In this document: piece after piece, positions 1 to 64,000 of the stretch
Layout of the letters: each line of letters opens with the position of its first letter
Numbering within the stretch: position 1 is the stretch's first letter
Source of the DNA: Bacteroidaceae bacterium
GTDB taxonomy: Bacteria; Bacteroidota; Bacteroidia; Bacteroidales; Bacteroidaceae
Reading direction: 5' to 3'
Length of the DNA: 64,000 nt
Assembly: GCA_017962495.1 (NCBI GenBank)
Contig: JAGCVH010000054.1
Location: 6,572-70,571 of the forward strand
Position numbers and translations under genes: made by a program
Notes under the pieces: model-generated
Database searches by the model: none
Told to the model about the DNA's origin: nothing
What the model saw: only the letters and a program-made list of their open reading frames with translations

Positions 1-47
1 ATGACCCGCAGCGAGGTTTCGGGCGACAAAGGTAGTGCAAATTAAGC

Positions 48-186
48 GAAAATACAAATAATGAACAATATTTTTGCAGAAGAAGGCACGAAAAGCATGC
101 TTTGGCATACTTTTTCTGACTAAGTCTGCTAAATTTTGAAGCCGAAAGGCTGATAAGGGCAACGCCCGTTCATTATTTGTATTTTC
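48..186. repeat. 19-bp perfect inverted repeat pair separated by 101 bp
   Basis: GAAAATACAAATAATGAAC (48-66) is the exact reverse complement of GTTCATTATTTGTATTTTC (168-186). An 11-nt direct partial copy, ATACAAATAAT, lies at 229-239. Confidence 0.85.
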
Positions 187-245
187 CAAGATGCAGCCTA
201 CCTTCGAGGCTTTGAAGAAGACTCAAAGATACAAATAATCTTTAA

Positions 246-1730
246 TTATTCTATCTTGTTTAATTCCTGCATCATTCCTTCCACATTCGACCAACCCCTA
301 ATATGTTTAGCGAGTTTACCTTTGCGGTCATAGATGAGATAATGGGGAATAGCACTTTCATAACCAGGTATTTGCATTCCCAACATCTTTTCTTTGGGCA
401 CGATGTAATGGTCGCCCGCATGTTTGTCGATGTACTTCTGCCATTCGTCGACGCTACTGCTGGTGTTGGTAATATAGACAAAGTCCACACCACGCTCTAT
501 TAGTTCTTTCTTCACGCTCTCCATCTCCTTCATACCCATCAAGCAGGGACCGCACCAAGTTGCCCAGAAGTCAACGAGTACGATACGGTCCTTATGCTTG
601 GCAACGATTTTAGGCAACCATTCCTGCGGTTCCCCTTCAGGCAATTCGCAACGAATGCCTTTGCTCCCTACGGTTTCCGGAGTTTCCTCTTTGCTGACAG
701 AGGCTTTCTTTTTTAAATGCTCCTGTACTTCTCGAATCTGTGATTGGAATTCTGACGACAAGGCATTCAGTTCGCTTTCGGCTACAGGTTGCATAGCTTT
801 GGCTCGCTCCATCATAGCCCGAGCCTCTTCCAACTCTTTGAACCAACGCCCCAAAGGAGAATCTTTCAATCCGTTGGCCTGAATGTAATTCCATCCTTCG
901 TCCCGCATATTACTCAGGCAAGCATAGAAGCCTGTAATGTTACGATAGTAGGTCAGTTCGGAAGCATGTGGGTCTTTGAAGGTCATTTCTTTCTCTATCA
1001 TTTCCAAAGAGTCTTTATCCTTTATTCCCCCAACCCTTTTCATGAAAGTGAATTGCCTTAGCTTTTGTAAATAAGTCTGTTCAGTCAACATTCTACGATA
1101 TTCCTCTTCGACAGGCGAGAGATTGAGCGAAGGCAACTGCTTCACAACATCCTGAAACTCGTTCCAGCACGCTTCGCGCCATTCGTCATAGGTGTCACGC
1201 AAGTGAGCCTGGGCATATTCTTCGCTATAGCCAAGATCCATTCCCTTCATGCGAATAGGTTGGAGTTGCTCAAAGCTTCCACCTTCAATGCGAACGGCCT
1301 TCTTCCAGAGTTCCTGCAATTTGGAAGTGGTGATGCTGTCGCGCGGAGTTTCTTTGTTATAAGCCTCGTATGCGGCTAAAGCACTCTTGTTAATCTCAAC
1401 TTTCACGGTATCGCCTGGAAGAAGCATAATATACCACCCATGAAAATCGTGTTTCAAGGGGTAGCAGATGTCCCATACGAGAGTGAAGCGGCCAGCGGTG
1501 GAATCGACAGTCACTTCAGGAAAGTTATTGCCTTTCAGCGAGGTGTGATTGCCCCAATAACTTGGAGGGAAACTCTTGTCACCTGGCTTCCAGTCAACAT
1601 ACCGCCCAAGTATGACGGCTGGGGCGCTCTTGCGTTCCCAAAGCGGAAGGGCTGAGCGAGTTTGCGACAAGGCTGGTACGAATGCCGTAAGGATAATGAG
1701 AAACAGAAATGATACTTGAACCTTCTTCAT
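246..1730 (-). CDS. Secreted TlpA/thioredoxin-fold thiol-disulfide oxidoreductase with a long N-terminal domain
   Basis: 494-aa ORF with a signal peptide (MKKVQVSFLFLIILTAFVPALSQ). The C-terminal ~140 aa form a thioredoxin fold with a WATWCGPC (CxxC) motif. Confidence 0.8.
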   Translation of the reverse strand: MKKVQVSFLFLIILTAFVPALSQTRSALPLWERKSAPAVILGRYVDWKPGDKSFPPSYWGNHTSLKGNNFPEVTVDSTAGRFTLVWDICYPLKHDFHGWYIMLLPGDTVKVEINKSALAAYEAYNKETPRDSITTSKLQELWKKAVRIEGGSFEQLQPIRMKGMDLGYSEEYAQAHLRDTYDEWREACWNEFQDVVKQLPSLNLSPVEEEYRRMLTEQTYLQKLRQFTFMKRVGGIKDKDSLEMIEKEMTFKDPHASELTYYRNITGFYACLSNMRDEGWNYIQANGLKDSPLGRWFKELEEARAMMERAKAMQPVAESELNALSSEFQSQIREVQEHLKKKASVSKEETPETVGSKGIRCELPEGEPQEWLPKIVAKHKDRIVLVDFWATWCGPCLMGMKEMESVKKELIERGVDFVYITNTSSSVDEWQKYIDKHAGDHYIVPKEKMLGMQIPGYESAIPHYLIYDRKGKLAKHIRGWSNVEGMMQELNKIE

Positions 1731-1866
1731 ACTTATCTTATTGCTTTTCGAGGTTTAACTATCGTTATTCCTTATTAAAATAACGTCGATAGAAACATTT
1801 TATTGTGCAAGTCGCGATGAATAATTTGAAGGGTTTAGATTAAGATATAGGTCTTCCGTTGGAAGG

Positions 1867-1987
1867 CCTTAGGTTCTTGCTCCGTTTCTCTATGCAAGCG
1901 TAGCTTCGCGTCCGATTACGATTGCCGATGAACCTATGTTCGATAGATGTTGAACCTATATTCGATAGTAAATGAACTTATTTTTAT
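1867..1987. repeat. Dispersed intergenic repeat: conserved ~75-bp core followed by 22-bp-phased TGAAC-N4-(G/A)TTCGA palindromic units
   Basis: The core TAGGTTCTTGCTCCGTTTCTCTATGCAAGCGTAG...CGTCCGATTACGA (1870-1921) recurs at 21416-21471. Units start at 1929, 1951 and 1973 (the third is degenerate). Confidence 0.85.
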
Positions 1988-2207
1988 CTTTGACCCACCT
2001 GCGGAGGGTCGAAAATACTTCCGCTCGGAAGAGCTAAAAAAGAGAAAAATATTACTTCGTAATCATGGCCCATGGCCGAGAAATCGTCCCACTCTCCGCT
2101 TTTGTAAGCAAGCTTACTAGCGAAGAGGATACTTTTTCTCTCATTTTTCTCTTTTTTTGGTTCTTCGCTCGCTACCGTATTGTTGCCTTTGATAAAGTGC
2201 TTGTATG

Positions 2208-2229
2208 GTAAAAAGCGTAGATTTACGCT
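2208..2229 (-). terminator. Rho-independent terminator candidate after the CDP-alcohol phosphatidyltransferase gene
   Basis: On the minus strand, AGCGTA-aatc-TACGCT hairpin (2214-2229) is followed by a T-run, 11 nt past the stop codon. Confidence 0.55.
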
Positions 2230-2239
2230 GGCTTCTTTG

Positions 2240-2965
2240 TTATTCAGAGTGGGTTGGCGTTGATTTGTGCAGAGGATCGATGTGTGCGTAGTAGTGAGTG
2301 TCTTGCCAAAGGCTATGGAAGTAAATAACAAAGAGATTGAGGCTAATGAAGATGGCTGCGAAATCGAGTGCAAGCAGTGTGTGGTTATGCCCTAAAAGAG
2401 AAAATGTGTATGACCATGTTTGCAAGGTGGGGGAGAAGAAGAAACATGCGTTTACCAGAATGATAATGAGTCGCAGTTCTGTTGGTCCCAGTTTAGCAAA
2501 GGTAAGCTGGAACTCGTTTTTCAGGTGGGCATTAATCATTACAAACACATCGAGCATTAAGTAGGGAACGATGATGAGCAAGGCGGAAGCTAGGCTCATA
2601 TATGCCGACATACCAGCTCCCAGCACCATGAGAAAGGCACAAACGCAGTCGAGGTTGTGATCGATAAAGAATCCGTAGAGAGGTCGTTGTTGGTTGCGAT
2701 AGCGTGCCAGAGTGCCGTCTAGCGAATCGCCAAACCAATTGATAAAAAAGCCAGCATTGGCTAACCATAGCCAAGCAGGGTTGTACATTGTTAGAGCATA
2801 ACCAACAAGGACAAGTATTGCTCCAAAAGTACCAAAGGCCGTTAGATGGTCACTGGTGACATTCTGTGGCATTCTGCGTGCCAAAGCATGTAGAACCACT
2901 TTCTCATACGGATTTAGCAGTGAGGTTTGTATCCTGGCTGACTTCTCCGTTTTCACATTTTCCAT
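2240..2965 (-). CDS. CDP-alcohol phosphatidyltransferase family protein
   Basis: 241-aa polytopic membrane ORF. The family signature D-x2-DG-x2-AR...G-x3-D-x3-D is seen as DSLDGTLARYRNQQRPLYGFFIDHNLD. Confidence 0.85.
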   Translation of the reverse strand: MENVKTEKSARIQTSLLNPYEKVVLHALARRMPQNVTSDHLTAFGTFGAILVLVGYALTMYNPAWLWLANAGFFINWFGDSLDGTLARYRNQQRPLYGFFIDHNLDCVCAFLMVLGAGMSAYMSLASALLIIVPYLMLDVFVMINAHLKNEFQLTFAKLGPTELRLIIILVNACFFFSPTLQTWSYTFSLLGHNHTLLALDFAAIFISLNLFVIYFHSLWQDTHYYAHIDPLHKSTPTHSE

Positions 2966-2970
2966 AATAA

Positions 2971-3411
2971 CTAATGTATTAGTTCGCCCGCTTCGCTGAA
3001 CTTTAGGTATATGTCTTTTCTGTTATCTCTATCTAATTCCACGAGATAGTACTTCTCAGTGGGGCTTTCCACCCAATCTACATCATCGACTTCTACACTT
3101 TTGTAGTTCGCGTCCAGATAGTCGAGTGTTTTCTGTGGCAGTTCACTGATCGAAATGTCCTTTTTGGTTCTCACCCATGTGCCATCGTTCTGGAGCCAAA
3201 CCTCCATTTCGTGATAGTTGAAATAGAATTCAGCCTTTAATTGTCTGTGCTTCTCTTTTTCCCACTGTGCTGTGGTGTTTGGAAACATCTTTTGGAAAGT
3301 TGTCATTACTACAGTAGGAACATCAGACGACTTGACGTCGTCGTTGCAACTTACATTGAACACAACCATTGCCGCCATTATTAGGCAGGGAAACAGATTC
3401 TTCAGTTTCAT
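2971..3411 (-). CDS. PepSY-like (DUF2874-type) periplasmic lipoprotein
   Basis: 146 aa with a signal peptide and Cys (VFNVSCNDD). Two repeats of the PepSY-like pattern are present (FP..., YEV/YLVEL..., G.W/GELI). It lies next to a two-component system, as is common in Bacteroidales. Confidence 0.6.
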   Translation of the reverse strand: MKLKNLFPCLIMAAMVVFNVSCNDDVKSSDVPTVVMTTFQKMFPNTTAQWEKEKHRQLKAEFYFNYHEMEVWLQNDGTWVRTKKDISISELPQKTLDYLDANYKSVEVDDVDWVESPTEKYYLVELDRDNRKDIYLKFSEAGELIH

Positions 3412-3537
3412 CGCTATTTATTATTAGATGTAAAAAGTACTATTGTACCAAAAACAATTAATCCAATGCAAAAATGGCGACTTCGGACTGATTGAACAAA
3501 TAAAAGGCGTTACAATTTGGTTACATTTTCGCTTATG

Positions 3538-4452
3538 TCACTTTTTGAGTGTGAAGTCGAATATGATACCGGATTCGGAACGAACGGTGATGTTACCACC
3601 ATGTTGTAAAATAGCGTTCTTGACAATGGCAAGACCAAGACCTGTGCCACCCTCTTGTCGGCTTCGACTCTTGTCTACACGATAAAAACGTTCGAAGATG
3701 CGAGTGAGGTGCTCTGGTGGAATGCCGATACCATTGTCGGCAAAGGTGAAATGCCAGTGAGTCTTGGATTCTGTGGCGGATATCTCTACGACAGTGCCTT
3801 CACCGGCATATGCAATGGCGTTATCAGTGAGGTTGCGGAAAATGCTGTAGATGAGTTGCTCATTGCCATTGACGATGATGTCCTGTGGCAGAAGGTTGTG
3901 GAACTTCATCTTGCGATTTTGAAAGGCGATATGGGTTTCTTCAACAATATCAGCAACGAGTGCAGACACGTCCACGCGTCCTGTTGTAAGCATTTCGCCG
4001 GCATAGTCCATGCGGTTCAGTATGGAGATGTCCTGCAAGAGTGAAGCAAGTCGCTGGGCCTGTGTGAAAGTGCGTTCGGTAAACTGCCGACATTGTTCGT
4101 CGTTTATGCCCGGGGTGTGGAGTATGGTCTCTGCATAGCCAAGGATGCTGGCCACGGGAGTTTTTAGTTCGTGAGCAATGTTTTGCGTAAGTTCGCGACG
4201 CATTTGATTTTCTTTTGTAGCCTGCTCGCGGCTGATGCGTTCGTCCATTCGATGGGCATACCGATAGAGCAGCATGCCAAGCCCACCCATCACAACAACG
4301 GAGAAGAGAAGCAAGTGCCAGTCGCTGACCTCATCGAAGGGTTCTAACTTTTTTCGGTCATAATCCTCAAACAAAATAAACACTACAGCATAAACGACGA
4401 ATACTGTCATCACGCTGAGGAACATTTTTCCTCCCTCTGTCAGTTTCCTCAT
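3538..4452 (-). CDS. Sensor histidine kinase
   Basis: 304 aa with two N-terminal TM helices, an H-box ([12 protein letters not shown]), an N-box (LTDNAIAY) and a G-box ([12 protein letters not shown]). It overlaps the response regulator stop by 4 nt. Confidence 0.9.
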
Positions 4453-5138
4453 GCTTCGCCCTCCGTATCAAATAGGTAACCATAACCTTGCCGTGTTGTG
4501 ATGTGTTGTCCGTAGTGTCCCAATTTCTTGCGCAGTCGTGTGATGTTGACATCCACTGTGCGGTTGGTAACAACAACGTCGCTTGGCCACACTTCACTGA
4601 GCAGTTGCTGGCGCGAGAATACCCTCCCTTGGTGGCTTAAGAGCAGTCGAAGCAGTTCCAGCTCTGTCTTTGTCAGGTTGAGGGCTTCGCCATCGGCTAT
4701 TACTTTCCTTTGTGAGAGGTCTATCGTTAGCCCTTCGAATACTAATGGACTGGCTATGTCCTTGTTACTCGTTGCTGTTCTTGCCAGCACAGCACGGACT
4801 CTTGCCATCAGTTCTCGCACAGAGAAAGGCTTTGAGATGTAGTCGTCTGCACCCAGTTTGAATCCCTCCAATTTGTCCTCTTCTGCATCCCTCGCTGTAA
4901 GGAAAATAATGGGTGTGTCATAGCCTGATGTGCGTATTTGTCTGGCCATCTCGAACCCCGACATGCCAGGCATCATTACGTCGAGCACCAGCAAGTCGAA
5001 GTTTCCGACATCCTTCCGAAGGGCCTCCATTGCTGAATAGGTCATCTCTGCCTCATAACCTTCTGCCACGAGGTTTACACGCAGGATCTCGCACAAGTCT
5101 TGCTCGTCATCAACGATTAAAATCCGTTTTTTCTTCAT
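4449..5138 (-). CDS. OmpR/PhoB-family response regulator
   Basis: 229 aa. The receiver domain shows ILIVDDE, LLVLDVMMPGMSG and ISKPF. The C-terminal winged helix shows TVDVNITRLRKKL. Confidence 0.92.
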   Translation of the reverse strand: MKKKRILIVDDEQDLCEILRVNLVAEGYEAEMTYSAMEALRKDVGNFDLLVLDVMMPGMSGFEMARQIRTSGYDTPIIFLTARDAEEDKLEGFKLGADDYISKPFSVRELMARVRAVLARTATSNKDIASPLVFEGLTIDLSQRKVIADGEALNLTKTELELLRLLLSHQGRVFSRQQLLSEVWPSDVVVTNRTVDVNITRLRKKLGHYGQHITTRQGYGYLFDTEGEA

Positions 5139-5158
5139 TTCCGGGTCAAAGGTACAAC

Positions 5159-6835
5159 TTATTTTCCAAATCTTGCTTCTACGACATTGACAATATAATC
5201 ACAAAGTTTTTCCATCTCGTTTACAATATCAAAATAGAGCGTGCCGAGAGTATAACTGTATTCGTGGTCGTTAATGGCTTGAATGTTTTCCTCCTTCAAT
5301 TTATTGCGCAGCAAGTTTATCTCATTCTCAATACGATAGGTCTCATTTATATTGTGCTCGGAACGATGACCGTGCATCACTTTGCACATTTGCCGCAGTG
5401 CTTTGTCTGTAAGATCTCTCATCTTGTGCAGGTTGTCAGTTTGTGAAGTGATGAAGGCAAAACTGAGTTCACGATGACGGGCCAGTGTACGGCTTATTTT
5501 GTAGCAAGAATCACCTATACTTTCCAATTCACTCACTTCACTTAGCATTTGCCTTATCTTTTGCTTTGTAGTGTCACTTAGGTGGTCATTCGATAACTGT
5601 GCCAAATACTCGGCTATGGCTTGTTCCATTTTGTCTGATGCATCTTCCTCGCGCTCTATGTTGGCATACTTTTCATCAAAGGAGTCGGCATGGATGTCGT
5701 CCATCAGTTGGGTGACCATCGTAAACATTGTGTGCATACGCTCTGCAAAGAAAGCCGTTTCCTTTTGTGCCTCGAACACCGCGATTTCTGGCGTTGCCAT
5801 CGGACCTGCCTGTATGTATTTCAGGTTTTGCCCATCATGGGCGGATTCGGCCTTCTGTGGTAGCAACCAACGCACTACGCGCTCCAATTGCGGGATGAAA
5901 CTTATGAGTAGTAGCGTGTTCGTGATGTTGAAACAGGTGTGGAACATGGCCAGCACTACAGGTAGTCGAGTAGCCTGCCCGGAAACCGAAGGGTCGTATC
6001 CTGCCAAATAGCATACTCCATTGACAAAGGGATAGAACACGCAAAGCACCCAAAACACACCAAAAACGTTGAACAGAAGGTGGGCCAATGCAGCCCGTCG
6101 TGCCTCTATTCCAGAGCCCATCGCCGCTAAATTGGCAGTGGCCGTGGTGCCAATGTTCTCACCCATGACAAGAGCTATGCCGAGGTGGATGGGCAGAACG
6201 CCCGTGGAGCAGAGCAAGATGGTGATGGCCATGACGGCTGCCGACGATTGGACGATGCAGGTTATCACGGTGCCGATGGCTAAGAAGGCATGAATGGTGA
6301 GATGGCTTGATGTGTCAAATGAGGCAAAAAAAGATACTACAGTTTCGTTATGCTCCAGATCTAATTCCTTGCCTGCCATGCTAAGCATTACCAGTGACCA
6401 GAACATGAAGGCGATGCCAAAGAGGAAATCGCCTACGTAGCGTTGTCGCTTTCTATATATAAGAATGATGCCTAATATGAAAGCTGGAAAAATGATGTTG
6501 CTAAGGTCGACATTATAGCCAAGTGACATAATCCATGCCGTCAGTGTTGTGCCGATGTTTGCACCCATTATGACTGAGATAGCTTGCCCAAGCGTCAGCA
6601 GTCCGGCTGAGACAAACGACACAGTCATCACCGTTGTGGCTGACGACGACTGTACAGCGCACGTCACCATAGTTCCTGTTAACATCCCCGCTAGTCGGTT
6701 TGCTGTCATTTTCCCTAACATGTGTCTCAACTGTGGTCCTGCCATCTTCTGTAAAGCGTCACTCATCATTCTCATACCGAATATGAGTAAGCCAAGGGCA
6801 CCCAAGAGTTTGCTCGCAATAATTGTGTATTCCAT
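5159..6835 (-). CDS. Na+/phosphate cotransporter family protein with a PhoU-like C-terminal domain
   Basis: 558 aa with duplicated Na/Pi-cotransporter repeats (GANIGTTLTAW and GENIGTTATANL). The C-terminal half is a soluble helical PhoU-like region. Confidence 0.85.
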   Translation of the reverse strand: MEYTIIASKLLGALGLLIFGMRMMSDALQKMAGPQLRHMLGKMTANRLAGMLTGTMVTCAVQSSSATTVMTVSFVSAGLLTLGQAISVIMGANIGTTLTAWIMSLGYNVDLSNIIFPAFILGIILIYRKRQRYVGDFLFGIAFMFWSLVMLSMAGKELDLEHNETVVSFFASFDTSSHLTIHAFLAIGTVITCIVQSSAAVMAITILLCSTGVLPIHLGIALVMGENIGTTATANLAAMGSGIEARRAALAHLLFNVFGVFWVLCVFYPFVNGVCYLAGYDPSVSGQATRLPVVLAMFHTCFNITNTLLLISFIPQLERVVRWLLPQKAESAHDGQNLKYIQAGPMATPEIAVFEAQKETAFFAERMHTMFTMVTQLMDDIHADSFDEKYANIEREEDASDKMEQAIAEYLAQLSNDHLSDTTKQKIRQMLSEVSELESIGDSCYKISRTLARHRELSFAFITSQTDNLHKMRDLTDKALRQMCKVMHGHRSEHNINETYRIENEINLLRNKLKEENIQAINDHEYSYTLGTLYFDIVNEMEKLCDYIVNVVEARFGK

Positions 6836-6857
6836 AACAATAAATATAGATTGTTGG

Positions 6858-6865
6858 CAAAGTTA
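6858..6865 (-). promoter_or_regulatory. Bacteroidetes -7 promoter box (TAnnTTTG) for the Na/Pi cotransporter gene
   Basis: TAACTTTG on the minus strand, 22 nt upstream of the ATG. Confidence 0.5.
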
Positions 6866-7060
6866 CGCTGATTTGGTATTCTTGCAAAACATAATGTGTT
6901 ACGATATTGTTACATCAACTTTAACTTCATGTTTAAGCGAAAGGATATGATGGCCTTCGTCTCTCCAAAAATCGAGAATTTCCCTTGCATTTACCTTTGG
7001 TATTTAAATATTCGTGCTCGAAAATGCTCAAATAAATTTGGCATTTCCCTTGCTTATTTG

Positions 7061-7068
7061 TATCTTTG
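7061..7068 (+). promoter_or_regulatory. Bacteroidetes -7 promoter box (TAnnTTTG) for mutA-mutB
   Basis: TATCTTTG, with a TTTG (-33-like) about 20 nt upstream at 7037-7040 and 40 nt before the ATG at 7109. Confidence 0.55.
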
Positions 7069-7108
7069 CAACACTTTACACACATTATTTATACATATAG
7101 ATAGAGAA

Positions 7109-8962
7109 ATGGCTAAACAAACAGAGAAACTCTTCTCTGATTTTACTGCGCCCTCGCGTCAGGAATGGCGTGAGAAGATTGAGGTTGACCTCAAGGGTGC
7201 CGACTATCAGAAGAAGATGGTGTGGAGAACCAACGAAGGTTTCTCCATGGAGCCCTTCTACAGAAAGGAGGACGTGGACAAGTTGCCCCTCGTCAATGCC
7301 CTGCCTGGAGAGTTCCCATTCGTGAGAGGTAACAAAAAGGCTGACAACCAGTGGTATGTTCGTCAGAACATTAAAGCCGATGATGCTAAGGAAGCCAATG
7401 CGAAAGCACTTGACATCCTGAATCGCGGCATCGACTCACTGGGATTCCGCATCCCTGGCGACAAGGTGAGCAAGGAGTTCATCGAGACCCTGTTGGATGG
7501 CATCCTGTGTGACTGTGTGGAGGTTAGCTTCCGCACCTGTCAGCGTCACGCCTTGGAACTGGCCGACATCGTAGTGGAATACTACGAGAAGAAAGGCTAC
7601 GACAAGGAGAAGATTGTCGGTGGTATCGGTTTCGACCCCATCGAGCGCATGCTCATGAAGGGCAAGGACACCACGATGTTGCTGCCCGACATGCCTAAGT
7701 TGGTGGAGAAACTGAAGGACTTTCCCAACCTGCGTTGCGTAATGGTACACTCGGATTTGCTTTGCAACTCGGGTGCTTACGTTTATCAGGAATTGGGCTA
7801 TGCTCTGGCTTGGGGTAAGGAATACCTCGACGAGATGGTAGAAGCCGGTGTTCCCGTTGACCTTGCTGCAAAGAAGATTAAGTTCTACATGGGCGTGGGT
7901 GGCAACTACTTTATGGAGATTGCCAAGTTCCGTGCAGTTCGTATGCTTTGGGCACAGATTGTGAAGCAGTATGAACCCAAGTGCGACTGCGCTTGCAAGA
8001 TGGTCATCAATGCTTCCACTACTACTTACAACCAGACCGTGTTCGACTCTTACGTGAACATGCTTCGTTCTCAGACCGAGGCCATGAGTGCTGCCCTCGC
8101 AGGTATTCACTCCATGGTTGTTACACCTTTCGACACTCCTTATGAAGTGCCAACAGACTTTGCCGAGCGTATTGCTCGCAATCAGCAGTTGTTACTGAAG
8201 GAAGAGTGCCACTTCAACACGATTGTGGACGTAAGCGGTGGTTCTTATTTTGTAGAAGAACTGACAAATTCTATTGCCAAGGAAGGTTGGAAACTGTTCC
8301 TCACCGTTGAAGAGGAGGGTGGTTTCCTGGCCGCTGTCAAGGCTGGTACCATCCAGAACACCATCAACGAAACCGACAAGACGCGTCATGCTAATGCCGG
8401 TAAACGCAAGGAGTTCCTTTTGGGTACCAACCAGTTCCCCAACTTCACTGAGAAGAGCGAAGGCAAAGAGCCTCTGGCTTGTGATTGCACTTGCAAGCAC
8501 TCCAGTGATCCCGATGTTCCTGCTCTGCACACCAGCCGTCTGGCTTCAGAATTCGAGACCCTGCGCCTGACTACTGAGAAGGCAGCAAAGGTGCCCGTAG
8601 CCTTTATGCTCACCATCGGTAATTTGGCCATGCGTCAGGCTCGTGCTCAGTTCTCGTGCAACTTCCTTGCTGCAGCAGGCTATCAGGTTATCGACAACCT
8701 GGGCTTCAAGACTGTCGAGGAGGGCGTTGACAAGGCTTTGGAAGCTGGTGCCGACATCGTTGTCATCTGCTCCAGCGACGACGAGTATGCCGAGTATGCT
8801 ATCCCCGCTTTCCAGTATCTGAATGGTCGTGCTATGTTTGTTGTAGCAGGTGCCCCTGCTTGCTCTGAAGACTTGAAGGCCGCTGGTATTGAGAATTTCA
8901 TCCACGTACGTGTCGACCAGCTGAAGACGCTGCAAGAGTATAACGCTAAACTTGGTATTTAA
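7109..8962 (+). CDS. mutA: Methylmalonyl-CoA mutase small (beta) subunit
   Basis: The mutase-fold ORF lies immediately upstream (2-nt gap) of the large subunit. The start is set at the internal MAKQTEKLF, downstream of the -7 box. The 71-codon upstream extension in the ORF track is AT-rich promoter sequence. Confidence 0.88.
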
Positions 8963-8964
8963 TC

Positions 8965-11130
8965 ATGAAAAAGAATTTCAAAGACATCGATATCTTTGCC
9001 GGGATTGAAGCCAAGAATGGCCACGACTGGCAAAAGGAGAATGGAATCACTGCCAACTGGAAGACTCCTGAGCAGATTGACATTCAGCCCGTTTACACGA
9101 AAGAAGACCTCGAAGGTATGGAGCATCTGGACTTTGCCGCTGGTATTCCTCCCTTCCTCCGTGGTCCGTATAGTATGATGTACCCCTTCCGCCCGTGGAC
9201 TATCCGTCAGTATGCAGGTTTCTCTACGGCTGAGGAGTCTAACGCCTTCTATCGCCGCAACCTTGCTGCTGGTCAGAAGGGTCTGTCCGTAGCCTTTGAC
9301 CTGCCTACGCATCGTGGTTACGACCCCGACAATGCCCGTGTGGTTGGTGACGTAGGTAAGGCAGGTGTGAGCATCTGTTCACTGGAGAACATGAAGGTGC
9401 TATTCGATGGTATTCCCTTGAACAAGATGTCCGTCTCCATGACCATGAATGGTGCTGTACTGCCCGTGCTGGCATTCTACATCAATGCCGGTCTGGAGCA
9501 GGGTGCACAGCTCGAGGAGATGGCAGGTACCATCCAGAACGACATCCTGAAGGAGTTCATGGTGCGTAACACCTACATCTATCCTCCTTCGTTCTCGATG
9601 AAGATTATTGCTGACATCTTTGAGTTTACCTCGCAGAAGATGCCGAAGTTCAATAGTATCTCCATCTCTGGTTACCACATGCAGGAAGCTGGTGCTACGG
9701 CTGACATCGAGTTGGCTTACACGCTGGCTGATGGTATGGACTACCTGCGTGCAGGTATCAATGCCGGCATCGACGTAGATGCTTTCGCACCCCGTCTCAG
9801 TTTCTTCTGGGCTATCGGCGTGAACCACTTCATGGAGATTGCCAAGATGCGTGCCGGTCGTCTGTTGTGGGCAAAGATTGTGAAGAGCTTCGGTGCTAAG
9901 AATCCTAAGTCGATGGCCCTGCGTACTCACTCGCAGACATCGGGTTGGTCACTCACCGAGCAAGATCCCTTCAACAACGTAGGTCGCACCTGTATTGAGG
10001 CTATGGCTGCCGTACTGGGTCATACCCAGAGTCTGCACACCAATGCCCTTGATGAGGCTATTGCACTGCCCACCGACTTCAGTGCTCGTATCGCCCGTAA
10101 CACGCAGATTTATATCCAGAACGAAACTCAGGTGTGCAAGCACATCGACCCATGGGCTGGTTCGTACTATGTAGAGAAACTGACCGATGAACTCGTACAC
10201 AAGGCTTGGGAACACATCCAGGAAATCGAGAAACTCGGCGGTATGGCTAAGGCTATCGAGACAGGTCTGCCCAAGATGCGTATCGAGGAGGCTGCTGCTC
10301 GCACGCAGGCTCGTATCGACTCGGGTGTACAGACCATCGTGGGTGTAAACAAGTATCGCCTCGATCACGAAGATCCTATTGATATTCTGGAAATCGATAA
10401 CACGGCAGTACGTCTACAGCAGGAAGAGAGCCTGAAGCAGTTGCGTGCCAACCGCGACGAGGAACAGGTGAAGAAGGACCTCGAGGCCATCACCAAGTGC
10501 GTTCAGGAGTTTGCCGATGGCAAGAAGTCGGAGAACAACCTGCTCGACCTCGCCGTTACGGCAGCAGGCCATCGTGCTACATTGGGAGAAATCAGTGACG
10601 CTTGCGAGGCTGTCGTAGGACGTTACAAGGCAGTAATTAGAACTATTTCAGGCGTGTATAGCAGTGAAAGCAAGAACGACAAGGACTTCGAGAAGGCTTG
10701 TCAGTTGACCGAAGAGTTTGCAAAGAAGGAGGGTCGTCGCCCCCGTATCATGGTAGCCAAGATGGGTCAGGACGGTCACGACCGTGGTGCCAAGGTTGTA
10801 GCAACAGGCTATGCCGATTGCGGTTTTGACGTCGACATGGGTCCCTTGTTCCAGACACCCGCTGAGGCTGCTCGTGAAGCAGTTGAGAACGACGTGAATG
10901 TGGTTGGTGCCAGCTCTCTGGCCGCTGGTCACAAGACCCTCATCCCACAGCTCATCGATGAACTGAAGAAGCTTGGTCGCGAGGATATCATGGTCATTGC
11001 TGGTGGTGTCATTCCCGCTCAGGACTACGACTTCCTCTACAAGGCTGGTGTAGCTGCTGTCTTCGGTCCCGGTACTTCCGTTGCCAAGGCTGCTTGCGAA
11101 ATCATGAACATCCTTCTGGATAAGGAATGA
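8965..11130 (+). CDS. mutB: Methylmalonyl-CoA mutase large (alpha) subunit, B12-dependent
   Basis: 721 aa with the typical MCM catalytic barrel ([29 protein letters not shown]). The C-terminal B12-binding domain carries the DxHxxG motif ([12 protein letters not shown]). Confidence 0.95.
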
Positions 11131-11196
11131 TTTGAATGATTGAATACTCGGAGAACTCCGAATAATCTGAATTCTCTGAATAACCGATAGGCAAAG

Positions 11197-11231
11197 GCGG
11201 AGCATTCGATTGGGTGCTCCGCTTTGCTTTT
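11197..11231 (+). terminator. Rho-independent terminator after mutB
   Basis: 8-bp stem GCGGAGCA/TGCTCCGC (11197-11204 / 11215-11222) with a 10-nt loop, followed by TTTGCTTTT. Confidence 0.75.
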
Positions 11232-11348
11232 ACCCTTGCTGGATTACTTTCAAGTTTGGAATTCGACAGTCATGTTTTCGATAAAAACTTTCCATCCTCA
11301 TGCAATGTTTTGCTAAATTGTGGATTATAGGGATAAGAGAGGAGTAGA

Positions 11349-13091
11349 ATGAAAGGAACGATATGCTTGCAACTCATGTCGCTTTTGGTGGGAATCAGTC
11401 TACGAGCGAGTGAGGCTGACAGTCTGCAGACGGACACGATGTATGTGGACTGGTACATTACTCCAGACATAACGGGCGAGACTGATAAGTTACCGACATT
11501 CGGGGACATGGTGGAAAAGTATGGTCAAGATGCCACGTCAGGATTGGAGGATTTCAGTGAGGAGACAAGCATAGAAATCGACGAACCGTGGCTGGCGTTG
11601 GTGAATATTACGGGACTGACAGACTTGCCTGCGAACAAGACGGATGTACGACAAGTCTGGGTTGAGGTGTACGACGGTCACAACCACTATTTCCGGAAGC
11701 GTGCGATTGTAAAGGCACAAGGCAGTTGGTCGCTTAAATTCCCCAAACGAAACTTCGCATGTCAGTTTTGTGAAGACGATTGGACGGGCACTAACACAGC
11801 CGATATCCGTATCGGTGAGTGGGTGACGCAAGACGAATTCCACTTCAAGGCATTCTACACCGACTTCAGTCGTGGCATAGGTGAGGTGGGATACAAACTC
11901 TTCCGTCAGATGGTGGCTGACCGTGCTCCTTATTGGGAAAGGGGTGGATATCTCGTAAACTCAAAGCGTGCTCGCTGTCTACCCGACGGATTTCCTTGTA
12001 TCGTGTACATCGAAGGAAAGTTCCACGGACTCTATGCATGGCAGTTGAAGAAGAGTCGTAAGAACATGAATATGGCAAAGACCGAGGAACTGCACATACA
12101 TTTGGACGGTAATCTAAATAATACGACCTTGTTCCGAGGCTCAGTCGCGTGGGGGCAGTTCGACATTCGACATCCAAAGGACACGTACTGCACTGACCGA
12201 ACAAAAGAAGCCATTCTTCAACTTAGCCAATACCATGCCGAACTTGCAGCACTTGAGGCTTCGGGTGCCGACAGCGTGGGAATGAGGCAAGCAGTGGAGG
12301 AACGTTTTGACATAGCTAGCCTACTGGACTATGATGTGTTTTATCAGTTTGTGTGCAATTGCGATGGGTCGCTGAAAAACTGGCAGTGGTTTACCTACGA
12401 TGGGCGAAAATGGATGGTCGTTCCCTATGATCTGGACCAAACCTTTGGTCTCAATTTGTATGGTGTGGTGCGTCCTGCTGTGTGGAATCACGACCCATTG
12501 ACCGAGGGCCCCTTTTATTGGGTAGAGCGTTATTATAAGTTGGAGTTGCGCCAGCGTTATGCCGAACTTCGGAAAAGTGGAGTGCTTACAACGGACAATA
12601 TATTGCCTCTCATGCAGAACTGGTGTATGCGCATAGGGGAAGATATGTATGGGCAAGAAAGAACTCGCTGGCCCGATAGCCCCTGCTATGGTGATGCTAT
12701 ATGCAATACGGGCTGGAAGCCAAGTACTGAATGGGCGTTGTATAAGTCGACACCTAATTACAATGCCGCTACGAAGTATCGTGCTGGTGATAAGTGCAAG
12801 TTGGAGGGTCGTCTGTGGGAGGCTCTTCAGGAAGTTTCAGGCGTTCGGCCATACCTGCGTAACTCACAACTCGACTCCCTGCAGCGGTGGGAGCAATGGG
12901 TAACCACCCGCTTGCTTTATCTGGATGAACAATATCACTTGAATGATGTTCCTCAGGAGGTCACGCCAACGTATCAAGTCATAAGAAACACTAAGTACTA
13001 TAACCTTTTGGGACAGCCCGTGAGGCGACCAAGAAAAGGTGTATACATAAGGAATGGGAAAAAGGTGCTCATAACTCAGTCTCTCTGGTGA
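11349..13091 (+). CDS. CotH-like (atypical kinase fold) secreted protein with a CBM5/12-like segment and a T9SS C-terminal sorting domain
   Basis: 580 aa with a signal peptide and CotH-like motifs (FKAFYTDFSRG, WMVVPYDLDQTFG). A Y..GD.....G.LWEA segment resembles chitin-binding type-3 modules. The C-terminus (YYNLLGQPVRRPRKGVYIRNGKKVLI) is a typical T9SS CTD. Confidence 0.65.
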   Translation: MKGTICLQLMSLLVGISLRASEADSLQTDTMYVDWYITPDITGETDKLPTFGDMVEKYGQDATSGLEDFSEETSIEIDEPWLALVNITGLTDLPANKTDVRQVWVEVYDGHNHYFRKRAIVKAQGSWSLKFPKRNFACQFCEDDWTGTNTADIRIGEWVTQDEFHFKAFYTDFSRGIGEVGYKLFRQMVADRAPYWERGGYLVNSKRARCLPDGFPCIVYIEGKFHGLYAWQLKKSRKNMNMAKTEELHIHLDGNLNNTTLFRGSVAWGQFDIRHPKDTYCTDRTKEAILQLSQYHAELAALEASGADSVGMRQAVEERFDIASLLDYDVFYQFVCNCDGSLKNWQWFTYDGRKWMVVPYDLDQTFGLNLYGVVRPAVWNHDPLTEGPFYWVERYYKLELRQRYAELRKSGVLTTDNILPLMQNWCMRIGEDMYGQERTRWPDSPCYGDAICNTGWKPSTEWALYKSTPNYNAATKYRAGDKCKLEGRLWEALQEVSGVRPYLRNSQLDSLQRWEQWVTTRLLYLDEQYHLNDVPQEVTPTYQVIRNTKYYNLLGQPVRRPRKGVYIRNGKKVLITQSLW

Positions 13092-13104
13092 TGATACAAT
13101 GAAG

Positions 13105-13140
13105 GCGGAGCATCCAATTGGGTGTTCCGCTTTTCTTTTC
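13105..13140 (+). terminator. Rho-independent terminator after the CotH-like gene; near-copy of the mutB terminator
   Basis: Stem GCGGAGCA/TGTTCCGC (one G-U pair) is followed by TTTTCTTTT. The 42-nt block 13102-13143 matches 11194-11235 at 37/42 positions. Confidence 0.7.
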
Positions 13141-13614
13141 CCCATCCCTCTGCTTCCTGCTACACCTTTTTACGCGATTTCAAGCCGATTTTATGCATTT
13201 CAGTTCGAAAATCACGCACTTTTGGTCGGTTTTCTTGCCTGTTTGGGCACTCGCAGCATCATGCAAACCGTGCTTTTTAGGCGGAAGTAAAAGTTAACAC
13301 GCTGTTTTTCAATCGCTTACAAAAATCATGTGACAAGTGTCACAAATGCAGTTGTTGCCGAGACGAAGGCCTGACAGGTGGGGGTGTAAGGTGTTGTGAA
13401 TAAGGAGCTTATGCTCGATGGCTGACGAATAAGTGTTCCCTGCCTCTCGAACAAGGGTTCAACGAACATGTTTATTTCTTGTATGATGATGCACGAAAAA
13501 GGGCAAAAAGAAAGCCAGGAAGAAGAAGTTGGAGCCAATTTCTATCATTCCTGACGCTGTGTGAGCAATATTTTCGGTTTCTAAACGAAGCCGTTCTTTT
13601 CGATGCTATTTGTC

Positions 13615-16600
13615 TTATTTCGGACGCAAGGTGAGGACGAATCCGCCCTTGCCCAGGCAATCGACAGAGATGGTTTTCTTCTTATTAACCTCGGTTTGAG
13701 AGGACTTAAGCAGACTGGCATTTGCCCCATCGCCGATGAGTGTTGCCTCATAGTTGCCCTTGCCAAGGAAGGTGAGGGGAACGGAGAACGCCGTATCGGT
13801 GTTTTTACCATTCAGGCCTGCGACATACCAAACGTCGGCCTTGCGACGCGCCACCACAAAGGACTGACCGGGATAGCCATCCAGGAAGCGTGTCTCGTCC
13901 CATGCCACAGGAACATTGCGCATGTGCGTTTGAGCCTCCTCAGGCAGGGCATAGAAGCCTTCGGGACGGTCTGCCCAGTGTTGAATGCCTGATTCAAAAA
14001 CAACGGAAAGTGCCAGTTCGTGGGCAAAGGTTGTCGTGTGGGGATGTTGTGAATTGGTGAATGCCACAGGCGTGTAGTCCATAGGACCAATGACATTGCG
14101 CATATAGGCTAGCGAGCAGTTGATGCGTGCACCTTCGGTGGTCATAATAGGGCCATTATTGTATTGTTCGGCTCCAAAGACAGCCTCCTGCGACATCAGG
14201 TTGGGGTAGGTTCGACTCCATCCGCGAGGTACTGTGCAACCGTGGAAGTTCACCATTATGCCGTATTGTGCAGCATCCTCGAGAATGTCGGCAAAGTATT
14301 GCATGGTGTGTTGTTTGTCGCTCTCGAAGAAATCGACCTTGATGCCTGCAACGCCTATACTGTTGTGCCACTGGAACTCCTTGATGCGTTCGTCGTGGTT
14401 TTGCATTTTGGGATTGTTGGAGTGATACCAAATCATGGGCTTAATGCCTTTGCTCTTGGCGTAGTTGACTGCGTCCTCCAGATTGCCTCCATTGCCCATA
14501 GTCTCCCATTCCCAGTCGAAAAGCACATACTCCCAACCCATGCGAGCCGCCAAATCGACATACTGACAGCATATCTTGTAGTCTTTCGTCCCATGGTTGT
14601 ATGCCCAGTAAACCCATGCCGCACGGCCTGGCTTCACAAAGTCGGTGTTTGCCAATCGACAGGACTCCGAAACATCCTCCACGAGTGTTGATTCGACGAT
14701 GGTCTTCAGACTGCCGATGATGAGTACGCGCCAAGGCGATTTCCAAGGGCCTTTGCATGAGGGATTGACTTCGCCTTTGTTGTAGCCTTCATAGGCAAAG
14801 GGATAACTGACTTGATACTTGTTTGCGGCATCCTTATTGTCGAGGTGTGTCGAGCAATACGAACGGCCAATGTTGGCTTCGGTAATCAGTGTGAATAAGC
14901 CGTCAGACTCAAACAGGGCAGGGAAGCACCATGTACCAGTCTTGCCTGCCCCAGCTTGGAAAGGGATGTCGGCCTCGTAGGATGTGTTGAAGGGTTGCAG
15001 CCAGCGGTGGGCAGTGGCAGGCATTTCGTAATTGGTTTGCTCATTGGCGAAGGTAAGGGTCTTCCCTGCTTCGTTGGCAAGGTCGTATCGGAAGGTGACT
15101 CCGTTGTCATAAGCGCAAACCTCCACGTTGAAAGGTGTTCCCTTTTGATTCTTGAAGTTGATGGTCATGCGCTTGCCTGCATTGCTAACCTCGGCACATT
15201 TCCCATGAAAGGCATGATACTGCTCAGTGAAACTTACAGGCTTAGTAGCCCCAACGAGGGTGATGCCTGTGGAGAAGTTATCTTCATTCGTGTTAAAACC
15301 GAGTTGCACTTTCGACACCTGCTTCCCTGCTTTGTCCTTAATAATAAGGTAGGGAACACCAGACAGCATTTCCACATGGGTTTGTATGCCAGTTTTAGGA
15401 CTTGTCAGTGTGCAAGCGCTGTCGCCTGATTTATTGTTGGGGTCATAAGTGATTTCGATGACAGGGGCAATCTCGTTGGGATGCTCGGCAGGAAGGGTTA
15501 TAATGAGTCCCTCTCCTCCTTGGCGATAATTCAGTTTGCCATAACCAAGCAGGCGTACACCCTTAACCTGTTCGTCCTTCAATGCCTTCAGTGTGAAGTC
15601 GCCAGCCTCTGGCCACATCATGATGGTGGCATAAATGCGGTTCTTGCCTTTCTGCACATATCGAACATCTTTAGCCGAGTATTTGATGCCCTCATTAAAG
15701 CCTTGTGCGTTGAGGGGATTGCTGGACTCTGCCAAAGGACCTTCGCCAAAGGTTTTCCAAGGACGTGTGTCGTAGATGCTCTTTTTATTAATATCCATCC
15801 AAGCCTTGATGTCGTTGACGATGGCACGTTCCTTTTCATCGATGGTGCCATTGGCGCGGATGGGGATGGAGAGCAGCAGGGTTCCGTTCTTTGAAACCAC
15901 ATCGACAAGCATGCGGATGACGGTTGCGGCAGACTTATAGCCATTGCGGTTGTAGAGGCCACGCTCATAGTGCCACGAACCAATGCAGGTACATGTCTGC
16001 CAAGGCATGGGTTGACAGCGGTCGGGAATACCGCGTTCCACATCCCACATCATGGCTTGCTTATGGACATCCTTAAGAATCTTTCCTGTAACCACCACGT
16101 CGGCTTCTCCCTTATGGCGGTTGGCGGTGTGGTTGTAGTAGTGTGTAAGGATGTTCAATCCAACCTGTTCGTTGCAACCATAGAAGGGCAGGACGGTATC
16201 ATCGAAGTACAGGACCTTCGGGTCGTACTTGTTGATGCATTGCAGAACACGGTTTTGGAAATTTTGCATATAGGCTTGTGATGGTATCGATGCACCATTC
16301 TTCCATTCCCATTGGGCGTGTATGGAACCAGCCCTTTCCCATCCTGTGCTGTGTTCATGGCGTTGGGCATAGAGAGCCTGCGGGTCCATTCCTTCCCACC
16401 ATTGACCTTTGCCGTCGGCTTTAGTCAGGTTACCGTCATAGCGCTGAGACCCTTCGAGCCACGTCCAGGCATGACTGCCGTGCATCGAGATACCCAGAGG
16501 TAACTTGTACTTTTTACATGCCTTAGCCCATTCGCCCACGATGTCGCGCTTGGGACCGATATTCACGGAATTCCATTCTTGATAGGGCGAATCCCAAAGG

Positions 16601-17007
16601 TCGAAGTTGTCGTGATGCTGGCCAAGTGTCATGAAGAACTGTGCTCCAGCGTCTTTGTATAAGCGTACCAGTTCGTCGGGATTCCATTCCTCTGCCTTCC
16701 AATCGCGGATGAGTTCCTTCAGTCCATATTGTGCAGGGTCGCCATAGTGCTCGACATGGAATCGGTTTTGCCATTCCCCAGGGTAGTACATATGGCGTGC
16801 ATACCAGTCGCCAGATTCTGCTTGGCACTGAGGGCCCCAGTGAGCCCAGATGCCAAACTTAGTGTCGCGGAACCATTCAGGACACTCCCATTGCGAGAGA
16901 CTTTCCCATGTGGGTTTGTAACTGCCCGTTTCCACGGGTACATTGTCTTGTGCCTGAAGCGCAACTGCGAAGGCGAGCATCAGGGCGAGAAGAGTAGTGC
17001 GTCTCAT
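13615..17007 (-). CDS. Fusion glycoside hydrolase: N-terminal GH29 alpha-L-fucosidase-like domain plus C-terminal GH97-like domain
   Basis: 1130 aa with a signal peptide. The N-terminal half has GH29 hallmarks (FGIWAHWGPQ, GQHHDNFDLWDS). The C-terminal half has GH97 hallmarks (SPWRVLIIG, KPGRAAWVYW, GIKVDFFESD, NFHGCTVPRGWSRTYPN, GPMDYTPVAF, ELALSVVFESGIQH, VAWDETRFL). Confidence 0.8.
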   Translation of the reverse strand: MRRTTLLALMLAFAVALQAQDNVPVETGSYKPTWESLSQWECPEWFRDTKFGIWAHWGPQCQAESGDWYARHMYYPGEWQNRFHVEHYGDPAQYGLKELIRDWKAEEWNPDELVRLYKDAGAQFFMTLGQHHDNFDLWDSPYQEWNSVNIGPKRDIVGEWAKACKKYKLPLGISMHGSHAWTWLEGSQRYDGNLTKADGKGQWWEGMDPQALYAQRHEHSTGWERAGSIHAQWEWKNGASIPSQAYMQNFQNRVLQCINKYDPKVLYFDDTVLPFYGCNEQVGLNILTHYYNHTANRHKGEADVVVTGKILKDVHKQAMMWDVERGIPDRCQPMPWQTCTCIGSWHYERGLYNRNGYKSAATVIRMLVDVVSKNGTLLLSIPIRANGTIDEKERAIVNDIKAWMDINKKSIYDTRPWKTFGEGPLAESSNPLNAQGFNEGIKYSAKDVRYVQKGKNRIYATIMMWPEAGDFTLKALKDEQVKGVRLLGYGKLNYRQGGEGLIITLPAEHPNEIAPVIEITYDPNNKSGDSACTLTSPKTGIQTHVEMLSGVPYLIIKDKAGKQVSKVQLGFNTNEDNFSTGITLVGATKPVSFTEQYHAFHGKCAEVSNAGKRMTINFKNQKGTPFNVEVCAYDNGVTFRYDLANEAGKTLTFANEQTNYEMPATAHRWLQPFNTSYEADIPFQAGAGKTGTWCFPALFESDGLFTLITEANIGRSYCSTHLDNKDAANKYQVSYPFAYEGYNKGEVNPSCKGPWKSPWRVLIIGSLKTIVESTLVEDVSESCRLANTDFVKPGRAAWVYWAYNHGTKDYKICCQYVDLAARMGWEYVLFDWEWETMGNGGNLEDAVNYAKSKGIKPMIWYHSNNPKMQNHDERIKEFQWHNSIGVAGIKVDFFESDKQHTMQYFADILEDAAQYGIMVNFHGCTVPRGWSRTYPNLMSQEAVFGAEQYNNGPIMTTEGARINCSLAYMRNVIGPMDYTPVAFTNSQHPHTTTFAHELALSVVFESGIQHWADRPEGFYALPEEAQTHMRNVPVAWDETRFLDGYPGQSFVVARRKADVWYVAGLNGKNTDTAFSVPLTFLGKGNYEATLIGDGANASLLKSSQTEVNKKKTISVDCLGKGGFVLTLRPK

Positions 17008-19538
17008 TGCTTAAATTTTTTTTTGTCGTTGATGATATACAGTCCATGCGTGGGATTCACAAGTAGGCGTCCCTGCAAGTCATAGATGCGATTTTTTGTG
17101 ATGGAACCGCCATTTATTGCGTGTAAGCCATCTACCTCTTTGCGGGTTAAGACCACGTTGTCGAAACCGATTATCTTCTCTGATCCGTCAGAGTTATGCA
17201 TGGCTGTCAGACGGATGATGGTTGCGGCTTTGCCATCACTATTGAAGACCATGCTTATTTGTTGCCATTCCGTTTTATTTGCCAACGAAGGAGAGGTAAC
17301 GGTTGTTCCACCCTCTGTGGACACAGACACGAATGCGTCTCCACCTAATCCACTTTTCCATAGGTCGCAGGTTAGCGTGTACTCACCTTCGGGAAGGCGT
17401 AGTTCCTGAGTCAGGGTCAATGTGGGTGTACCCCAGTTCTGACGAATCCAGTACGTCTGTTTGCTGTCGTTGCTGGGCTTGGGCAGACTATTAAAGAATT
17501 GGTCGAAAAAGGGGTCGCCTGCTTTCAGGGCAGTCAGGTCATATTCGTTCGGTGCGGTGCGTTCCACCGTCCAACCTTCAGGCACATAGATGGCACGGTC
17601 GCTTTTCACGCCACTGCCTTCCTGCACGGAATAGTTACCCTCGAAGTCGCCATTTATAAGTTCAGAGGGCAGGTTAGGGTTTGTGATGATGGTTTGGTCG
17701 ACCAATGCCTTCACCTCCTGCGGAGTGAAACAATGATAGGTATATTGCTCGTGGACAGCACATATGTGTGGAAAGTCCTTGCCCTCAGTCGTGAGTGTTC
17801 CTTCGAAGGTGTCGCAAATGTCGAATATAACTTGATCAACCAATCCATTACGATAGATGATGAGGCGATGGTTATCATAAGTGATGGTGATTTGCACCTT
17901 CTTCAGTTTGGTCGGGTGGTTGTCGCCATTCGTGCCAGTTGATGCATTGGCCCAGTTGTCGCTGGTATAGAGCGCGTTCTGGCTTGTGTAGATGTTGCCG
18001 TGGGAATACACTTCGGGTCGCTTGGTTGTTGCATTGATGCGATATATAAAGTTGTCGTCGTCACCAATGGAGAACAGCGTGCCTTCATATTTGTCGGGAT
18101 TGAGGATGAAGGCAAAGTGAACCGTTGTGCGTATTTGTCTGGAGCCGTCCGGTTCGTTGCTCGTGAGTGAAGTCTTCTCTTCCCACTCGTTGTCGCACAA
18201 GATGCTGGTTGGGTAGCCTTTTGGGTAGTTCTTGTTCACCATCCAATAGTAGTAGTCGCCCTGCATCCATGCGAGTCTCAGTTTGCTCTTCTTCGAACCC
18301 GGAAGGATGAAAGGACGGACATTGTTCTTCGGCGAGTCTTTGGTTATTTGTTCCGATGCGGCAACTTTCCCTTCGTCGTCTATGGTGTACTTCCAAATCT
18401 CGTACACCCCATCTTTATTATATGCCCCATTCTTTGTGGGAATAGACAGGTATAGGTCGTTAATGTTATCGGGGTCGAGAGCCATTCCGCCCGAGTAGCA
18501 TCGTTCGGTGGAGTTCCAGTTCTGATGGAAGGCGTGTCCGGCATACTGCACCCATGTGCGTCGCCACTCACTTCCAGTCCATCGTGCATACCAATAGACG
18601 TGACTGGTCTTGGCATTGTCTATGTGGGGGTATGCAATAACGGGTCGTTCGTCCTTGTCCAGTGCTATCTGCCACACCCAATTGCGTATGTTGGCCGAAT
18701 TATCGACTATCGTTAGGGGATAGCTGGAGGCATAGCTGTCGGTCTTATTCACGTTGAAGACTCCATTCTGAATGACACTCAGTTGCTTGCCTCCCAAGTC
18801 GCGCAGGATGGGACCATTGCCTTTGTTGATATCGATTACGTTGAAGTAAAGCCAGTCGGGCATCTCATTGTCGGGGTGTCCAGTTGTGTAAGCCAGATAA
18901 ATCTTATCTTTTCCGTTTGACTGGTATTTTGCATACGGACGAGCACCCGTTGATTGCACGATTTGCTTAGGTCCGAAGTCGAACTTGCAATTGTCGTTCT
19001 CGTCAGGCATAGTCAGTCGGGCAATGGTGGGATGCCAACTGATGCCTCGCCAACATAGGTATATGTGGTTGGGGTCGTCCGAGAGGATGAAAGGCGAGGG
19101 GTATGTCGTGTTGTTGGCAGTCGCCAGATACTTCTCTTCGCCCAAAGCCGTGATGTCGCCAGGTTGCTGACTGATGCGATACCAAATCTTGGCTTCATCG
19201 GTGTGGCGTGTATAGAATATCATCACGCGTTCGTCGGGCAGAACGATGAAGGTTGGGTTATTGTGGTCGTCGGGTTGGAGGTATGAACGAACCAGAACAT
19301 CGGTCTTCCGACCTGTAAGCCAGTCGTACTGAGTGGCACAGACATTGCCGTGAATGTCGATATATCCGATATAGGAGGCATTGATGCTACCGTCCGAGTT
19401 TTCATAATGCGTGGCACGAGGGTCGGCAAACCAGCACCATGCACCTTCCTGAGCTACTACATTGCTTTTGAAGTCCTCGGCTTGAATGCTCATGCCGAAA
19501 CATAAAAGGAGGAGTAGGACCAGTGTATTCTTTCTCAT
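17004..19538 (-). CDS. BNR-4-repeat family protein with LamG/CBM-like middle domains and a T9SS C-terminal sorting domain
   Basis: The start is set at MRKNTLVLLLLLCFGMSIQA (signal peptide). The N-terminus (EGAWCWFADPRATHY...) resembles the BNR_4 family. The C-terminus (IYDLQGRLLVNPTHGLYIINDKK) is a T9SS CTD. The stop overlaps the start of the GH29-GH97 gene by 4 nt. Confidence 0.65.
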   Translation of the reverse strand: MRKNTLVLLLLLCFGMSIQAEDFKSNVVAQEGAWCWFADPRATHYENSDGSINASYIGYIDIHGNVCATQYDWLTGRKTDVLVRSYLQPDDHNNPTFIVLPDERVMIFYTRHTDEAKIWYRISQQPGDITALGEEKYLATANNTTYPSPFILSDDPNHIYLCWRGISWHPTIARLTMPDENDNCKFDFGPKQIVQSTGARPYAKYQSNGKDKIYLAYTTGHPDNEMPDWLYFNVIDINKGNGPILRDLGGKQLSVIQNGVFNVNKTDSYASSYPLTIVDNSANIRNWVWQIALDKDERPVIAYPHIDNAKTSHVYWYARWTGSEWRRTWVQYAGHAFHQNWNSTERCYSGGMALDPDNINDLYLSIPTKNGAYNKDGVYEIWKYTIDDEGKVAASEQITKDSPKNNVRPFILPGSKKSKLRLAWMQGDYYYWMVNKNYPKGYPTSILCDNEWEEKTSLTSNEPDGSRQIRTTVHFAFILNPDKYEGTLFSIGDDDNFIYRINATTKRPEVYSHGNIYTSQNALYTSDNWANASTGTNGDNHPTKLKKVQITITYDNHRLIIYRNGLVDQVIFDICDTFEGTLTTEGKDFPHICAVHEQYTYHCFTPQEVKALVDQTIITNPNLPSELINGDFEGNYSVQEGSGVKSDRAIYVPEGWTVERTAPNEYDLTALKAGDPFFDQFFNSLPKPSNDSKQTYWIRQNWGTPTLTLTQELRLPEGEYTLTCDLWKSGLGGDAFVSVSTEGGTTVTSPSLANKTEWQQISMVFNSDGKAATIIRLTAMHNSDGSEKIIGFDNVVLTRKEVDGLHAINGGSITKNRIYDLQGRLLVNPTHGLYIINDKKKFKQ

Positions 19539-19583
19539 AATATTAAATATATAGGTATGTGACTTCATGTGACTTTTCATCCA

Positions 19584-20384
19584 TCAATTCGTATAAGTGT
19601 GTACACTGCTTCCTATGGCAGATGGCAGATAATTGATTCCCCACCAGCACATTTGCAACAACAGGAAACAGAGTATAAGTCCCCAGAGAGCTATCCTTGT
19701 ATTGTGGCGAGGCAGACGAATGTAGTGAAGATAGACGAGATACGACATCCAAGTGATGGCCGCCCAAGTCTCCTTAGGGTCCCACGACCAGTAGTGACCC
19801 CATGCTTCCTTTGCCCAAAGGGCTCCAAAGAGCATGCCGAACGTCATGAAGGCAAGTCCGATGTTTATCAAACTCTCGAGTGGATTCTCGTCTGCTCTTG
19901 CGTCTCTCACTTCTGACTTTCCACCCTTAATCAGCATCCACGCGGCTACCAGTGTTGCAGCACCCAATAGGGCATAGGCAAACATGTACACGATGACGTG
20001 CGGAACAAACCACGGGCTTTGCAGGGCAGGCATCAAGGCCTGTGTGTGAATCTCGGGCTTGAAGATGTTGATGCAGATGAAGACCGTTGCCATCATGGTC
20101 GAGAAGGAAAGAATCCAACGATATTTCCATCGCGTATAAATGATGAGGCCTACCAGAGGAAGGAACAGGGAGTACCACAGACGCGTTTCTCCTATCGTTC
20201 GCAAAGGTGGGTGTTTCATCGTAATCCACATCGCCAGAATGAAAGAAAAGAAGATGAGGAGGCCGATGGCGGTTATGACGATGGCGGCACGCCGTTTTCC
20301 TTTCCATGCTGCCCAAGCGCCAAATGCCCAATGAATGAGTGCAAAAGCTGCAAAATAGATAAAAAAGTCCCAATTCATCGACAT
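19584..20384 (-). CDS. ccsA: Cytochrome c biogenesis protein CcsA (System II heme handling)
   Basis: 266-aa polytopic ORF with a Trp-rich WWD-type motif (WAKEAWGHYWSWDPKETWAAITW). Confidence 0.8.
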   Translation of the reverse strand: MSMNWDFFIYFAAFALIHWAFGAWAAWKGKRRAAIVITAIGLLIFFSFILAMWITMKHPPLRTIGETRLWYSLFLPLVGLIIYTRWKYRWILSFSTMMATVFICINIFKPEIHTQALMPALQSPWFVPHVIVYMFAYALLGAATLVAAWMLIKGGKSEVRDARADENPLESLINIGLAFMTFGMLFGALWAKEAWGHYWSWDPKETWAAITWMSYLVYLHYIRLPRHNTRIALWGLILCFLLLQMCWWGINYLPSAIGSSVHTYTN

Positions 20385-21292
20385 TTTTCCTCCTTTCTAC
20401 CTTTCCGCATGAACATGAGCAAAGCACCAAACAGCATCATGTATATCCCAGTGTAAACCGCAGGCAACCAAGGGTCGCGAACCAGTTCGAGGATGCTCAT
20501 CTGCGACTGAGCTCCCTTTTGCGTGTCATAGCCGTATTGATAGATTTTCCATCCTCCTATGCGAACGGGTTTGTTCACGTCAACAACGGCGTGTTTGACA
20601 TCCCCGGATTTCGTGCGTACAACTATTTCTGAAGCATAGCGCTTAGGGGCTCCGTTGTCGTACGTCTCCATGATAAACCGCTGAAGCTCAATGGCTAATG
20701 GTGTCTCAACAACGCGATTCTCCTCATTCATTCCTCGCCATTCAATCTGTCCCACGAAGGTGATTAACTTCAGCCTTTGCATGTCAGCATTGCCAAGCGT
20801 GGCTGTGAGGAGTACGATGAAAAGACCCAAGTGGAAGGCCATGAATTGCAGGTTTGCAATGGAAAAGCGAAAGTGGAGGAGTCGACGCAGACAAACCATT
20901 CCCAGGACGATGGCCATGAGGGCGTAGATGAGAACAAAAGGCCAGTACGAGAGCATATTGTCGATGCCTCGTCCATCCGTTTTCTGCTGGGTAAGTCCCA
21001 TGACGATGGTCAGCACGACTGCATAGACGAGTGTGGGAATGGCGACCTGCTGGGTTCCGAGAAAGCGGAAGAGGCGACAGCGGTTTGCGAACAAAGTCAT
21101 GAGGGCGATTGCCAAAAGGAAGAGGGCCAGCGTGATGCCGTTGACAGGCCAAGAGAAGACCGACCACGAGATAGGGCCTACGCTCCATTGCAGTATCAAT
21201 CCAATGCCGATGAACACTGCGCCTATAGCAAAGCCTTCAAGCATGTTCCAGGACTTCCGCTCCATCGTTTTATCGATTGTTTCTTCCTTCAT
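20375..21292 (-). CDS. ResB/CcsB-like cytochrome c biogenesis membrane protein (short form)
   Basis: 305 aa with several TM helices and a central soluble loop. It lies immediately upstream of ccsA and overlaps it by 10 nt. The start is uncertain, since a -7 box lies only 5 nt upstream of this ATG; an alternative start is M10 at 21265. Confidence 0.6.
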   Translation of the reverse strand: MKEETIDKTMERKSWNMLEGFAIGAVFIGIGLILQWSVGPISWSVFSWPVNGITLALFLLAIALMTLFANRCRLFRFLGTQQVAIPTLVYAVVLTIVMGLTQQKTDGRGIDNMLSYWPFVLIYALMAIVLGMVCLRRLLHFRFSIANLQFMAFHLGLFIVLLTATLGNADMQRLKLITFVGQIEWRGMNEENRVVETPLAIELQRFIMETYDNGAPKRYASEIVVRTKSGDVKHAVVDVNKPVRIGGWKIYQYGYDTQKGAQSQMSILELVRDPWLPAVYTGIYMMLFGALLMFMRKGRKEEKCR

Positions 21293-21297
21293 GGTGA

Positions 21298-21305
21298 CAA
21301 AGATA
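21298..21305 (-). promoter_or_regulatory. Bacteroidetes -7 promoter box (TAnnTTTG) for the resB-like/ccsA pair
   Basis: TATCTTTG on the minus strand, 5 nt upstream of the first ATG. Confidence 0.45.
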
Positions 21306-21367
21306 CGAAAAAAAGTCGAAACTAAACTAATTACCTTAACTTATTAATATAGATGTAAGTACACACG

Positions 21368-21538
21368 GATAGGTGTTCGAGTTCAAATGAGCATAGGCTC
21401 AAGTGAAATCGAATATAGGTTCTTGCTCCGTTTCTCTACGCAAGCGTAGGACTTCGTCCGTCCGATTACGAGTGCAATTGAATATAGGTTCGACGGCATT
21501 CGAGTATAGGCTCGAGGTCCATCGAATATAGGTTCGAT
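21368..21538. repeat. Dispersed intergenic repeat: palindromic units, conserved ~75-bp core and three 22-bp-phased units
   Basis: The core at 21416-21471 is ~85% identical to 1870-1921. Units TGAATATAGGTTCGA (21479), CGAGTATAGGCTCGA (21501) and CGAATATAGGTTCGA (21523) are spaced by exact 22-bp steps. Confidence 0.85.
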
Positions 21539-21662
21539 TGTTATAAGGCATAAGTCCGTGTAAAAGAGTGATATTGTTTGGTTTTACTGCCTTCTTTTTC
21601 CCGTTTTTGGCATAGAACTGGTTTCGCGTTGTCGCTTTTTTGCATGATTCATTATTTATTCT

Positions 21663-21670
21663 TATCTTTG
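21663..21670 (+). promoter_or_regulatory. Bacteroidetes -7 promoter box (TAnnTTTG) for the 962-aa secreted protein gene
   Basis: TATCTTTG with an upstream TTTG, 59 nt before the ATG at 21730. Confidence 0.45.
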
Positions 21671-21729
21671 CCGTTGAAATGTCTATCTCTTTTGAGATAG
21701 ACCTTATAAATATGCTTAATCGGACAATA

Positions 21730-24618
21730 ATGAAACGAATCGCATCTCTTATTTTACTGATTCTCAACCTTTCAAGTGCTTTGGCTCAGAATCCCACTAC
21801 ACTCGACGGATGGGCTCAGCGCTTGCAACTCTTTGGGCAGAGTCTGCCTCAGGAGGAGGTTTTCCTACACATGGACAATAGTTGTTACTATCTGGGTGAC
21901 ACCATATATTTCAAGGCCTACATGCGCTTGAGCGACGGCAAGCCTTCCTCGTTGAGCCGCTTGCTGTACATAGAACTCTTCAACAACGATGGCTATCTCG
22001 TTGAGCGCCAGAAAATTGAGATGAACGCAGGCACTGGTTATGGTTCGTTCGTTTTGCCTGATACCATTTACAGCGGATATTATGAACTGAGAGCCTACAC
22101 CCGTTGGCAACTCAACTGGGGACGTACGGAACACCCTCACACGACGCAGGCAGAGGATTGGTTCTTCTCAAAGGAGATGGCCAAGGAATACTATCGTGAC
22201 TACGAAAAGCTCTATAGCCGAGTGTTTCCCGTCTATGACCACCCACGCGAGGCTGGCGATTATGCACAGGAGATGACCTTGCGCCCACTGCAACGACTGG
22301 TGGCTCAGAAGGAAGAGAAACCAAAGGCGGTTGTCACTTTCTATCCAGAGGGAGGAAACCTGGTGGCCGGTGTGAAGAACCGCATCGCATTTGAGGCTAA
22401 CGACGAAGACGGGCGTCATCTTAAGGGAACGCTCACCATAGGAGACCAGAATGTGGAAACCTTTAATCGCGGACGAGGAGCCTTTTTTACCGATGGAATG
22501 GCGGAAAAATGCACATTCAAGTGGGAGGGAGGCACTCAAGAAGTGCGTCTGCCAAAGGCTGTTCAGGAAGGCGTGGCTTTGCAAGCCGACGTGCAGGCCG
22601 ATGGCATTCATCTTACCCTCTTTGCCAAAGGGCAGGCGGCTCAGGAACCATTGGGTCTGACGGTATCGAGTCATGGTGTACAGAAGGACTTTCAACAGTT
22701 AGGACCTGGTGGCGAACTTTCGGCAATCGTTCCGTTGGAGAAGTTGCCTACTGGCGTAATCCAACTCACCGTGTTTAATGCCGAAGGCCGAATCTATGCC
22801 GACCGCCTGGTCTTTGTTCGTCAACCTGATTTCACGGCTCAGAACATTTCCATTACAGGAGTAAAGGACAAGTATGAACCATACGAACAGATTGAGTTGA
22901 ATGTGCAGACGCTTCCTCAGCCAAGCCTCTCCCTTGCTGTTCGCGATGCGGCTCATTCCGATTATACCTTCGACTCGGGCAATATCCTAACCGAGATGCT
23001 GCTGGCAAGCCAGATACGTGGTTTCGTGGAGAATCCCGCCTTCTTCTTTGAAGCGGATGACGAGGAACATAGGACCTCTCTCGATTTGTTGCTGATGGTG
23101 CAGGGTTGGCGTCGTTATTCTTGGCAAGAGATGGCTACGCCTGGGGCATTTGCAATGAACGAACCCTATGAACGAACGGAAGTTCTGACGGGGGACGTAA
23201 ATCCTTATATGGCGGAAGAACAAGAGGACCTGCTGTCTCGTGCTTCTTATATAGAATCGTTCATAGTAGGAGCCGACTCGATGGAGATACCTATGTATGA
23301 ACGTCCGTCCTCTCCTGATGTTGTTAACTTGGTAGAGAAGAATGTTGTTCGATTATATAGCTCGAGAGATACTGCATCTATGGGTGGAATGCGTGCAATG
23401 ATGGCTCTATGGGGTAATCAACGTGAGATGGACCACACGTATCTTGAGGGTCGATTGACGAAGGAAGACGCTGGAAGCATGAAGAACGAGGTGCTGTTGC
23501 ACGCCGAATTCGTACAGCCTGGTGTGAAGAACGGTATTGTGGAAGGCGATATGCCCACATTCGACAAGGGTCACTTCAAGATTGAGGCACCACGTTTCTA
23601 TCAGGCTTGTCACTTCTCACTCGCGGCTTCAGACACCACCAAGTGGAAGCCCGGCAAGAAACACATCTGGGTGGCTGTGAACGAAGACGAAAAGGAACGA
23701 CTCAACTATCCTGAGTTCTACGTGAAATTGAATTCCATCTTTCCCCGTTTCGTAAAGCCTTATTCGTTCTATCAAACGGCTGTTCCACAGGCTCGTGTTG
23801 GGAAGCAGATAAAGCGCCCGGGCGATGACGTCGTGGTGATGGATGAGGTTACAGTACGCGCCAGTCGTCGTACGGTCTTTCGTAAGTTTGACCCCACGAA
23901 ACCAGCCTTCGTGCTTGATGCCTACGACGCCTTTAATCAGACCATCGATGCAGGCTTGTGTCCTGGTTATTATACGGGAGCTCGTCGCTTCGTGGACGAT
24001 ATTGCTCGCACATTCGTTGGCGATATGGGAATGGAACGACCCTATACTGTAGAGACTCGCATCAATACGAAACCGGTCGGGGCTGGAGTGATGCTTTTCA
24101 AGGAAGCCGAACTGCATTCGACCTCTCTTAATACTGATCCGCGCTATGATAATATGCAAAGGATGATAGAAAATGCGCCTCTCGTCCCCCTGCAAACCAA
24201 GAGCATGTATGACCATCTGCCTCGCCTCGACAAGGTATATGTCTTCACAGACTATGCACCTCGACGTGAGGGAAGTGGGACTTACACTCAGTCGAATCAG
24301 CCAACGGTTGTCGTTGACTTGCATCGGTTTGAGGATGGTGGACAGCGCATGACCTGGCGCGATCGACGAATGGTTCTCACGGGCTTTGCCGTATGCGAGG
24401 ACTTCTATCAGCCCGATTATTCGAAACAACGTCCAACTGAGCCAACTGACTATCGTCGAACACTTTATTGGAATCCTAACGTGGAACTAGATGCTCAAGG
24501 GCATGCTACCGTTCGCTTCTTCAATAATAGTCGTTCCACTCGTCTTACGGTGTCTGCCGAAGGTATGACCAAGGACGGACAACCGCTCACGGGCATAAGC
24601 TATCCCGAAGATAGGTAG
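21730..24618 (+). CDS. Large secreted protein of unknown function (MG2/alpha-2-macroglobulin-like N-terminal segment; plug-preceding-like motif)
   Basis: The start is set at [20 protein letters not shown] (signal peptide). [13 protein letters not shown]...GYYELRAY resembles an MG2 domain. [14 protein letters not shown] resembles the segment preceding TonB-receptor plug domains. No catalytic motif was recognised. Confidence 0.5.
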
Positions 24619-24649
24619 GTTTTCATTTTGTATTTTAAATATATTATTG

Positions 24650-24657
24650 TATCTTTG
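24650..24657 (+). promoter_or_regulatory. Bacteroidetes -7 promoter box (TAnnTTTG) for gpmI-ung
   Basis: TATCTTTG, 37 nt upstream of the ATG at 24695, with a TTTG at 24627-24630. Confidence 0.55.
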
Positions 24658-24694
24658 CGCGCGAAAACAAGAAAAAACATATAAAACAATTATT

Positions 24695-26212
24695 ATGGCA
24701 AAGAAAGCACTTTTGATGATACTCGATGGATGGGGTATCGGTAACAAGTCGAAGGGCGATGTAATCTATCAGACTCCTACGCCCAACCTTGACAAGATCA
24801 ATGCAACTTATCCTCATAGCCAGCTTCTGGCAAGCGGTGAAAACGTTGGTTTGCCCGACGGACAGATGGGAAACTCTGAGGTGGGTCACCTGAACATCGG
24901 TGCTGGACGCATTGTCTATCAGGACTTAGTGAAGATAAACCGTGCATGCAGGGATGGAAGTATTATGAAGAACCCCGAGATAGTGAATGCTTACGAATAT
25001 GCCAAAGCTAATGGTAAGGCCGTTCACCTGATGGGTCTGACTTCGAACGGTGGCGTTCACTCTTCATTGGACCACCTCTTTAAGCTCACCGATATCTCGG
25101 AGGAATACGGCATCAAGGAGACATACATCCACTGTTTCATGGACGGACGTGATACCGATCCCAGAAGCGGTATTACTTTCATTCAGGAGCTGACGGACCA
25201 CATCAAGGGTCGCAATGCACACATCGCCAGCATTATAGGTCGCTTCTATGCAATGGACCGCGATAAGCGTTGGGATCGCGTGAAGGTTGCCTATGACTTG
25301 CTCATCTCGGGCGAAGGCCATCAGGCTACCGATATGGTGGAGGCCATGCAAGACAGCTATGACGAAGGCGTGACCGACGAATTCATCAAGCCCATCAATA
25401 ACACGAACGTTGACGGTACTATCAAGGAAGGTGATGTGGTTATCTTCTTCAACTACCGTAACGACCGCGCTAAGGAACTGACCATCGTATTGACTCAGCA
25501 GGATATGGAAGATCAAGGCATGAAGACCATTCCCGGACTTCAGTACTATTGCATGACTCCTTACGATGCTTCGTTCAAGGGCGTTCACATCCTGTTCCCG
25601 AAGGAAAACGTGATGAACACACTTGGTGAGTACATTGCAGCCAAGGGCCTGAAGCAACTGCATACTGCCGAAACAGAAAAGTATGCCCATGTTACCTTCT
25701 TCTTCAATGGTGGTCGCGAGACTCCTTATGAAGGTGAGGACCGCATTCTGGTGGCCAGTCCTAAGGTGCAGACCTATGACCTGAAGCCTGAAATGAGTGC
25801 TTTCGAGGTTAAGGACAAACTGGTTGCTGCCATCAAGGAGAATAAATACGACTTCATTGTCGTTAACTTTGCCAATGGCGATATGGTTGGTCATACGGGT
25901 GTGTATGAGGCTATTGAGAAAGCCGTTAAGGCAGTCGACCAGTGTGTGGGTGAGGTTGTTGATGCCGCTTTATCTACTGACTATGAGACCATTATTATTG
26001 CCGACCACGGTAATGCCGATAATGCCATCAATCCTGATGGTACTGCCAACACCGCACATTCCTTGAACCCCGTGCCTTTCATCTATATAACAGAGAATCG
26101 CGAGGCTAAGGTTGAGGATGGTGTGCTGGCCGATGTTGCTCCCAGCATCCTGCACATCATGGGTCTCGAACAACCGGCCGATATGACGGGTAAATGCCTG
26201 ATTAAAGATTAA
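24695..26212 (+). CDS. gpmI: 2,3-bisphosphoglycerate-independent phosphoglycerate mutase
   Basis: The start is at [14 protein letters not shown]. iPGM motifs are present ([40 protein letters not shown]). Confidence 0.95.
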
Positions 26213-26213
26213 T

Positions 26214-26879
26214 ATGAATGTAAAGATTGAGGCGAGTTGGGGTAACCAGCTCGCCTCCGAATTTGAAAAGCCTTACTTCGCCCAATTGGTGAAGTCGGTG
26301 CATAGTGAATATGCCGCAGGGGTGTGCTATCCCCCTGGAAGGTTTATATTTAATGCCTTCAACCAGACCCCTTTCGACCAAGTGAAGGTGATTATTCTTG
26401 GGCAAGACCCCTATCACGAACCCGGTCAGGCGCATGGGCTTAGCTTCTCAGTGCAGGACGGAGTGCCATTCCCTCCTTCGCTTCAGAACATCTTCAAGGA
26501 AATATCTAACGATTTAGGTGCGCCTATTCCTCCCTCGGGTAATCTGACTCGATGGGCAGAACAGGGTGTGCTTCTCTTGAACGCCACACTTACCGTCCGC
26601 GCACATCAGGCCAATAGTCATGCAACAATCGGATGGCAACAGTTTACCGATGCAGCAATTCATGCCTTGGCAACACATAGAGAGAATATTGTCTATATGC
26701 TTTGGGGCGGTTTCGCTCGAGGAAAGGCTTGGATGATAGACAAATCGAAAAATTTTGTCCTCGAGTCTGTTCATCCCTCTCCGCTTAGTGCCAATCGCGG
26801 TGGTTGGTTCGGGCAGCACCAGTTTAGTCGTTGCAATGCTTACTTGCAACAGCATGGACAAAGTCCGATAATATGGTAA
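26214..26879 (+). CDS. ung: Uracil-DNA glycosylase
   Basis: 221 aa with the family-1 UDG motifs GQDPYH and HPSPLSA. It starts 2 nt after gpmI. Confidence 0.93.
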   Translation: MNVKIEASWGNQLASEFEKPYFAQLVKSVHSEYAAGVCYPPGRFIFNAFNQTPFDQVKVIILGQDPYHEPGQAHGLSFSVQDGVPFPPSLQNIFKEISNDLGAPIPPSGNLTRWAEQGVLLLNATLTVRAHQANSHATIGWQQFTDAAIHALATHRENIVYMLWGGFARGKAWMIDKSKNFVLESVHPSPLSANRGGWFGQHQFSRCNAYLQQHGQSPIIW

Positions 26880-27463
26880 ATATTCCCTCTCCCCACTCCC
26901 CCGAAGGGGAGAGTCTCCCTCCCATCTTGCAGGTCGGAGATGTACTTCTTTCTCCTGACATCATTACGGAATACTTTGCATGTGATATTGCGAAATGCGG
27001 AGGACGTTGTTGTGAGGAAGGAGATGCAGGTGCTCCTGTAACGATGGATGAGATTGCGGATATTGAAGAACAATTGGACGACATTTGGCACAAACTCTCG
27101 GCTTCGGCTCAAAGTGAGATAGATAGGATAGGCGTGGCTTATCCCGATCCCGAAGGAGAACTTGTAACTTGTATCGTAAACGGTCGTGATTGTGCCTTTC
27201 GAGGCCCTTGTGGTTGTTTGCTTCGCCAGCGCCCCATCAGTTGTCATCTCTATCCCATTCGAGAAAAGAAACTTGGAAGCCTTGTCGGGTTGAATTATCA
27301 TCGTTGGGACATCTGTAAGGATGCTGTTGAGAAGGGTAAACGAGAGAACACTCACCTTTATGAATATCTTCGTGAGCCCCTTGTCCGGCGATTTGGCGAA
27401 GCTTGGTATCAGGAGTTGGAGACAATGGTAGAAGAACTAAAGAAAAGCGGAATACTCAGTTGA
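26873..27463 (+). CDS. DUF3109-family Cys-rich protein
   Basis: The Cys cluster FACDIAKCGGRCCEEGDAGAPV is typical of the Bacteroidales DUF3109 family. The start is ambiguous. The ATG at 26873 overlaps ung, and an in-frame TTG at 26927 follows an 8-bp hairpin and gives the family-typical N-terminus (QVGDVLLSPDII). Confidence 0.6.
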   Translation: MVNIPSPHSPEGESLPPILQVGDVLLSPDIITEYFACDIAKCGGRCCEEGDAGAPVTMDEIADIEEQLDDIWHKLSASAQSEIDRIGVAYPDPEGELVTCIVNGRDCAFRGPCGCLLRQRPISCHLYPIREKKLGSLVGLNYHRWDICKDAVEKGKRENTHLYEYLREPLVRRFGEAWYQELETMVEELKKSGILS

Positions 27464-27480
27464 GCATCCCGCTTCTTTTT
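27446..27480 (+). terminator. Terminator candidate at the DUF3109 gene end
   Basis: Imperfect stem AGCGGAAT/ATCCCGCT is followed by TCTTTTT and spans the stop codon. Confidence 0.4.
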
Positions 27481-27688
27481 ATAACCCTATCATGGCAAGA
27501 ACGGCGGCAATGATTATGACGATGTTCCAGATGTTGTCGGAACGCTTGTTCTCTCGCCAGTAATAGAGTAACCCCAAACTGGGAAGGGCAATTAGGATGA
27601 GGCTTGGCCAATAGAGAACCTCCAACCATCGACGGCAGAGGAAAAGCACGATGCCTAATATTCTCAGGTTATGCAATACGGTCTTCAT
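27479..27688 (-). CDS. Small hydrophobic membrane protein (69 aa)
   Basis: Two or three predicted TM helices. No family was recognised. The call rests on the ORF, its hydrophobicity and its position downstream of bcp. Confidence 0.45.
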   Translation of the reverse strand: MKTVLHNLRILGIVLFLCRRWLEVLYWPSLILIALPSLGLLYYWRENKRSDNIWNIVIIIAAVLAMIGL

Positions 27689-27735
27689 AATCCTTAATCC
27701 CTAATCCTTCATCCTTCATCCTTCATCCTTATCCC
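27689..27735. repeat. Heptanucleotide simple-sequence repeat, 6 units plus a partial unit
   Basis: The plus strand reads AATCCTT AATCCCT AATCCTT CATCCTT CATCCTT CATCCTT ATCCC. On the coding (minus) strand this is (AAGGATG)x3 AAGGATT AGGGATT AAGGATT, directly abutting the ATG at 27688. Confidence 0.9.
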
Positions 27736-28187
27736 TTAGTCCTTCAATATTTGACTGGCGTGTTCCTTTGTCTTGATTTCCTTGGGAAGCATGATGCGCT
27801 CGACTATGCCTTCCTCGTTGATGATGAAGGTGGTGCGGAACATGCCCATGTACTTGCGACCATACATCGATTTCTCGCCCCAAGTGCCGAAGGTTTGGCT
27901 AAGTGTTTGCTCGGTGTCGGCAATGAGGTGGAAGGGCAACTGGTTCTTCTCGATGAACTTCTGGTGGCTTTTCTCATCCTGAACGCTCACACCAAGCACC
28001 TCGTACCCTTGTTTGCGGAGTTCCGAATAACCATCGCGTAGGCTGCATGCCTGAGCCGTGCAACCAGAGGTCATATCCTTGGGATAGAAGTACAGTACCA
28101 ACTTCTTGCCGGCATAGTCCGACAGACGAATCTCTTGTCCGTTCTCGTCGCGACCAAGTATCTCGGGGGCTTTGTCACCTACTTTCA

Positions 28188-28188
<1 letters not shown>
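27736..28188 (-). CDS. bcp: Thiol peroxidase / peroxiredoxin Bcp
   Basis: 150 aa with the peroxiredoxin motif (YFYPKDMTSGCTAQAC). The start overlaps the gyrB stop (TAATG). Confidence 0.9.
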
Positions 28189-30182
<1,994 letters not shown>

Positions 30183-30204
30183 TCAAACCTGATTTTTAAC
30201 CTTG

Positions 30205-30212
30205 CAAAGGTA
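30205..30212 (-). promoter_or_regulatory. Bacteroidetes -7 promoter box (TAnnTTTG) for gyrB
   Basis: TACCTTTG on the minus strand, 25 nt upstream of the gyrB ATG. Confidence 0.55.
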
Positions 30213-30544
30213 CGAAAAAAAAGTGAAATACGGAAATAAATTCAAAGAATTTATGCAGGACAACTCAAAGCCATGAAATAGATGCTTTCTAAGAGCAGAA
30301 CAAGGGCCTGTTTTCCACTCAACTGCCACCGTTCTTTCACCGTCCTTCACCCGTCTTTTCGCTTCCTATTTGCCTGCTTTCTGCACAAACTTAACCTCTT
30401 TGGGGAACCCAAGTCAACGCTATCCACATATAAGGCTAAAAGTAGTTAACCAAAACCGTCAAACTACAGAGTAGCGACGACTCTTAGTTGCTTCAATAGC
30501 ATCGCCCCCGTGCTGGAGGCCTGCCTCCTAATACTCCGGCCAGC

Positions 30545-30742
30545 AGCTCTTAGGCGTCGGACGCAAATCACTTAGGCGATTGCTTTATAAGACCTAGGTC
30601 TTTCGCTTATAAGACGTACATCTTTCACGTGTAAGACGTACATCTTTCAGCTATAAGACGTACATCTTTCATTTGCAAGACGTACATCTTTCGTATGTAA
30701 GACGTACGTCTTTACAAGAGAACGCTTAGGCGTTGTGCCTAA
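30545..30742. repeat. Nine-unit array of 14-bp (5+4+5) palindromic units at an exact 22-bp phase
   Basis: Unit starts are 30545, 30567, 30589, 30611, 30633, 30655, 30677, 30699 and 30721. The six inner units are AAGAC-(CTAG/GTAC)-(G/A)TCTT. The flanking units are CTTAGGCG-type and keep the same phase. Confidence 0.92.
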
Positions 30743-30837
30743 GACGCCTAAGAATTTGGGCCAAAACTTACAGGAGTCTTGCCTTTTGCTTGCTTTTGCA
30801 AGGAGAAACACAACTAAGGGCGATAAAACATACCACT

Positions 30838-31317
30838 ATGTTCATCCGATACAGCCTTCTAAAACGCTCGTCGAGTCCCCGCGACGACAATGCACCTCGT
30901 CTTGTTTACGCTGCCGCACAAAGCACGGAGACGGTTAACCTGAAAGCAATTGCACGCCATCTGGTCTCTCATAATTCGGTGTTCTCCGAGGGAACTGTCA
31001 TTGGCATTCTCACCGACTTCCAACGTTGTATACTGGAACATCTGCAACGTGGAGCGCGTGTCGACCTGGATGTGCTCGGTTCTTTCTACACCACCCTGCA
31101 AGGGCGCGGGGTAAACAGTTATGAGGAGTTCACGCCGGACCTTGTGGACCGAGTCAACATCCGTTGGCGGCCTTCGCACGAGATGGAGAAGACCATACAG
31201 CACACTCCTCTGGTACACACCATCAACCGTGCCAGTCAGCGCAGAGCGAAGAAGCAAATGGCGGAAAACGTGAATCGGCAGGTGGAGGAGGATCGTCGCA
31301 GAAGAGAAGCGCAGTAA
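30838..31317 (+). CDS. Bacteroidales HU-like (HU_2-type) DNA-binding protein with a basic C-terminal tail
   Basis: The start is set at MFIRYSLLKRSS. The segment VNLKAIARHLVSHNSVFSEGTVIGILTDFQRCILEHLQRGARVDLDVLGSF has the HU/IHF-like layout typical of Bacteroidales histone-like proteins. The tail is Arg/Lys-rich. Confidence 0.7.
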   Translation: MFIRYSLLKRSSSPRDDNAPRLVYAAAQSTETVNLKAIARHLVSHNSVFSEGTVIGILTDFQRCILEHLQRGARVDLDVLGSFYTTLQGRGVNSYEEFTPDLVDRVNIRWRPSHEMEKTIQHTPLVHTINRASQRRAKKQMAENVNRQVEEDRRRREAQ

Positions 31318-31360
31318 TAGTTGGTCTCTTAAAGCGTGCGCCCGAGTCGGGCAGCCTTTC

Positions 31361-31397
31361 AAAAAGAACGACCGTCCCTCGGTGTGAGGAACGGTCG
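31361..31397 (-). terminator. Rho-independent terminator after rpsT (possibly bidirectional with the HU-like gene)
   Basis: 12-bp stem CGACCGTCCCTC/GAGGAACGGTCG (one mismatch) with loop GGTGT. On the minus strand it is followed by TTCTTTTT. Confidence 0.65.
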
Positions 31398-31420
31398 CTT
31401 AGTGTATCCGTCAGTATGGC

Positions 31421-31675
31421 TTAACCCAACTTCTGAATGTAGCGGGCCAGCTTCGACTTCAGGTTTGCAGCCTTATTCTTGTGGATGATGTTGGTCTTGG
31501 CCAACTTGTCCAGAATCTTCTGTACGCCGGGGTACATCTCTATGGCTGCTGCCTTGTCGGTGGTTGCACGAAGCTTGCGGACAGCATTACGCATAGTCTT
31601 AGCATAATATCTGTTGTGCAGGCGGCGCTTCTGCTCCTGACGGATTCTCTTAAGAGATGATTTGTGGTTTGCCAT
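31421..31675 (-). CDS. rpsT: 30S ribosomal protein S20
   Basis: 84 aa starting [36 protein letters not shown], the canonical S20 N-terminus. Confidence 0.95.
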
Positions 31676-31708
31676 TTTACTTCTTACTTTTATTTTTATC
31701 TTCTTTGT

Positions 31709-31780
31709 AGTCCCTAGGAGAGTCGAACTCCTCTTTAGAGAATGAAAATCTCTCGTCCTAACCGATAGACGAAGGGACCA
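31709..31780 (-). tRNA. tRNA-Glu (anticodon UUC)
   Basis: The minus strand reads GGTCCCTTCGTCTATCGGTTAGGACGAGAGATTTTCATTCTCTAAAGAGGAGTTCGACTCTCCTAGGGACTA. It folds as a cloverleaf with anticodon stem AGAGA/TCTCT, loop TTTTCAT and T-loop TTCGACT. The 1:72 pair is G-U and CCA is not encoded. Confidence 0.88.
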
Positions 31781-31835
31781 GCCTTCGTGGCCTTTCCGCC
31801 ACAGCTTCGCGACCAGGTGGTCACGATTGCGGGTG

Positions 31836-31843
31836 CAAAGTTA
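31836..31843 (-). promoter_or_regulatory. Bacteroidetes -7 promoter box (TAnnTTTG) upstream of tRNA-Glu/rpsT
   Basis: TAACTTTG on the minus strand, ~55 nt upstream of the tRNA 5' end. Confidence 0.45.
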
Positions 31844-31945
31844 CTGCTTTTCCGTGAACTGACAAAAACTTTTAGGATTTTTTTTCAATTTAAACGGGCA
31901 AACCGTTAAACTTTTAAACTTTTATTAGTAATTTCGCACTCGAAT

Positions 31946-32611
31946 ATGTTAGAAAAGACACGCGGAATTGTATTACACACACTGCGATATGCCGATCAGA
32001 AGCAGATTGTGACGATGTTTACCGAAGGTTGTGGGGCGGTGAGCTTTATGGTGCGTATGCCTCGTGGCAGGCGGTCGGTTATGCAGAATGTCTTGCTTTC
32101 ACCGTTGAGTCTGCTGGAAGTGGATATGGACTTTCAGGATTCGGCTCGCTTACAGCGTTTGGTCGATGTTCGAGTCAATGAGCCTTACCAGTCGTTGCCC
32201 TATAATCCGATGAAGCAGACGATAGCCCTGTTCTTGGGTGAATTCCTGTTTTATAGTTTACGTGAGGAGCAAGCAAATCCCGAGCTTTATGCCTATCTTG
32301 AAAAATCCCTCATGTGGCTCGATAACCGTCGTGAGCGTTTTGCCAACTTTCCTGCTACTTTCCTTATCCGCCTGTCTCGCTTCTTGGGCTTCTGGCCTGA
32401 TACAGAAGAGGTACAGGCTGTCCTCCACAAAGGAGAGGAACAACTTGTACCCCTAATGTTGCGCATGGATTTTGCTACCATGCATCTTTTTCATTTCTCA
32501 CGCGAACAGCGCCAGCGTTTGATGGAGGTCTTGAACGATTATTATCGCCAGCATGTGCCTCACTTTCCTGAGCTTCGCTCGATGGCAATCTTACGCGAGG
32601 TGTTGAGCTAA
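31946..32611 (+). CDS. recO: DNA repair protein RecO
   Basis: 221 aa. The N-terminal OB-fold region (MLEKTRGIVLHTLRYADQKQIVTMFTE) is typical of Bacteroidetes RecO. Confidence 0.85.
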   Translation: MLEKTRGIVLHTLRYADQKQIVTMFTEGCGAVSFMVRMPRGRRSVMQNVLLSPLSLLEVDMDFQDSARLQRLVDVRVNEPYQSLPYNPMKQTIALFLGEFLFYSLREEQANPELYAYLEKSLMWLDNRRERFANFPATFLIRLSRFLGFWPDTEEVQAVLHKGEEQLVPLMLRMDFATMHLFHFSREQRQRLMEVLNDYYRQHVPHFPELRSMAILREVLS

Positions 32612-32629
32612 GTGTGCTCAATAAAGACC

Positions 32630-34021
32630 TTAATCCTCACCTAATTGGAAGCCTACGAATGGCTCCTCGCTTGCTGGAGTAGCTGTGCCGCTTGCCTCGC
32701 TTGGTTGTGATTCTTGCAAGGCCTCTGCCGTCTTCTCATCAACAATGATGGTTGTGAGTTCCGGCTCTTCCTGTCGGTTGCGAATCTGGTTGAGTTCCTC
32801 TTTCGTGCGACGGTAGGTAGGTGTAGTTTCCACACGCGAGATGATATCCTCGTCGTCGAGCTCGTCGGGAGTGAACACAAAGATGTAGGGACGGCGACGA
32901 ATGGTAGGACGATTCTCTCCACTGTAGTACACACCACGCAGAGTATCGCGCATCTCCTGCTTCTCGCGGTCATCCTCTTCCTGTTTTTCCAATATGTCCT
33001 GCATACCAGGAACGTGCTGCAGGCCAAAGCCTGTTGCCAGCAGCGTAATCTTGATACGATTGCCCAGAGCTGGATCGGTGGCCATACCCCACTTGGTCTC
33101 AACGTTCTTCGAGAACTTGCTCATGAAGTTGTGTACCTCGTTCATCTCTTCCATTGTGAACTGCTGGCTTTCTTCGGCATCACTGAAGTTGATGTTCAGC
33201 AGTACCTTCTTGGAGTTGAAGATGTCGTTGTTGTTGAGCAAGGGCGACTTGATGGCTTCATCGATGGCCTTGCTAACACGATTCTCGCCTTCGGCATAGC
33301 CTGTCGACATAAGGGCAACGCCTCCATTCTCAAGAACGGTCTTCACGTCTTGGAAGTCGAGGTTGATGCGTCCGCGCATGGTGATGATTTCTGCAATGGA
33401 ACGTGCAGCTACGGTCAGGGTGTCGTCGGCACGGGCAAAGGCATTGATGACGGTGAGTTCGGGATAAATTTCACGTAGGCGCTCGTTGTTGATGACGAGC
33501 AATGCATCGACGTGTTTCTTTATCTCCTCTACGCCCTCCAATGCTTGGTCAATCTTCTTATTGCCTTCGAACAGGAAGGGGATGGTGACGATGCCTACCG
33601 TCAGTATACCCATTTCCTTGGCACACTTAGCAATGATAGGTGCTGCACCTGTTCCAGTACCACCACCCATACCGGCAGTGATGAATACCATCTTAGTGCC
33701 ATCGCTGAGCATGTTCTTGATGTCGTCCATGCTTTCCATCGCTGCCTGGCGAGCACGCTCAGGACGGTTACCTGCTCCGAGTCCTTCCTTGCCCAGTTGC
33801 AGAATAGTGGGTACAGGACTGTCCTCGAGGGCTTTCTTATCAGTATTGCACAACACATAGGTGACATCGTGAATACCTTCGTTAAACATGTGGTTCACGG
33901 CATTGCCGCCACCGCCTCCCACGCCAATCACCTTGATGATGCTGGGATTATTGACATGCTGGAAACCTGTGAACTGGATTCCTCCGTCCATTCCGAAGAT
34001 GTCTTTCGTTTCTTGGTCCAT
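32630..34021 (-). CDS. ftsZ: Cell division protein FtsZ
   Basis: Tubulin signature GGGTGTGAAP, with NAVNHM and VIGVGGGG motifs. It is the last gene of the dcw cluster. Confidence 0.97.
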   Translation of the reverse strand: MDQETKDIFGMDGGIQFTGFQHVNNPSIIKVIGVGGGGGNAVNHMFNEGIHDVTYVLCNTDKKALEDSPVPTILQLGKEGLGAGNRPERARQAAMESMDDIKNMLSDGTKMVFITAGMGGGTGTGAAPIIAKCAKEMGILTVGIVTIPFLFEGNKKIDQALEGVEEIKKHVDALLVINNERLREIYPELTVINAFARADDTLTVAARSIAEIITMRGRINLDFQDVKTVLENGGVALMSTGYAEGENRVSKAIDEAIKSPLLNNNDIFNSKKVLLNINFSDAEESQQFTMEEMNEVHNFMSKFSKNVETKWGMATDPALGNRIKITLLATGFGLQHVPGMQDILEKQEEDDREKQEMRDTLRGVYYSGENRPTIRRRPYIFVFTPDELDDEDIISRVETTPTYRRTKEELNQIRNRQEEPELTTIIVDEKTAEALQESQPSEASGTATPASEEPFVGFQLGED

Positions 34022-34047
34022 ATTCTTATGTGATTACGTGGTTATTA

Positions 34048-35406
34048 TTATTCGTCTTCTTCTTCGTCGGTGAATATCTTCTGCAGAACGCGTCCAAACT
34101 TCTTGAAACCTTCGCCGAATTTTCTCTTCTGTTTGGACTCTTTGTTTGTCTCCTCTGCCTTCTCCTCGACTTCGGTTACTGGTGTGCTAACGGGAGCACC
34201 GGTCTGTTCTTCACCATTCTCTTCCTCGGCCTTGGGCTCTTGTTCACCATCCTCGCGTATTTCGGCACAGTTGGTGTCGCCATGCATGAGCAGAGCTATC
34301 AGTGTATCGCAACTGTTGCCTTGGGGTGCAGTAACACCTGCCCCTACATCAACGGTGGTGATAAGTGATTTAGCCATCTTCACTCGCTGGAACTTCGTAA
34401 AGTGCTTGATTGCCTCGGGCATGTCCCTGAGTTGTGCTGCTGCTCCGGTAATGATAATGCCTGAGAGCAAAGTGTTGCTTACGTTCTCTATTTGATGCCA
34501 AACGTTGGCAATGATTTCTTCCTGACGAGCACCGATGATGTTTTGCAGTTCATTTTCTGATAGTGTGCGCTCGTTGCTGATGGATAACTGTTGCGGTGTG
34601 TCGCTCTCAGCAGCCACATAAGCAATGCCATATTTGCGTTTAAGTCCCTCTGCCTCTTCGAACTCCATTTGGTGAGCGGTGGCAATGTCATTTGTAATGT
34701 TATTGCCTCCCAAGGGGATGACTACGAGGTGGCGGAGGAGGTTGCCGTTATAAACAGCCACAGTTGTAGTACCAGCTCCAAAGTCAACCATGGCGCAACC
34801 CGAACGCTTCTCGCTATCGGAGAGTAACACGTCGGCCAGCATCATGGGGGCAATGAACATGTCGGCTATCTCAATACCAGCCATGCGCATGCACTTCTGT
34901 ATGTTCTCTACCAGCGTGTTCTTTGCCACGATGTTAAGGAAACGAGCTTCAATCTGGTCACTTTGTATGCCCACGGGATCGGCAATGGTGCGATTGCCTA
35001 CGACATATTCCTGAGGCACTACATCAAGAATCTGGGCATCGGTGTACTGTGTGGCACGATTGTTGTCCATCAGGTTGTCCACCAACTCGGGTGTAATCTT
35101 TACTTTCATCTCCAATCCGCGTGAGATGAAGTTGCCATCGGAGTGCAGCGACTGTCCACCTATGCCTACGTATGCACGGCGGATGTGGATGTTCAGACTC
35201 TCGCCCAGACGTGACACGATGTTCATGATGGCTTGTGTCGTTTTGTCGATGTTGTAGATGACGCCACGTTGTATGGCATCGGTGGTACGCTCTTGCTCAA
35301 TGTCAAGAATCTGGATAGTGCCATCGGGCTTCTTCTTGCCAGCGATGCCTCGGATGGAGGATGTTCCGAACTCCAGAGCTACGATAATCTCTTTTTCTGC
35401 TCCCAT
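34048..35406 (-). CDS. ftsA: Cell division protein FtsA
   Basis: Actin-like ATPase fold (VALEFGTSSIRG, VDFGAGTTTVAVY) with a C-terminal amphipathic helix. It lies upstream of ftsZ. Confidence 0.95.
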   Translation of the reverse strand: MGAEKEIIVALEFGTSSIRGIAGKKKPDGTIQILDIEQERTTDAIQRGVIYNIDKTTQAIMNIVSRLGESLNIHIRRAYVGIGGQSLHSDGNFISRGLEMKVKITPELVDNLMDNNRATQYTDAQILDVVPQEYVVGNRTIADPVGIQSDQIEARFLNIVAKNTLVENIQKCMRMAGIEIADMFIAPMMLADVLLSDSEKRSGCAMVDFGAGTTTVAVYNGNLLRHLVVIPLGGNNITNDIATAHQMEFEEAEGLKRKYGIAYVAAESDTPQQLSISNERTLSENELQNIIGARQEEIIANVWHQIENVSNTLLSGIIITGAAAQLRDMPEAIKHFTKFQRVKMAKSLITTVDVGAGVTAPQGNSCDTLIALLMHGDTNCAEIREDGEQEPKAEEENGEEQTGAPVSTPVTEVEEKAEETNKESKQKRKFGEGFKKFGRVLQKIFTDEEEDE

Positions 35407-35426
35407 AATTGTATATATTTATTGTT

Positions 35427-36158
35427 TTATTCTTTTGTGCAAATGATTTGGTCAGCGTATGTCGCGTCAATGACATTGTATTTGTTCCACCCCGCCTTAG
35501 GCATAGCCTTTTCATAGAACAGGCGTACGCGAGCCAGTTTTTCAGAAAGATCTTTAGGCTCACCAAGACGAATCTTTTGTTCGCAGAATCGGGGTATAAT
35601 CTCTATGCGACCCTGCTCGTCAACATCGATTTGCTGAGTCTGGCGTCTCCAGTAATCATCCGTCTTAAGCAAGCGGCCTAACGGCAGTAATTTGCTTGCG
35701 GCAAATTTGCGACTGACGTATCCAGTGATGACAGGCAAGTCGTTGTTGAGTCCGCCTGCAGGCATAATTTGTCCTTCTTCTCCAACATAGAACTCATCGC
35801 CATCATTGGGGAAAACGTGAAGCATGGGATGGACGGGGGTGATGCGTATGCATATCTTGCCTGATGCCGTGTGATAACAAGAGACAGTGTCGATATAGGG
35901 ATTGTCAGCCAGCAACTTCTGAATGCCACGCACATCCACATCGGCCAGTTTCTTTCCTTTGGGACTAATCTTCTTTTGAGCCAGCAGGTTGGCCACCATC
36001 GGTTCGTCGATAAGATGGGCTTTCACAGAATCCGTGAACTGGTATTCAATGCCCGTACACAGCATCTCCTGTGGGGAACGACTAACCTTTATTAGGGCAA
36101 AGATGAGATAGCCCACGGCGGCCAGCAAGAGCAGTGTTTTCAGTAGGGTCTTTATCAT
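35427..36158 (-). CDS. ftsQ: Cell division protein FtsQ
   Basis: 243 aa with a single N-terminal TM helix followed by POTRA-like and FtsQ-type domains. It lies between murC and ftsA. Confidence 0.85.
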   Translation of the reverse strand: MIKTLLKTLLLLAAVGYLIFALIKVSRSPQEMLCTGIEYQFTDSVKAHLIDEPMVANLLAQKKISPKGKKLADVDVRGIQKLLADNPYIDTVSCYHTASGKICIRITPVHPMLHVFPNDGDEFYVGEEGQIMPAGGLNNDLPVITGYVSRKFAASKLLPLGRLLKTDDYWRRQTQQIDVDEQGRIEIIPRFCEQKIRLGEPKDLSEKLARVRLFYEKAMPKAGWNKYNVIDATYADQIICTKE

Positions 36159-37534
36159 GCCTTTTCGTTCAGTATCTGGGTGATTTCTTGGGCATAGTCT
36201 TCGATATCGCCTGCTCCAAGTGTGACAAGAACGTCAAAACCTCCACGACGCACGATGTCGGGAATCTCCTCCTTGTGGCACATCTCTCTCTTCATGTCTT
36301 GGCGCAGGTTGTCATAGATGAGTTTGCTGGTAATACCAGGGATGGGTAATTCTCGGGCAGGATAGATGTCGACTATTGTTACGTCGTCGAGCAATGAAAG
36401 TGCATCGGCAAATTCACGATAGAAGTCACGCGTACGACTATACAGATGGGGTTGGAAGATTGCTTTTACACGTCGGCCTTCATACAACTGCTTTACACTG
36501 AGTACACTCTGGCGTATCTCCTCGGGATGGTGTGCATAGTCGCTCAGGTAAACCATCTTGGGAGTGCGTACGTGAAAATCAAAGCGACGGTCAACCCCAC
36601 TAAACGAAGCCATTCCCTGACGAATTTCTTCCTCTGTTGCTCCAGCCAGCTGAGCCAGTGCCATTGCGGCAATGCCATTCTCAATATTCACAGTGACGGG
36701 AACTCCCAGGTTGATTCCTTGAATGTTACCTAATGGGGAAATGAAGTCGAAAGTAATTTCACCATTGCCTATTTTTACATTCTCGGCATGGAAATCACCA
36801 TTGTCTCGGCTATAGGTGTAGGTAGTTACTCCTTCCTTTGTGTCGGGTTGCATCTTCAGTCCTGTGTGTAGGATGAGATAGCCGCCCGTTTGTATGAGAC
36901 TGGTGTAATGACGGAAACTTTCAAGATAGGCTTCTTCTGTTCCGTATATGTCCAAATGATCGGCATCGGTGCTGGTAACAACCGTCGCCCATGGACGAAG
37001 CCAATGGAACGAGCGGTCAAACTCGTCGGCTTCTATGACAACGAACTCACTCTTTGTACTAAGGATGTAATTTGTGCCATAGTTCTTCGTGATGCCACCC
37101 AAGAAGGCATTGCAGTCAACATGGCTTTGGTGTAATAAGTGGGCTGCCATCGAACTGGTTGTGGTCTTACCGTGTGTGCCAGCTACGCAAAGACCCTTAA
37201 GGGTGCGGGTAAGCGTGCCTAGAACTTGTGCGCGTTTTTGCAGGTCGAAGCCATTGCGCTTGAAATACTGCAGTTCGGCATGTTCGGCAGGAATGGCTGG
37301 AGTGTAAACAATGAGACAAGTGTCGGGGTCGAGGCATTCGGTGGGAATCAGTCCGATATTCTCTTCGTAATGTATGTGCGCGCCTTCTTCAACAAGGCGT
37401 TTGGTAAGGTCGGTGGGTGTTTTATCATAGCCACCCACGGTAAGTCCTTGATTAAGGAAATAGCGGGCTATAGCACTCATACCAATGCCGCCAATGCCAA
37501 TGAAATATACTGCTTTTATTTGTGATGCTTCCAT
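36155..37534 (-). CDS. murC: UDP-N-acetylmuramate--L-alanine ligase
   Basis: Mur ligase P-loop (GTHGKTTTSSM) and MurC N-terminus (VYFIGIGGIGMSAIA). Confidence 0.95.
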   Translation of the reverse strand: MEASQIKAVYFIGIGGIGMSAIARYFLNQGLTVGGYDKTPTDLTKRLVEEGAHIHYEENIGLIPTECLDPDTCLIVYTPAIPAEHAELQYFKRNGFDLQKRAQVLGTLTRTLKGLCVAGTHGKTTTSSMAAHLLHQSHVDCNAFLGGITKNYGTNYILSTKSEFVVIEADEFDRSFHWLRPWATVVTSTDADHLDIYGTEEAYLESFRHYTSLIQTGGYLILHTGLKMQPDTKEGVTTYTYSRDNGDFHAENVKIGNGEITFDFISPLGNIQGINLGVPVTVNIENGIAAMALAQLAGATEEEIRQGMASFSGVDRRFDFHVRTPKMVYLSDYAHHPEEIRQSVLSVKQLYEGRRVKAIFQPHLYSRTRDFYREFADALSLLDDVTIVDIYPARELPIPGITSKLIYDNLRQDMKREMCHKEEIPDIVRRGGFDVLVTLGAGDIEDYAQEITQILNEKA

Positions 37535-37536
37535 AA

Positions 37537-38655
37537 TTAATGTTCTGCTCTCTTTGCGAGTTTGATAACTTCCTGTGCGATAATCTTAGCCGAATCCTTA
37601 TAGGCCATCTTGTAAGCGTTTTCCCCAAATGCCTTCAGGCGTTCTGGGTTCGTTACGGTCTCCATAGCCAGAGGAATCAGTTTTTCTTGTGCCTCTGCAT
37701 CCTTAATCATCAATGCGGCATCCTTCTTGACAAGGGCCATAGCGTTACACGTTTGGTGGTCTTCTGCAACATTGGGCGAAGGAACCAGGATGGAGGGTTT
37801 GCCCAAGAGGCACAATTCACTTATGCTACTAGCGCCTGCGCGTGAGATGACTAAGTCGGAAGCCTTATAGGCTTGGTCCATACGAGCAATGAAGTCGGTA
37901 ACGTATAGGTTCTCGGGTTTGCCTGTTTCCTCCAAGGTTTCTTGGATCTTCTTATAATAAGAACTGCCCGTTTGCCAGATGAATTGTATACGCGATTTTT
38001 TAATGATGCTCAAGTTCTTTAATACGCTTTCGTTAATCGTGCGTGCTCCTAAACTGCCTCCGATAATAAGAACTGTAGGCAGGTCAGGCTCTAAACCAAA
38101 GATTGCCGATGATTCGGTCTTTGTAAGGGTAGGGTCGAGTAGACCTTGGCGAACAGGATTGCCAGTAAGGATGATGTTTTCTTTGGGGAAGAAACGTTCC
38201 ATGCCTTCATAGGCCACGCATATCTTTTGTGCCTTCTTGGCCAAGGTCTTGTTTGTCAGTCCGGCATACGAGTTTTGCTCTTGGATGAGACAAGGAATAC
38301 CCAACTCATAGGCCGCATTCAATGTGGCACTGCTCGCATAACCTCCTACGCCTACGGCTACATCAGGCTTGAAATCCCGTAAGGTCTTCTTGGCTATGCG
38401 TTTACTCTTTAGGAAATCGATAACCACACCAATGTTGGCAGGCTTCCACAAAGGACGATATAACCCGCGAATGGGTAGTCCCACAATTTCGTATCCCGCA
38501 GAGGGTACGCGCTGCATCTCCATGCGCCCTTCGGCGCCAACGAAAAGTACCTTTGTACGAGGCTCTATTTCACGGATAGCGTTGGCAATGCTTATGGCGG
38601 GGAAGATATGGCCTCCCGTTCCGCCTCCGCTTATGATGATTTTTAGTTCGCTCAT
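37537..38655 (-). CDS. murG: Undecaprenyldiphospho-muramoylpentapeptide beta-N-acetylglucosaminyltransferase
   Basis: GT28 motifs (ISGGGTGGHIFPA, GGSLGARTIN), in the conserved dcw position. Confidence 0.95.
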   Translation of the reverse strand: MSELKIIISGGGTGGHIFPAISIANAIREIEPRTKVLFVGAEGRMEMQRVPSAGYEIVGLPIRGLYRPLWKPANIGVVIDFLKSKRIAKKTLRDFKPDVAVGVGGYASSATLNAAYELGIPCLIQEQNSYAGLTNKTLAKKAQKICVAYEGMERFFPKENIILTGNPVRQGLLDPTLTKTESSAIFGLEPDLPTVLIIGGSLGARTINESVLKNLSIIKKSRIQFIWQTGSSYYKKIQETLEETGKPENLYVTDFIARMDQAYKASDLVISRAGASSISELCLLGKPSILVPSPNVAEDHQTCNAMALVKKDAALMIKDAEAQEKLIPLAMETVTNPERLKAFGENAYKMAYKDSAKIIAQEVIKLAKRAEH

Positions 38656-39869
38656 TATATTTCAGTTTGCTCTGGTTTTTCTTCTATCTTTTTAGCTGTA
38701 TAACTTACGCTTAATATCATTCCTATATAGGCACAGGTGATGAATGTAGACGTTCCTCCCTTTGACACTAATGGTAAGGGTTGTCCCGTTACAGGCATAG
38801 CTCCTACGCTTACTGCCATGTTGACCATGGCTTGTACGACAAGCATCAACGACAGTCCCATTGCCAGATAAGCAGGGAACCGATTTCGACAGCGTTCGGC
38901 TATGCGCATGGCTCGATAAAGCAACAACAGATAAAGGAACATGACCAATATGCCCCCTTCAATACCGGCTTCTTCGATGATGATGGCATATATGAAGTCG
39001 CTGACAGCATGGGGAAGGAAGTCGCGTTCCACGCTTTGACCAGGCCCTTTTCCTACAACATTACATGTTGCAACGGCAATGCGTGCATGTGTCACTTGTA
39101 CATTATCGTGAATGTTATATTCTGCAGGGTCGTTGGGTAGGTCACTTCCGCTCTTGATGCGATTCGACCAAGTCTCAAAACGATGCAGCATGGGCAATTC
39201 ACTGACTTTATGAGCCGTTCGGTCAGGAGTAAACTTTAATATGCTATAGCCCAATCCACCTACAGCGACTATGCTGATGATGACTATCCACATCCATTTC
39301 TTTGGAGCTTGGGCATACCAGGTCATAAGGAACATGACGATAAAGATGATGCTGGCTGTGGAGAAATTCTCACCAACGATAAGCAGGCAGATGACTCCTG
39401 TAAGTAAAGCCACACAATTGAAAGCCAACTGTGAAGCTCCGCCCGTCGTTTTGTCTCGGAATGTAGCCAAGAGCATGGCCACAGTACCCACTAGGGAAAT
39501 CTTGGCGAACTCTGACGGTTGTATAGTAATGCCAAAGATACGAATCCATCGTGCAGCATCGTTAATGCTTCCCATGAACAATACTACGATGAGCAGAATA
39601 AAGGAGACAAATAGTCCCAAGACACTTAAGAATTTGAAACTCTTACATGGCATCTTGTGTATGAGCCAAGTAATGAACAAGCCGATGGCGACATATGAGG
39701 TATGCTCGACCACGGGTCCCCAATAGTGTCCTGAGCTATAGGTCATTCGGCTCGACGCACTGTAAACCTCAACAATGGATATCATGCAAAGCGCCAGTAA
39801 TATCATCCACACGACACTATCGCCTTGCAGGAATCCTTCTTTCTGTATTTTGATGCCAGATAGCTTCAT
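38655..39869 (-). CDS. ftsW: FtsW/SEDS-family peptidoglycan glycosyltransferase
   Basis: 404-aa polytopic SEDS protein (PLPLVSKGGTS motif) between murD and murG. Confidence 0.92.
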   Translation of the reverse strand: MKLSGIKIQKEGFLQGDSVVWMILLALCMISIVEVYSASSRMTYSSGHYWGPVVEHTSYVAIGLFITWLIHKMPCKSFKFLSVLGLFVSFILLIVVLFMGSINDAARWIRIFGITIQPSEFAKISLVGTVAMLLATFRDKTTGGASQLAFNCVALLTGVICLLIVGENFSTASIIFIVMFLMTWYAQAPKKWMWIVIISIVAVGGLGYSILKFTPDRTAHKVSELPMLHRFETWSNRIKSGSDLPNDPAEYNIHDNVQVTHARIAVATCNVVGKGPGQSVERDFLPHAVSDFIYAIIIEEAGIEGGILVMFLYLLLLYRAMRIAERCRNRFPAYLAMGLSLMLVVQAMVNMAVSVGAMPVTGQPLPLVSKGGTSTFITCAYIGMILSVSYTAKKIEEKPEQTEI

Positions 39870-39888
39870 CTTCTAATTATCTTACCTT

Positions 39889-41214
39889 TTATATATTGCA
39901 TGTGCGTACGAGGGACTTGAATTGTTCGCCTCGGTCTTCCATGTTCTTGAATAAATCAAAACTTGCACAGCACGGGCTCAACAACACCACATCACCTGCT
40001 TTTGCCATACGCATGCAAGCCTCAACGCAATCCTTCATGCTATGGGTATCAGCAACGGGTAGTCCTAGATGGTCGAATGACTGATGTAGTTTCTCGTTAT
40101 CAGCTCCCAGATATACCAGTCCGGCACACTTCTCTTTCACGATGTCGTATAGCACAGAATAGTCGTTGCCTTTATCGCGTCCGCCTACGATGAGGATGGT
40201 GGGACGATCCATGGCTTGCAGAGCCACAAAGCAAGCATCGACATTTGTTGCTTTCGAGTCATTGATGTACAAGACCCCATCGCGTTCTATTACACGTTCC
40301 AATCGGTGCTCCACACCAGGGAAGTCTTTGAGACATTGACGAATGAGGTTGTCAGGAGCACCAGCCTTCTTGGTGGCAAGAAAAGCAGCCAAAGCATTGC
40401 GCTTATTGTGTTGCCCCATTTGAGAGAATGTCAGATTAAGACTCTCAAAATCACTGTCCTTGAAAGGGCACAATGTGGGCTTGCCTTCTCTTACCGGTTG
40501 TGATGAGGGCGTGGGTTTGGGACGATAGCCTTCGGCACGCTTGTGTAATTCATTTTCGATATGCTCGTCTTGTTGCCAGAAGACAAAGATGTCTTTGTCG
40601 GTTTGATTCTGGATAATGCGCATCTTCGAATCGACATAGTTCTGCAGATTAAACTCGTATCGGTCCAGATGGTCTGGAGTAATGTTCATGAGTACAGCAA
40701 TATCTGCACGGAACTTGAACATATTATCGAGTTGGAAAGAACTAATCTCTAATACATACCAGTCGTGATCCTCTTCTGCAACCTGTAAGGCATATGAGTG
40801 ACCTATGTTCCCAGCTAAACCAACATCGACGCCCCATTGCTTCATGATGTAATAGATGAGGCTTGTGGTTGTGGTCTTGCCATTTGAGCCTGTGATGCAT
40901 ATGGTCTTACCATGACTGTATGGTTGGGCAAATTCCAATTCAGAGAGAATGGGCGTTCCCTGATTAATAAGCTTGCGTATGATGGGGGCCGTATCAGGTA
41001 TGCCAGGACTCTTTACTGTAGTTTCGGCATCTAAGATGCGGGCTTCGGTATGCCCACCCTCTTCCCATTGTATATGATGTGAATCGAGTTGCTCTTTATA
41101 ATGGTCCTTGATGACGCCCATGTCGCTGACAAACACATCCCATCCTTGCTTTTGTGCGAGGATGGCTGTGCCTATTCCGCTCTCTGCGGCACCAAGTATA
41201 ACAATCTTTCTCAT
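39889..41214 (-). CDS. murD: UDP-N-acetylmuramoylalanine--D-glutamate ligase
   Basis: Mur ligase P-loop (ITGSNGKTTTTS) in the dcw position between mraY and ftsW. Confidence 0.95.
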   Translation of the reverse strand: MRKIVILGAAESGIGTAILAQKQGWDVFVSDMGVIKDHYKEQLDSHHIQWEEGGHTEARILDAETTVKSPGIPDTAPIIRKLINQGTPILSELEFAQPYSHGKTICITGSNGKTTTTSLIYYIMKQWGVDVGLAGNIGHSYALQVAEEDHDWYVLEISSFQLDNMFKFRADIAVLMNITPDHLDRYEFNLQNYVDSKMRIIQNQTDKDIFVFWQQDEHIENELHKRAEGYRPKPTPSSQPVREGKPTLCPFKDSDFESLNLTFSQMGQHNKRNALAAFLATKKAGAPDNLIRQCLKDFPGVEHRLERVIERDGVLYINDSKATNVDACFVALQAMDRPTILIVGGRDKGNDYSVLYDIVKEKCAGLVYLGADNEKLHQSFDHLGLPVADTHSMKDCVEACMRMAKAGDVVLLSPCCASFDLFKNMEDRGEQFKSLVRTCNI

Positions 41215-41229
41215 ATTCTCACTCTCTCT

Positions 41230-42492
41230 TTATCTAATCTTCAGCGTTATTATAGCTAATGCTGATGTGATGACGGTCACAATCCAGAAACGGGTGGTGA
41301 TTTTAGACTCCAACCAGCAACCCTTAGGCCAGTTCCACAAGATTCGTAAGTCGGGGGATAACTGACCAGGTTTGATGCGGAATGCATCGTGTATAGGCGC
41401 ACGCTTGAAGACCCTCCATTTCAGTCCTCTGCGGTTACCCATTTTGGCATAGTTGGTTTGTAATAGCACACTGACACTTTCACACAAGAACACGAAACAC
41501 AATACGGGAATAAGTAGTTCCTTGTGGATGATGACACATATCACAGCAATTATACCACCAATGGCCAAACTACCCGTATCACCCATGAATACCTGAGCTG
41601 GATAGGCATTATACCAAAGGAATCCTATTAGTCCACCCATGAAGGCCATGAGGAAGATTACCAGTTCCTCACTTCCTGGCACATACATGATATTGAGGTA
41701 TGAGGCCATTCCAATATGACTACTCGTATAGGTTAGGATAGCAAGCGCAAAGACAATGATGGCCGAGTTTCCGGCACACATACCGTCCATGCCATCGTTC
41801 AAGTTTGAACCATTGCTGACAGCCATGACCACAAAGGTGGTGACAAAGACAAAAAGAATCCATCCGGCAGCATTCTTATATTTGCCTGTCCAATTCATCG
41901 CTTCCGAATAACTGAGGTTGTTGTTCTTGACGAAGGGAATCGTGGTAATAGTGCTTTTAACGGGTTCGCTCTTGTATACGACTTCTGTTCCGTTTTCGTT
42001 AGAAACCTGTACGTTCTCTCGAATCACAGCGTCAGGACTAAGCCATAACGTCAGTCCAATGCCAAGACCCAACAAAGCTTGACCTGCCAGTTTTAAGATA
42101 GGACGTAATCCGTCCTTCGAAATCTTCATCTTAATATAATCATCAACAAATCCAATGCCGCCCAACCATAGCGTGGTGACAATCATCAACAACATATAAA
42201 TGTTGCGCAAACGACCAAGCAACAAACAGGGAACCACTGTGGCAAGGATGATAATAATCCCACCCATCGTAGGCACCCCTTTCTTTTCCACACCATAGGG
42301 ATCAATGGTTATGTCGCGTTGGGCTTCGCTTGCATTGTGGCGCTTCATCCATTTGATGAAGTATTCGCCAAACCAGATGCTGATAATAAGCGAGAGCACC
42401 AAAGTGAGGATGGCGCGGAAGGAGATATAGGACCATAGGTGAGCTCCTGGTATTCCAAATTGACCGAGATATCGAAAGAGATAGTATAACAT
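41230..42492 (-). CDS. mraY: Phospho-N-acetylmuramoyl-pentapeptide transferase
   Basis: 420-aa polytopic protein with MraY motifs (PTMGG, NLNDGMDG, VFMGDTGSLAIGG). Confidence 0.96.
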   Translation of the reverse strand: MLYYLFRYLGQFGIPGAHLWSYISFRAILTLVLSLIISIWFGEYFIKWMKRHNASEAQRDITIDPYGVEKKGVPTMGGIIIILATVVPCLLLGRLRNIYMLLMIVTTLWLGGIGFVDDYIKMKISKDGLRPILKLAGQALLGLGIGLTLWLSPDAVIRENVQVSNENGTEVVYKSEPVKSTITTIPFVKNNNLSYSEAMNWTGKYKNAAGWILFVFVTTFVVMAVSNGSNLNDGMDGMCAGNSAIIVFALAILTYTSSHIGMASYLNIMYVPGSEELVIFLMAFMGGLIGFLWYNAYPAQVFMGDTGSLAIGGIIAVICVIIHKELLIPVLCFVFLCESVSVLLQTNYAKMGNRRGLKWRVFKRAPIHDAFRIKPGQLSPDLRILWNWPKGCWLESKITTRFWIVTVITSALAIITLKIR

Positions 42493-42526
42493 CTTTTAGT
42501 TACGATTACAAGTTTGTTCCCAATTA

Positions 42527-43984
42527 TCAACTTATTCCAAAGCACTCACGGATAACCTCATGGTCATCGAAGTGGTGCTTCACACCTTGTATGATTTGAT
42601 AGTCTTCGTGTCCTTTACCAGCCACCAATACAACATCTCCAGGCTTTGCCAACATGCATGCCGTGCGAATCGCTTCCCGACGGTCGACAATTGTTAGCAC
42701 TGTGCGACGCTCTTCGTCGGTTAGTCCGGCCAGCATATCATTTATGATGTCTTGTGGCTCTTCGAAACGAGGATTGTCGCTTGTGATTATGACGCGGTCG
42801 CTATTCCTGACGGCTTCCTGTGCCATAAGTGGACGTTTGCCTTTATCGCGATTACCACCTGCTCCACAAACAGTCCAACATTGCCCCTTCTTCTGTAGAA
42901 CTTCGTTGATTGTGGACAGGACATTGACCAAGGCGTCGGGCGTGTGTGCATAATCGACGATGGCAGTCACGCCTTCTCGACTGCGTATAGCCTCGAAGCG
43001 TCCATTAACGGGCTTCATCGTACTCAATGCAATAAGCACTTCTTCGGGATCTTTTCCCATCATGACAGCAGCACCATATACGGCCAGCAGATTGCTGACA
43101 TTAAAGCGTCCCACAAATTGTACAAAGACCTCTCTGCCATCGATGTTCAAGTTCATACCCTCGAACCCTTCTTCTAAGATGCGGGCTTTAAAGTCAGCAG
43201 ACGTGCGTTGGGCATAAGTGCGGACCGTTGCTTGAGTGTTTTGTACCATAAACATCCCATTCTTGTCATCAGCATTGGTGATCGCGAAAGCGCCTTGAGG
43301 CAACATGTCGAAGAATCCTTTCTTGGCATCGCGATAGGCTTCAAAGGTCTTGTGATAGTCCAGATGGTCGCGGGTAAGGTTTGTAAATAAACCTCCAGCA
43401 AAGGTTAGTCCTCCGATTCGGTGTTGTACAACGGCATGCGAACTTACCTCCATGAAGGCATATTGGCAACCCTCATCAGCCATTTGTCCCAAGAGGCGGT
43501 TGAGTGTGATAGGGTCTGGGGTAGTGCATTCCGTGGGGATGGGTCGTCCGTCGATGTAGTTGCAGACCGTACTGCACAATCCCACTTTGTATCCAAATTG
43601 ACGGAACATGGTGTAAAGCAAGGTTGCAATGGTGGTTTTCCCATTAGTGCCCGTCACACCGATAAGTTTCATTCGCTTTGTCGGGTCACCATAGAAATGT
43701 GTTGCCAATGCTCCAGCAATGCTTTCAGTGCTTTCGTATTGAACGAAGGTAACGCCTTCTTGCGGTTCTGCAGGAAGTGTCTCGCAAATGATGCAGGTTG
43801 CACCCAACTCCAATGCTTTGGGAATGAACTGATGCCCATCCACTTGCGTACCCTTCATGGCTATAAAGGCATTGCCTGGCCCGATACGTCTCGAGTCTAT
43901 TTCTATGCCCGTGACTTCGAGGTTGTCATTGCCGACAATTCTTAGGGGCTTCGTTTCTTCAATCAGTTGCTTTATTGTCATCAC
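42527..43984 (-). CDS. murE: UDP-N-acetylmuramoyl-L-alanyl-D-glutamate--2,6-diaminopimelate ligase
   Basis: Mur ligase P-loop (VTGTNGKTT) plus the DNPR motif (TSDNPRFE), which indicates meso-DAP specificity. Confidence 0.94.
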
Positions 43985-44011
43985 TCTCTAAATTATCCTT
44001 ATAAGATGTTT

Positions 44012-46060
44012 TTATTTTAGGTTTAATGTAATTGTTCGTCCTTTTGCATTTTTAGTGCCGGCAGGTATGCTTTGTTCTTGTACGATACCTTTTCCTCTTA
44101 AGCGTACTTTCAGTCCCACGCTTTGCAAGGCATAAACGGCTTTGCGTGCACCCATTCCCACTACATCAGGAACTTCTCCTGCCACCACATTGGTTTTCTC
44201 TCGAACCAGTTCGGGGGTAAAGATGCTGGTGGAGTCTGAGGCCTCGCGTGGGTCGCGATATACGCCTTGGTTCATCACCAATTGGCTGATTTCACTGAAC
44301 ACAGGTCCGCATTGCCCTCCTCCTGATGCAGGAAGGCCACGCTTGCGGATGCAAACGATGCACGAATACTTTGGATCGTCGCTGGGGAAGTATCCGCAGA
44401 AGCTTACCATATAGGCGTGGCTGGCATAGCTTCCGTTCTCGGCCACCTGCGCTGTTCCAGTCTTTCCGCTTACCTTGAAGCGCTTGTTGCCGGCTTTCTT
44501 ACCCAATCCCTCACTGACCACTTTCTCAAGGATTGTACGAATGTCGCGTAGGGTATGGGGAGAGCAGATGCGTTCCTTGATGACCTCAACAGGGAACTCC
44601 CGTATGACTTGTCCGTTTTGCATTTCAGCCTTCACGAATCGTGGACGAACAAAGCGTCCGTTGTTCGCAATAGCATTGTAGAAAGCCACGGTGCTGATGG
44701 GAGGAATCATGGTCTCATAGCCGATACTCATCCACGCCAAAGCCGTCTTTGACCAGTTCCCCTTTATCTTGTCGGTGTTGGGCATTCGGACGCGTGGCTT
44801 TGCACCCATAGGCAATCCCAAATCAATACCCACACCAAGATTATAGAGCCCTTGAACGTATTTCTCAGGACAATCGTGATAGGCATCATCGATAAGGCGA
44901 CTCACGCCCACGTTTGAACTATATTCCAACACTTGAGTCACGTTCAGAGTGCCATATCCACCACGATGCCAGTTATGGTCCTTCATAGGTCTGCCATGCA
45001 TGATGTATATGCCGCTACCCGTCTCAACAGTGGTCTCAGGCGTAATCTTTCCATCTTCCAGAGCCACCATGATACTACCTGTCTTGAAGGTGGAACCAGG
45101 TTCCCATAGTGCATTGATGGCGTCGTTCTGTGCCTCGATATAGACGCTTTCGCCAGTTTGCTCGTTGCGATAGCGTGTCATGCTGACCATTGCTTTGATG
45201 TCGCCCGTCTTCACTTCCATCAGGATGACTACACCCTTGTCTCCGTTCACCTCTTTCAGTTTGTTGACGATTGCTTTTTCGGCAATGTCCTGCATAGTGA
45301 CGTCGATAGTTGATACCAAATCGTGTCCGTTGACGGGCTCTGTATCAAAGAAATCGACAGTTTGTTTATAGACGCGTGAACGGTGTTTTATGCCGTCCTG
45401 TCCACGCATGATGGTGTCATAGCACCATTCCAAGCCGCTTGTTCCACGTATGGAATCGGAGAGGGAGTCCTTAGCTACATCGCCTAATGTACGGCTGGCA
45501 AGCGAGCCATAAGGTTTCACGCGAAGCATGATGCGCTCTGGGTTGAAGCCGCCTTTCAAGGGCGTTTCACACAAAAGGGGAAGTTGCTTCACTTGCTTGT
45601 ACTGGATATAGCTTGCCATTCGAGGATAGAGGTTCCACGCATGTGAATTACGCTTTCTTCCCTCGAGGAAACGGTCTTTGAACCATTGTTTCGATTTGTC
45701 TGGGAATATGCGCGCCAATCCCTCGGCAATGCTATCGGCCTTGCAGTATATCATAGAGTCGCGCCAAGCTTGCGCCTTAACTCGGGCTGTCGAGTCTTTG
45801 TCAATGACAACATAATCCATGAACAGGCGATACTTGGGCAGTGAAGCCACCATTACTCGACCATCGGCAGACAGAATATTGCCTCGCATAGCAGGGACAA
45901 CAATGCTATCCGATTCGAATCGCTTGCCCACCTGCCGCCAGTAATCGGCCTGCACAAGCATGGTCTTCAGGGCTGTGCCTAAGATATACACCCCAATGAG
46001 ACACATACAAATCAGTATCACTCGGAAGCGCTTGATGGATTTTCTGTTATTGCTTGCCAT
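44012..46060 (-). CDS. ftsI: Penicillin-binding protein 3-like transpeptidase (FtsI) with a C-terminal PASTA-like domain
   Basis: 682 aa with an N-terminal TM helix and transpeptidase motifs STFK (PGSTFKTG), SSN (YSSNVG) and KTG (SGKTGTA). The last ~65 aa resemble a PASTA domain. Confidence 0.92.
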   Translation of the reverse strand: MASNNRKSIKRFRVILICMCLIGVYILGTALKTMLVQADYWRQVGKRFESDSIVVPAMRGNILSADGRVMVASLPKYRLFMDYVVIDKDSTARVKAQAWRDSMIYCKADSIAEGLARIFPDKSKQWFKDRFLEGRKRNSHAWNLYPRMASYIQYKQVKQLPLLCETPLKGGFNPERIMLRVKPYGSLASRTLGDVAKDSLSDSIRGTSGLEWCYDTIMRGQDGIKHRSRVYKQTVDFFDTEPVNGHDLVSTIDVTMQDIAEKAIVNKLKEVNGDKGVVILMEVKTGDIKAMVSMTRYRNEQTGESVYIEAQNDAINALWEPGSTFKTGSIMVALEDGKITPETTVETGSGIYIMHGRPMKDHNWHRGGYGTLNVTQVLEYSSNVGVSRLIDDAYHDCPEKYVQGLYNLGVGIDLGLPMGAKPRVRMPNTDKIKGNWSKTALAWMSIGYETMIPPISTVAFYNAIANNGRFVRPRFVKAEMQNGQVIREFPVEVIKERICSPHTLRDIRTILEKVVSEGLGKKAGNKRFKVSGKTGTAQVAENGSYASHAYMVSFCGYFPSDDPKYSCIVCIRKRGLPASGGGQCGPVFSEISQLVMNQGVYRDPREASDSTSIFTPELVREKTNVVAGEVPDVVGMGARKAVYALQSVGLKVRLRGKGIVQEQSIPAGTKNAKGRTITLNLK

Positions 46061-46066
46061 GTGTAC

Positions 46067-46495
46067 TTAATCATTGGGGTTAATGGTAAAAGGCGGTTCC
46101 TTGGGTGTGGTTATGGAACTGTCACCCATTGCCTTCAGTCGTTCTTCGATTTGGCTTTGACGTGTCTTCGTCGTTAACTCGCTTGAGCGGGTAAGTGAGC
46201 GGAAACGCCAGTCCTCCACTTCCTTTTGCAGTTGTTCCTTCTTGATGATTTCCTGCTGGGCTTGATAGCGATTGGTCACCATAAGCAATATGCCCGCCAG
46301 GATAAGTAATAGCAAAGGAATCTGGCGAAAAAACATTTCTCCGTCGATTTTTATCGAACGCACAACGTCGCCAATGCTTTTGCTTTCGTTGGCGTCCGAT
46401 TCACCCTCTGTGAAGAGAGAACCCCATAGGCGACGGCGTTGCTGTTGCCTTTGGCTCTTCACGTCCTCAGTATCTTTCTTCTTTATTTCGTCCAT
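46067..46495 (-). CDS. FtsL-like cell division protein
   Basis: 142 aa with a single TM helix followed by a coiled-coil, positioned between rsmH and ftsI. Confidence 0.75.
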   Translation of the reverse strand: MDEIKKKDTEDVKSQRQQQRRRLWGSLFTEGESDANESKSIGDVVRSIKIDGEMFFRQIPLLLLILAGILLMVTNRYQAQQEIIKKEQLQKEVEDWRFRSLTRSSELTTKTRQSQIEERLKAMGDSSITTPKEPPFTINPND

Positions 46496-46515
46496 TTACT
46501 CTGTACACTCAATTT

Positions 46516-47424
46516 TCAATTCTCCACTTTCTCCGCTACACGCAGCTTGGCACTACGACTGCGGGGATTTTGATTCTGTTCCTCTTCGCTTGGAACCTGC
46601 ATCTTCCCTACAGCACGTAAGGGTGCAAGAAAGTTCCCATATATGTCTTGTTCCACCTCGCCCTCGGGATTGCCGCTTCGCATAATGTTTTTCACCATGC
46701 GGTCTTCCAAGGAGTGGTAAGTAAGCACTACCAGTCGTCCTCCTGACGAAAGCAGGTTGGTGGCCGATGTCAACATTTGCCGCAAGGCCAGCATCTCACC
46801 GTTTACCTCTATGCGCAGTGCTTGAAACACGCGTGCCAAGTCTTTCTTTTCTCGCGACGGACCTACCAATGGACCCAACACCTGTGCTAATTCGCCAGTA
46901 GTGTTTATGGGGTTGATGGCGCGAGTCTTCACTATTGCGGCTGCCAGGCGTCGGCTTTGTTTAAGTTCGCCATACAGGTAGAAGATGTCGGCCAACTGGC
47001 TTTCCGTGTATGTGTTTACAACGGTGTGCGCTGTCAGGCGTGCGCGCTGATTCATGCGCATGTCAAGGGGCGCGTCGAAGCGAAAACTGAATCCGCGTTC
47101 TCCCTCGTCGAGATGATGACTGCTCACGCCAAGGTCTGCCAGTATCCCATCCACATGTTCGCACTCATAATACTGCATCCAGTTCTGCAAGTAACGGAAG
47201 TTGCTTCTCACAAAGGTGAAGCGCTCATCCTCGGGTGCTCCAGCCATAGCGTCCAGGTCTTGGTCGAAGCCGTATAGGTGTCCGCAAGGACCAAGGCGAT
47301 TAAGTATTTCTCTACTGTGTCCGCCACCTCCAAAGGTTACGTCTACATACACTCCGTCGGGTCTGATTTGCAGGCCGTCGAGTGCTTCTTCAAGCATTAC
47401 GGGAGTGTGGTAGTTGTAACTCAT
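46516..47424 (-). CDS. rsmH: 16S rRNA (cytosine1402-N4)-methyltransferase
   Basis: 302 aa starting HTPVMLEEALDGL, with a SAM-binding motif (DVTFGGGGHS). It is the first gene of the dcw cluster. Confidence 0.95.
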   Translation of the reverse strand: MSYNYHTPVMLEEALDGLQIRPDGVYVDVTFGGGGHSREILNRLGPCGHLYGFDQDLDAMAGAPEDERFTFVRSNFRYLQNWMQYYECEHVDGILADLGVSSHHLDEGERGFSFRFDAPLDMRMNQRARLTAHTVVNTYTESQLADIFYLYGELKQSRRLAAAIVKTRAINPINTTGELAQVLGPLVGPSREKKDLARVFQALRIEVNGEMLALRQMLTSATNLLSSGGRLVVLTYHSLEDRMVKNIMRSGNPEGEVEQDIYGNFLAPLRAVGKMQVPSEEEQNQNPRSRSAKLRVAEKVEN

Positions 47425-47461
47425 TTTCAGCTAAAATCCTATATTCGTTGATATTCGGGCG

Positions 47462-47469
47462 TAAAGGTA
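47462..47469 (-). promoter_or_regulatory. Near-consensus Bacteroidetes -7 box (TACCTTTA) directly upstream of rsmH
   Basis: Minus-strand TACCTTTA lies 37 nt upstream of the rsmH ATG, with one mismatch to TAnnTTTG. Confidence 0.4.
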
Positions 47470-47718
47470 CAAAAAAACTTTCATATTTCGGTTTTAAAAT
47501 CTAAATTTATTTTTCAAAATTTTGCTTTTTTTTTGCCGCGTTGCAGAAGGGGGTTAAAAAGGGCGTATTTGGGGGTGTCTTTTATACGCGCGCGCATTAT
47601 AATATAATAATGTATGCTCCCCCGAAAGCTTCTTCAAAAGTAGCCTTATTTGGCGGGTTTAGAAACTTGTATTTTCCTCCTTTTCTCTCTTTTTGGCTTT
47701 CTTTTTCAAGAAAAAGGA

Positions 47719-47806
47719 CGAACGCTTGTTCCCTTTTCGTCGAACCTATGTTCGATGCGCTTCGAACGCTTGTTCGATTGCCTTCGAATATAGGTTCGTT
47801 TTACTT
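47719..47806. repeat. Four-unit 22-bp-phased array of CGAAC-N4-GTTCG palindromic units
   Basis: Units are CGAACGCTTGTTC (47719), CGAACCTATGTTCGA (47741), CGAACGCTTGTTCGA (47763) and CGAATATAGGTTCG (47785). The spacing is exactly 22 bp. Confidence 0.9.
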
Positions 47807-48053
47807 CGTGTTTAGGGGTGCTTGGAGAGATACTTTTATTCGTCAAAAATCGCCCATTTCATCGATAAAAATCATTCTTCTGGATGTGGTGTAACAGAAT
47901 TGCGTCTAAGGTCGGTTCTGATAGGTAAAACCGATGAAATTTGGGTAATTTGGGCTGATAATACCAAAATTTCACGCGCGTATGAGAAGAATTGTGTTTC
48001 TTTGCACTCGTTTTTAAGGAATAAGACATAAAAAGGTAATTTTTTAAGATAAA

Positions 48054-49235
48054 ATGATGAAGAAATTTCTTTTACCGTCACTCGCTTTAATGGGTATGCT
48101 GATGAGTGGTTGTATTGGTGATGAACCCTTGAACGCTGAGTGCGACATCGAAGAAGTAAGCCTAACGATGGCAGATGCTGAAAGCTTTTTCTATCACGAA
48201 TACGATACCTTGCAGGTTGTTTCTTCTGCGGTTGATAGTGTAGGCTTCCTCATAAGATACGATAAGAATGTTGGCGAGTTGCCTCTGAACCTGAAACTGA
48301 CAGTTGGTGCAAAGCCTTATATCATGGAGAATGGTGAATATGTGCCTTTCAAGCAGGGTTCATTGGTGGATTTCTCTAACGAGCAGGTGCGCCATTTCCG
48401 CATTGTTTCTCAGAACGGCAAGTGGGCTCGTTTCTATCGCATCAATATTGTACATGACCAAGCACCAGCAATGGAGCACTTGTTCATGAACATTACTTTC
48501 GATAATTTCGAACTTAACAGCACTGGCAAGTATCATGTATGGTATGGTGTTGAGGAAAATAGCATTAGTTACGACCAATGGGCAACGGGCAATCCTGGCT
48601 TTAATTTGAGTAAGTCGAGTGCCAAGGTTGATGAATACCCGACCGTAGGTATTGAGTCGGGTGGTGTTGATGGCGGTCGTTATGTAAAACTGGAAACTCG
48701 CGACACAGGTGCTTTCGGTCGCATGGTAAACATGCGTTTGGCCGCTGGCAATCTCTTTATTGGAACCTTCGATGTGGCCAATGCCTTGAAGGATGCTATG
48801 GCTGCAACGCGTTTTGGACTTCCTTTCAAACACAAGCCCATAAAGGTGTCGGGTTGGTACAAGTTCAAGGCTGGCGAGCGCTTCCAAGATCGCAAGGGAA
48901 ATGCAGTTGACCGCGTTGACCAACCTGATATTTATTGCGTGATGTATCGCAACCAGAATGCCGAGGGCAATCAAGTGCTTCTTTATGGCGACGACGTGCT
49001 TACCAGCCCCGCCATCGTAGGTCTGGCGCGTATTAGCGGTGTTGTGGAGACTGACGAATGGACAAGTTTTGAGATGTCACTTAACTATAGTAGTGAATTA
49101 GATGCCGATTTGCTGGAGAACAATGGTTATAGCATGACCATCAGCTTTGCCAGCAGTATCGAAGGAGCCTCATTTGAGGGCGCTCCGGGCAGTGTCTTCT
49201 GCGTGGATAATGTGACGATTGAGTGCGAATATTAA
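48054..49235 (+). CDS. Surface lipoprotein with a PCMD-like (putative carbohydrate metabolism) domain
   Basis: Lipoprotein signal (LMGMLMSGC). The C-terminal half resembles the PCMD family (WATGNPGF...AAGNLFIGTFDV...FGLPFKHKPIKVSGWYKF). Confidence 0.6.
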   Translation: MMKKFLLPSLALMGMLMSGCIGDEPLNAECDIEEVSLTMADAESFFYHEYDTLQVVSSAVDSVGFLIRYDKNVGELPLNLKLTVGAKPYIMENGEYVPFKQGSLVDFSNEQVRHFRIVSQNGKWARFYRINIVHDQAPAMEHLFMNITFDNFELNSTGKYHVWYGVEENSISYDQWATGNPGFNLSKSSAKVDEYPTVGIESGGVDGGRYVKLETRDTGAFGRMVNMRLAAGNLFIGTFDVANALKDAMAATRFGLPFKHKPIKVSGWYKFKAGERFQDRKGNAVDRVDQPDIYCVMYRNQNAEGNQVLLYGDDVLTSPAIVGLARISGVVETDEWTSFEMSLNYSSELDADLLENNGYSMTISFASSIEGASFEGAPGSVFCVDNVTIECEY

Positions 49236-49272
49236 ATGGATTGACATAAAACATAGAAGATTGAAGATAGAG

Positions 49273-50055
49273 ATGAGAAAGATAACACTTTTGCTTTTCG
49301 CTATATGCATTGCACTTCCTGCTTTGGCTCAGGAAGACAAGTGGGAAAAGTGGGGACCGACATCGCCCTCACAGGCTGGTTTCCTGGTGCGTGCAGGATA
49401 CACCATCGGTGGTACTACACCCTTACCCCTTCCCAATGAAATCCGTTCCATCAACGAGTTCTCTCCCAAGGGAGGCGCAACTATAGGACTGGACGTGTAT
49501 AAGATGTATTCGCGTCGTTGGGGATTAATGGCCGGCTGGCATTTCTATTACCAAGGATTCCATACGGGTGCTGATGTCAAGAACTACAAGATGTCGCTCA
49601 CGCAAGAGGGTAATACCATGTCGGGCTATTTCACCGGTCGCGATATCACGAATACCGATATGTGGGGTGTGTTGATGCCTGTGATGTTTACCCTCCGCAT
49701 GTCTTCTCGTTGGAACTTAAGTGTTGGTCCGTACCTGTCGCTCTTCTTTAAGAAGCATTTCAAAGGAGAGGTCTATGACAACAAGGACGGCATAGGCTAT
49801 TTGCGTGTCGATGACCCGACAGGCGAGAAGATTAACATCGACCGCGAGAATCCCGCCACCTATAACTTTAGCGACGATATGCGCAATTGGAATGGCGGTA
49901 TGGAGTTCGCATTTGACTTCAAGGCAACACGCCATCTGAACTTGTTTGGCATTCTCGACTGGGGACTTTCAAGCATCTGGAGCAAGGACTTCGAGGCTGT
50001 GGACTTTAAGATGTATCCCATTTATGCAACCGTTGGCGTGGCTTACAGATATTGA
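49273..50055 (+). CDS. Outer-membrane beta-barrel protein
   Basis: The start is at MRKITLLLFAICIALPALAQ. The sequence has an alternating amphipathic strand pattern and a C-terminal aromatic residue (VGVAYRY). Confidence 0.65.
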   Translation: MRKITLLLFAICIALPALAQEDKWEKWGPTSPSQAGFLVRAGYTIGGTTPLPLPNEIRSINEFSPKGGATIGLDVYKMYSRRWGLMAGWHFYYQGFHTGADVKNYKMSLTQEGNTMSGYFTGRDITNTDMWGVLMPVMFTLRMSSRWNLSVGPYLSLFFKKHFKGEVYDNKDGIGYLRVDDPTGEKINIDRENPATYNFSDDMRNWNGGMEFAFDFKATRHLNLFGILDWGLSSIWSKDFEAVDFKMYPIYATVGVAYRY

Positions 50056-50095
50056 TTTATTTAAATGGAAAATTGATAAAGAATAACTGATAATT

Positions 50096-51733
50096 ATGAA
50101 GAAACTTTTACTTATTGCAATTACTGCCCTGACGAGCCTTGTGGCTATGGCAGAGACGAAGACGTTTACAGACCAACTGACCGTTTCGGTCAATGGAGAA
50201 AGCAGTACTCAACAAGCAACCGTGATGGTTGAGGATTTGGGTAATGGTAACATCAATTTCCGATTACCCAATTTTGTACTTGTGGCAACAAGTGAAGACC
50301 CTGAAACTGGCGAGGTCACAGAGGCAAAGATGGGTGTCGGCAACATAGTTGTCGATAATCTACCTTTGACTAAAGGTGACAACTATAACTACTTTGAGTA
50401 CAGTGGCGATTTGATGATAACAGAAGGTGATATGGAGGGAGTTGATATGTGGATTGGCCCAATGATAAGTCCTATTCCTTTGGTCCTTACTGGTAAGATT
50501 ACCAACGATAAGGTTTATGTCAATATCGATATAGATATGATGGCAACGTTGGAACAGATTATTCATGTTGAATTTGGTAAAGATTTGGTTGAAGAGAAAG
50601 TTTTTAAGGATAAGTTGCTAGTAAGTGTAAATGAAGAAAGTAGTACACAAGATGCAACGGTTATTGTTCAATATCCTCTTGTGATGAACAATGAAGATCC
50701 TCAATCTATTAATTTCCGATTACCCAATTTTGTGTTGGTTGCAACAAGCGAAGACCCTGAAACTGGCGAGGTTACAGAAGCAAAGATGGGTGTCGGCAAT
50801 ATTATTATTGATAATCTTCCTTTGACTGCAGGAAAAGGTTTTGATACTTTTTCATTCCAAGGAGACTTGATGATAACTGAGGGAGATATGGAAGGAGTTG
50901 ATATGTGGATTGGCCCAATGATAAGCCCTATTCCTTTAGTCTTGACGGGTAAGATTACTGATGATAAGGTGTATGTCAACATCGACATTGACATGATGGC
51001 GACATTGGGTCAGATCATTCATGTGGAATTTGGTCAAGACATTAAGCCTTCATACACCGTTACCTATGCCATCGATGGTGAGACCATTGCCACCGAGCAG
51101 GTAGAGGAGGGCGGAACCGTAACCTTGCCTGAGGCACCTGAGAAGGAAGGCTATACCTTTGCAGGTTGGACGGGTGTTCCCGAGACTGTTACCAATGATG
51201 TAACGATAACCGGTTCATATAATATCAACCATTATACCGTAACTTATGTTATCGATGGAACAACTGTTGGAACAGAAGAAGTTGAGTATAATGGCACTCC
51301 CTCTGCCCCAGAAGCTCCTGAGAAAGAAGGCCACACCTTTGCCGGTTGGACTGGTCTTCCCGAGAAAGTAACTGCCGATGTCACTGTTACTGGTTCGTAC
51401 ACTGTTAACACCTATACTGTTTACTACAAGGTTGATGGTCGTGTGGTTTATAGCGAAGAAGTTGCTTATGGCAATCCTATTCCCAACTTCACCATTACGC
51501 CTGAGAGTGACGATCGTTATACCCGTACTTTCGAAGGATGGGATGGTGAGAAGTATGACACGATGCCTGCTCACGATGTTACTTATGAGGCCATCATCTC
51601 TGTCGTTGACGGTATTGAGTCAATTCACAATTCACAGTTCTCTAATGAGGTTTATGACCTCAGTGGCCGTCGTGTAAGCCAAACAAAGAAGGGCTTGTAC
51701 ATCAAGAACGGTCGTGTAGTAGTATTGAAATAA
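50096..51733 (+). CDS. T9SS-sorted surface protein: two tandem calycin/lipocalin-like domains, three Listeria-Bacteroides (InlB B-type) repeats and a CTD
   Basis: Signal peptide present. Residues ~24-162 and ~170-312 are near-identical copies. There are three YTVTY..DG....E.V..G......P.KEG(Y/H)TFAGW repeats. The C-terminus (VYDLSGRRVSQTKKGLYIKNGRVVVLK) is a T9SS CTD. Confidence 0.75.
   Translation: MKKLLLIAITALTSLVAMAETKTFTDQLTVSVNGESSTQQATVMVEDLGNGNINFRLPNFVLVATSEDPETGEVTEAKMGVGNIVVDNLPLTKGDNYNYFEYSGDLMITEGDMEGVDMWIGPMISPIPLVLTGKITNDKVYVNIDIDMMATLEQIIHVEFGKDLVEEKVFKDKLLVSVNEESSTQDATVIVQYPLVMNNEDPQSINFRLPNFVLVATSEDPETGEVTEAKMGVGNIIIDNLPLTAGKGFDTFSFQGDLMITEGDMEGVDMWIGPMISPIPLVLTGKITDDKVYVNIDIDMMATLGQIIHVEFGQDIKPSYTVTYAIDGETIATEQVEEGGTVTLPEAPEKEGYTFAGWTGVPETVTNDVTITGSYNINHYTVTYVIDGTTVGTEEVEYNGTPSAPEAPEKEGHTFAGWTGLPEKVTADVTVTGSYTVNTYTVYYKVDGRVVYSEEVAYGNPIPNFTITPESDDRYTRTFEGWDGEKYDTMPAHDVTYEAIISVVDGIESIHNSQFSNEVYDLSGRRVSQTKKGLYIKNGRVVVLK
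50165..51031 (+). repeat. Intragenic tandem duplication (two ~420-bp copies)
   Basis: 50165-50581 versus 50603-51031. There are long identical runs, for example AATTTCCGATTACCCAATTTTGT and GTTGATATGTGGATTGGCCCAATGATAAG. The differences are mostly at third codon positions. Confidence 0.9.
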
Positions 51734-51830
51734 TCTGATATAAGGTAAAACCTGTCCGTCGTTTATCATAAATTTTGGTAAAGGTGGCAGGTTTTACCAT
51801 TATGTTTGAACCCGTTTACGCGTAATGGCG

Positions 51831-51838
51831 TATCTTTG
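51831..51838 (+). promoter_or_regulatory. Bacteroidetes -7 promoter box (TAnnTTTG) for the PCMD/dockerin-like gene
   Basis: TATCTTTG, 43 nt upstream of the ATG at 51882. It follows an 11-bp inverted repeat (51744-51754 / 51788-51798). Confidence 0.5.
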
Positions 51839-51881
51839 CAATAGTTTTTAAGGTATTTAGTAATCGAAAAATCAAGTAATT

Positions 51882-53279
51882 ATGAAAAAGCTGTTTACAT
51901 TCATAGCAGTAATATGCCTTGCCCTCAATGCAAGTGCACAGTATCAGGTGGAGAATTCGGATTTCGAGAAGTGGACAGCCTCTTCCGGTGAACCTGATCA
52001 TTGGCATGGGTTTAAAAGCGCAAAGGGAGGTTTTGCTTATATGGCGCAAGGGAAGTTAGCTTCTTCTACCGACGTACGCCCTGGTACAACTGGAACAAAA
52101 AGTGCTTTGATTACCTCTGGTTCTGTGTTGGGTATCATTAATAACGGAACATTCACTACTGGACAGTTGGCTGCCGCAAACATGAGTGCGGCAAATACCG
52201 CTAATAATGCCCAGATGGATAAATCCAGTTCTGCAACAGATAATAATGGTGAGAAGTTTTATATGCCCCTATCTGGTCATCCCGATGCGGTGAAGGTGTG
52301 GATAAAGTTTTCGCAGGGTAGTACAAATGCTGACCATCCTTATGCAAGTGCAAATGCCGTCATCTTCGATGGCAGTTATTATCAGGATCCTGAAGATAAG
52401 ACATATACTAATAAGGTAGCGATGGCAAAAAATAACCGAATAACAGTGTGCGGTTGGACGGAGTTGACAATTCCATTTGACTACGAAAGCTATAAGGATA
52501 ATGTAGGCGTAACAAATTACAATAATGCTGGCGGAGCTATATTAGTAACTTTTGGAACAAATGCTGATCCTGGTCAAGGTAGTAATGGTGATAAGGTTTG
52601 GGTGGATGATATGGAGCTTCTTTATTATAGCGAGCTTGCTTCTGCTACATACAATGGAAATGCCATTTCGTTCAATGGAACTTCGGCTACTGTCAATGAA
52701 TATTATGATGCTAGCAAGCTGAACATTACCTCTAATGGACATGGTGCAAAGGTTGAAACCAGCATGGATGAATCCAAGCAGTTGTTGACTGTTACCATCA
52801 AGGGCGATAATATCAGTGAAGATGCTAATAATTTCCATACTTATACCATCCAATTCAAGCAGTATGGATATGACCTTTTAAGTCTTGCATACAATGGCGT
52901 AGCCATCACGGGATATGAACAAGATGGCGATGCAATAGACGTGGTATTGGATGAAGCATTTGATATAAACAAGTTGACCTATACCCTTAGCGAATATGCC
53001 GAGCCCACGTTTGAGTATGACGAAGAGACGGGCTTCTTGGCAATTACCGTTACGAGCAAGACTGGTAGTAGTTCAGAATATGACTTTAATATATATCGTC
53101 GTGGCGACATAAACAACGATAGTCAAGTGTCAATTGCAGACGTAACAAGTTTGGTTAATATAATATTGGGTAAGCAACCCGATTACAAAATGCTTGTTGT
53201 CGACGTTAACGGTGATGAAGGCGTATCTATCGCCGACGTTACAGCACTTGTTAACATCATTCTGGGTAAGACCAACTAA
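51882..53279 (+). CDS. Secreted PCMD-like domain protein with a C-terminal dockerin-like double EF-hand module
   Basis: Signal peptide present. The N-terminus (QYQVENSDFEKW...EPDHW) is PCMD-like. The last 60 aa contain two copies of D(I/V)N(N/G)D..VSIADVT.LVNIILGK. Confidence 0.65.
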   Translation: MKKLFTFIAVICLALNASAQYQVENSDFEKWTASSGEPDHWHGFKSAKGGFAYMAQGKLASSTDVRPGTTGTKSALITSGSVLGIINNGTFTTGQLAAANMSAANTANNAQMDKSSSATDNNGEKFYMPLSGHPDAVKVWIKFSQGSTNADHPYASANAVIFDGSYYQDPEDKTYTNKVAMAKNNRITVCGWTELTIPFDYESYKDNVGVTNYNNAGGAILVTFGTNADPGQGSNGDKVWVDDMELLYYSELASATYNGNAISFNGTSATVNEYYDASKLNITSNGHGAKVETSMDESKQLLTVTIKGDNISEDANNFHTYTIQFKQYGYDLLSLAYNGVAITGYEQDGDAIDVVLDEAFDINKLTYTLSEYAEPTFEYDEETGFLAITVTSKTGSSSEYDFNIYRRGDINNDSQVSIADVTSLVNIILGKQPDYKMLVVDVNGDEGVSIADVTALVNIILGKTN

Positions 53280-53303
53280 GAACAAAGAATAACTACTAAA
53301 AAA

Positions 53304-53337
53304 GCAGTAACCTTTTTGTGGGGTTGCTGCTTTTTTG
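53304..53337 (+). terminator. Rho-independent terminator after the dockerin-like protein gene
   Basis: 9-bp stem GCAGTAACC/GGTTGCTGC (one G-U pair) is followed by TTTTTT. Confidence 0.7.
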
Positions 53338-53345
53338 TATTTTTG
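53338..53345 (+). promoter_or_regulatory. Bacteroidetes -7 promoter box (TAnnTTTG) for the membrane AraC-type regulator
   Basis: TATTTTTG, 25 nt upstream of the ATG at 53371. Confidence 0.5.
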
Positions 53346-53370
53346 CAGGCAGAATAAATATTGTTTGCTC

Positions 53371-54477
53371 ATGATTTCACCTCAGACGACGCTGATAATC
53401 CTGCTTTGCTGCAGTGTGGCACACTTTGTCATAGCGATGGTTATGGCATTGTTTGCCCGCCATCAGGTGAAGTATCTGGCCATAGCATGGATTATGGGCA
53501 TCTTTGCAACGTCGATGTTGGCAGTAAGCCTATTGTCGGAGATGATAGCCAACGGGCAACCAGGCATGTTGCATCCCTATGCCTTGTTGGCGGTAATGGC
53601 CATTAGTTACCTACAGAGTATCTATCCGTTAAGCATCCCTATGCCGGGTTATCTGCAATGGGGTCGCATGTGGCGTTATGCCTTGCCTGCAATCGCCCTC
53701 ATCCTCATTTATTTAGGGGCAGTCATGTTAGGCAGCAAGTCTGTCATCATCAGGGATGTTGACGACATCCGTCAGCATTTGCTTTCCGGTGATATGCTAT
53801 TACGTTTGGCCATGATGCTTACCAGTTTCTGGTACATTATCAACATCTTCCGCCTGCCCCATCGCCTCACACACGTCGAGTTCCCTCGTTATCTGGTGGG
53901 TTACAGCACGTTGGTAGGCCTTAGCGTCATTTTCTACCTTGTGGTGGCTGTCGATTACGATGCTCGCCTGATTATGGTCTATATCATCATCTTTACTTTG
54001 CTGAACCTTTATCTTTGTTTCCGCACATTGGAGACTACGGCTTTGGAATTGCCCAAACCCGTGATTCAGGAGGTGGAGACGGCGCCTACCGACGAGGAGA
54101 TGCAAAAGGCCGAGGACGACTTTAACGAAGCCAATCGTCATCGATTCCAGCGCGTGGAGTTCTGGATGCAGAACAATGGTGCAAGTTGGACGGATTCTAC
54201 CTTCAACCGCGACCAGCTTTGTCGCGAGACAGGCCTTAATAGGCACTTGTTGTTGCAGTGCGTTCGAAGTCAGGGATATAATAATGTACACGACTACATC
54301 AATAGCTATCGCCTGGAGGAACTGAAGCGACGCATCTGTCGTGGTCAAGTTTCCACGTTGACCGAATGTCTGGATGCAGGCTTTGGCACGGTTAAGACGG
54401 TTCGCTCTTGCTTCCTGAAACTCGATGGCATAACTCTTGACCAATACCTTCGCGAGCATTCGTCGTGGAGGGCATAG
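53371..54477 (+). CDS. Polytopic membrane protein with a C-terminal AraC-family HTH domain
   Basis: The start is at MISPQTTLIILLC. About 7 TM helices are followed by an AraC-type HTH (FNRDQLCRETGLNRHLLLQCVRSQGYNNVHDYINSYRLEE). Confidence 0.75.
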   Translation: MISPQTTLIILLCCSVAHFVIAMVMALFARHQVKYLAIAWIMGIFATSMLAVSLLSEMIANGQPGMLHPYALLAVMAISYLQSIYPLSIPMPGYLQWGRMWRYALPAIALILIYLGAVMLGSKSVIIRDVDDIRQHLLSGDMLLRLAMMLTSFWYIINIFRLPHRLTHVEFPRYLVGYSTLVGLSVIFYLVVAVDYDARLIMVYIIIFTLLNLYLCFRTLETTALELPKPVIQEVETAPTDEEMQKAEDDFNEANRHRFQRVEFWMQNNGASWTDSTFNRDQLCRETGLNRHLLLQCVRSQGYNNVHDYINSYRLEELKRRICRGQVSTLTECLDAGFGTVKTVRSCFLKLDGITLDQYLREHSSWRA

Positions 54478-54496
54478 GCCATAGGCCTTCCTTCAT

Positions 54497-54597
54497 CGAA
54501 CCTAAGTTCAACCATCCTCGAACCTAGGTTCATTTGCCATCGAACGCTTGTTCAATCGTCATCGAACCTAAGGCCTTTCGAGATAAGCCTTAAGGCT
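54497..54597. repeat. Four-unit 22-bp-phased array of CGAAC-N4-GTTCA palindromic units plus a terminal palindrome
   Basis: CGAAC starts at 54497, 54519, 54541 and 54563, in exact 22-bp steps. AGCCTTAAGGCT at 54586-54597 is a perfect palindrome. Confidence 0.9.
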
Positions 54598-54693
54598 AAC
54601 GCTCAGCATGCCAGTGGATAAGGATGAATATTCATAAAACTGCACAAAGTGCAATTTCTACCAAATTTATTTGTACATTTCCGTTTTTTATGG

Positions 54694-54701
54694 TATTTTT
54701 G
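54694..54701 (+). promoter_or_regulatory. Bacteroidetes -7 promoter box (TAnnTTTG) for the small ORF-glsA-glsB operon
   Basis: TATTTTTG, 22 nt upstream of the ATG at 54724. Confidence 0.5.
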
Positions 54702-54723
54702 CGCTTAAGTTTAATTTGGCTTA

Positions 54724-55089
54724 ATGTGCATGTATAACACACGCCCTTTCTTTCGCAGTATTGCGCTTGTCATCCTGATGCTGACAGGCACGTCGACGAT
54801 GGCCGATAGGCAGGAGGTTCGCCAGATGGCAAAGGACTCGCTTACGGTGGTCACTACTTCGTGGCAGGAGACGCCTTCGTCTCGTATGGCTCATAGTGCC
54901 TATCCCGTGAAATTGATGGTAAAGGGACAAAGCTTGCGCATTACGTCAAAGCACGAGCAGGTTCTTCCTATCTACACGCAAGGCGGAGTGCTGTATCTGG
55001 CAATGCAACTGACCCCTGGCGTGAACTGGCTCAATGGTCTGCCCCGTGGTCGCTATCGCATCAATAACCGCACTATTCGCATCAAGTGA
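54724..55089 (+). CDS. Small secreted protein; its C-terminal half resembles a T9SS CTD-like beta-sandwich
   Basis: 121 aa with a signal-peptide-like N-terminus. LPIYTQGGVLYLAMQLTPGVNWLNGLPRGRYRINNRTIRI resembles a sorting-domain pattern. It overlaps glsA by 4 nt (ATGA). Confidence 0.5.
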   Translation: MCMYNTRPFFRSIALVILMLTGTSTMADRQEVRQMAKDSLTVVTTSWQETPSSRMAHSAYPVKLMVKGQSLRITSKHEQVLPIYTQGGVLYLAMQLTPGVNWLNGLPRGRYRINNRTIRIK

Positions 55090-55901
55090 TGGACTCTAAA
55101 ATCGAGGAGATAGACATAGAGGCTATTGTCAAGGCACGTGCAGGTAAGAACGCCAAGTTCATTCCACACTTTGTCTATTCATGGCTCAAGCGATTGATCC
55201 ATCAGGATTTCATCAACACCTATCTAAAGCGGGGTCACGAGGGTGTGGACTTCTGTGAGGGCGTCATCGACTATCTGGGTGTGACGGTTGATGTGGAAGG
55301 CGAGGAGAATCTGCCCACCGCCGAAGAAGGCTTTTGTACTTTTGTATCGAACCATCCCCTTGGCGCGATCGACGGCGTGACCTTGGGCGCTGTCTTAGGA
55401 CGGAGGTACGACGGACAAATCAAATATTTGGTCAACGATTTCCTCATGAACCTGAAGGGTTTAGCACCCTTGTGCGTACCCATCAACAAGATTGGTAATC
55501 AGGCACGCAACCTGCCCGAGATGGTGGAGCAGATATTTTCCGGACAGAATCATGTCATCATGTTTCCTGCTGGATTGTGCAGTCGTCGCATCGATGGGGT
55601 AGTGCAGGACCTGCCTTGGAGCAAGTCTTTCATCATTAAGAGCCGTAAGCATCACCGTCCAGTCGTGCCCATCCACTTCATCGGACACAATTCCAATCGC
55701 TTTTATCGCGTAGCCAATTTTTGTAAGCGCTTCCACTTACCCAACTTCGCGATGGCGCTTCTGCCCGATGAGATGTATCGCAGTCAGGGCGGACACTATT
55801 CCGTCCGTATCGGCAAACCTATTCCCTGGGAGACATTCGACAAGGAAAAAACACCGATGGAATGGGCAAATTTTGTTAGAGAACAGGTGTATAATCTATA
55901 G
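55086..55901 (+). CDS. glsA: Lysophospholipid-type O-acyltransferase, glycine-lipid pathway GlsA-like
   Basis: 271 aa with an acyltransferase motif (NHPLGAIDG). It is adjacent to the OlsB-like N-acyltransferase, as in the Bacteroides glsA/glsB pair. Confidence 0.7.
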   Translation: MMDSKIEEIDIEAIVKARAGKNAKFIPHFVYSWLKRLIHQDFINTYLKRGHEGVDFCEGVIDYLGVTVDVEGEENLPTAEEGFCTFVSNHPLGAIDGVTLGAVLGRRYDGQIKYLVNDFLMNLKGLAPLCVPINKIGNQARNLPEMVEQIFSGQNHVIMFPAGLCSRRIDGVVQDLPWSKSFIIKSRKHHRPVVPIHFIGHNSNRFYRVANFCKRFHLPNFAMALLPDEMYRSQGGHYSVRIGKPIPWETFDKEKTPMEWANFVREQVYNL

Positions 55902-55906
55902 CATAT

Positions 55907-56893
55907 ATGGAAGAGATTATAGCAAGGATTCCGCGTGAAGTGTTGAAGCAGGAGTTGACAGAGGACAAACGCCTACGCTTTACGAACAAGAGCAACAACG
56001 AGGTGTACATTGTGACTTGGCAGGATTCGCCAAACACCTTGCGTGAGATAGGACGCTTGCGCGAGATTGCTTTTCGTGATGCGGGCGGAGGAACAGGAAA
56101 GGCTATGGACCTGGACGAGTTCGACACCTGTGAGCATCCCTACAAACAACTGATTGTGTGGGACCCTGAACACGAGGAAATCCTTGGAGGCTATCGCTAT
56201 ATGCTGGGTAAGGACTGGCCCATCGACCAGGAGACAGGTCAACCCCATTTGGCCACCAGTCATATGTTTAGTTTCAGCGAACGCTTCATGCACGACTATG
56301 CCCCTTACACCATAGAACTCGGTCGCTCTTTTGTCACCCTCGAATATCAGAGCACTCGCATGGGTTCCAAAGCCCTCTATGCACTCGATAACTTGTGGGA
56401 CGGCTTGGGTGCTTTGGTCGTTATCGAACCGTCCGTGCGTTACCTCTTCGGCAAGTTCACGATGTATCCCACCTACGACCGCATGGCTCGCGACATGATT
56501 CTGTACTTCCTACAGAAGCATTTCCCTGACCCCGACCGCCTAATTTCTCCGATGAAACCGCTGATTTTGGAGCATGATCCTGCCATATTCAGGGCTTTGT
56601 TCACAGAGGATGAGTTCCGCAAGGACTATCGCATCCTCAACCGCGAAGTAAGGCAGTTGGGTTACAACATTCCTCCCTTGGTAAACGCCTACATGAGTCT
56701 AAGTCCTACGATGAAACTCTTCGGCACAGCCATCAACGACGGCTTTGGCGATGTGGAGGAGACGGGCATCCTGATTGCTGTCGACGAAATCCTGCAGGAG
56801 AAGCGTATGCGTCACATCGATACCTTTGCCGCCGAACATCCCGAACTGGTAAAGATCATCGATGGAGCCCACCGCATATTCTACAAGGTTTAG
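55907..56893 (+). CDS. glsB: OlsB-like GNAT N-acyltransferase (hemolysin-like), glycine-lipid pathway GlsB-like
   Basis: 328 aa. LREIAFRDAGGGTGKAMDLDEFD and the overall layout match the Bacteroidales N-acyl amino acid synthase family. Confidence 0.7.
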   Translation: MEEIIARIPREVLKQELTEDKRLRFTNKSNNEVYIVTWQDSPNTLREIGRLREIAFRDAGGGTGKAMDLDEFDTCEHPYKQLIVWDPEHEEILGGYRYMLGKDWPIDQETGQPHLATSHMFSFSERFMHDYAPYTIELGRSFVTLEYQSTRMGSKALYALDNLWDGLGALVVIEPSVRYLFGKFTMYPTYDRMARDMILYFLQKHFPDPDRLISPMKPLILEHDPAIFRALFTEDEFRKDYRILNREVRQLGYNIPPLVNAYMSLSPTMKLFGTAINDGFGDVEETGILIAVDEILQEKRMRHIDTFAAEHPELVKIIDGAHRIFYKV

Positions 56894-56945
56894 AACTTGA
56901 TAGTTCCTGCGCCACAAGTCTAACGCATTATTCTTTTATAAAGAT

Positions 56946-58022
56946 TCATTGGTTGGGAAGATGTTTTTCATATTCTTCCCTATAGTAGATGTTGGTGTTG
57001 TGGGTGCGCATTATTGCCCACCAGTTGAGAGGGATGGTGAGGCGTGGGGCTTCGTCCGTGTTGAGCTCCAGTATATGCAGAGCGTTGCCACATCCCTCAA
57101 CATTGTTACCAAAGGCCTCCGCTTCCAACTGGTATATCATCCGTCTTTTCCCCTTGATGGTAGCATACTGCCAGTAGTGCTGCAACCTCCTTTTTTCACA
57201 GCCAGGAAGGGCGGCCGTCTGCAATCTGGAGAAGACGGGCTGCTCCGCAGAAAACCGTATCATACGGTTGCAAAGCTCATTTTCCAGCTCTTGCGCTTGT
57301 TCAAATCCCTTGACGGGAATGATGTAATGGGTGCCTGTGACCAATGAGGCGGCCAGAGAATCAGCACCATGCCCCATACGGAAAGTGAACGAAGTATAGA
57401 TTTCCCCTTCGGTGGGGAAAGGCACTCCTTCGTCCCACTCGTAGTGGACGGGGTACTGCTTAACACCCTTCTGCTCTGCCAGCAACTGTTTAAGTAATGC
57501 CTGCATAGGCTTGGGGTCAGCTGATTTCGGTGTAACCTTCGTGGTTTTCTTTATGGTATAGAACAGGACAATGCAATCTGCATTCCGCTCACCCTTGTAG
57601 TGCCGGAAGGTCAGCATCTTTCGCGGCTCTTTTTCTATCGTAATGCTGTAGTCCACAGAGTCGGGTGTGGTGTATCGATAGCTTTCTTTTGCAGTCTTGC
57701 ACATCTTTTCCACCAGATACGTTGCATTGCGTAACAGAAAGCGCTGATTGTCGGCCGCTTGCCGATACCATTCCTTGTCAACCACATCTGTCATTTTCGT
57801 CGTATCCTCTACAACCGTAAAGATGGTATATTCGTCACTCATCGTCGAATCCTGTGCACAGCTAATTACATGCGATGCGGGAGCTCCGCGGTTTGCCAGA
57901 CTGTCGAACAGTTCTGTGAGGGTTTCTACTTCATGATCCGGTTTCTCCGTTACGTTTTGGGTGCACGAGGCTATGCTCATGGTGGCGAGCATCATTATAT
58001 ATATAAGGTATCTTGTATTCAT
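56946..58022 (-). CDS. Lipoprotein of unknown function (last gene of the ECF sigma operon)
   Basis: 358 aa with a lipobox (MSIASCTQN). No recognisable domain. Confidence 0.6.
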   Translation of the reverse strand: MNTRYLIYIMMLATMSIASCTQNVTEKPDHEVETLTELFDSLANRGAPASHVISCAQDSTMSDEYTIFTVVEDTTKMTDVVDKEWYRQAADNQRFLLRNATYLVEKMCKTAKESYRYTTPDSVDYSITIEKEPRKMLTFRHYKGERNADCIVLFYTIKKTTKVTPKSADPKPMQALLKQLLAEQKGVKQYPVHYEWDEGVPFPTEGEIYTSFTFRMGHGADSLAASLVTGTHYIIPVKGFEQAQELENELCNRMIRFSAEQPVFSRLQTAALPGCEKRRLQHYWQYATIKGKRRMIYQLEAEAFGNNVEGCGNALHILELNTDEAPRLTIPLNWWAIMRTHNTNIYYREEYEKHLPNQ

Positions 58023-58034
58023 ATGTTTGTATGT

Positions 58035-58388
58035 TTAATATTGTTCAACTATGGGTTCTTGTTGCTCTTGGATGTAGGCGGCTAGTCGTTCGCCTTTTTC
58101 CTTAATCTCCTGCTGATAGGCAAGTTGTACATCTATCATTGACAGCCCTTCGTCATAAGGCCACATTTGCATTGGCTCCTTTGAAGGGAAATGAGACTCA
58201 ACCTTCGTTTCTTTTGGAGGCATTAGTAAAATAGCAATGATTCCCGCTGCACAAGCGGCTGCAGCCATAGGCCAGAGACGTATTATGCGAGGCTTGGGTG
58301 GGCACAAGCGGTCGTACTCTTTAGTAAGGTCGGCCTCGAAGATGTCTATGTCCTCTGCGGCCTGGTGTATCAGTTCCTTGTCAATCAT
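58035..58388 (-). CDS. Putative anti-sigma factor (single-pass membrane protein)
   Basis: 117 aa with one central TM helix. It overlaps the ECF sigma gene by 8 nt. The call is by position only. Confidence 0.5.
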   Translation of the reverse strand: MIDKELIHQAAEDIDIFEADLTKEYDRLCPPKPRIIRLWPMAAAACAAGIIAILLMPPKETKVESHFPSKEPMQMWPYDEGLSMIDVQLAYQQEIKEKGERLAAYIQEQQEPIVEQY

Positions 58389-58875
58389 CGTTCCTTCTTT
58401 TTAAGATGTCCATTAATCGTTTTCTTGCTGTACTGAGCATGGCGCTGGCCGAGCGTTTCGGGATGCCTGTCTGCTCCGATATTTCCTTCAGGCTCAGGTC
58501 GTCGCCCTTCATGCGGATGAGTCTTTGTTCCGAAGGGGGCAGTCGCCTGATAGCATTCTCCAGAGCCATACATTGTTCCTGTTGCAGAAGAGGCATGTCA
58601 GCAGTAAGGTGTCCCGCAGGTTCAGGGATGCTCTCCAATCGTTCTGTTTCTCGCAACTTCTGTCGTCGCCATACGCTTACACACAGGTTCTTGGTGGCTC
58701 GGATGAGCAAGGCTTCAAGGTCGTCACCCTCGTGCCATCCTCGACGAAGCATACGTTCGTAGACCTCCTGCACGATGTCCTCAGCATTCTCCTCGTCGTG
58801 GAAGAAGTCTGTGGCCACGCGCAGCATTTTGGAGCGTGTTTTCAGGAGCGTCCGTTCAAATTCTATTCGTGTCAT
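58381..58875 (-). CDS. ECF-type RNA polymerase sigma-70 factor
   Basis: 164 aa with region 2 (EDIVQEVYERMLR) and a region 4 HTH (LSLKEISEQTGIPKRSASAMLSTARKRL). Confidence 0.88.
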   Translation of the reverse strand: MTRIEFERTLLKTRSKMLRVATDFFHDEENAEDIVQEVYERMLRRGWHEGDDLEALLIRATKNLCVSVWRRQKLRETERLESIPEPAGHLTADMPLLQQEQCMALENAIRRLPPSEQRLIRMKGDDLSLKEISEQTGIPKRSASAMLSTARKRLMDILKRRNDD

Positions 58876-58944
58876 CTATTTATATAACGCATGACACCCC
58901 GAAATGTTAAGTGCGGGATAATATTACTATTAAGATTTCGGGTA

Positions 58945-58977
58945 ATTAAAAAGCCTGGCTTAAACGGTTGCCAGGCT
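58945..58977 (-). terminator. Rho-independent terminator overlapping the dgt stop
   Basis: 8-bp stem AGCCTGGC/GCCAGGCT with a 10-nt loop. On the minus strand it is followed by TTTT. Confidence 0.55.
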
Positions 58978-60312
58978 CATTCCATTAATTTTACGATAGA
59001 GGTCGAGTGCGAACACGTCGGTCATGCCTGATATGTAGTCAAGCACGGCAAGTATGCGTTCGTACAGCGTTGGCGCATCTATCTGGTATTGCGAGCTTAC
59101 GCGATTGATGAGAATCATCGAGTAGGTGCGATCGGAGTGCGTCACAGCCTCCAGCATGAGGTCGAGCAATTGGGTTATGACCTTGTGACCTGCAATCTCG
59201 ATGTCCACAACCATCTGTGCGCGATAAATCTTGGTGACAGCCGTCTTTACGCAAGTCTTGTATGCTTGGCTTGCCCGTTCACTAATGTGGTCGATAAGAC
59301 TTCCCTCAAAGCGTCCGTCCAGGATGGCCTTTTCGTTGTCCACGAACACCCGCACACACTCGTTCTCGAGAAGACTGATGACGATGGAACGTAAGTAAAC
59401 CACCTGTTCGTTAATGTCGTCCAACTGAGCCAGTCTGGCGCGAATCTCCTTTTGCTTCTCCTTGTCGAAGAAGCCCATGAGCAGTTTGTGTGTTTCTTCC
59501 GTGGTCAGAATCTTCAGTTTGTGGGCATCCTCTATATCCATAATCTGATAGCAAATGTCGTCGGCGGCTTCCACGAGATAGACCAGTGGGTATCGGGCAT
59601 ACTGCTCTCCGCCTTTGCCATTCTTCACTTTCTTGATGCCTAACTCCTGTGCTATCTTGTTAAAATCGGCTTGTTCGGCTTGGAAGAAACCAAACTTCCC
59701 TTTCTTCGAGGCCTGACTACTCGAGTATGGGTATTTGACAATGCTGGCGAGGGTGGAGTACGTCATCACGAACCCGCCTTCGCGTCTGCCTCTGAAGTGG
59801 TGTGTGAGCAGTCGGAAAGCGTTTGCGTTTCCTTCGAAATGCACCAAGTCCTGCCACTGCTCAGGTGTGAGAGAATCGCCCGTTTCATCGCAGAAATAGG
59901 TCTCATATTTGCGTCCTTTTTCCTCACTGAAGTAGCTTCCGATAGCCCTTTCTCCACTGTGTCCGAAGGGAGGGTTCCCCAAGTCGTGTGCCAGGCATGC
60001 GGCACTGACTATGCTACCCATCTCCGTCAGGTGTGTCTTTGCAAGGCGTGGATGACGCTCAAGCAAGAGGCGGCTCACGTCGTTTCCCAGACTTCTTCCC
60101 ACCGAACTCACCTCTAAGGAGTGGGTAAGACGGTTGTGCACGAAGATGCTGCCTGGCAAGGGGAAGACCTGCGTCTTGTTTTGCAGACGACGGAAAGGAG
60201 CCGAAAAGATGAGGCGGTCAAAGTCGCGTTGGAATTCCGAACGGTCGTCCTCGCGATGAGGTGTTTTTTCCTGACCAAATCGTTTATTAGAAAGAAGTTG
60301 TTCCCATTTCAT
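58960..60312 (-). CDS. dgt: dNTP (dGTP) triphosphohydrolase, HD-domain
   Basis: 450 aa with HD motifs (RLTHSLEV, AHDLGNPPFGH) and the family N-terminus (FQRDFDRLIFSAPFRRLQNKTQVF). Confidence 0.88.
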   Translation of the reverse strand: MKWEQLLSNKRFGQEKTPHREDDRSEFQRDFDRLIFSAPFRRLQNKTQVFPLPGSIFVHNRLTHSLEVSSVGRSLGNDVSRLLLERHPRLAKTHLTEMGSIVSAACLAHDLGNPPFGHSGERAIGSYFSEEKGRKYETYFCDETGDSLTPEQWQDLVHFEGNANAFRLLTHHFRGRREGGFVMTYSTLASIVKYPYSSSQASKKGKFGFFQAEQADFNKIAQELGIKKVKNGKGGEQYARYPLVYLVEAADDICYQIMDIEDAHKLKILTTEETHKLLMGFFDKEKQKEIRARLAQLDDINEQVVYLRSIVISLLENECVRVFVDNEKAILDGRFEGSLIDHISERASQAYKTCVKTAVTKIYRAQMVVDIEIAGHKVITQLLDLMLEAVTHSDRTYSMILINRVSSQYQIDAPTLYERILAVLDYISGMTDVFALDLYRKINGMSLATV

Positions 60313-60335
60313 CCTGTTATCGTATAATGTTACTG

Positions 60336-60343
60336 CAAAGTTA
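60336..60343 (-). promoter_or_regulatory. Bacteroidetes -7 promoter box (TAnnTTTG) for dgt
   Basis: TAACTTTG on the minus strand, 23 nt upstream of the ATG. Confidence 0.5.
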
Positions 60344-60418
60344 GGAATTTATTCGTAATTCTTGAATGAATCGAGCGAATAAATTCGATTACATAATTCA
60401 TAATTCATAATTATTTGT

Positions 60419-60426
60419 TACCTTTG
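60419..60426 (+). promoter_or_regulatory. Bacteroidetes -7 promoter box (TAnnTTTG) for dut
   Basis: TACCTTTG, 22 nt upstream of the ATG at 60449. Confidence 0.55.
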
Positions 60427-60448
60427 AGCGCGTTTTAAGTATAATGTT

Positions 60449-60880
60449 ATGGAAATCCGTATTATTAATAGTTCGCATCACGCACTTCCTCGTTACGAAA
60501 CCTCGTTGTCGGCAGGCATGGACTTACGAGCCAACCTCGACGAACCCATAACCCTCCAGCCTCTCGAACGCCGACTGATACCCACAGGTCTGCGTATCGC
60601 TTTGCCAGCAGGCTATGAGGCACAGGTGCGTCCTCGCAGTGGTCTTGCCCTGAAGCATGGAGTGACGGTGTTGAACACCCCAGGCACCATCGATGCCGAC
60701 TATCGTGGTGAGATAGGTATAATATTGGTCAACCTAAGTCAGACTCCCTTTGTCATCAACGATGGCGAACGCATTGCCCAGATGGTGATTGCCCGTCACG
60801 AACAGCCTGATTTGGTGGCTGTTGAGGTGCTCGATGAGACGGAACGTGGCGAAGGCGGATTTGGGCATACGGGAGTATAA
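60449..60880 (+). CDS. dut: dUTP diphosphatase
   Basis: 143 aa with dUTPase motifs ([33 protein letters not shown]). Confidence 0.95.
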
Positions 60881-60939
60881 GGGGTTAATGGGTTAAAAGG
60901 TTAATAGGTTAATCGAGTTTTAGGTTTTAAGGTTTAATA

Positions 60940-62718
60940 TTGGGATTTGTGTTGAAACGTTTGTTCCTTCTTTTCCTGCTTTTTGTATTGGCACTTCCTT
61001 CTGAGGCACGTCGCAAGAAGGTGGTGAAGGAAGTTGTGCAACGAACGCAGTTGGCACCTGCCGATGCGCGTAGGCTTTCGTATTTCTTTCAGGAAGCCAT
61101 CAAGCAGAAGTTGGCAGGCAATCTCAGTGAGGCTCACGACCTCTTCCAGCATTGTCTGGACATAGACCCCGACGACCCCGATGCCTTGTTCGAGATGGCC
61201 TACCTGAAGTTCTTCTATGGTCAGGACAGCATAGGCACAGCCCTGTTCCGTCGTGTGGTGGAACTCGACAATCGCAATCCTCGATACATCCAGTCGCTTG
61301 CTGCCGCCTATCTTGCCCAGAACCAGTTCGACGAGGCCATTCCCGTAGTGGAACGCCTGGCGGAGTTGCAGACACGCCGTTCCGATGTGCTCTACCAGTT
61401 GGTGGAGTTGTATAAGGCCAATGGCAAGACGGACGAAGCCATCCGTGCGCTCGACCGCATCGAACTGCTCGAAGGACGAACCCTGCAGACCAGTATGCAG
61501 AAGTATGCCCTCTACCTCGACCAGGAACGCAAGAACGAGGCCTTCGCCGTGCTGGAGGAATTGCAACGCGAGTCGCCTTACGACTTACGCATCCCCCTCA
61601 TCCGAGGCAAGCAATATCTCGATAACGACGACCCCGACAAGGCATTGGAATGTTTCAACACCGTGGCACAGGCCGACCCCCAGAATGCGGAATTGCGCAT
61701 GGCCATGATGGACTATTATGCCCACACCAAGCAGACTGATTTGCGTCAGTCCCTGCGCGACTCCTTGCTCTATGCCAAGGACACGCCCGACGATGTCCGG
61801 ACGCAGATGGTTGCCGTCTTGATCGATGACTTGAAGGGACAACCCCAGCAGAAGCAGGTGGTGATGGAGACCTTGGATTCTCTGATACGCCTGTCGCCCA
61901 CGCCTCTCATGTATTCCCTGCGTGTCTCCTACCTCATGCACTCGCAAGCCAGTCAGGACAGCATCACTGTCGCCATGCGCGACTTGCTCAAGGTCGATCC
62001 CTCTAACGAGAACGCTCTTTCTCGCATGCTTGCCTTGTATCTTAGTCAGCGCGACATGGAACAGGTTGCCGAGATCTGTCGCATGGGCATCAACACCCAT
62101 CCCGAGTCGCTCACCTATTACTATTACCTCGGCATTGCTCTGACGCAGATGAAGCAAAACGAGCCCGCCATCGAAGTCTTGCAGGGAGGTTTGAAGCAGG
62201 CCGAAGGGCAGGCTCAACCCGAACTCATTGCCGACATCTATGAGATACTGGGAGAGATTTATTACGACCAAGGCAAGCACGACGAAGCCTTTGCCGCCTA
62301 CGACAGTTGTCTTGTCTATAAGGACGACCATGCCGCTTGTCTCAACAACTACGCCTACTACCTCAGTTTGCGTAACGAACGCCTCGACGAGGCCGAGCGC
62401 ATGGCCTATCGAGCCATCAAGGCCGAGCCCCTCAACAAGACCTATCTCGACACCTACGCATGGGTTCTCTTCATGCAGAACAACTATACGATGGCGAAGT
62501 TCTACATCGATCGCGTCATCTCTCCCTCCACGTCCGACAGTCTCCTCCTTGCCGACGACGATGTTCATGCCGATGTCCTTGAGCATGCTGGCGACATCTA
62601 TGCCCGGAACGCCGATATGGAACAGGCCATGCGTTACTGGTCGCTGGCTCAGCAGAAGGGGAGCGAGAGTGCCGTCCTGACCCGAAAACTGAAACAGAAG
62701 AAATATATTAAGGAATGA
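60940..62718 (+). CDS. Tetratricopeptide-repeat protein
   Basis: 592 aa with a signal/anchor peptide and multiple TPR-like helical repeats. It follows dut, as in other Bacteroidales. Confidence 0.8.
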   Translation: MGFVLKRLFLLFLLFVLALPSEARRKKVVKEVVQRTQLAPADARRLSYFFQEAIKQKLAGNLSEAHDLFQHCLDIDPDDPDALFEMAYLKFFYGQDSIGTALFRRVVELDNRNPRYIQSLAAAYLAQNQFDEAIPVVERLAELQTRRSDVLYQLVELYKANGKTDEAIRALDRIELLEGRTLQTSMQKYALYLDQERKNEAFAVLEELQRESPYDLRIPLIRGKQYLDNDDPDKALECFNTVAQADPQNAELRMAMMDYYAHTKQTDLRQSLRDSLLYAKDTPDDVRTQMVAVLIDDLKGQPQQKQVVMETLDSLIRLSPTPLMYSLRVSYLMHSQASQDSITVAMRDLLKVDPSNENALSRMLALYLSQRDMEQVAEICRMGINTHPESLTYYYYLGIALTQMKQNEPAIEVLQGGLKQAEGQAQPELIADIYEILGEIYYDQGKHDEAFAAYDSCLVYKDDHAACLNNYAYYLSLRNERLDEAERMAYRAIKAEPLNKTYLDTYAWVLFMQNNYTMAKFYIDRVISPSTSDSLLLADDDVHADVLEHAGDIYARNADMEQAMRYWSLAQQKGSESAVLTRKLKQKKYIKE

Positions 62719-63461
62719 AAACGAAGAAACTCATACTATTGGTGGCTGTGGGCGCTTTGGTGCTCTCAGGTTGCCGTTCGTCGAGACACGCCCAGCGTAC
62801 TGACTCCTCCACAAGTCCCACGCAGACCGAGTACCCCGCCGACACACAAGGGAATAAGAAGTCGAAGGACAAGAAGGAAGCCGACAAGCAAAAGGAGAAG
62901 GACGCCAGAAAGACACCCAAGGCCACGGGTGTCAATGCCGTAACGGCAAAGCTGAACATGACGTTGGAGTCAGGTGGCAAGCGTGTCAACGTGGGAGGAA
63001 CCTACCGCTTGAAGCGCGACGAGGTCATTCAGTTGAACCTAACCTACACGATGATTATCACCGTCAGTGTGGGTACACTGGAACTTACACCCGACTATCT
63101 GCTTGTCATCGACCGCCTGAACAAGCGTTTCTGTCGTGTCACTTACGATGAAGTGCCCTCACTGGCAGAAGCAGGCGTCACTTTCGACAGGCTCCAGCGT
63201 GTCTTCTGGGGTGAGGCCGAACCCTCGCCAACGCCTATGTTCGAGTGGACCTACAGCGACTGGCAGCCCTTGGGCAATGGTGAGTTCCCTGGCAAGATTG
63301 TGTTTGAAGCCAAGCCCAAGCGGACGAGTTACAAGGCCACAATCGAACTCTCTAACCTAAAGGAGAGCGACAGTTGGGAAACGCGCACCGAAGTATCTTC
63401 CAAGTACACCCCCATCTCCCTCGATGCAGTCATGAAGGCCCTGATGTCAGTGGCGAAGTAA
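62715..63461 (+). CDS. DUF4292-family (LolA-like) lipoprotein
   Basis: 248 aa with a lipobox (LVLSGC). The family-typical segment is GGTYRLKRDEVIQLNL...LLVIDRLNKRF. It overlaps the TPR gene by 4 nt. Confidence 0.7.
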   Translation: MKTKKLILLVAVGALVLSGCRSSRHAQRTDSSTSPTQTEYPADTQGNKKSKDKKEADKQKEKDARKTPKATGVNAVTAKLNMTLESGGKRVNVGGTYRLKRDEVIQLNLTYTMIITVSVGTLELTPDYLLVIDRLNKRFCRVTYDEVPSLAEAGVTFDRLQRVFWGEAEPSPTPMFEWTYSDWQPLGNGEFPGKIVFEAKPKRTSYKATIELSNLKESDSWETRTEVSSKYTPISLDAVMKALMSVAK

Positions 63462-63505
63462 GCTGACCCCTCGCACTCCCTTAAAAGGAGGCAGATGAAA
63501 AGAAT

Positions 63506-64000
63506 ATGAGAAACAAACTATCAATACGCACAGCCTGGTTCCCTCTCCTCAAGGGAGGGTTAGGATGGGTCATCCTCTTGTTTTTAGCTCTGCCTTTGCA
63601 GGCCCAGAACAGTCAGAAGGTGAAGGACCTGAAGAACCAGAAGTCGCGACTGGAGAAGGACTTGAAGAAGTCGCAGAACGACCTGTCTAAGACCAAGAAG
63701 GACGTGCAAAAAGGACAAGTGACCCTGCGCTATCTTGACCAAGAGATTGAGGTTCGCGTGCGTTACATCCACGACACGGAACGCGACCTCGACAGCCTGC
63801 AGACGCTGGTCGATTCCGTACAGTCCGAGATACAAGTGCTCGACTCCATCCTGACGGTAAAGAAGAACAAATACACCCACGCCCTGCGCATGGCACAGGC
63901 CTATCGCAAGACCAACAGTTCCCTGCTCTTTGCCCTGTCGGCAGGCGATGTAACCCAGATGTACCGCCGTCTGCGCTACACCCGTCAGTATGCCTCCTAC
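63506..64000 (+). CDS. EnvC-like murein hydrolase activator / M23 peptidase, N-terminal part (truncated by the window end)
   Basis: An open frame runs from the ATG at 63506 to the window end (165 codons). It has a signal peptide (VILLFLALPLQAQ) and then a coiled-coil (KVKDLKNQKSRLEKDLKKSQNDLSKTKKD). The conserved neighbourhood is dut-TPR-DUF4292-M23. Confidence 0.7.
   Translation, partial: MRNKLSIRTAWFPLLKGGLGWVILLFLALPLQAQNSQKVKDLKNQKSRLEKDLKKSQNDLSKTKKDVQKGQVTLRYLDQEIEVRVRYIHDTERDLDSLQTLVDSVQSEIQVLDSILTVKKNKYTHALRMAQAYRKTNSSLLFALSAGDVTQMYRRLRYTRQYASY

Follow-up and report, generated by a model that had tools for sequence, protein, structure and literature searches.

A described Bacteroidales analogue of the repeats reported here is BrickBuilt of Porphyromonas gingivalis, an intergenic minisatellite or MITE with 19 copies per genome, one of which adjoins an HU-family (PF00216) gene; its suggested role is that of a mobile promoter or a regulatory module (Klein et al. 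2015, PMC4596501). The REP/BIME sequences of Enterobacteria and Pseudomonas offer a second point of comparison, being high-copy extragenic imperfect palindromes that occur in all intergenic types, form regularly spaced composite arrays, and are bound by several proteins (PMC2817692). Single REPs are GC-rich hairpins of 20-40 nt with alternating orientation and variable linkers; they are linked to RAYT transposases, and transcription usually runs through them at 3' gene ends. The proteins that bind REP/BIME include IHF, gyrase, and Pol I. The 22-bp iterons of R6K, F sopC, ParR/parC, and the omega heptads are helically phased tandem repeats that dimers bind cooperatively, and plasmid iteron, operator, and centromere arrays of this kind often lie just upstream of the binder's own gene, which is autoregulated through them. 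Finally, the dRS3/NIME repeats of Neisseria comprise hundreds of sequences with terminal palindromes (6-8-6) in intergenic mosaic arrays that are hot spots of recombination and insertion; dRS3 copies are split by variable RS units of 50-150 bp and are tied to an IS110-type recombinase of a filamentous phage.

The window, a 64,000-nucleotide stretch of DNA from a Bacteroidaceae bacterium, carries an array of short palindromes between gyrB and an HU-HIG gene. BrickBuilt is strictly intergenic and multicopy, is built of 23-nt tandem units, folds into long stem-loops, changes by whole units between strains, and is often found near promoters, and the arrays described here are likewise a Bacteroidales repeat, with a 22-bp tandem unit at 120 loci or more, most of them intergenic. 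In contrast to the 23-nt, spacerless BrickBuilt units, however, ours combine a conserved 14-bp palindrome with a free 8-bp linker to give exactly 22 bp, and no leader, tail, or TIR of the BrickBuilt type flanks the window array, which has only an 11-nt inverted repeat, TCTTAGGCGTC. BLAST matches to BrickBuilt are confined to P. gingivalis and P. gulae (PMC4596501); our comparison is by description, the unit having been published as a logo. The earlier statement that no Bacteroidales element of this form had been described consequently needs qualifying, as BrickBuilt is a described analogue whose defining parts differ. With respect to REP/BIME, our sites differ in being symmetric over 14 bp, in their AT-rich arms, in their direct 22-bp tandem arrangement, and in a recurrent neighbor of the HU fold. 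A RAYT (IS200/IS605-like Y1 transposase) was absent among the best 25 of 66 Pfam families found in 99 array-adjacent ORFs. The arrays share short phased tandem repeats, conserved cores, and free spacers with plasmid iterons and centromeres, but those are single-copy per replicon beside rep or par, whereas ours are multicopy, chromosomal, and without rep or par. They also differ from dRS3/NIME in their fixed 8-bp linkers, and no link to such a recombinase was seen.

Several other known arrangements were considered and rejected. A CRISPR array would need a repeat of at least 23 nt and a spacer of at least 21 nt, as opposed to the 14-bp repeat and 8-bp linker seen here, and no cas genes are nearby. 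An inverton served by an Mpi-type invertase, in which two inverted repeats would enclose a promoter, does not fit tandem repeats with no promoter between them and no recombinase nearby; the unit at 30699 presumably resembles the Bacteroides fragilis Mpi repeat consensus (ARACGTWCGT), but the other centers mismatch it. Related arrays of CGAAC-N4-GTTCG sites resemble the Gram-positive LexA (Cheo) box, and their tandem density is unlike an SOS regulon. LytTR-type sites are 21-22-bp direct-repeat pairs, not arrays of 4-10 palindromes. A phage or plasmid element was set aside because a search of 2.9 million viral contigs gave one match, to the contig that also carries array locus L113, a plasmid collection gave no DNA match, and a phage collection gave no protein match.

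Direct reading of the sequence places ten units in strict 22-bp register over 30545-30764 (Table 1), eight of them 5-4-5 palindromes and six of those eight of the type AAGAC-N4-(G/A)TCTT, with homogeneous central units and degenerate edges. The preliminary description had listed nine units, each starting exactly 22 bp from the next, and those nine, their phase and architecture, the four identical 15-nt cores beside four different 7-nt linkers, and the position in a 658-bp divergent spacer between gyrB and an HU-like gene all hold. It had implied that unit 30567 was perfect, when one arm position is mismatched, and a tenth, degenerate unit in phase at 30743 must be added. The copies of CTTAGGCG that it reported are present but one base away, at 30549, 30571, and 30725, and a fourth lies inverted at 30745-30752.

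The 22-bp-phased palindromes are confirmed as real and far beyond chance. TRF gave a period of 22 with 5.9 copies (30585-30713), and a repeat search of the window returned six copies with the 22-bp spacing five times. Allowing at most one mismatch, the longest phased 5-4-5 chain is 8 in the window, whereas 40 shuffled versions of it gave no more than 3-4, and AAGACNNNNRTCTT has 11 matches where 0.25 are expected, a number reached in none of 100 shuffles. The window element folds as a single long imperfect hairpin (-79 kcal/mol, z -7.4). An assembly artefact is ruled out by an ENA metagenome contig that is 100% identical across the whole spacer, and also by Logan contigs from other runs, which are 97% identical and have the same number of units.

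Table 1. Coordinates of array units, neighboring genes, predicted promoter elements, sister arrays, and starts of homology. Positions are those of the window unless a line names other contigs only.
Feature	Position	Strand	Remarks
gyrB	28188-30179	-	
gyrB canonical Bacteroidetes -7 box TACCTTTG	30205..30212	-	array ~350 bp upstream of box
Segment of left spacer, array, promoter, and HU-HIG gene	30254..31361	.	present in this genome
Outermost in-phase degenerate unit AGCTC-TTAG-GCGTC	30545..30566	.	3 arm mismatches
Left arm of 11-nt terminal inverted repeat TCTTAGGCGTC	30548-30558		inside unit 30545
Flanking unit ATCAC-TTAG-GCGAT	30567..30588	.	other arms; 5-4-5+8 build and phase kept; 1 mismatch
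Six core units	30589..30720	.	8-nt linkers all distinct
Core unit AAGAC-CTAG-GTCTT	start 30589		0 mismatches
Core units AAGAC-GTAC-ATCTT (four)	starts 30611, 30633, 30655, 30677		1 mismatch each
Core unit AAGAC-GTAC-GTCTT	start 30699		0 mismatches
Flanking unit AACGC-TTAG-GCGTT	30721..30742	.	perfect palindrome, compensated arm changes
Tenth in-phase degenerate unit GACGC-CTAA-GAATT	30743..30764	.	
Right arm of terminal inverted repeat	30743-30753		reverse complement of 30548-30558, inside unit 30743
Putative HU-HIG core promoter	30760..30798	+	predicted by by-eye alignment with L006 and L131
-33-like AAAACTTACAGG and degenerate -7 box TGCTTTTG (30791-30798)	in putative HU-HIG promoter	+	
HU-HIG gene	30838..31317	+	159 aa; Pfam PF18291
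Sister 22-bp array, arms (T/C)GAAC ... (G/A)TTCG	1929..1994	.	
Sister 22-bp array, TCGAA-TATA-GGTTCGA type	21468..21547	.	
Sister 22-bp array, CGAAC-N4-GTTCG x4	47719..47798	.	
Sister 22-bp array, CGAAC-N4-GTTCA x3 and outer CTAAGG-type units	54497..54576	.	
Homology start, L006 vs L008	L006 position 480		99.75% identical from there
Homology start, L002 vs L010	2769		
Homology start, L006 vs window	30611		
Homology start, L003 vs L006	552		

The window array is one copy of a dispersed intergenic repeat family of gut and rumen Bacteroidales, which is apparently undescribed; literature searches turned up no account of such arrays. An array-first scan of metagenomes returned at least 120 loci, and the window itself holds five 22-bp arrays, one of the AAGAC type and four of the CGAAC type. 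The array is thus not peculiar to the gyrB/HU spacer, nor is an HU-like neighbor a general feature, because most copies have none. By crude ORF calls, 10 array-bearing spacers are divergent, 21 tandem, and 11 convergent, which is the random expectation; this gives no support to a preference for promoter-bearing spacers and indicates that association with promoters is not a property of the family at large. Outward-facing -7 boxes are nevertheless enriched 3-5 times at 50-200 nt from array ends, with a weak mod-22 peak in the distance from array to box (10/57, partly non-independent data). For the five window arrays, the nearest -7 box is 76-180 nt away, and the array is upstream wherever the box faces away from it.

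Comparison of array copies indicates which parts of the unit are constrained. Between close orthologous pairs, substitutions affect 0 of 220 arm, 0 of 88 center, and 7 of 176 linker positions, and in a more diverged pair, the window and L006, differences amount to 19% in arms, 46% in centers, and 55% in linkers. As had been proposed, the palindromes are under selection and are not a product of recent slippage: all seven substitutions of the close pairs fall in linkers, and arms change most slowly in the diverged pair. Successive sites in the metagenome loci are exactly 22 bp apart in 223 of 228 pairs, about half of which were not forced by the search pattern, the exceptions being one at 21 and four at 44. 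Because linkers diverge this far with essentially no indels, helical phase also appears to be under selection. The self-complementary centers GCGC, CTAG, CGCG, GTAC, TTAA, and CATG make up about 30% of 395 units (6% expected), so that two-fold symmetry often reaches through the center.

Although most arrays lie elsewhere, the pairing of array and HU-like gene persists from one genomic context to another. Of 17 contigs with homologous HU-HIG genes, 16 have an array of the same type, with 4-6 units, upstream of the gene, and these pairs occupy at least four genomic contexts. An array is present in all five groups of HU-HIG homologues at 72-94% identity, its last unit beginning 139-171 nt ahead of the ATG, and a homologue at 46% identity (L140), picked without selection for arrays, has one as well. 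In 900 kb of array-selected contigs, all seven HU-HIG genes directly adjoin an array, and HU-HIG is the only recurrent family in the best 25 of 66 families among the 99 array-adjacent ORFs. Array orientation relative to the HU gene varies by lineage, as judged by higher-scoring inverted BLAST matches, which fits two-fold symmetric sites. In the window, as in every close HU-linked homologue, the -7 box lies downstream of the array, and no promoter reads into the array. A canonical TAnnTTTG box follows HU-linked arrays; in L079 and L084 it is 56 nt beyond the last unit, and in the window the putative, degenerate box TGCTTTTG falls opposite the canonical TACCTTTG when homologous loci are aligned by eye. 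The notion that all HU-HIG paralogues carry arrays with a 22-bp lag was rejected, as the more distant P0017, P0019, P0022, and P0029 have none.

The product of the adjacent gene, annotated as hypothetical protein MBP5514281.1 of a Bacteroidaceae MAG, matches Pfam PF18291 well above the cut-off (E 2.3e-22; 79.8 bits versus 26.2). Its AF2 model (pLDDT 88) is predicted to have the HU/IHF fold, with 4FMR as the top Foldseek match followed by IHF/HU-DNA complexes, and together these place the gene in the HU-HIG clade; a PDB sequence search with the protein profile gave no match, and the fold search alone did. It is plausible from the model that the product binds the array. In the model the tip of the beta-arm is acidic (EEF), an unusual feature for insertion into DNA that counts against HU-HIG as the binder. 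The sole comparative study of HU-HIG proteins found no conserved gene linkage for them and argued from evolutionary patterns that a role as sequence-specific transcription factors is unlikely (Burroughs et al. 2017, PMC5499826).

Taken together, the constraint on arms, the rigid 22-bp spacing, and the link to HU-HIG genes favor reading the array as operator- or iteron-like, with dimers bound along a single face of the DNA. In this respect the operator reading of the preliminary description is supported, but a strict replication iteron does not, as there is no rep gene, and neither iterons nor a chromosomal origin fit a spacer with a single DnaA-like box, no DnaA-box cluster, and no skew switch. 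Tentatively, and with somewhat less than even confidence, we favor a dispersed repeat, distributed like BIME or BrickBuilt, that would act at the DNA level as a phased platform for symmetric dimers, with HU-HIG as the leading candidate binder. The element consists of 14-bp two-fold symmetric sites, AAGAC-N4-GTCTT, placed exactly 22 bp or about two helical turns apart, and each site would take a single symmetric dimer whose two subunits occupy the two 5-bp half-sites; an HU-HIG dimer on AAGACGTACGTCTT would meet half-site centers 9 bp apart. The 22-bp register would then put successive dimers on nearly the same face, allowing cooperative binding and a short nucleoprotein filament, which in the window would lie at roughly -60 to -250 from the HU-HIG transcript start and set transcription of that gene. 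Phased, conserved-core tandem sites immediately upstream of the promoter of a DNA-binding-protein gene are what characterizes autoregulatory operators and centromere-like arrays, and this is the arrangement found here. HU-HIG itself is the most likely binder; the array would then serve as a control region upstream of its own gene, which would be autoregulated, and the many solitary arrays would be its other genomic sites. The anatomy of the array, the constraint on arms and spacing with free linkers, the recurrent association with HU-HIG, the location ahead of the promoter, and the spread of the family are observed; protein binding, the identity of the binder, and the sign of any regulatory effect are inferred. 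Against the HU-HIG platform, about 94% of arrays have no HU-HIG neighbor (about 6% do), and contig L016 encodes a protein identical to P0005 yet has no array.

It is doubtful, but worth stating, that a whole HU-HIG subfamily serves as sequence-specific "array readers," with one dimer per 14-bp palindrome forming cooperative filaments on 22-bp-phased arrays that are dense across the chromosome, a private array for autoregulation, and other paralogues possibly reading other palindromes such as CGAAC or TCCCTA-TAGGGA. An array of the latter type, with a 23-bp period, is found upstream of a distant HU-HIG gene in a finished replicon of Segatella hominis, which also speaks for the platform favored above. 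If array readers exist, their proteins and cis-elements would form an unrecognized nucleoid-organizing or silencing system; no H-NS-type silencer is known in this phylum. In gut Bacteroidota the HU-HIG proteins rank with the most expanded DNA-binding families, yet neither a DNA target nor a function is known for any of them. A constrained cis-element before one subfamily provides a concrete and cheaply testable hypothesis. Whatever the binder, the arrays are a dense and previously unannotated class of intergenic repeats in rumen and gut Prevotella-like genomes, where they mark breakpoints of gene-cassette exchange and adjoin promoters of housekeeping and polysaccharide genes. They are consequently relevant to annotation, assembly, models of transcription control, and, through whole-unit copy changes, strain typing.

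Unlikely, though to be taken seriously, is a selfish or neutral dispersed minisatellite or MITE of the BrickBuilt or REP/BIME kind with no host regulatory role, which would spread by transposition or inter-copy recombination and grow or shrink by whole units. Its arms would be kept for a mobilizing enzyme, a hairpin, or template-switching, and the association with HU-HIG would reflect co-mobilization. Such a history is consistent with the 78-82% identity of the window array, including some linkers, to L030, L050, and L043, which share neither flanks nor an HU gene with it and whose homology stops near 30763, and with the exact 22-bp unit indel between L030 and L050. The 11-nt terminal inverted repeat, the long hairpin fold, the homogeneous center with degenerate edges, and the random spread over spacer types agree with it as well, and so does an exact 32-nt leader common to two CGAAC arrays, the only such leader found. 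Furthermore, AAGACC opens the 5' TIR of BrickBuilt copy 3 and GGTCTT closes the 3' TIR of copy 6, and the centers of HU-linked arrays conform to YTAR. YTAR is the target of IS5. At the locus itself, the proposed check of the orthologous spacer went against conservation, as close relatives have neither the array nor the HU gene there and carry an unrelated 736-bp AT-rich segment in place of 30254..31361. With this other segment in the relatives, however, there is no clean filled and empty site, nor was a target-site duplication found, and no transposase or RAYT-type gene stands beside arrays among the best 25 of the 66 neighbor families. Vertically inherited arrays upstream of HU genes also keep their arms and spacing without indels while linkers approach saturation. 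A dead copy would need neither kept arms nor exact spacing, which argues against a selfish repeat, and it is difficult to envisage conversion tracts that leave out the 8-nt linkers.

That the arrays are platforms for some other conserved protein, either a dimeric regulator or one of the nucleoid, with HU-HIG genes as frequent targets, is in our view rather doubtful. The AAGAC/GTCTT arms are unchanged across HU-HIG proteins of 31-94% identity, and this constancy suits an unrelated conserved binder equally well, as does the large majority of arrays without an HU-HIG neighbor. Helix-turn-helix dimers, those of the CRP/FNR type among them, also classically recognize 5-4-5 palindromes, and LexA-like S24 and XRE-type genes adjoin some array loci. 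On the other hand, no other DNA-binding family recurs beside arrays within the best 25 of 66, classical regulators do not usually have sets of 4-9 sites, and five arrays per 64 kb is far denser than a normal regulon.

Improbable is a recombination substrate or cassette boundary, at which HU-HIG cassettes and neighboring DNA would be exchanged through homologous recombination between arrays or by a site-specific enzyme with an HU-fold accessory factor. Proteins of the HU/IHF type are known to assist recombination as accessory factors (PMC5499826). Homology starts exactly at an array unit in four independent comparisons (Table 1), that between the window and L003 stops at the HU stop codon, and the locus is replaced in relatives, yet the breakpoint between the window and L147 lies off the array, about 290 bp to its left, no recombinase gene is linked, and any dispersed repeat would be expected to carry breakpoints whether or not it has a function.

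Very improbable is an RNA-level element of transcribed tandem 5-bp hairpins or one long hairpin acting in leader stability, termination, or translation: a canonical -7 box does read into the array at 13 loci or more and the predicted fold of the window element is far better than those of shuffled sequences, but the array is upstream of the promoter in the window and its close HU-linked homologues, non-Watson-Crick arm pairs in the sense RNA of loci that promoters read into are A.C in 12 cases and G.U in 3, self-complementary 4-nt centers make no sense as loops, and independent hairpins need no rigid spacing, all of which disfavors the mini-hairpin transcript suggested earlier. An Rfam 15 search of the window at gathering score returned a single tRNA, with only sub-threshold miRNA-type noise over the array at permissive E-values. 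At the loci with a box reading in, it stands 13 or 25-27 nt before the first unit, indicating that the position of arrays relative to promoters is not uniform. These loci include the leaders of two distant HU-HIG genes and of an FGGY kinase, as well as a small membrane protein whose ATG follows the array by 25 nt. Two further reading frames touch the window array, a 54-aa GTG ORF on the minus strand (30647-30811) that overlaps part of it and a TTG-extended version of the HU ORF that begins at 30733; both are unlikely to be real coding sequence.

The spacer between gyrB and the gene for an HU-HIG protein (an HU/IHF-like DNA-binding family, Pfam PF18291) holds ten units in 22-bp register, read directly from the sequence; eight in a row form 5-4-5 palindromes whose arms mismatch at one position or none, and the linkers beside the four identical cores all differ. 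The preliminary description of this array was correct, except for positions off by one base and an arm mismatch that it missed. The 22-bp period was reported by TRF and by a second repeat search, shuffled windows reached chains of at most 3-4 phased palindromes against the 8 here, and AAGACNNNNRTCTT occurs 11 times in the window versus 0.25 expected. An independent ENA assembly matches the spacer at 100% identity, and Logan assemblies of other runs match it at 97% with equal unit number. The source Bacteroidaceae MAG annotates the HU-HIG gene as "hypothetical protein." The left half of the spacer also carries a 10-bp CACCGTTCTT-like repeat (2.4 copies, 30327-30351) and a lone near-consensus DnaA box, CTATCCACA (30420-30428); no DnaA-box cluster was found in the spacer. 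A 7-bp tandem repeat, TAATCCT x8 (27688-27744), adjoins the start of an AhpC/TSA-family gene (27736-28188).

Coordinates of array units, related arrays and flanking features
Feature	Sequence or product	Position	Strand	Period
Unit 1 (first of ten)	AGCTC-TTAG-GCGTC	in window 30545-30764		22 bp
Unit 2	ATCAC-TTAG-GCGAT	in window 30545-30764		22 bp
Unit 3	AAGAC-CTAG-GTCTT	in window 30545-30764		22 bp
Units 4-7	AAGAC-GTAC-ATCTT x4	in window 30545-30764		22 bp
Unit 8	AAGAC-GTAC-GTCTT	in window 30545-30764		22 bp
Unit 9	AACGC-TTAG-GCGTT	in window 30545-30764		22 bp
Unit 10 (last)	GACGC-CTAA-GAATT	in window 30545-30764		22 bp
gyrB, flanks array		window 28188-30179	minus	
gyrB -7 box		window 30205-30212		
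HU-HIG -7 box	TGCTTTTG, degenerate	window 30791-30798		
HU-HIG gene, flanks array	159 aa	window 30838-31317	plus	
CGAAC array		window 1929-1994		22 bp
CGAAC array		window 21468-21547		22 bp
CGAAC array		window 47719-47798		22 bp
CGAAC array		window 54497-54576		22 bp
Segatella hominis array	TCCCTA(T)TAGGGA	contig L150 15008-15073 = NZ_CP137560.1 115008-115073		23 bp

Scanning metagenomes for a pair of adjacent units gave at least 120 loci, with 112 distinct arrays of 2-7 units each; only one viral contig matched, and a plasmid search gave no match. Unit centers are frequently self-complementary at these loci. Flanking units that keep phase and architecture but have different arms recur across them, and first flanking units with at least 4/5 complementary arm pairs amounted to 18% in phase versus 2% out of phase. 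By crude ORF calls, the array-bearing spacers (10 divergent, 21 tandem, 11 convergent) match random expectation. Three fetched contigs (L030, L050, and L043) carry arrays 78-82% identical to the window's over their whole length, some linkers included, within different flanks and with no HU gene, and the difference between L030 and L050 is exactly one 22-bp unit. The window holds four further 22-bp arrays of CGAAC-N4-GTTCG 5-4-5 palindromes, all intergenic and none (0/4) adjoining an HU-like gene; among other periods of 14-33 bp, it yielded no arrays except multiples of one 7-bp repeat. An exact 32-nt sequence, GGTTCTTGCTCCGTTTCTCTAYGCAAGCGTAG (1872-1903 and 21418-21449), precedes two CGAAC arrays in the same orientation, its copies sitting within ~60 nt of shared sequence, and was not found in the fetched loci. 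Judged by sequence, it looks like part of a leader-plus-array composite repeat.

By kind, the family is a dispersed palindromic repeat or operator-like array. Compared with REP/BIME, iterons, CRISPR arrays, and invertons, it lacks features that define each of them. The literature search found no description of these 22-bp arrays, in keeping with the earlier claim that no such Bacteroidales element was described, but that claim had passed over the nearest described element, the BrickBuilt minisatellite/MITE of Porphyromonas gingivalis. The leader, tail, and IS5-like TIRs that define BrickBuilt (PMC4596501) are absent from the family, whose repeat-plus-free-linker design is distinct. The evidence best supports a dispersed repeat, distributed much as BIME or BrickBuilt elements are, that would offer a symmetric dimer a phased platform for binding. 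Its main rival is a selfish minisatellite or MITE-like repeat; the rival readings considered here are partly compatible with one another.

Constraint on the units bears on this rival. At the metagenome loci, the step from one site to the next is 22 bp in 223/228 cases. Pooled close orthologous pairs show substitutions at 0/220 arm, 0/88 center, and 7/176 linker positions, every change thus being in a linker, and the window differs from contig L006 (~76% identical over the shared array and HU-HIG region) at 19% of arm, 46% of center, and 55% of linker positions. Linkers are near saturation and spacing almost unchanged, which argues for purifying selection on half-sites and helical register, as first proposed for the palindromes, and against both simple recent slippage and a decaying mobile-element copy.

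Homologues of the window HU-HIG protein were taken at 45-94% identity and their contigs fetched. All five groups at 72-94% identity have AAGAC-N4-GTCTT arrays of 4-6 units at exact 22-bp spacing, the last unit starting 139-171 nt before the HU-HIG ATG, and the array is present in 16 of their 17 contigs. Only in L016 are array and promoter both lost; its HU-HIG protein is identical to that of L014, with homology from ~60 nt before the ATG (L016 1-207), and the contig is either genuinely rearranged or a short chimera. Neighbors vary from group to group (gyrB, a RhuM-family gene, Vsr, and a BspA-type LRR protein). Of 99 ORFs pointing away from arrays, 6 were HU-HIG, the only Pfam family to recur, the others being singletons among the best 25 of 66 families. 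A broad HU-HIG profile (164 sequences) found 7 genes in 900 kb of array-selected contigs, all 7 directly adjoining an array. L140, found without array selection, has an array with a 46%-identical HU-HIG gene; none was present at the more distant paralogues P0017, P0019, P0022, and P0029. The finished Segatella hominis replicon carries a 23-bp-period TCCCTA-TAGGGA palindrome array, different in arms but similar in architecture, which lies ~85-150 bp upstream of an HU-HIG gene carried by a prophage (protein 31% identical to the window's). The only comparative HU-HIG study reported no conserved linkages (PMC5499826).

Several HU-HIG loci have features of their own. In a roe-deer MAG homologue, AAGGGGC x7 within the 3' end of the ORF (L002 3497-3548) would give the protein a variable-length tail of low complexity. 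In L014 (2942-3613), L015, and L016, the P0005-type gene overlaps a convergent HTH + Peptidase_S24 (LexA/CI-like) gene and has a Vsr endonuclease gene upstream, which suggests a mobile-island context. The 190-nt array-to-HU-HIG leader of L060 (~2997-3186), like the equivalent L093 region, is crowded with AACTCTTAAC-like short repeats and contains a CCCCTTTAGGGGGCTTGGGGGCC hairpin.

The window protein matches Pfam HU-HIG, and its AF2 model (pLDDT 88) agrees, with best structural matches to the Bacteroides HU-HIG structure 4FMR and then to IHF/HU-DNA complexes. In IHF-DNA structures, the arms of an HU/IHF dimer make two kinks 9 bp apart. The half-site centers are also 9 bp apart, a spacing that would be compatible with such a dimer, as an argument from compatibility and not as evidence. 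HU-HIG is the leading candidate binder, and the window array a putative autoregulatory upstream region of its gene. We hold the DNA-level platform with this candidate tentatively, at somewhat short of an even chance; within it, HU-HIG itself is rather unlikely to be the binder. A different protein may occupy the arrays, most of which are without an HU-HIG neighbor.

The arrays may instead mark a recombination boundary. Four independent BLAST comparisons of HU-linked loci place the start of homology exactly on an array unit, and homology between the window and L003 stops at the HU stop codon. Close relatives (gyrB DNA 91% identical) retain FtsZ-RecO-rpsT-gyrB synteny and have an unrelated 736-bp AT-rich segment in place of window 30254-31361 (left spacer, array, and HU-HIG); array and gene thus show the behavior of an accessory cassette. 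The replacing segment (gyrB-rpsT spacer; L147-L149, reverse complement, ~4890-5260) has a short 22-bp array of hybrid CGAGC-CTAT-ATCTT units and an inverted pair, TGTGACAATTGTGACAA / TTGTCACAATTGTCACA, around ~300 bp of almost pure A+T, possibly an inverton or some other element.

The array lies upstream of a Bacteroidetes -7 box in the window and at all close HU-linked loci, the HU-HIG box being TACCTTTG in homologues, and no -7 box reading into the window array was found. At least 13 loci form another class, in which a box lies 13 or 25-27 nt ahead of the first unit and is directed into the array; non-Watson-Crick arm pairs in the sense RNA there are A.C in 12 cases versus G.U in 3, so hairpin conservation is not favored. 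Rfam gave no match for the array, and the long hairpin into which the window element can fold carries little weight because any tandem palindrome array folds so. These observations favor a DNA-level role over the transcribed mini-hairpins once suggested. Two promoter-leader-array modules are conserved, CGTACCTTTGCAACGTCGAAAGGGGACAG|AAGAC... (L037, L060, L086, L093, L118, L127, L128, and L134) and CACTTACCTTTGCCGAC|AAGAC... (L053, L083, L117, L119, and L129); both direct a canonical -7 box into the array ahead of unrelated downstream genes and resemble a portable promoter and leader.
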